Source of the DNA: a virus
Taxonomy: Duplodnaviria > Caudoviricetes
Reading direction: 5' to 3' (one strand)
Virus record (IMG/VR): IMGVR_UViG_3300030329_001853
Location: 1 to 24,731 of that record
Length of the DNA stretch: 24,731 nucleotides
Part shown: positions 1 to 24,731 of the stretch, piece after piece
Layout: each line of letters opens with the position of its first letter
Numbering within the stretch: the first letter of the stretch is position 1
The notes under the pieces: generated by a model
What the model was told of the DNA's origin: nothing
Seen by the model: only the letters and a program-made list of their open reading frames with translations
The model's database searches: none
Made by a program: the position numbers and the translations under genes

Positions 1-38
1 CCAGGCAGATCTATAGTTGGTGCTAGTCTGGTTCCCAC
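1..38 (-). CDS. Possible 5' start of a downstream hypothetical gene (MGTRLAPTIDLP...), running off the window
   Basis: GTG at 38-36 overlaps the end of the 50-aa ORF and the frame stays open to the window edge; only 12 codons are visible. Confidence 0.3.
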   Translation of the reverse strand, partial: MGTRLAPTIDLP

Positions 39-175
39 GTTATGGCACCATCTGGCACTTGATCACGTTGTTGTTGTGTAGACAGACGTAACCAATTCTT
101 TGGATATTTAGTACCTTTTGAATCAGTAAAGGCTTTATCCAGAGGTAAGTTTTTACCTTGATATTTGTATCCCAT
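23..175 (-). CDS. 50-aa tail-fibre-associated hypothetical protein (MGYKYQGKNLPLDKAFTDSKGTKYPKNWLRLSTQQQRDQVPDGAITWEPD)
   Basis: Translated by hand. The ATG overlaps the upstream stop (TAATG). The YPxNWLRLST motif resembles small proteins found after fibre genes in marine podoviruses. Confidence 0.7.
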   Translation of the reverse strand: MGYKYQGKNLPLDKAFTDSKGTKYPKNWLRLSTQQQRDQVPDGAITWEPD

Positions 176-3100
176 TAATGCGCCCTCGCAATTTTAAATG
201 GATGTTCGGCAAACGCTGCGTAAACATAATTACGTCCGCTTCCATTAACGTCATCATCAGTACCACGCCATTTAAACCCATTACTTAATATATCGAGACC
301 ATGAGCTGTGCCTGTATATTGAGCATCAGCAGCATTAGCCTGTAGAGCATTGATGGTTGGGTTTGAACTATCCATTTTTGGACTCCATATCCACCAGCTA
401 TTAGTATTTCCCTCGTCTTTAACCATAAGCCATTCTGGAGAGAAACCTATATTGACCATTGGACCATCAGCATTTCCGTTTCCGATATAAGAACCAAACG
501 CACTAAACCCAGGAATTGCAGTCCAAGCATATGTGATATGAGTATCGGTATTACCAACCCTACTTTCAGTTCCATAGGTTATTAGAGTATTAGTAGGTTC
601 AGTATCATTAAAAGCACTTGTAGTATCACCTGCAGAGTCAGCAGCGTTTAAGCACAGCTGATATTCAGCTCCTAGAGCACTATGATAAGTCATCCAATCT
701 TGACTACCATCAATCCGTTTAGTATTGAAGAAGTCTGGTTTTGTACCTAGACCATGAGCTACGGTTTGACCTGCTCCACCTCCACCTTCCCAGGAAGTTA
801 TGCTGAATCCTGCGGTTGGATTAGTCCATTGTCCATTAACTGTTTGAGAACATGAATCTACAGAGCTATTAGCAGCCGTTCCAGCATCCCAGAACCAACC
901 AACCATAGAGTCGCCTGTATTATTCAAACCTCCTGTATTAGATCCACTAATTGTAAATCCATCGGAAGTTGGAGTAACTACTGCATCACCAAAAGCTGAT
1001 TCGGCATTACCTACATTGGAACGTAACGCATTAGAAGTCCCTCTTATTACATCGTAAAGTACATGACTTATATCACTAGCATTACGACGTTTAAACCATA
1101 AGAAATCTGGTTGGAAGTTTAATCCTGTAAAGGTATTAGTTGTACCATCTCCAGTTCCAGAATAAGTATGAACATCAAAGTACTTACTAGGATCATTTAA
1201 ATTATCACCTGAGAATGTATCAGGAATAACGTTAGTAGACCAACCTGTAAATCCAGAAGGCTTATATTGGAAAGGATGTTGACCAAAATTAACTGTCATA
1301 CCCATTCCTTCTTCATCACTTCCACGGAAAAATAATGGGTACCAAAGTCCTGCTGGTATAGCTGAAGGATTTATATTACCTTGATCTACACCATCCAATG
1401 TAAGAAAGACTTCTCCTCCACTAGTTGTATCATCTGTGAAGTCAACTGCAAAGCCCATTACTTTGCCATATACTTCATTTGTACTAGCATAACTATTGTT
1501 TCCACCATTAGAGCCTGGCCAGAAATTACTCCGCCAAGAACTATTACGTCCTGTAAAGGTATAACAATTAGGTTTCCAAGTAGAATCAGCCTGATTTGGT
1601 GCTAATGAAGTATTGCTATTAGATGAGTAAGGTCTCTTTCCAATACCAAATCCATAAGCTGCTCTTTCATTAGAATCTAATTCAACTTCAAAGTAAAGCT
1701 TAGCTCCAGAAGAAGAATGTACACCTAGCGTTCCAAATACATGTCCATAATGACCGCTATTAGCTCCAGCTCCACTACTTTGAACATGTAAGCTGCCTTC
1801 CTTAAATTGAAAGTCAGGAGCACTAGTTAAAGGATTTAATGTACACCAGTTACCGTGATAATTACCATCAGCGTCTGTGTAGGTAGTTGGTGAATCATTA
1901 GTTACATCTAATTCCTCTCCACCTTGATCTTGTAAAACAACACCATCAATCTCTACTGCATGAAGTCGAACCCATGTATTACCTGATCCTGATGGTCCAA
2001 GTTTTATTGAAGATAAACTACTACCTGCAGTGGAACTAACATCGTTCCAACCATCAGAAGTACTTATAGTTGTATTATTTATTTTTACAAGATTATTTGT
2101 TCCTTGTTTAGTCAGAATTCTAAATGTAGTACCTGATATAGCACTAGGGGGAATCCAATCTGTAGTTTCGGAATTACTACCGCCTTGTTCATATCCATCT
2201 GCAGCTGCTGTTCCTGTCTTCCCATTAAATGCACCTCGTCCACGAGTCCAAGGAGGATTGTTATCATAATGTGTACCTTGCCAGTAACGACTATATACAG
2301 TTCCAGTTACTCCTTGGATGTTATTTACATTCCAATCGTTCCTGGTTGGTGGTGTGAAACTCGAGGTGTACTTACACGCAAGTTGAGCATCGCTACTAGT
2401 TGCAGCATGTTGATATACTCTAAGATCCTGTATATATCCATTCCATTTATATCCTGAATCATATCCCCTATCTCCGATACGAATTGTTCCACCTGTATGT
2501 ATTTGATCAGCAAAACTATGAGTATCGTTTAAAATACCATTAATAAAGAATCTATATACCTCTGTACCTCCATCGTCAAAACCAGTTACGGCAAGATGAG
2601 TCCAAGTATTAAAAGGTAGATCAGTGTTATCACCTAAACCATAATTAGTTCCATTAGATTCACCACTTTTTCTATAGTTAAAAACTAGAGTTTTATTTGC
2701 TGATCCGCCAGTACAAAGACTCCAGCCGTAAGTACCATTAGAATTGCCATAGCAGCCAATAACAGTTTGAGAATAACCAGAGTTATAATTATCAGAAGTC
2801 CAATAAACCCAAGCTTCTATAGTCCAATTATTTTTTAAATCGTGTATATTTTCACTCTGATCAATTTCGATATAAGATGAACCATCAAAAAACGCAGATG
2901 TACCATAGAATCTAGATTGAGCCGTAGAAGTTACAACACCACTATTTGTTATACCTGCTGCACTACCAGAACCTATAATATCCTCAGAATGATCCGTTAG
3001 ATCATTAAAAGGCATGGCAATTTTCAGCTTAGTTTTATGTGCATCTGTGTTATATCCAGACCCTTTTGTCTCTCCATAATCATCAGTAGTTACATGTATA

Positions 3101-4665
3101 GGTTTGGCTTTTGCATCAGCATCAGAAACTTTTGTTCCTCCATTTAGTGAGGATCTACCTAGCCTTGCATTTGTTGACGTATCATTGAACTTGAGGTGGA
3201 ACGAATTATCTACGGAATCTTCTAATAACATATGACCGTCAATTTCAACCGCAAATAGAGCAGTAGTATATGACCCAGACTGAAGTTTAATTGTACTTAA
3301 AGTTCCACTACTTAAATGTGATGAAGCATCGATCCATGCTTCTGAAGTTGGAGCACTTATGTCTGAATCATTAACTAATATTTTTGCATTAGATGCACTA
3401 TCTCTACTATCACGTCTTCCAAAAATCCTAAGCTTGGTAATACCAGTAAGTCCTGAAAATGTAAATGTCCCTGTATTACCTGAGGAAGCACCAGCATAGT
3501 CTCCCGTAAGGCTTCCATTAAAAGCCTTGGCTGCATTTGAAATGTTACCGTCGGCTAGATCACTCCACTTCGTTCCATCATTCGGGTTATTTCTAGTCGT
3601 TGGGTCTGTTTGACCGTCAATTAGGATTACACCGTCCAGCTCTATTGCATAGAGTTTAGAGTAATGAGTTCCTGAATAATTCCAGGTTAAAGTTGATATT
3701 GTTTTACCTCTAGCCTCCTCACTTACATCGCGCCAGCCATTATCATTTACTTGTGGAACTTTAACACTAGTACTATCATCAAAGTTTAAAGTTATCGTGG
3801 CATTACTTTCAGATGCAATCGAAATCCTTAAACTAGTATTTACTTTCATACCCCCAGAAGGAGTCCAAGTAACAGTATCACCATTAGCAGCTGGTGCAAC
3901 TGCTTGTGTCAAATTACCATTAAAAGCATTTGTTATATCACCACTTGAACTACCAGCTACATTAACATATTGTGTATTACCTGTTATCTGACCACTCCAT
4001 GTAGTCCCATCGTTGGGAGCTGGTAAAGCAAAAGTTTTTGGATTCCAAACTCCAGCACTCGAAAACTCCCCAAACGCTGCTGGGGACAGGGCTAATCCAT
4101 CAATAAAGTAATTATCTGCAAGATAAAAATTACTATTGTAAGCAACACCACCAGGATCTCTGCCTCCTATTCGATTTGGTTTACCACTTTCGTTTACTGG
4201 ATAACCAGAAGCATTTTCAGATGGATTATTAGAAGTACCAAGCGAAGTTTCTAGTTCCCCGTTAACATACATTTTAATTCTGTCATTAGCAGTTGCTTTA
4301 GTTGTATCAAAAGCTACTACTACGTGAAACCAAGCTGATGGATCACGAAATACTCTATTTGTTTCTTTATAAAGAGTATTCCATCCTGAAACTCTTAATT
4401 TATCACTGGTTTCTATTTCAATACCTAACCAGCCACCATCACTTGAACCATCTCCACAACTAAATAAGGTTGATCTGTTTCCTATATCCCAACGTTTAAC
4501 CCAAGCTGCCCACGTCCAAGTTCTTCTATTACCGTTAGAACCAAAAGTCCTTAAAAAATTTGCTGAATCTCCTTCACTGAACCTAAGACTCTTCTCAATT
4601 TGATATGCGGTATCAGCCGTCGCCGCTTCCCGAAGGAAGATCGGCGAACCATTTATTACTGACAT
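175..4665 (-). CDS. Large second tail fibre / receptor-binding protein with concanavalin-A/LamG-like and SPRY-like domains (1496 aa)
   Basis: LamG-type motifs (SLRF...RRTWTWAAWVKR, WFHVVVAFDT, WTIEAWVY...WTHLAV...GYIQDLRVY), SPRY-like motifs (KLYFEV...NFGQHPF), C-terminal repeats (FQPDFLWFKRR, KPDFFNTKR, FSPEWLMVK) and G/S/T/N-rich composition. It lies directly after the gp17-like gene. Confidence 0.8.
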   Translation of the reverse strand: MSVINGSPIFLREAATADTAYQIEKSLRFSEGDSANFLRTFGSNGNRRTWTWAAWVKRWDIGNRSTLFSCGDGSSDGGWLGIEIETSDKLRVSGWNTLYKETNRVFRDPSAWFHVVVAFDTTKATANDRIKMYVNGELETSLGTSNNPSENASGYPVNESGKPNRIGGRDPGGVAYNSNFYLADNYFIDGLALSPAAFGEFSSAGVWNPKTFALPAPNDGTTWSGQITGNTQYVNVAGSSSGDITNAFNGNLTQAVAPAANGDTVTWTPSGGMKVNTSLRISIASESNATITLNFDDSTSVKVPQVNDNGWRDVSEEARGKTISTLTWNYSGTHYSKLYAIELDGVILIDGQTDPTTRNNPNDGTKWSDLADGNISNAAKAFNGSLTGDYAGASSGNTGTFTFSGLTGITKLRIFGRRDSRDSASNAKILVNDSDISAPTSEAWIDASSHLSSGTLSTIKLQSGSYTTALFAVEIDGHMLLEDSVDNSFHLKFNDTSTNARLGRSSLNGGTKVSDADAKAKPIHVTTDDYGETKGSGYNTDAHKTKLKIAMPFNDLTDHSEDIIGSGSAAGITNSGVVTSTAQSRFYGTSAFFDGSSYIEIDQSENIHDLKNNWTIEAWVYWTSDNYNSGYSQTVIGCYGNSNGTYGWSLCTGGSANKTLVFNYRKSGESNGTNYGLGDNTDLPFNTWTHLAVTGFDDGGTEVYRFFINGILNDTHSFADQIHTGGTIRIGDRGYDSGYKWNGYIQDLRVYQHAATSSDAQLACKYTSSFTPPTRNDWNVNNIQGVTGTVYSRYWQGTHYDNNPPWTRGRGAFNGKTGTAAADGYEQGGSNSETTDWIPPSAISGTTFRILTKQGTNNLVKINNTTISTSDGWNDVSSTAGSSLSSIKLGPSGSGNTWVRLHAVEIDGVVLQDQGGEELDVTNDSPTTYTDADGNYHGNWCTLNPLTSAPDFQFKEGSLHVQSSGAGANSGHYGHVFGTLGVHSSSGAKLYFEVELDSNERAAYGFGIGKRPYSSNSNTSLAPNQADSTWKPNCYTFTGRNSSWRSNFWPGSNGGNNSYASTNEVYGKVMGFAVDFTDDTTSGGEVFLTLDGVDQGNINPSAIPAGLWYPLFFRGSDEEGMGMTVNFGQHPFQYKPSGFTGWSTNVIPDTFSGDNLNDPSKYFDVHTYSGTGDGTTNTFTGLNFQPDFLWFKRRNASDISHVLYDVIRGTSNALRSNVGNAESAFGDAVVTPTSDGFTISGSNTGGLNNTGDSMVGWFWDAGTAANSSVDSCSQTVNGQWTNPTAGFSITSWEGGGGAGQTVAHGLGTKPDFFNTKRIDGSQDWMTYHSALGAEYQLCLNAADSAGDTTSAFNDTEPTNTLITYGTESRVGNTDTHITYAWTAIPGFSAFGSYIGNGNADGPMVNIGFSPEWLMVKDEGNTNSWWIWSPKMDSSNPTINALQANAADAQYTGTAHGLDILSNGFKWRGTDDDVNGSGRNYVYAAFAEHPFKIARAH
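1927..4017 (-). repeat. Three ~120-130 aa internal repeat modules in the 1496-aa protein (approx. 3613-4017, 3217-3586, 1927-2304)
   Basis: Modules begin PNDGTTWS, PNDGTKWS and GTVYS. Each contains AFNG and a W-x-D-[VA]-S motif, and they end YAIELDGVILID, FAVEIDGHMLLE and HAVEIDGVVLQD. Confidence 0.75.
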
Positions 4666-4674
4666 ATATTTACC

Positions 4675-7227
4675 TCAAGCTGTATTTTTAACGTCTAGCA
4701 TTGCTTCTACTAGTACTTTGTCTTGTGCAAAGACGTAGTAAGCAAGAACACTAGTTGCACTCTGTGTTAAAGAAGCAGCCTTACTTGTACCACCTGCCCA
4801 GTAAACTTCACTTGCCCAAGTAGGAGTAATGGCTCCATTAACAATTTCAATCGTTCCAGATTGACCTATAGCATTTGCAGTATTAGAGAAACCTAATTCA
4901 ACAGCTGCTGAGATTGTTAACTTATGGCAGTTAGTAGCAGTTAAATCGAAGTCATAAGTAGCTCCTGAAGAGTGAGTAGCTGTAGTAACAGTGCTACGTT
5001 GTGCTCCAGACCATTGGTTATCGGCACTTAGTACAGCATCACCTAAAGCTGTTTTACCCTGAAGAAGATTCAGCTCTGTAGTACTTACGGTTGCTCCATC
5101 CAGAATACCAACTTCTGTCGAGTTTAATAGAGCTAAAGCCGCTGCTGAACCACTCTGACAACTAGATAAAGATGTTAAATCAGCATCTAAAGGTTGTGAT
5201 GTAGCAGCTATATATGCTTTAGCTGATTGTTGTGAAGGAGGTTGTGTAGCACTATCAGATGAGAAGTCATCTTCATCAATTAGAGTTAATGATGTATCAG
5301 CTGCCCAATCTAATACTCCACTTCCATTTGTCTTCAGATATTGTCCATTAGACCCATCAGCTGTAGGTAAGGTCCATATAACATTGGTACCTACAGTCGC
5401 AGGAGCTTTAAATCCTACATAGTTAGAGCTATCAGCATCAGCAAATCTAAGTTCTTCCTGAGCATTGATAGTTACATCACCTGTAAACGCACCTCCAGCA
5501 GTAGGCATCTTACTACTATCTGTAGTTGATCCCCAACTCAGAGTTCCACTACCATCTGTAAGTAAGGCTTGGTTTGCGGAGCCATCTGCATTAGGTAGAG
5601 TTAAAGTTACATTTGATGCTATAGACGCAGGTGCTTGTAATGCTATGTAGTTATTACCATTTGCGGTAGCTTCTTCAAACCGAATATCAGCCTGGTTATC
5701 CATGACTAGATCACCAGTCATAGTACTACCACCTGTAGATACTAAGTTTCCAGTAGCTGTTACACCACCTTGCCAAGAACTACCGTTATATACCTGTAGT
5801 TCATTAGAGGTTGTATTGAAATATAAATCGCCTTCATCATTAGAGCTACCAGGAGCACTGCTTGCTACACGATAACGAGCTGAGAAATCGTTAACTGTGC
5901 TCATGTTAGAAGCAACAGTATTAACGTTAGATATGCTTCCGGCAACAGTATTTACATTAGAAATACCATCAGCAACCGTATTCATATTTGATACGTTGTC
6001 TGTTGTACCTAATGTGTTCATGTCAGACACACAATCTGATGTGCCTAGTAGTGCCATATCGGCTACAACATCTGACGTACCCAATAAAGCCATGTCGGCT
6101 ACACAGTCAGTCGTACCTAATAAAGCCATATCAGCTACAGCATCAGCAGTACCAAGACGTCCGATTTCAGTAGCTTTACCAGCAACCGTAGTTACTTCAG
6201 TGGCTTTAGGTGTTTGTCTATGGAATGTATAGGTATGTAATGTAGATGTTGTCTCTACAATCATTCCGAATCCAGCTGCATAGGTAGTGCTGTTTTCTAA
6301 TCCATTAATAGTAATGGTTGCGTTATTAGCTACGTTTCCATTCGCTATTGTTGCGACACCACTTCCGTTGGAGGTGAGAGCACTAGCGAGGGCTTTAATA
6401 CTAATAAGAGTTCCACTGTCATTATTAACGTCAGGATTAGCGTTAGGGAAAGATGTTTCATTGGCTATAGGTACAAAGCCACCAACTTCTTCAACTAAAT
6501 CAACAATCCTGTCATTGATAGCAGCTGTTGTAGCTATGGTGGTGTCATTATCTGGAAAAGTATCTCCATCTTTAATCGTTTCTCCTGTACTGATATTGAA
6601 ATATCTAGCATCAGAAGCTTGAGTACTAAATACAGAAGTGTCGTTTGCTGTATGAGATCCTTGTTCTGAATTAGTTACAAGTAGATCACCATGTAACTTG
6701 GCAGATGTGATAGCACCATCAGCAACACTTGTACTTGTAGTTTGAGTATCTACATAAGCTTTAGTAGCAGCATCTGTATTAGCAGTAGGTGTAGCTAGAT
6801 CAGTAATCTTATTACTATTCATGTCCAAAGGACCATCCAAAGATGGAGCTAAGACATCAAAGTTTCTACCGTATAAATCTTGTAAAGCATTAAGGACTTG
6901 TGTTTGATTATTATCTAAGTCTTGTGCTCTGATTGAACTTCCAGGTTGAAAGTCAGTCTTAGGATTAGTAATATCTGTCTTCCTTAGAATTAAGATATTT
7001 GCTGTTCCTGATGCTGGTACTTGTCCAGTTACAAATTGGATCTTTTTAGTACCACTATTATGGGTGTAGTGGCTAGTTACTGTTTTTAAAACCCATGAGC
7101 CGGATTCTTTGACATATACCAATACGTCATCAGCTTCATAAGGTGTGAACGAATACGTGTACTCGGTGGCCTGTGAACCCGTACCGTTGAATTTTTCAAA
7201 TGTATTTGGGATTGTTTCAACTGTCAT
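4675..7227 (-). CDS. Tail fibre protein, T7 gp17-like (850 aa)
   Basis: T7-type N-terminal anchor (YTYSF...DVLVYV...ILILRKT...FQPGSSIRAQDLDNNQTQVL), fibre motif KITDLATPTANTDAATKAYVD, internal repeats, and position after gp16. Confidence 0.9.
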   Translation of the reverse strand: MTVETIPNTFEKFNGTGSQATEYTYSFTPYEADDVLVYVKESGSWVLKTVTSHYTHNSGTKKIQFVTGQVPASGTANILILRKTDITNPKTDFQPGSSIRAQDLDNNQTQVLNALQDLYGRNFDVLAPSLDGPLDMNSNKITDLATPTANTDAATKAYVDTQTTSTSVADGAITSAKLHGDLLVTNSEQGSHTANDTSVFSTQASDARYFNISTGETIKDGDTFPDNDTTIATTAAINDRIVDLVEEVGGFVPIANETSFPNANPDVNNDSGTLISIKALASALTSNGSGVATIANGNVANNATITINGLENSTTYAAGFGMIVETTSTLHTYTFHRQTPKATEVTTVAGKATEIGRLGTADAVADMALLGTTDCVADMALLGTSDVVADMALLGTSDCVSDMNTLGTTDNVSNMNTVADGISNVNTVAGSISNVNTVASNMSTVNDFSARYRVASSAPGSSNDEGDLYFNTTSNELQVYNGSSWQGGVTATGNLVSTGGSTMTGDLVMDNQADIRFEEATANGNNYIALQAPASIASNVTLTLPNADGSANQALLTDGSGTLSWGSTTDSSKMPTAGGAFTGDVTINAQEELRFADADSSNYVGFKAPATVGTNVIWTLPTADGSNGQYLKTNGSGVLDWAADTSLTLIDEDDFSSDSATQPPSQQSAKAYIAATSQPLDADLTSLSSCQSGSAAALALLNSTEVGILDGATVSTTELNLLQGKTALGDAVLSADNQWSGAQRSTVTTATHSSGATYDFDLTATNCHKLTISAAVELGFSNTANAIGQSGTIEIVNGAITPTWASEVYWAGGTSKAASLTQSATSVLAYYVFAQDKVLVEAMLDVKNTA
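5305..5736 (-). repeat. Tandemly duplicated ~67-aa fibre module
   Basis: GGSTMTGD...IRF...NYIALQAPA...TLTLPNADGSANQALLTDGSGTLSW versus GGAFTGD...LRF...NYVGFKAPA...WTLPTADGSNGQYLKTNGSGVLDW. Confidence 0.8.
5887..6156 (-). repeat. Coding tandem repeats: five 36-nt (12-aa) units followed by three 30-nt (10-aa) units
   Basis: LGTADAVADMAL / LGTTDCVADMAL / LGTSDVVADMAL / LGTSDCVSDMNT / LGTTDNVSNMNT, then VADGISNVNT / VAGSISNVNT / VASNMSTVND. Confidence 0.9.
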
Positions 7228-7229
7228 AA

Positions 7230-10200
7230 TTATCTAGTAGGTAATAGCAGGTCATCGGTGTAACCGGTTTTTCGTCTTTTTTGGGCTTCTATTGATTTCT
7301 TATTTTTTGCTTCCCAATAAAGTCTTTGTACATCAGGGTCAAATCTTATACTTGCCCAACCTTTCTTTCTCCAAAGTTTGAATAAAGCTTTAATACGATC
7401 ATTGTGGTAATAAGCTTTCATTGGATCTATATCGTAATTACCATTCTTCATGTCTTTACGCATTTCATTAATAGATTCGATGATCCTCTTTTCTTTAGAA
7501 AGTTCAACTAACGCATCTTCTAGGCTTTGGCCTCTACTGTTTCTCCAATCTCCGATAGCTTTTTGGAATTTAGATCTAACACCATTCTCATCTTGTAGTT
7601 TTATACCATCTGGAGAAGTATAAGTAGATAATCTTTCATCGAAATTACTATTCTTCAGTAGCCATAAAGCTTCAGAATTTCCTTCTAATATTCTAAATGC
7701 ATAAGCTGCATTAAACATACGACGAAGTGGATTAGCTCCTCCTCTTGGTTTCCCGTTTAGAATGTTATAACTCACAGGAAGAGGATCTCTAGCAATGTGT
7801 TCTGTGATTAAATTGCGATTTCTAATTGCATCCCAGGTGCTTTTACTTAGTTCACGCATATAAGGATTCAATAATTTACCAATATCATTCCTCGCACCTC
7901 CCATTGGGACTTGATCATTTAGCAAACCACCAATAATCCGTCCTTTTGATCCTGGCGTACCTTTAAATAACTCAACAAGATTATTAGCACCTTGCATAAA
8001 GGTTTTACTTGTTGACGCTGCAGCCACACTTAAAGCTATTGCTTGGAATCTTTCTTCAGCCCACTCTGGACCCATCAAATACATATTGTCTCCAACGTCT
8101 GCAATTGATTTCATTAAAATTGAATAAGGTTCAATAGTATCTAAATCAAAACGTTGACCAAATAAGGAGATAGTTCCACGCTCCCAGCCACCGTCTTCCC
8201 ACATTTTTCTTATAGAAGGATCGACAGGACCATTACCAGTTAATCCACCTGTCAAATATTTCTGTACTCCCATATAGGTGATACCCATTCCCATTGCTAA
8301 CCGTCCAAGCCATTTGGATTTTGCATTAGCTAACTCTTGAGCATTAGTGATTCCATATTGAGCTAAGTGTTCAAAATTATCTGGCTTACCAAAATGAACA
8401 CTCCGTGCTTCATCTAAGACTAAGTTCAATAAAGGCATGTTCTTCACATTTACTTTCAGACCGTTGATGCTTGGTCTAATAAACATGAAATGTGGTTTCA
8501 ATAGTGGAATTTGATTAAACAATCTCTCCATAAGAGCAGAGTTTTCACCTAACTCAGTAGTTAAAGTTCCTTCTCTGAATTCAAACTCTAAGAAAGCATC
8601 TTTAGTAACATCTATATCTCCATGCTCATCTAATAATTGATTAAAGAATAAATCTTCAGCTTGCTTAAGTACTTGCTCATTAACTTCAGGTATATCTCCT
8701 CTTGATTGAGCTTCAATAGCAGCAATCATTGCTTTTTCTTTAGCTCTAGCACGTCCCATTATTACGGCATGAGCATCATCACCTGCTTTTAATGTTCTAG
8801 GAGACCATGAAGCAACAACATCATTATTAAGATTGTATCCAATCCGACCTATACGATGTAAGTATTTATCCCAGTCATTACCTCTTTTTTCTAACCAAGC
8901 TTCCTGTATATCCCAGTTGAAATCTGCATGTCTGGTAACTCCATATCTAGATTTAATCTGAGTTATATCACTAGAAAAATAAGAGTTAAGTTTAGAATTA
9001 AACGTATCCCATGCTTCAGGGATTACTTCAAACATCCCTTTCATTTTTGCTAGATTAGCTTTAAGAGTTACGGTATCTCCTGTGAATGGTGCTCTTATAG
9101 TTGCTCCAACTAATGTATTCCATTCAGTTAGGAATTCATTAAATCCAGTACCAATAATAGCCCTTTGTGGTGTTCTAAAACCACTTAAACGACTGTTAAT
9201 CATCACACCTTGAAGCTCTCTAATTATCTGTCCAGTTTTCTTATCACCACCTTTAAACTTACCTCCATAAACTCTTTTTCTCATAAAGTTATCGAAGTCC
9301 ATCCAGTTTTGGATTTTATCAGCCTGTGACCAGACTTCTAATATTCCATTAGCGAGTTCTATAGAGTCACTATCTCTCATCATTTGCATCATCAATTTAA
9401 CACCATCTTGTGTTTCTTGATGTATATCCTGGGTAAAATCCTTAACTGCTCTTTTAGCGGCGTCACCTTTAAGTTTACTGAATTCTGTAGAGATCAAATA
9501 TCTAGATCTTTTTACATTTGTTAGACCAACAACTAGACGATCTGCAATAGTTTTCATTGGACCATCTACCGCAAATATATCTGCAAAATCACTAATCTCT
9601 CTAGCACCTAATGAAAGGTCTCTTAGTTGTTTAAATAAAGCGCTATTAACTAAGTCAGCAACAATGACATGCTCCATAGACCAAGCCTCGAAGTTTTCAG
9701 TTGTTGTACCGTCACCAGTTTGGAATTTCTTTTGATTCTCAATGATTGACCAGAATTCATCAGTATCCATTGATGCTATATCGCGTCCCATTATTTCCTG
9801 GTAACGCTTATAAGCAGGTTCAAATGTGTCTCTAAAAGTTGATTTATTCTTTTCTACATCGTGAAGCATCTGTTGGAACCTGGCATCACCCATTAATTCC
9901 TTTGCTTTTTCCTGTAAGAACTCAATAGTTAAACCACTTTCTGTAGCCATACGTTCAGCTTGAGCTGCGGTCATAGGAGAATCCGTAGATCCATGATCAT
10001 GAGCATCCCATTCCGCATCAATACGGTTTAAGTCGTTATGTATGTCTAATGGCTTACCTGTTGAATTAGGTGAACCTTGCTGAATGTCAGCTATTGGTTT
10101 GTTCTTATGTCCTCTGAATACTGAAGGAGGTGTGGTAGGTAAGTCTGGTGTATCTGTAGGAGTAGTCGTTGTTAGATCACCACCTTTAGTACCTTTAGGA

Positions 10201-11153
10201 AGTTGATTAGGTTCTATAACATTGACATCAACGTTCTCAACACCTAAATCAACAGCATCTCCAGGCAATCCTCTTTGACCTGGTAATACAAACTCTGTCC
10301 AACGTCTTTTAAATTCTTGATCTTGTTCAAACTCAAGTTGTCCTTTCTCTAAGATTTGAGAATCAACGTTAGTTTTTCTGATTGCTGCCTGTTCTATACC
10401 TGGAGTAGCTGAACCAAAGATTCGTCTAGCAATTAGACCAAATAAACCTTCAATAGCTTTTTCTGCATAAACTTCTTCAAGTATGTTCCTAAACTTTTTA
10501 ACAACTGGATGATCAGTCTCTTTAGTAGCAAACGGACCTAAGAAAGCAGAGGTCCAAGGTGCTCTTTTAACTACTTCTCCAGAGACACTATCTCCATCGG
10601 TTCTATCAGTTAATGCTGCAGTGATGGCTGTAGTACCAATACCACCTGCAGCTGGGATTCCAAGTTTTGCAGCAATTGGAGCTGCGACTGTGGCCATGCT
10701 TCCATAATGAGCAAAGCCTTCGATAATTTTTCCCCACCAAGTTTTAGTTATTGGGTGTTCTACATTTTTATATGGGTTCCATTCAGGTTCGTAATCTTCA
10801 GCGCCAACATCTTCACCCCGTACCATATCTAATGTACGTTCAGGGAATGTGACTAAAGCTTCTTCTCCAGTACCAAGGCCACTTTGAAAAGCATTGTGAA
10901 TCTCTTGCCAAACTTGGTCTGAACCCCAATCTTTAGGATCGAGTTCAGCATGTTTGTCTTTAGCTTTTTGATCATCAAACTTATCTAAGAATTCTTGTCT
11001 ACTATCAATTAGTTTTTGTCTCTCAGTTTGTTGTTCTAGTAGAATACGTTCCTGTTCTATGTCACCTCTTTCTTCTCTTACCGCTTGTAAGATGTCTTCA
11101 CCAGCTTCCTTAGCTGATAAATTTGGACCCGTAGGTTCTAATTTTGGATTCAT
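7230..11153 (-). CDS. Internal virion (ejection) protein, T7 gp16-like (1307 aa)
   Basis: Size, predicted helical composition and position between the gp15-like and fibre genes. The TGNGP.D...W...GW motif is seen in cyanopodovirus gp16-like proteins. Confidence 0.8.
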   Translation of the reverse strand: MNPKLEPTGPNLSAKEAGEDILQAVREERGDIEQERILLEQQTERQKLIDSRQEFLDKFDDQKAKDKHAELDPKDWGSDQVWQEIHNAFQSGLGTGEEALVTFPERTLDMVRGEDVGAEDYEPEWNPYKNVEHPITKTWWGKIIEGFAHYGSMATVAAPIAAKLGIPAAGGIGTTAITAALTDRTDGDSVSGEVVKRAPWTSAFLGPFATKETDHPVVKKFRNILEEVYAEKAIEGLFGLIARRIFGSATPGIEQAAIRKTNVDSQILEKGQLEFEQDQEFKRRWTEFVLPGQRGLPGDAVDLGVENVDVNVIEPNQLPKGTKGGDLTTTTPTDTPDLPTTPPSVFRGHKNKPIADIQQGSPNSTGKPLDIHNDLNRIDAEWDAHDHGSTDSPMTAAQAERMATESGLTIEFLQEKAKELMGDARFQQMLHDVEKNKSTFRDTFEPAYKRYQEIMGRDIASMDTDEFWSIIENQKKFQTGDGTTTENFEAWSMEHVIVADLVNSALFKQLRDLSLGAREISDFADIFAVDGPMKTIADRLVVGLTNVKRSRYLISTEFSKLKGDAAKRAVKDFTQDIHQETQDGVKLMMQMMRDSDSIELANGILEVWSQADKIQNWMDFDNFMRKRVYGGKFKGGDKKTGQIIRELQGVMINSRLSGFRTPQRAIIGTGFNEFLTEWNTLVGATIRAPFTGDTVTLKANLAKMKGMFEVIPEAWDTFNSKLNSYFSSDITQIKSRYGVTRHADFNWDIQEAWLEKRGNDWDKYLHRIGRIGYNLNNDVVASWSPRTLKAGDDAHAVIMGRARAKEKAMIAAIEAQSRGDIPEVNEQVLKQAEDLFFNQLLDEHGDIDVTKDAFLEFEFREGTLTTELGENSALMERLFNQIPLLKPHFMFIRPSINGLKVNVKNMPLLNLVLDEARSVHFGKPDNFEHLAQYGITNAQELANAKSKWLGRLAMGMGITYMGVQKYLTGGLTGNGPVDPSIRKMWEDGGWERGTISLFGQRFDLDTIEPYSILMKSIADVGDNMYLMGPEWAEERFQAIALSVAAASTSKTFMQGANNLVELFKGTPGSKGRIIGGLLNDQVPMGGARNDIGKLLNPYMRELSKSTWDAIRNRNLITEHIARDPLPVSYNILNGKPRGGANPLRRMFNAAYAFRILEGNSEALWLLKNSNFDERLSTYTSPDGIKLQDENGVRSKFQKAIGDWRNSRGQSLEDALVELSKEKRIIESINEMRKDMKNGNYDIDPMKAYYHNDRIKALFKLWRKKGWASIRFDPDVQRLYWEAKNKKSIEAQKRRKTGYTDDLLLPTR

Positions 11154-11154
11154 A

Positions 11155-13224
11155 TTATTCAGGAGGTAATAATCCTGGTATTAAATAAGCTCCAGAGTCG
11201 TAACCCTGTGAATTTATTCCAGTTTGTTCGTCTGTATGTATTATTGCTTGATTAATAGAAATTGGTGTAGGACGTAAACGTAATAACCGTTGGAAATCAG
11301 GATCTGTTAAATCAACTGCAGTTTCTACTTTTGGTTTAACTAATTCCTTTCTTCCTCTAACTCTTAACTGATAATTCATTAAATCGAAAGGTTGATATTG
11401 GTCGAATTTATCAGCTAGTTGTTTCCACCAAATAGGAATTTCTCCTCCGAAATCTCTATACTTTTCAGCTTGAGCTATATAAGGTTCAATGTTTGGTAAG
11501 GCTACAGACTTATAAAGATCAGGATTTTCGCTAAGTTTAATCATAGTATTAGCTAAAGCTTCTCTATCTTTCCAAGTCTCACTTCTGTCAACTACATCAT
11601 TACGTTTAAAATATACACTTTTATTCGGACTATCAAGCTCACCTTTGTCTTCAACACGTGCAATAGCATCCTTGTGAGCCTGACTAGGTGTCAGTCCGTC
11701 CTTTATATTATCGTCTCTGATTTTAATATAATCAGCTAAAGCATTCTGATAAAATCTGTAATACTCTAATCCGTTTCTATCCACAGCTTTTAACTGTGTT
11801 ACATCATTTGTTAAACCTTTAATCGTTTCTTGAGCATCTGTCAGGTATTTATCTGCTTCCTTAGCTAAAGGCGCATCTTGTTGGACAATGCCACTGAATT
11901 CTGCAAATATATCTGATGAATAAGGAGTTAAGTCTGTTGCAACTAAATAACCACGATCTTTTCTAAGTTCCTTTAATTCTTTACGTGCTTGGAGATTATC
12001 CATATCCTGCTTTGTCCTGAAGTTTTTGAGGAACTCAGCTTCTTTACCAGTCACACTTTTATAGATAGCTGCTGTTTCTGCTAAGTGAGTTTCAGTAACA
12101 GGTTGGTTTTGTTGTATCTGTTTCTGTACAAATTGATTCCATTCAAATTCAATTCTCTTACCTTCTGATTCTTGGTTAGCTAAATCATCATCTAGATTTT
12201 TACGTTCTTGATTAGCACGTTTCTCTTCCCATAACTTAGCTCTAGTTTCATATAATTCACGGTAAGTTTTACCACCACCATGTGTTGGTTTTTGATCTAA
12301 TATTTCATCTAATTCTTCTTCACTCATTCCAGCATCAAATCGTCTATCCATATAAGCGTCAACTTCTTTCCAAGCTCCTGAAAAGCCTAATAAGTTTTCA
12401 CCTTTGTCATCATAAGTATGGGATAAATCTTCTAATAAATTATTGAGATTCTTATCAGATTCAAAGCTTGTAAAATATCCTTGCTTAAGTTCAAATGATC
12501 TTTCTTTTCTGAAAATCTTTTTAAACTTACCCAACATCTCAGCTTCACTTTTACGCATTGTTTTAAATGCTTGTTCTTCGAGAAGCATTGGGTTTAGTCC
12601 AGCAATACCAGATGTTTCTAAGTATTGAGTCCTTAAAGCTGACATAGCTGCACGTTTCTGACCTAACCCTTTAGCAGTTTTAGGTGTAAAAGAAACTCCT
12701 CCTATATCAATTTTCAAAGAATCATTATCCATCATCTGGTTTTCTAACCAAGACGAATATCTATCACCAGCTGCTTTAGCTAAGCCTTGTGCATAACCAT
12801 AAGTCTGCCAAGGATTCATATTATTTACTTCATCAATAGCTTCAAAGTCAGCTCCTTGTTTTCTAAGTTCACTAGTGAGACCACTGAAGTATTCTCGATC
12901 TTTTTCTAATTTGGTTATATCATCATTAAACTCATCGATTAGATTTTGGTTCCATCCTTGTTCGAAACCTTTATTTAGATATTCAAGTCGATCATTTTCA
13001 TTCTTTACTTTTTTATTTTCAACTACTTTATTAAGTAGTGTACTAGAGAACTCAGCTAATTTTAATATACCGTCACCAGCTTTATTAGCATTATTAAGTG
13101 CCATTTGATCACTTAATTGTTCTATTCTTCTTCTAGGTAAGTCATTCCGTTCTTGTCTTTTTCTGATTCTTTCAAATTCATCAGCATAAGAAAATTGAGG
13201 AATTGGATTAAAGGATGATGTCAT
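11155..13224 (-). CDS. Internal virion protein, T7 gp15-like (689 aa)
   Basis: Synteny, size and charged helical composition. Confidence 0.7.
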   Translation of the reverse strand: MTSSFNPIPQFSYADEFERIRKRQERNDLPRRRIEQLSDQMALNNANKAGDGILKLAEFSSTLLNKVVENKKVKNENDRLEYLNKGFEQGWNQNLIDEFNDDITKLEKDREYFSGLTSELRKQGADFEAIDEVNNMNPWQTYGYAQGLAKAAGDRYSSWLENQMMDNDSLKIDIGGVSFTPKTAKGLGQKRAAMSALRTQYLETSGIAGLNPMLLEEQAFKTMRKSEAEMLGKFKKIFRKERSFELKQGYFTSFESDKNLNNLLEDLSHTYDDKGENLLGFSGAWKEVDAYMDRRFDAGMSEEELDEILDQKPTHGGGKTYRELYETRAKLWEEKRANQERKNLDDDLANQESEGKRIEFEWNQFVQKQIQQNQPVTETHLAETAAIYKSVTGKEAEFLKNFRTKQDMDNLQARKELKELRKDRGYLVATDLTPYSSDIFAEFSGIVQQDAPLAKEADKYLTDAQETIKGLTNDVTQLKAVDRNGLEYYRFYQNALADYIKIRDDNIKDGLTPSQAHKDAIARVEDKGELDSPNKSVYFKRNDVVDRSETWKDREALANTMIKLSENPDLYKSVALPNIEPYIAQAEKYRDFGGEIPIWWKQLADKFDQYQPFDLMNYQLRVRGRKELVKPKVETAVDLTDPDFQRLLRLRPTPISINQAIIHTDEQTGINSQGYDSGAYLIPGLLPPE

Positions 13225-14036
13225 GGTCGTACTCCTGGTAGTAGTGAAGTCGCATCAAGAAAACCGCTAGTACCCGTTGGTAGGTTTGGTGTCGGGAAAC
13301 CAGGTGTTGTGTAATAAGGTTTTAACGAACCTCCAACTTGAACTGTTTGACCTGATACAAGGTTTCCTGTTTGTGCACTTGGAGCTGCCAAACTTGATCC
13401 CATTTGGTATCCAGATAAAGCACCCATACCAATGTTTGCTAGTTGAGTTAAAGCTGATTGACCTGTATCCCAGGTAACGTCATCCATAGTTGGCATATAA
13501 CCAGTATCTCCTTCGGGAAGTATTCCAATAGCTTTGTACTTATTTTTGATAGCTGTATCGGCTCTACTATAAATATCTTTAAGAGCCATTCTTTGCTTAT
13601 CAACAGCTCTACCAAGTTTTGCTGTATCTGCAGCTTCTGCACGACCTGCCGCAGCAAAAGCTAAGTTAAAGGATCGGCGATTCCCTCTTTCTAGCGAGCG
13701 TCCTAAACCTTTCCCTGTAACTGCTTTAACATAATTATCTTGTTTGTTTAGTAGAGCTTGAGCAATAATCTGTTGTATTGCCAATTGTTGCTGTCCTGCA
13801 GCTATAGATGCTGCGATAGTCGCTGCTGATTCAAACTTCTTAGCGTCAACTCCTCTAAGATATGTAACAGCTCTGTCTCTGTATGTATTACCTCTGACGG
13901 TAAGTTGTTGCCTTTTTAGTTGTTTGCCTAGTTGTCTGTTTCTAGCACTTGAAGTTTGGTTAGCTCCATAGTTACTTAAAACTTGAAGACCTGCACCAGC
14001 AACTGTAAGACCTATGGTTAATGGATCTCCGCACAT
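13221..14036 (-). CDS. Internal virion protein, T7 gp14-like (271 aa)
   Basis: The MC start followed by a hydrophobic Gly/Ala segment and an A/Q-rich helix is typical of gp14-like proteins; synteny also fits. Confidence 0.75.
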   Translation of the reverse strand: MCGDPLTIGLTVAGAGLQVLSNYGANQTSSARNRQLGKQLKRQQLTVRGNTYRDRAVTYLRGVDAKKFESAATIAASIAAGQQQLAIQQIIAQALLNKQDNYVKAVTGKGLGRSLERGNRRSFNLAFAAAGRAEAADTAKLGRAVDKQRMALKDIYSRADTAIKNKYKAIGILPEGDTGYMPTMDDVTWDTGQSALTQLANIGMGALSGYQMGSSLAAPSAQTGNLVSGQTVQVGGSLKPYYTTPGFPTPNLPTGTSGFLDATSLLPGVRP

Positions 14037-14464
14037 ATTTTACAGAATTCAATAAAGGATAAGTTGTTAGGTCCATGTTTAAATTCTCTTAGGAATCTGA
14101 ACCCTAAATGTTTAAGTAATTTGAGGTGTACTGTATTTCTTTTATCTACGATATTCCAAAGAAGTTTTTCTTTTCTACCTTCTACAAATCTTTTCGCTTC
14201 TCTAACAAAGGTGATTGGATAGTCATAAATTACAGAAGTACATAACATCCATATTGCACCTTCTTTATTCACACCTGCCATACCAGCAGTCCTGCCGTTA
14301 GGCATTGTGAAATACACATTGGAAGGCTCTTGAGCAGCGAAAAGGAGGTATTTATTAGCATCTACACCATAACCTTCTTCGATCTCTCTACGGTCAGCTG
14401 GGAGTAGATTAGAGGCTACTTCTTTAGCAGCCTCCAATGTTATTGGATGGATAAGTTTATACAC
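14018..14464 (-). CDS. T7 gp13-like internal virion protein A (DUF2833-like, GNAT-like fold)
   Basis: NL..ADRREI...IWMLCT...LWNIVDKRNTVHLKLLKHLGFRF pattern; GTG start overlapping the gp12 stop. Confidence 0.8.
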   Translation of the reverse strand: MYKLIHPITLEAAKEVASNLLPADRREIEEGYGVDANKYLLFAAQEPSNVYFTMPNGRTAGMAGVNKEGAIWMLCTSVIYDYPITFVREAKRFVEGRKEKLLWNIVDKRNTVHLKLLKHLGFRFLREFKHGPNNLSFIEFCKICAEIH

Positions 14465-17204
14465 GCTTATAGAATTTAGGTGAGTAATCTCCTTCCCATG
14501 TCAACGAATAAATAGTTGCTGGTGATGGGTGACTAGATTTAAGTAATAAAGATAGGTTTGTGTTTCTGTCATACACAGGTACAGTTTCTACTTTCTCAGG
14601 AAGAAAACTCAATGTTCCTTCTTCATATTCATCAGATGGAGTGTTCTCATATGTTTGAGTATAGTCAGGTCTACCTTTTCTTTTTAAAGTAGTTTGATAT
14701 ACACCTACTCCTCCTAAGTCTAACTTGATTCTATGTATAATTAGAGAGGCATGAACATCAGTTCTAGTGACCTTATCTTTAGTCTTAGTTACATAGAACT
14801 TAGGGAACTCAACAGACATTTCATAGTTATAGCCTAGAAATAAACTGTTACTAGACCAGTCACCAGTAAGTTCTAAGTTACTACCATTAACTGTAGGTAC
14901 CGCATAACGACCAAAGTTATCACCTGCTGTTGTGTCAAAGACTGCAAGAGATTGAGAACTATCAATTCCTGCTGGTGTAGAAAATGTTGTCTTACCTGTA
15001 GCCGCGCTATAAGTTAAAGAACCTGCACTAACAGTTACATAGTTATCTATGTGTATAGGGTAAGTCGTATCATCTTGAGTAACAAAGATAGAAGCTGCAT
15101 CAGAATCTTTAAGTTGATACTTATTCAAGTTACCATCTTCTGTAACTGCGTAATAACTATCATCTGTTATGCAGTGGTATTTTAAGTTCTTAGCTAACTT
15201 CCATTTAAACCAAGCTTGTTGTAGACGTTCCTTACCACTGTTGAAATATCGATAACCATATACAGTGTTGGTACCGCTTACAGCAAACATCACATATGAG
15301 TTCTCTCTGGAGTTTGCTAAAAGGTCGATACTGTTAGGCAATGCTCTTGATATAACTTTGCTCTGTTCTAATACCTGTGGTTCTCCTTCTCTTCTAACGT
15401 TATTTAATTCAAAGAATCTTGTGTACTTACCTGCATTATCTAAGAAAGCATAGGTAGTACCTAGAGAGATAGGCGAGGTATTGACGTTGTAGTTATAAGT
15501 GCATAACGAATTTATCTTGGCAGTATCAGGTGTTAAGAGATCACTATCGGTTGTTAGTAAGAATTGCTGATTAGCTGCAAATAAAATCAATCCTGAATTA
15601 CATACGATTCCATCTACTAAGTCAGTAGGGAAAGTAGAACTACAAGAAATATCAATTCTATCTATTGGTGATACAGCTAATGCAGTTTCATTCCAGAAAT
15701 TATGGAAATTCCCAGGTTGAGAAATGATGGCATTCTCTCCAGTTAATAAGACTAATCTATTCCTCCAAAAAAGAACTTTACTAATCTTCTTCCCTACAAA
15801 TGTAGGTTTCTTGTTTGTAGTTTCATCACCTATTAGACGATCTACCCATCCAGGTTGATCGACAGTAAATGAATTATCGGCTTGTCTAACAATCCTATGA
15901 GGCATAGTAGAAGCAGTAAAGCTCTTATCTAAACCTGGTGCTGCACATTCAATCCAAGACCCTGGACCATCAGTATCGTTATTACCTTTAAATTTCAAGT
16001 AATAATCATCTTGATCACTATTGCTATTAGCTACTTTGATTATGGCATCATGCTTACAAGCAGATGGTAGATCGGTTATATCATTTATTTCATTTGTAAC
16101 TACATTCATTAAATCAGGATCTCTGACCCCAACATTGAATGCTGAACTACGAGTTATATAAATACCATTACCAATGATTTCTGCTGTAATACCACTTATA
16201 TCGTCTAATTCTTTACGTATACTTCCTAAAATTGTAGAGGATGATACAGCAATCTCAGCATCAAAAGCGGTCGGTATAGGTCTAACAGCTCCTATATCTT
16301 GTTTAGAAGTTATTTCTTGTGTTTCTCTAATAATAACTTGATAACCTTTTGATTGAACCATTGCTTTAAAGGTATCTCCTATCTGCCAACCTTCTCCACC
16401 ATGAAGTAAATCACCTTCATATGTATAGGTGCATGTGTAGTCATCACCATGACCTACATTCTGGTTCGAACCTCTAGGAGCGGTTATACCTTTAACTGTT
16501 ATTCGAAAACATAGATTTGTTCTACCACTAGGTACACCAGAAACAGGATTACCTCCAGCTGTATCGACAGCCGTACTGAATAATTTAGTTCCTATATCAG
16601 GACAGCTTCCATCTAGATAGTTGTTATAGGAATCATTTTTTGTATGTTCATCATCCGAATGCTTTTGGATTTGAATCCTGGTAGCAGTAGTGGTGGTTGT
16701 TGTTCCTGAGTCATTCGTGTAAAGGTCTAATGCATATTGCCTAGCATTAGCACTTTGTTTTAATTCAACATATGCCCAATGTGTATCAGGTCTAGCATCA
16801 GTAGTTCCTGTCATCGTGACAGTAGTATTCCTATTATTGACATATGTATAGTCATTAATAGTTAGGAACTGTAAATCTCCATCATTAGTGTGAGCTAAGT
16901 AAGAACTAGAAGTTGTTGAATAACTACCATCTCCAGCTCTCCACATATGTACAGTTCCATTTCTATCAACCTTTCCTATGTATTGTTCTGTTCCATCTCT
17001 AAAGTAGTGGAACCAAGAACCTGCAGTAGTTGCGTTAGAACCTAATGCTGCAACTAATTTACTTCCAGGTCTTTTAATTAATCCTCTAGTTACATCTGGT
17101 ACAACATTCACAGCATCCGTAAGTTGTCCAGGGCTTTTTAATTCGTCTGGCTGTTCTGATATACCTTGGATATAATTAGGAATCGTCTGTGTAATACTTG
17201 CCAT
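14457..17204 (-). CDS. Tail tubular protein B / nozzle, T7 gp12-like (915 aa)
   Basis: N-terminal ITQTIPNYIQGISEQPD...GLIKRPG, plus WVDRLIGDETTN.PTFVG, FWRNRL, QQAWFKW and a C-terminal WEGDY. Confidence 0.95.
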   Translation of the reverse strand: MASITQTIPNYIQGISEQPDELKSPGQLTDAVNVVPDVTRGLIKRPGSKLVAALGSNATTAGSWFHYFRDGTEQYIGKVDRNGTVHMWRAGDGSYSTTSSSYLAHTNDGDLQFLTINDYTYVNNRNTTVTMTGTTDARPDTHWAYVELKQSANARQYALDLYTNDSGTTTTTTATRIQIQKHSDDEHTKNDSYNNYLDGSCPDIGTKLFSTAVDTAGGNPVSGVPSGRTNLCFRITVKGITAPRGSNQNVGHGDDYTCTYTYEGDLLHGGEGWQIGDTFKAMVQSKGYQVIIRETQEITSKQDIGAVRPIPTAFDAEIAVSSSTILGSIRKELDDISGITAEIIGNGIYITRSSAFNVGVRDPDLMNVVTNEINDITDLPSACKHDAIIKVANSNSDQDDYYLKFKGNNDTDGPGSWIECAAPGLDKSFTASTMPHRIVRQADNSFTVDQPGWVDRLIGDETTNKKPTFVGKKISKVLFWRNRLVLLTGENAIISQPGNFHNFWNETALAVSPIDRIDISCSSTFPTDLVDGIVCNSGLILFAANQQFLLTTDSDLLTPDTAKINSLCTYNYNVNTSPISLGTTYAFLDNAGKYTRFFELNNVRREGEPQVLEQSKVISRALPNSIDLLANSRENSYVMFAVSGTNTVYGYRYFNSGKERLQQAWFKWKLAKNLKYHCITDDSYYAVTEDGNLNKYQLKDSDAASIFVTQDDTTYPIHIDNYVTVSAGSLTYSAATGKTTFSTPAGIDSSQSLAVFDTTAGDNFGRYAVPTVNGSNLELTGDWSSNSLFLGYNYEMSVEFPKFYVTKTKDKVTRTDVHASLIIHRIKLDLGGVGVYQTTLKRKGRPDYTQTYENTPSDEYEEGTLSFLPEKVETVPVYDRNTNLSLLLKSSHPSPATIYSLTWEGDYSPKFYKRV

Positions 17205-17821
17205 TAGCGTCTTAATGCTTGATAAGGTTGGAATGAGTTATATACACTTTCATGTGGCCAACCAAGATAAGAGTGATCACCTTGATTACATTCGTATTCC
17301 ATACATGCAGCTCTTCCATAAGCTTCTTTGCTTTGGAGAAGTTGTACTAATTGTGGATTGGCTACAAGTTGAGTAGCAGCTCTAACGGATGCACAATAAA
17401 TAATGTATCTTTTAAATACTTGAGGAATATCTGTGAAGGCATATAGATAGGTAATATCTAAATAAACATCATCTGTAAATTCATCAGTATGATTTACCTT
17501 GTCATATAATCTACCATTTCTTTTTACTACATCTGTAAATCTATCTCGTTGCTCATCATTGATATCCATCTGTAAGATATCATCAGCTATAGTTATATGT
17601 TTATTAGTATCAGGTGTTCGCTTTACATGTTTCTCAACATTAAAAGACCAACCTTCTGATTGAATATCTATATTACATTCCTTAAGTAAATTATAAACAA
17701 AGTAAATTTCAGGGTTATCAAAGTCAAGGGTGGTGATAGGGGATTGACCAATGCTCCCCAATATGGAATTTACTGCGGATAGTTCGGTATCGAGTTCTGT
17801 TGTTGAGGGAGTGCTTGACAT
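17204..17821 (-). CDS. Tail tubular protein A / adaptor, T7 gp11-like (205 aa)
   Basis: ELSAVNSILGSIGQSP...IQSEGWSFNVE...RNGRLYD motifs; position after the capsid gene. Confidence 0.95.
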   Translation of the reverse strand: MSSTPSTTELDTELSAVNSILGSIGQSPITTLDFDNPEIYFVYNLLKECNIDIQSEGWSFNVEKHVKRTPDTNKHITIADDILQMDINDEQRDRFTDVVKRNGRLYDKVNHTDEFTDDVYLDITYLYAFTDIPQVFKRYIIYCASVRAATQLVANPQLVQLLQSKEAYGRAACMEYECNQGDHSYLGWPHESVYNSFQPYQALRR

Positions 17822-17834
17822 AAGTTATATGAAG

Positions 17835-17860
17835 AAAAAAAGGGAGCCATAAAGACTCCC
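17835..17860 (-). terminator. Intrinsic terminator after the major capsid gene (T7 T-phi position)
   Basis: Minus-strand GGGAGUC-UUUAU-GGCUCCC stem-loop followed by a run of 7 U. Confidence 0.85.
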
Positions 17861-17881
17861 ATTTGTGTGAGGAAAAAATAT

Positions 17882-19060
17882 TTACCAGCCGTTAGTGTTC
17901 TCACCAGATGTAGCAGGAGCTGCACCAGCGATAAGTTCTACACAAGCAGCAGGGTTTAGATAGTCGGCGCCCATAGCGAGTCGTCCCAGTATCACGTCTC
18001 CTTGGTAGACAACTGAAACATCACCTGATGTAACTTGTACTTGAGGTCCGATTGCTTCAACACATGCAGCGCCTTCCTTCTGGAAGATCAAACCACAGGA
18101 GTGAGCAAACTTATTAGCTGCACCGTAGTCGTTACGTGAACCATAGTTAGTTCCAGAAACAGCTGCGTCATCAGCTATAGAAGGTCCAACGAAGTCACCC
18201 ATGTTTGTAGGTGAGGTTTCGCCAGTACTTTCTGCACCAGCTGAACCGCTGAACTCAGTACCAAACTTACCGAAGAACGGAATGTTCATCGACTTGAAGA
18301 TCTTGATACCAGCGATTTCAATGATTCCTTGACCACCTTGTAGTGCAGAACCTTGAACGTCACGGTTAACTAGCCCATTAGTTCCAACGTTTTGGATAAG
18401 GGTGTAGTACTGACGTGGGTTCAATACAGCTACACGTCCATCACTGCTTACACCTTTCTCATCTAGAGCAGCTGCAGCGTCATAGAAAGCATCGATTAGC
18501 TTAGCTGAATCATAAGCGTTGTTAGCTTGGTCAGTGGTACCTACACGGATTTGAGTTCCGCCTGGTTCTGCATAGCCTGACTTAGTGATTGGGCTAGCCG
18601 CTCTAGCTCCACGTGTGATAGCACGGAAGATCTTACGGTCATATGTTTCTGCGAGGGCGTAGCCGATCTTGCGGCTAATCTCTCCCCTCAATTCATAATG
18701 AGCAAGAGTCTCATCTAGCTCATACACGAATGCTGAACTGATTAATAGATCATCAACGGTGATAGTCTTCTCTGCTACTGGTGGTGCATTCTCGTCGTTA
18801 CCTAGTATGGACTGGCCTGGAATGTGATATTCGGCTTTCGTGCGACCCGTGTAGATGAACTGCAAAGATTTGCCGTTCTTAAGGGTACGCTTCATAACTA
18901 GGTCACGAGCAATCGTATTGTGCTGGAAGCCTTTGAATAGCTCTCCAGAAAAGATCTTCAAATAAAGATCTCTGTTATTACTTGCGTTATACGAGCCAGT
19001 ATCACCAACACGACCTAAAAAGGTAGGATTGGAATTGGCTACGTTCGTTTGCTGTGCCAT
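17882..19060 (-). CDS. Major capsid protein, T7 gp10-like (392 aa)
   Basis: LYLKIFSGE, RTLKNGKSLQF, EKTITVDDLL, GYALAETYD and MGADYLNPAACVEL motifs typical of cyanopodovirus capsids. Confidence 0.97.
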   Translation of the reverse strand: MAQQTNVANSNPTFLGRVGDTGSYNASNNRDLYLKIFSGELFKGFQHNTIARDLVMKRTLKNGKSLQFIYTGRTKAEYHIPGQSILGNDENAPPVAEKTITVDDLLISSAFVYELDETLAHYELRGEISRKIGYALAETYDRKIFRAITRGARAASPITKSGYAEPGGTQIRVGTTDQANNAYDSAKLIDAFYDAAAALDEKGVSSDGRVAVLNPRQYYTLIQNVGTNGLVNRDVQGSALQGGQGIIEIAGIKIFKSMNIPFFGKFGTEFSGSAGAESTGETSPTNMGDFVGPSIADDAAVSGTNYGSRNDYGAANKFAHSCGLIFQKEGAACVEAIGPQVQVTSGDVSVVYQGDVILGRLAMGADYLNPAACVELIAGAAPATSGENTNGW

Positions 19061-19118
19061 TTGTATGGATTAATGTTTATATATACGTTCTCAGCTGAAA
19101 TTTTTTGCGCGTTTTTTT

Positions 19119-19207
19119 GTGGTCTATCCCACCGTCTAGACGGCATAAGGGTATCGGCGTACCGGCCAAATGCCAATGCAAAGGGAGTCCGACTCTGAGG
19201 TGCTCCC
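19119..19207 (-). promoter_or_regulatory. Candidate structured RNA leader upstream of the capsid gene
   Basis: GC-rich non-coding block with stems GGGAG/CUCCC, GGCAU/AUGCC enclosing CGG-UACG-CCG, the palindrome CCGUCUAGACGG and GUGG/CCAC. Confidence 0.55.
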
Positions 19208-19214
19208 ATTACTG

Positions 19215-19370
19215 TTACTCCCCTAAGAGAGCTTCTTCTAAAGATTGAGGTTCTTTATCTTCGTCTACACCTGGAGGTTGGTAGTCATGTGGAAGAGTAT
19301 CTTTTACTTCTTCATTCTCAGGACTAAGCCAAGTTACCGAAGCGGATGGTGTCTTACTTTGTTGCGCCAT
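19215..19370 (-). CDS. 51-aa acidic hypothetical protein (MAQQSKTPSASVTWLSPENEEVKDTLPHDYQPPGVDEDKEPQSLEEALLGE)
   Basis: Translated by hand; TAATG coupling to the upstream ORF. The PQSLEEAL ending resembles the small pre-capsid gene of P-SSP7-like phages. Confidence 0.75.
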   Translation of the reverse strand: MAQQSKTPSASVTWLSPENEEVKDTLPHDYQPPGVDEDKEPQSLEEALLGE

Positions 19371-19468
19371 TACTCAGATTCCTCTTCTTTCTTTTCTTCT
19401 TTTTTCTCTTCTTTCTTTTCTTCTACAGGCTTTTCATAACGCCTTGCTGGTCTTTGATCTGATTGCAT
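19370..19468 (-). CDS. 32-aa charged peptide (MQSDQRPARRYEKPVEEKKEEKKEEKKEEESE)
   Basis: Translated by hand; TAATG overlaps at both ends; contains an EEKK tandem repeat. Confidence 0.6.
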   Translation of the reverse strand: MQSDQRPARRYEKPVEEKKEEKKEEKKEEESE

Positions 19469-19602
19469 TAGTAAATTTCCGTAATTTCACAAGGTGTACA
19501 AGATCTACAGTGCTGATGTTCTTTCATATGTAGACCTTCAATGAAAATGAAAATGGATAGGAGTCCGAAGATCCCTACCCATAGTTCATTAAACTTCTTC
19601 AT
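19468..19602 (-). CDS. 44-aa single-pass membrane peptide with His/Cys tail (MKKFNELWVGIFGLLSIFIFIEGLHMKEHQHCRSCTPCEITEIY)
   Basis: Translated by hand; TGATG overlap with the beta-barrel stop; basic N-terminus followed by a hydrophobic segment. Confidence 0.65.
   Translation of the reverse strand: MKKFNELWVGIFGLLSIFIFIEGLHMKEHQHCRSCTPCEITEIY
19542..19580 (-). terminator. Possible terminator or stabilising hairpin just after the beta-barrel gene, inside the 44-aa ORF
   Basis: GGGUAGGGAUC-UUCG-GACUCCUAUCC (11-position stem, one mismatch, cUUCGg loop) followed by AUUUUCAUUUUC. Confidence 0.4.
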
Positions 19603-19970
19603 CAGAAGCTATACTTAATACCAACTTTGGTTCCCCATGAATTATCATCATCGGTATCAGAGTCAGCAGTCAGTAATGCGAGTTCTCCATATACATCTAC
19701 TTTAGAAGTAGCTGCAAAAGAGCCACCAACTTTGCCAGAGAATCTGGTGTCACCTTCATCAGCTCCATCCACTGCAACGATGGCTGGACCACCTTGTACA
19801 TAGAATGATGCTGTATCTGTACCACCTTCATATCCAACATGAACGTCAGTAGTTGTGCTGGTATAGTCGTTTCCGGTTAGCGAGGAGTTGGCCTCGACGT
19901 TTACATAAACACCAGCTGATGCAGGTGTCGCTAGTGCTGTTAGAGCCAGTGCGGCAAGTGCTAATTTCAT
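19602..19970 (-). CDS. Secreted outer-membrane beta-barrel-like protein (122 aa; true start most likely MKLALAALAL at 19970, not 20060)
   Basis: Sec signal peptide MKLALAALALTALATPASA with an AxA cleavage site, alternating beta-strand pattern, acidic loops and a C-terminal ...KVGIKYSF beta-signal ending in Phe. It resembles small picocyanobacterial/cyanophage OMP-like proteins. Confidence 0.8.
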   Translation of the reverse strand: MKLALAALALTALATPASAGVYVNVEANSSLTGNDYTSTTTDVHVGYEGGTDTASFYVQGGPAIVAVDGADEGDTRFSGKVGGSFAATSKVDVYGELALLTADSDTDDDNSWGTKVGIKYSF

Positions 19971-19977
19971 TTTGTTT

Positions 19978-20079
19978 TTACTTTGTTTTGATGTAAGGCA
20001 CACCACGATACTTAAGAAGTACTCGCTTTCTAATAGCTTCTCGCTCTTTAAGTAGAGCATTAAGTTCTATAGAAGACAT
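19978..20079 (-). CDS. 33-aa DUF4278-like 'downstream peptide' (MSSIELNALLKEREAIRKRVLLKYRGVPYIKTK)
   Basis: Translated by hand; GGAG Shine-Dalgarno 9 nt upstream; LxYRGVxY motif; immediately 3' of the riboswitch-like RNA. Confidence 0.8.
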   Translation of the reverse strand: MSSIELNALLKEREAIRKRVLLKYRGVPYIKTK

Positions 20080-20092
20080 AGCTTTTTCTCCA

Positions 20093-20148
20093 GTACCTAG
20101 ACCCCGTTCCATGCCTAGGTTTCATGCGTCCCGAAGGATGAACGGACG
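20093..20148 (-). ncRNA. Glutamine-II riboswitch (Downstream-peptide RNA motif) candidate
   Basis: Minus strand CCGUUC-A-UCC-UUCG-GGA-CGCAUGAA-ACCUAGGC-AUG-GAACGG-G-GUCUAGGU. P1 is CCGUUC/GAACGG, there is a cUUCGg hairpin, and an 8-bp pseudoknot ACCUAGGC/GUCUAGGU. It sits upstream of a YRG peptide. Confidence 0.8.
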
Positions 20149-20155
20149 TGGTGTT

Positions 20156-20224
20156 TTATTTTTTCTTTGTAGATTTTTTATAAGGTAATTTAACTACCTT
20201 TCCGCCTACAATTTTTTTAGGCAT
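20156..20224 (-). CDS. 22-aa Lys-rich micro-peptide ([22 protein letters not shown])
   Basis: The ATG overlaps the last codons of psbA by 8 nt, and the ORF fills the gap to the riboswitch almost exactly. Confidence 0.5.
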
Positions 20225-21266
20225 TTGATGTTACCTCCGTAGCTGCTAAGTCAAGAGGGAAGTTATGAGCATTACGCTCGTGCATAACTTCCATACCTAG
20301 ATCGGCTCTGTTCAGGACGTCAGCCCAGGTAGGGACAACTCTTCCTGTAGAGTCGAGGATGGATTGGTTAAAGTTAAACCCGTTGAGATTAAAAGCCATA
20401 GTGGCGATTCCCATAGAGGTAAGCCATATGCCAACGACGGGGAAAACAGCCAAGAAGAAGTGTAAACTACGACTATTGTTGAAAGAAGCATATTGGAATA
20501 TGAGTCTCCCAAAGTAACCATGAGCCGCAACAATGTTATACGTCTCCTCCTCTTGACCGAATTTGTATCCATAATTAGGAGACTCTGTTTCGGTTGTTTC
20601 TTTGATAATTGAACTGGTAACCAATGAGCCGTGCATAGCACTGAACAAAGATCCACCAAATACCGCCGCAACACCCAACATATGGAAAGGGTGCATGAGG
20701 ATATTATGTTCTGCTTGAAAGACAAACATAAAGTTGAATGTCCCTGAGATCCCCAACGGCATACCGTCAGAGAAACTTCCTTGTCCGAATGGATATACCA
20801 AGAACACTGCGAAGGAAGCTGCGACTGGTGCGGAGTAAGCAACACAAATCCATGGCCTCATTCCCAGTCGATAACTAAGTTCCCATTGGCGTCCCATATA
20901 AGCGCAGATGCCAATGAGGAAGTGGAAGACGATAAGTTGATATGGTCCTCCGTTGTAGAGCCATTCATCAAGCGTTGCAGCCTCCCATATAGGGTAGAAA
21001 TGGAGACCAATAGCATTACTGCTTGGGACAATCGCTCCAGATATAATGTTGTTTCCATAAAGTAATGAGCCTGATACTGGCTCTCTGATACCGTCAATGT
21101 CGACGGGAGGTGCGCCTATGAAGGCGATGATAAAAGCAGTTGCTGCTGTTAATAGTGCGGGGATCATGAGCACACCGAACCACCCCACATAGAGGCGGTT
21201 GTTAGTGCTCGTTACCCAGTCACAAAATTGGTTCCAATTAGAACGTTCTAATGTGGCTGTTGTCAT
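20217..21266 (-). CDS. psbA: Photosystem II reaction-centre protein D1 (349 aa)
   Basis: Unmistakable D1 sequence ([47 protein letters not shown]). YZ and the Mn-cluster ligands are present; there is no intron. Confidence 0.99.
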
Positions 21267-21452
21267 TTAAAAGATGCCTGGGATAATTTGTCCTGTGAAC
21301 AAGTAAGCTCCAACAGCTGCCACAAATCCAATCATTGCTGACCATCCGTTAACACGTTCTGCGTTCTCGAAATACTTCTGATCAATCACTTCGACTTGTG
21401 GTTCGTTAGGGTATCTGTTGTAGCGTCCGCCTTGCTCTGTTGTAGTAGTCAT
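21267..21452 (-). CDS. hli: High-light-inducible protein (61 aa)
   Basis: AERVNGWSAMIGF chlorophyll-binding helix and C-terminal TGQIIPGIF; its stop directly abuts the psbA ATG. Confidence 0.95.
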   Translation of the reverse strand: MTTTTEQGGRYNRYPNEPQVEVIDQKYFENAERVNGWSAMIGFVAAVGAYLFTGQIIPGIF

Positions 21453-21475
21453 TAAAATAAATAATTAGGTTAATG

Positions 21476-21500
21476 GCCGAGGATGAAATTTCAGGTCGGC
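21476..21500 (-). promoter_or_regulatory. GC-clamped hairpin in the hli-psbA leader
   Basis: Minus strand GCCGA-CC-UGAAAUUUCA-UCC-UCGGC in an AT-rich spacer, 23 nt before the hli ATG. Confidence 0.4.
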
Positions 21501-21509
21501 GCTATCTAA

Positions 21510-21668
21510 CTATTTAGCTATTTGATCTGGTGTTATTTTATTATTTTTTCTCTTTTTCTTTAATTCTTCTCTTTGTGCTTCAAGCATTCTTTTTAATGCT
21601 TCTCTTTGTGCTCTTCTTTTGTATGCGTCATACTGTTCAACATCACGCATTGATTGAGTAATTGCCAT
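21510..21668 (-). CDS. 52-aa basic helical hypothetical protein (MAITQSMRDVEQYDAYKRRAQREALKRMLEAQREELKKKRKNNKITPDQIAK)
   Basis: Translated by hand; the ATG is 2 nt after the scaffold stop, and the ORF fills the gap before the hli leader. Confidence 0.65.
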   Translation of the reverse strand: MAITQSMRDVEQYDAYKRRAQREALKRMLEAQREELKKKRKNNKITPDQIAK

Positions 21669-21670
21669 AG

Positions 21671-22453
21671 TTAGAAATCAAGATCGGATCTATCGAGTTT
21701 GGCTATAACATCCTGTCGATAAGCAGGATCAGCGTCATATCTAGGGTCAGACATAGCAGCTACTAGTTCCTGTTGACTACGGAATACATCTCCCGATGAC
21801 TTAGGTTGTTTACCTGTGAGCATCCGTCCTTCGTAGCCATTCTCATTTTCATATTGAGCTTTCATTCCTTGTACTGCTAATTGAATAGCCTTTGCATTCC
21901 CTGAATTAACTAAGGAATCAAAAGCTTCTACTGTATCTTTATCTAAAGTTTCAGATGCCCAATTAACTAAAGACTCATACTGCTTCTCTCCTCCTACTGA
22001 GTTCTTAATAGTATTAATCTCAGCATCAGATAAATCAGCAGCTATTTGTGTTTGTGGGTTATCGGATTGCATCTCCATGTAGGCTTTAACTAGATCACTA
22101 CTACTCATCTCAGAGAACTTAGCCATAGTCTCTGGTGTGATTTCTCCTTTCTCAGAGAATTCAGTCGAAGCATCTGTGATTAATGAAACAGCAGGTGAAG
22201 CTTCAACTTCTTCTTCCTCTACCTCTCCTTCTTCTGTCTCAGTAGTTCCCTCTTCAGGTGTCTCCTCCGAAGAGCCAAGTTTCTTTTGCAGTTCGACATA
22301 AGCTTTTTCTAATTCTTCTGCATTTTTATATTTTCCAGCAAGTAATGCATCTTGCTCACCTTGTAACTGTTCACCTACTTCTAAAGATTCTTGCTCTTCA
22401 GGTGTAAGTACTTCAGTCTCAGGTGCGTTGTTATACGAAAGTGTTTCAGCCAT
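21671..22453 (-). CDS. Capsid assembly scaffolding protein, T7 gp9-like (260 aa)
   Basis: Acidic protein with LAGKYKNAEELEKAYVELQKKLG, VGGEKQYESLVNWA and AMSDPRYDADPAYRQDV motifs. Confidence 0.95.
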   Translation of the reverse strand: MAETLSYNNAPETEVLTPEEQESLEVGEQLQGEQDALLAGKYKNAEELEKAYVELQKKLGSSEETPEEGTTETEEGEVEEEEVEASPAVSLITDASTEFSEKGEITPETMAKFSEMSSSDLVKAYMEMQSDNPQTQIAADLSDAEINTIKNSVGGEKQYESLVNWASETLDKDTVEAFDSLVNSGNAKAIQLAVQGMKAQYENENGYEGRMLTGKQPKSSGDVFRSQQELVAAMSDPRYDADPAYRQDVIAKLDRSDLDF

Positions 22454-24024
22454 TATTCTTCGGGCGGTGGTTCGGGTGTTTCTTGATTATTAGGTTCGAA
22501 GTTAGGGTTCTTACTAGGGTCCATAACAGGTGCTCTAGCTAATTGACCAGCTTGATCTACTAAGGATTGATTCATTGCATCAGCTTGTCTTAGTTCTTTA
22601 TCCTGTTTCATCTGTTCAGGAGTCTTAACTAGATTCAATACATCTATACCTTGAGCTGCAGCTAAGCGTTTAATAGCTTCAGAAGGATCGATGAATCTCA
22701 TCAAAGCCTCTGGTCCTAATGTCTGAGCGATAGTAGTTACGAATGCAGTGAGACTTTCTCTGTCTTGTCCTCTGCCTAGTGCGTTAACACCTGCAACTAT
22801 CTGAGGAGATACCATATCTTTAGGTATCTTAGGTAGTTGACCATTACGTTGTAGTACTAATAATGTTCTATTGAGATAAGGAACTAATAGTTCAACTGTA
22901 AGTAAACTGAATAGTCCTCCAAGCTGTTGCTCTAGTTCTAGTTGAGTAAGGCGTACTTCTTCTGCTGTAGTTCTTTCTGACTGTCTTACATTCAATATAA
23001 GGAAAGCTTCTGAAAGTCTACGTTCAATTTGGTTAGCCATTTCCGCTGCTGTTCTGAAGTCAGCAGTCTTGCTTACTTGTACAACTTGTACATCCTCTGG
23101 TCTACCTTGAATAATCGCACCATTACCTGCACTAGCTAAAGTACTAGGTTTAGTTGTTGAACTAGGAGATACAAGGAATACAACTTTAGCTGCAGCGGCG
23201 CTGCCTTCGACTAAAGCTTGTGATAATGCCTCAAGACTTCTTAGGTCTCCAAGGAATTCTTCTACTCTAGAACGTCCATAGTCTTCTCCATCAACAGTAT
23301 TGAATCTAAGAACTAACCAAGGTGAGGCATTCTTAGGAGCTGTACTTCTACTGTCAGGAAGAATCTTATCTAAACATTCTTGATGCCATACCCATCGACC
23401 ATTCTCTAGTCGTACATAGGTATAGACTTCTAAATCATCATTACCTACTGTCTCATCTGAAACAGTGGTTGGATCAGGTTCAGGTAAATCAATACCTAAA
23501 ATCTTTCTACTGATTAATTCTTTAGTAACGATTTCTAAGACGTTACCATTACCATCTCTATTAACGACAAAACGATTAAGTGGATAGTTCTTTAGACCAT
23601 CCTTACCCATAAAGATTAAGGCGTTACCACCTACGATCAAATGTTTTAAGGCTTGATGAACTACAACTCTGTCACTAGAGGCAGCAATGTAATCCATAAT
23701 AATCCTTTCCATCTTAGAGAAAGAAAGGTCTAGTTCACTTCTGATCTCTGCAGGTAACTCTTCACCTAATTTGTCATCTCTTACTTGTAGTTTAAAGAAG
23801 GTTGTTTGTGGTGGTAACAGTGCAAGCATTAGTTTTGCTGCTAATGTCACAACTGCTTTAGCTCCCACGCTTTGCCAGGGTGTTGTTAAGCGTCTAACGG
23901 AAGGTCTGGCATTTGTATCTTCACTAATTAGATAAGGCAGTGTTAGCTTTGAGCAATCCACTGCTGTATCTAAAAACTGAGATCTACCAGAACTTAATTT
24001 GTTATATCTAGTTCTGGCATTCAT
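22453..24024 (-). CDS. Portal / head-tail connector, T7 gp8-like (523 aa)
   Basis: WQSVGAKAVVTLAAKLMLALLPP, GEDYGRSRVEE and ERTTAEEVR motifs. Confidence 0.97.
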   Translation of the reverse strand: MNARTRYNKLSSGRSQFLDTAVDCSKLTLPYLISEDTNARPSVRRLTTPWQSVGAKAVVTLAAKLMLALLPPQTTFFKLQVRDDKLGEELPAEIRSELDLSFSKMERIIMDYIAASSDRVVVHQALKHLIVGGNALIFMGKDGLKNYPLNRFVVNRDGNGNVLEIVTKELISRKILGIDLPEPDPTTVSDETVGNDDLEVYTYVRLENGRWVWHQECLDKILPDSRSTAPKNASPWLVLRFNTVDGEDYGRSRVEEFLGDLRSLEALSQALVEGSAAAAKVVFLVSPSSTTKPSTLASAGNGAIIQGRPEDVQVVQVSKTADFRTAAEMANQIERRLSEAFLILNVRQSERTTAEEVRLTQLELEQQLGGLFSLLTVELLVPYLNRTLLVLQRNGQLPKIPKDMVSPQIVAGVNALGRGQDRESLTAFVTTIAQTLGPEALMRFIDPSEAIKRLAAAQGIDVLNLVKTPEQMKQDKELRQADAMNQSLVDQAGQLARAPVMDPSKNPNFEPNNQETPEPPPEE

Positions 24025-24278
24025 GTGTTAAGACCTCCTTGTCCTGCATTGGTTGGTTGACCTTGGTTTAGAGGTATGCGTAATGAATCGGTACCAACAG
24101 CTTGTTGATTTGCAGCTGCCTTCTGACCAGTAGTTCCATACTCCACTTTAGGTTTATCTTCTTCAGTTTTTAAAGGCTTTGGTTCTGGTGGTGGACCTGG
24201 AGGATCAGGTAAAGGTTTTGGTACTGGAGGTGGTGAAGGATTTTGAATCCTCGGTACTTCAGGTTTGAATAAACACAT
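24021..24278 (-). CDS. Small proline-rich virion protein, T7 gp6.7-like position (85 aa)
   Basis: MC start, Pro-rich segment, C-terminal SLRIPL...GGLN; overlaps the portal start. Confidence 0.65.
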   Translation of the reverse strand: MCLFKPEVPRIQNPSPPPVPKPLPDPPGPPPEPKPLKTEEDKPKVEYGTTGQKAAANQQAVGTDSLRIPLNQGQPTNAGQGGLNT

Positions 24279-24280
24279 GG

Positions 24281-24469
24281 TTAGTCTTCTTCTAATTTTC
24301 TTTTGACGTATTCCACCACGCTCTGTTGGCCAGCTTTAAACATGATCTCTTCAGCGGACATCTTTGGATGAACCATAAGGTTCCCAAAATTGTTCTCTAA
24401 ATCTTCAGCTAATTGTTCCAATGATTGGCGATGAAATTTAAGCGTATTGTGGGAGGTTTGTATTTGCAT
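24281..24469 (-). CDS. 62-aa conserved hypothetical protein, T7 gp6.5-like position (likely start MQIQTSHN at 24469)
   Basis: The ATG at 24469 reduces the overlap with the upstream gene. The HPK...IMFKAGQQSVVEYVK motif is seen in cyanopodoviruses. Confidence 0.65.
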   Translation of the reverse strand: MQIQTSHNTLKFHRQSLEQLAEDLENNFGNLMVHPKMSAEEIMFKAGQQSVVEYVKRKLEED

Positions 24470-24731
24470 GTTCGAAAAATGCTGGCATCCGAGCTGCTTT
24501 GGTGTCAGAAAATTGAGGTGCTTTGCCCTCATACATCAACCGATCGCTCGCATCCAGCCAAAATTTTTTGTCTAAATATTTATCAGTAGTATTTATACCT
24601 AGGGGTTGAAGAACCCAGTTAATGGTGGCCTTCCTAAGTTTATCCAAACTATTGCTAGGAGATAAGCCCAACTCACGACATACAAGGCTATTAGTGGCCA
24701 CGTGTATTTGTTCGTCTCTACTGATGTCGGC
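24438..24731 (-). CDS. nrdB: C-terminal part of a ferritin-like class I ribonucleotide reductase beta subunit (5'-truncated by the window)
   Basis: The frame is open to the window edge and reads ADISRDEQIHVATNSLVC, giving the DExxH metal-ligand motif of R2 proteins. The position matches the RNR locus of P-SSP7-like phages. Confidence 0.65.
   Translation of the reverse strand, partial: ADISRDEQIHVATNSLVCRELGLSPSNSLDKLRKATINWVLQPLGINTTDKYLDKKFWLDASDRLMYEGKAPQFSDTKAARMPAFFEHANTNLPQYA

Follow-up and report, generated by a model that had tools for sequence, protein, structure and literature searches.

We found that a glutamine-II (Downstream-peptide) riboswitch and the short YRG peptide gene behind it form a fixed unit in T7-like cyanopodoviruses, with an outer-membrane barrel gene and several micro-ORFs varying around it. 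At high host glutamine, the riboswitch likely activates YRG peptide translation, and the barrel and micro-ORFs are likely passengers of the variable psbA island; we put the probability of this reading, which is drawn from sequence comparison, at roughly 0.65. It is based on membership of the RNA in a known family, an intact ligand site, covarying stems, an invariant link between riboswitch and peptide, loss of the NtcA box, and a variable barrel position.

The window, i.e., the whole stretch of DNA that we analyzed, is a 24.7-kb fragment of a T7-like cyanopodovirus with 38.9% G+C that makes up a virus record of its own. On its minus strand, genes for the portal, the scaffold, a 52-aa ORF, hli, and psbA are followed by the region containing the riboswitch, peptide, barrel, and micro-ORFs, and then by the capsid and tail genes. 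As originally predicted, this region sits between psbA upstream (20217..21266, identified as D1 from its translation and found in the same position in annotated cyanopodoviruses) and the T7-like major capsid gene downstream (17882..19060; Pfam PF21703, E = 8 × 10−69), with all elements on the minus strand. The psbA-adjacent region is described as a known variable island of T7-like cyanopodoviruses (PMC7885011, citing Labrie 2013). In 5' to 3' order on the minus strand, we found the aptamer (20095..20147), which consists of P1 with a UUCG loop, P2, and a pseudoknot; the ribosome-binding region of the peptide gene (20080..20094, with GGAG at 20088–20091); the ORF of the 33-aa YRG peptide (19978..20079), which reads as a basic helix plus one DUF4278-type repeat; the barrel gene (19602..19970), which starts 7 nt past the peptide stop; and micro-ORFs of 44 aa (19468..19602), 32 aa (19370..19468), and 51 aa (19215..19370). 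The peptide ORF, the secreted beta-barrel gene at this spacing, and the three micro-ORFs chained through 1-nt stop/start overlaps had all been noticed before and were confirmed. These 1-nt overlaps are not special, however, because tight junctions occur across the whole window: at 13 of its 19 other gene junctions, the genes overlap or stand no more than 2 nt from each other, with an overlap of 1 nt at three of these.

Two elements were missing from the original prediction. One is a 22-aa Lys-rich ORF (20156..20224, minus strand) that overlaps the psbA stop and lies between psbA and the riboswitch; it had no homologue among the collected loci except at the identical locus L002, and Lys-rich ORFs are frequent in the psbA island. 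The other is a conserved hairpin and leader element before the capsid gene (19119..19207, minus strand), recognized by leader motifs in relatives and independent of the riboswitch.

The RNA, earlier noted as a riboswitch-like pseudoknot, matched the whole Rfam model RF01704 (positions 1–60) with 50.6 bits (cut-off, 33 bits; E = 1 × 10−9). This was the sole Rfam match in the whole window, and the core pattern had no occurrence in 100 Markov-resampled windows. All ligand-site nucleotides are present in the window copy (C1–C5, G18, C19, A33, and G35–G42, numbering from PMC6698751), which agrees with the proposed assignment to the glutamine-binding Downstream-peptide class; judged by sequence, the window aptamer is a well-conserved member of the known glutamine-II family. 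Across 53 phage copies, 10 of 11 P1/P2 pairs changed on both sides, 97.8% of cells were paired, and the score exceeded that of all 500 shuffles (0/500 as high) and of the slid controls, a result that related sequences in the sample can inflate. The pseudoknot pairs were fixed by the search pattern, and their invariance is therefore no test. The window copy shares its linker type with the aptamer that was crystallized and binds glutamine (PMC6698751); we found this type in 83 phage copies, and it lies outside the eight commonest host linkers. L-glutamine binding and ON switching have been reported for other members of the family (PMC6212724, PMC6698751), including the host MED4 aptamer, for which a GFP fusion showed ON switching (PMC6212724).

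In the window, the peptide ATG lies 16 nt past the end of the RF01704 model, and GGAG or GAGG was present in 88 of 124 distinct phage leaders. Folding of these 124 leaders revealed neither a conserved fold sequestering the ribosome-binding site nor a general expression platform; mean accessibility of the site was 0.44 when folded freely versus 0.46 when constrained, with 15 leaders going up and 0 down. The start codon was paired with the aptamer in 9 of 101 folded leaders, and the lowest-energy fold of the window hides the start codon, but with a z of only 0.08. The absence of a clear switching fold, together with the fact that we found in the literature no assay of a phage copy with known provenance, would fit an element that has stopped sensing glutamine and persists as a relic from the host or as a structural RNA. 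We regard this explanation as hardly credible, as all ligand-site bases are kept, the stems covary, the phage linker type is shared by the crystallized aptamer that binds glutamine, and, in relatives described below, both aptamer halves and the P1 pairing survive a gene insertion of 161–187 nt.

We drew three samples, starting from the riboswitch, the capsid, and the barrel (the last is described further below); they are biased toward close relatives and only partly dereplicated. First, a pattern scan of viral contigs gave 120 loci from 5 of 64 collection parts (approximately 1800 in all), of which 111 had at least 200 nt downstream and were used for next-gene counts. A YRG peptide followed the riboswitch in 111 of 111, starting 21–29 nt past the core. 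Second, we collected the best 80 capsid loci; among the 51 that reach psbA, hli, or scaffold, a set that was not dereplicated, 48 carried a compact riboswitch according to a profile that we built, one carried a split form, and two had none. In addition, in 17 hand-picked loci of cultured phages, Rfam identified the riboswitch in 10 (P-SSP7, S-TIP37, P-SSP10, S-CBP1, S-RIP2, P-GSP1, NATL1A-7, S-TIP28, P-SSP2, and P-SCSP-R27W), S-SBP1 had the split form, and no riboswitch was found within approximately 3 kb of the capsid gene in S-B28, S-CBP2, S-CBP42, P60, Syn5, and S-SRP01. The riboswitch is annotated in none of these 17 records, and the peptide is absent from most annotations.

The P-SSP7 copy is listed in the Weinberg 2010 alignment (NC_006882.1/19588-19642; PMC2864571), where its row appears in the alignment supplement without discussion in the accessible portion of the text. 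It belongs to the same family as the window copy and has the same place between psbA and capsid; it differs in its 17-aa peptide and in an island with no barrel or micro-ORF chain. Our literature search, which covered few subscription journals, found no paper that deals with the spread of the riboswitch among podoviruses, with the gene order of the window, or with nested genes. The riboswitch entered the record in 2010 for a single phage, and it is spread far more widely than the literature we found says. Glutamine aptamers have been reported in other marine phages too, with proposed functions, namely in Melnitz (PMC9004378) and in T4-like cyanophages (PMC9964418); the aptamer of Melnitz is of the glnA type and sits in a myovirus (PMC9004378), whereas that of the window is of type 2 and sits in a T7-like podovirus.

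In hosts, the type 2 glutamine riboswitch with an IF17-like DUF4278 ORF, as in Yfr6 of Prochlorococcus MED4 (PMC6212724, PMC2864571, PMC6698751), has the same aptamer sequence and fold, the same ligand-site bases, and likewise a short YRG ORF directly behind it. Unlike the MED4 type, the window copy is phage-borne and located in a polycistronic head region; the accessible portion of PMC6212724 does not mention phage. We compared the phage loci with a host sample of 120 riboswitch loci from 12 of 64 genome-collection parts, 97 of them with a YRG ORF. The phages mostly lack the upstream NtcA box (4 of 117 phage versus 83 of 96 host loci) and have one YRG repeat (89 of 90 phage peptides) where hosts have two or three (53 of 56 distinct host peptides). 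A barrel gene adjoined the host riboswitch in 0 of 120 genome loci.

The peptide gene of the window encodes 33 aa and has GGAG 8 nt before its ATG. In Pfam the peptide had no match, DUF4278 (PF14105; cut-off, 25.3 bits) included; peptides of three out of three relatives matched DUF4278 below this cut-off (14–17 bits, model positions 32–57), and a lead to DUF4278 in the ESM Atlas scored only 0.76. The window peptide contains one copy of the L/Y-x-YRG-x-x-Y repeat motif, which, along with the sub-threshold matches in relatives, supports the original prediction of a DUF4278-like peptide at the sequence level. Among the 111 phage peptides, 74 are up to 22 aa long and 37 are longer. The codons of the YRG motif vary synonymously, and the motif is kept at the amino-acid level whatever gene follows.

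The proposed glutamine-ON control of the peptide resembles that of the DUF4278 protein encoded by gifB (IF17) in Synechocystis, which has a type 1 glutamine riboswitch; the aptamer class differs, and the C-terminal segment with which IF17 inhibits glutamine synthetase is missing from the phage peptide (PMC6316151). The window peptide ends 7 residues past YRG, with the C-terminal IF7-like enzyme-binding region absent. DUF4278 matches the N-terminal part of IF17, which is reported to stabilize IF17 and to be dispensable for inhibition (PMC6316151). A plain glutamine synthetase inhibitor of the IF7/IF17 type is therefore unlikely, because the peptide matches only this dispensable part. Instead, with slightly less than even odds, the peptide may imitate, with a single repeat, the DUF4278 proteins that glutamine induces in the host, and may act in trans on the partner of these proteins as host transcription falls off.

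The barrel (122 aa with a signal-peptide-like N-terminus) matched Pfam PF24653 over positions 4–122 (E = 3 × 10−42; 144 bits against a cut-off of 27) and phrog_417 (E = 3 × 10−39). Its predicted model has six strands with a mean pLDDT of 81, and the C-terminal Phe was invariant in 30 barrel sequences. The best matches in a structural search were DUF680 proteins; a fold search of the PDB gave nothing at E 0.001, with OmpX the best at 5 × 10−3. According to the sequence and this model, the barrel is a member of a known cyanophage family (PF24653/IPR056410/DUF680/PhCOG173), with which it shares the signal-peptide-like start and a predicted six-strand half-barrel ending in an aromatic residue. PF24653-family barrels are present in 469 GenBank phage records, and nearly all of the 50 listed were large myoviruses. 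For DUF680, a dimer forming a 12-strand outer-membrane barrel has been predicted, and superinfection exclusion has been proposed for the family (bioRxiv 10.64898/2026.10.24.761521). DUF680 has also been tied to phosphate stress and pho boxes and detected with two peptides in one virion preparation (PMC6224464, PMC9146016), and it was inactivated by mutation in all S-TIM4 populations evolved on WH8102 (PMC6224464).

According to the original prediction, the barrel was part of a dedicated nitrogen-sensing envelope module. We surveyed the co-occurrence of the RNA motif, the DUF4278-like peptide, and the barrel and found no fixed cassette: the barrel was the next gene after the peptide in only 18 of 111 riboswitch loci and in 13 of 51 capsid-first loci (barrel anywhere in 19). 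The barrel-first sample consisted of the best 80 of 219 loci. The window's order was found in 21 of these, the barrel stood before psbA in 33, two were podoviral with psbA out of view, 20 were myovirus-like, and four were cut off. The riboswitch-peptide-barrel order does recur in podoviruses, including cultured P-SSP10, NATL1A-7, and P-SCSP-R27W, whereas in S-TIP37, S-RIP2, P-SSP2, and S-SBP1 the barrel precedes psbA. The barrel thus occurs independently of the riboswitch, and the original prediction had itself named such independence as its refutation. In 20 of 20 of the myovirus-like loci, we found no aptamer core or YRG ORF within at most 1.5 kb upstream. The contigs of these barrels, which are fragments, had no RF01704 match above the cut-off and four sub-cut-off matches more than 10 kb away; an Rfam scan of 19 of these loci plus L022 found no glutamine aptamer upstream of the barrel. 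We had suspected a PhotoRC-II RNA upstream of the myovirus-like barrels, and Rfam gave none. The envelope module is a lineage-specific neighbor of the riboswitch-peptide pair, not a fixed part of it.

To trace the window's order, we placed 99 barrels on a rapidly built tree (102 columns, with many forks unresolved), on which the order requires three changes. In a tree thinned to 53 rows, from which four long branches were omitted, we could reject a strict single clade of window-order barrels (p-AU = 0.010), and all window-order rows except L119, plus two myovirus-like rows, formed one side of a branch with support of 84. L119 perhaps represents a second origin. Going by these trees, the order appears to have been mostly inherited from one event, which neither shows nor excludes selection.

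The start of the barrel has no Shine-Dalgarno (SD) sequence in 43 of 43 distinct loci with the window's order, where spacers from the peptide range from −4 to 17 nt. Stop-codon read-through into the barrel was rejected, given the 7-nt spacer in the window and a second stop in four in-frame spacers; spacer length was a multiple of three in 31 of 47 distinct peptide-barrel spacers. Ribosomes may re-initiate at the barrel from the peptide stop. This raises the rival reading that coupling was selected in one lineage, such that the peptide is a leader delivering ribosomes to the SD-less barrel and the overlapping micro-ORFs and the envelope module is made only at high glutamine. The spacer is always short and almost only A/T, the order is kept over two barrel subgroups and the three cultured phages, and L119 may add a second origin, all of which this reading would explain. 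RNA data point the same way: four sequencing runs, three of them on record as RNA, had contigs over the barrel, and in two runs from two studies, one of which is only guessed to be RNA, a contig piece spans the riboswitch, a short peptide, and the barrel in a relative, though the evidence consists of contigs, which may stem from DNA carry-over. In our search of RNA runs, which likewise covered contigs only, none had half of the query words. We nonetheless consider selected coupling fairly unlikely. Before psbA, where the barrel follows unrelated, mostly Lys-rich ORFs, its start likewise lacks an SD (29 of 29 loci). PF24653 is known from T4-like myoviruses in phosphate-related and other contexts, and there it mostly has its own T4 late promoter (within 160 nt in 14 of 20 myovirus-like loci) and an SD (12 of 14), whereas the window barrel is SD-less and lies in a podovirus island behind a riboswitch peptide. 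The SD-less start is therefore a podovirus trait and not a sign of riboswitch control. In addition, a barrel is missing behind most riboswitches, conservation of the peptide motif does not depend on what follows, and the order of the micro-ORFs is variable. Under the preferred reading, some ribosomes may pass from the peptide stop to the SD-less start of the barrel as a side effect of one ancestral rearrangement.

We then characterized the micro-ORFs. Among 112 distinct complete intervals from riboswitch to capsid, 21 contain the barrel, 43 the 51-aa family, and 26 the 44-aa family, in several orders, and 65 contain none of the three. The 51-aa ORF is acidic and matches phrog_23119 (E = 7 × 10−6); its family has 101 distinct homologues and is present without the barrel in 24 of the 112 intervals. 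The 44-aa ORF encodes a single predicted membrane helix with a conserved E..H motif behind it, and it weakly matches phrog_27060; its family has 38 distinct homologues in the collected loci and occurs without the barrel in 9 of 112 intervals. Searches for its function gave weak Pfam matches only, a blank Atlas result, and five unnamed homologues. The 32-aa ORF is acidic and of low complexity, with 11 synonymous versus 5 non-synonymous codon changes among three relatives. Its profile overlaps that of the 51-aa family, of which it is likely a short relative by sequence. The distribution of these ORFs suggests that they are likely shuffled island families that travel as passengers.

The original prediction had further tied the riboswitch to the nitrogen-costly capsid gene, and we found this link to be positional. 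It is conceivable that the riboswitch times or gates capsid synthesis by host glutamine, for example, via mRNA processing or stability: the capsid gene lies within 1.4 kb downstream in 59 of 62 riboswitch loci with enough DNA, 65 of the 112 peptide-capsid intervals hold none of the three passenger families, and on the minus strand of the window between riboswitch and capsid we found no terminator or sigma-70 promoter beyond counts at chance level. However, the distance between riboswitch and capsid varies from approximately 230 to more than 1400 nt, and 6 of the 17 cultured loci have neither an Rfam match nor the split form. The capsid gene of the window, whose product is approximately 72% identical to the capsids of S-RIP2 and P-GSP1, has a conserved leader of its own; of 165 distinct capsid upstream regions, 106 contain one leader motif and 143 another, and the hairpin and leader, for which Rfam had no match, are retained in L263 and L281, both of which lack the riboswitch. 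In P-SSP7, moreover, genes 13–28 are classed as middle and 29–51 as late, and the expression class changes at the capsid gene, gene 29 (PMC7885011, citing Lindell 2007). Riboswitch control of the capsid is unlikely overall, and gating by host glutamine strikes us as very unlikely.

In some relatives, and not in the window, the P1 loop of the aptamer holds a whole gene of 54–61 codons. We traced these split aptamers from partial Rfam matches; riboswitches of S-SBP1 and others that had seemed degenerate are in fact split by the inserted gene. A scan for the split shape yielded 120 loci (approximately 300 in all), of which 115 were split and 103 of these distinct; 96 had an ORF in the loop and 95 a YRG peptide behind. 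The seven distinct split-shape loci without an ORF look like chance matches. All 96 aptamers with a nested gene have a W-x-G-G motif and at least three P1 pairs. At least four P1 pairs were present in 82 of 103 split loci; swapping arms among loci gave 34 on average and 46 at most. The stop of the nested ORF mostly lies inside the ligand-binding linker, and the nested gene of S-SBP1 belongs to phrog_628. Scans for other insert lengths in the P1 loop gave 0 and 2 matches.

Returning to the preferred reading, we propose that the switch would be read on the phage's polycistronic hli-psbA transcript and would act on translation, with high host glutamine turning on the YRG peptide. A translation-level switch would leave transcription of the capsid gene ungated, and this gene has a leader of its own. 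A broader and rather doubtful idea is that T7-like marine cyanophages, almost all of them equipped with a glutamine sensor, exploit it as a plug-in control slot. In a nitrogen-replete host, translational coupling would turn on genes that lie behind the peptide, for example, the SD-less barrel, while the gene in the P1 loop (S-SBP1 and approximately 100 relatives) would compete with aptamer folding and be switched in the opposite way.

T7-like cyanophages with psbA are among the commonest viruses of the ocean. With a metabolite sensor retained at 49 of 51 related capsid loci, there is a direct handle on how these phages respond to host nitrogen. S-TIP37 carries the riboswitch, and a gene mutant of this phage has been made (PMC12695635). 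The link to the barrel matters only if coupling is shown, and cultured phages exist with each gene order. The one-repeat phage peptide, at lengths down to 13 aa, is a minimal form of DUF4278 and could reveal the binding partner of this domain in hosts. If the plug-in slot proves true, podoviruses would tune host-envelope and accessory genes to nitrogen status without a regulatory protein.

In some relatives, the P1 loop of the glutamine-II riboswitch houses a complete gene of 54-61 codons. Such split riboswitches were located at L001:5612-5822 (gp32 of S-SBP1) and also at the relatives' loci L255, L256 and L418-L537. The enclosed gene belongs to phrog_628 and carries a W-x-G-G motif; it is present in 96 of 103 distinct split loci, often with its start codon in the 5' arm and its stop codon in the ligand-binding linker. 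P1 of these riboswitches pairs across 161-187 nt and exhibits covariation. Split riboswitches were not picked up by Rfam at its cut-off, and pattern scans provide estimates of roughly one split copy for every 6 or 7 compact, uninterrupted ones. A riboswitch with a host-like 60-aa peptide, with two repeats, was found on a viral contig (L130) where T7-like neighbours are absent; this locus may be host DNA.

In the window, the spacer between the YRG peptide and the outer-membrane barrel gene is 7 nt (19971-19977). Across the window's barrel subgroup, this spacer was divisible by three (3, 6, 9 or 12 nt) in 19/19 tree rows (L003, L006-L011, L013-L020 and L023-L026), and a form 1 nt shorter than the window's was seen in contigs of two runs. 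Within the 44-aa ORF there is a strong hairpin (19550-19582, minus strand; z -3.2), in place of which RNA-library contigs of relatives have a different short hairpin-like sequence. Two further minus-strand ORFs, one of 22 aa, Lys-rich and following psbA (20156-20224), the other of 52 aa, charged and preceding hli (21510-21668), had no meaningful family match.

The myovirus-like barrel genes of L044, L047, L052, L068, L069, L072, L077, L078 and L081 share a two-hairpin leader about 70 nt 5' of the barrel, which had no Rfam match at cut-off. Sub-cut-off RF01704 matches (48 nt, ~26 bits) occurred in the myovirus-like contigs of L053, L075, L076 and L079 (G009, G015, G016 and G019), more than 10 kb from the barrel.

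Finally, a conserved hairpin and leader lie 5' of the capsid gene (19119-19207, minus strand). They have no match in Rfam, are kept with and without the riboswitch, and are possibly a processing site or the start of a late transcript. A tRNA-Gly or tRNA-like sequence stands where the hairpin would be, ahead of the capsid leader, at L288:2913-2983 and upstream of capsid in L209, L211 and L212; this suggests tRNA-arm mimicry by the hairpin.
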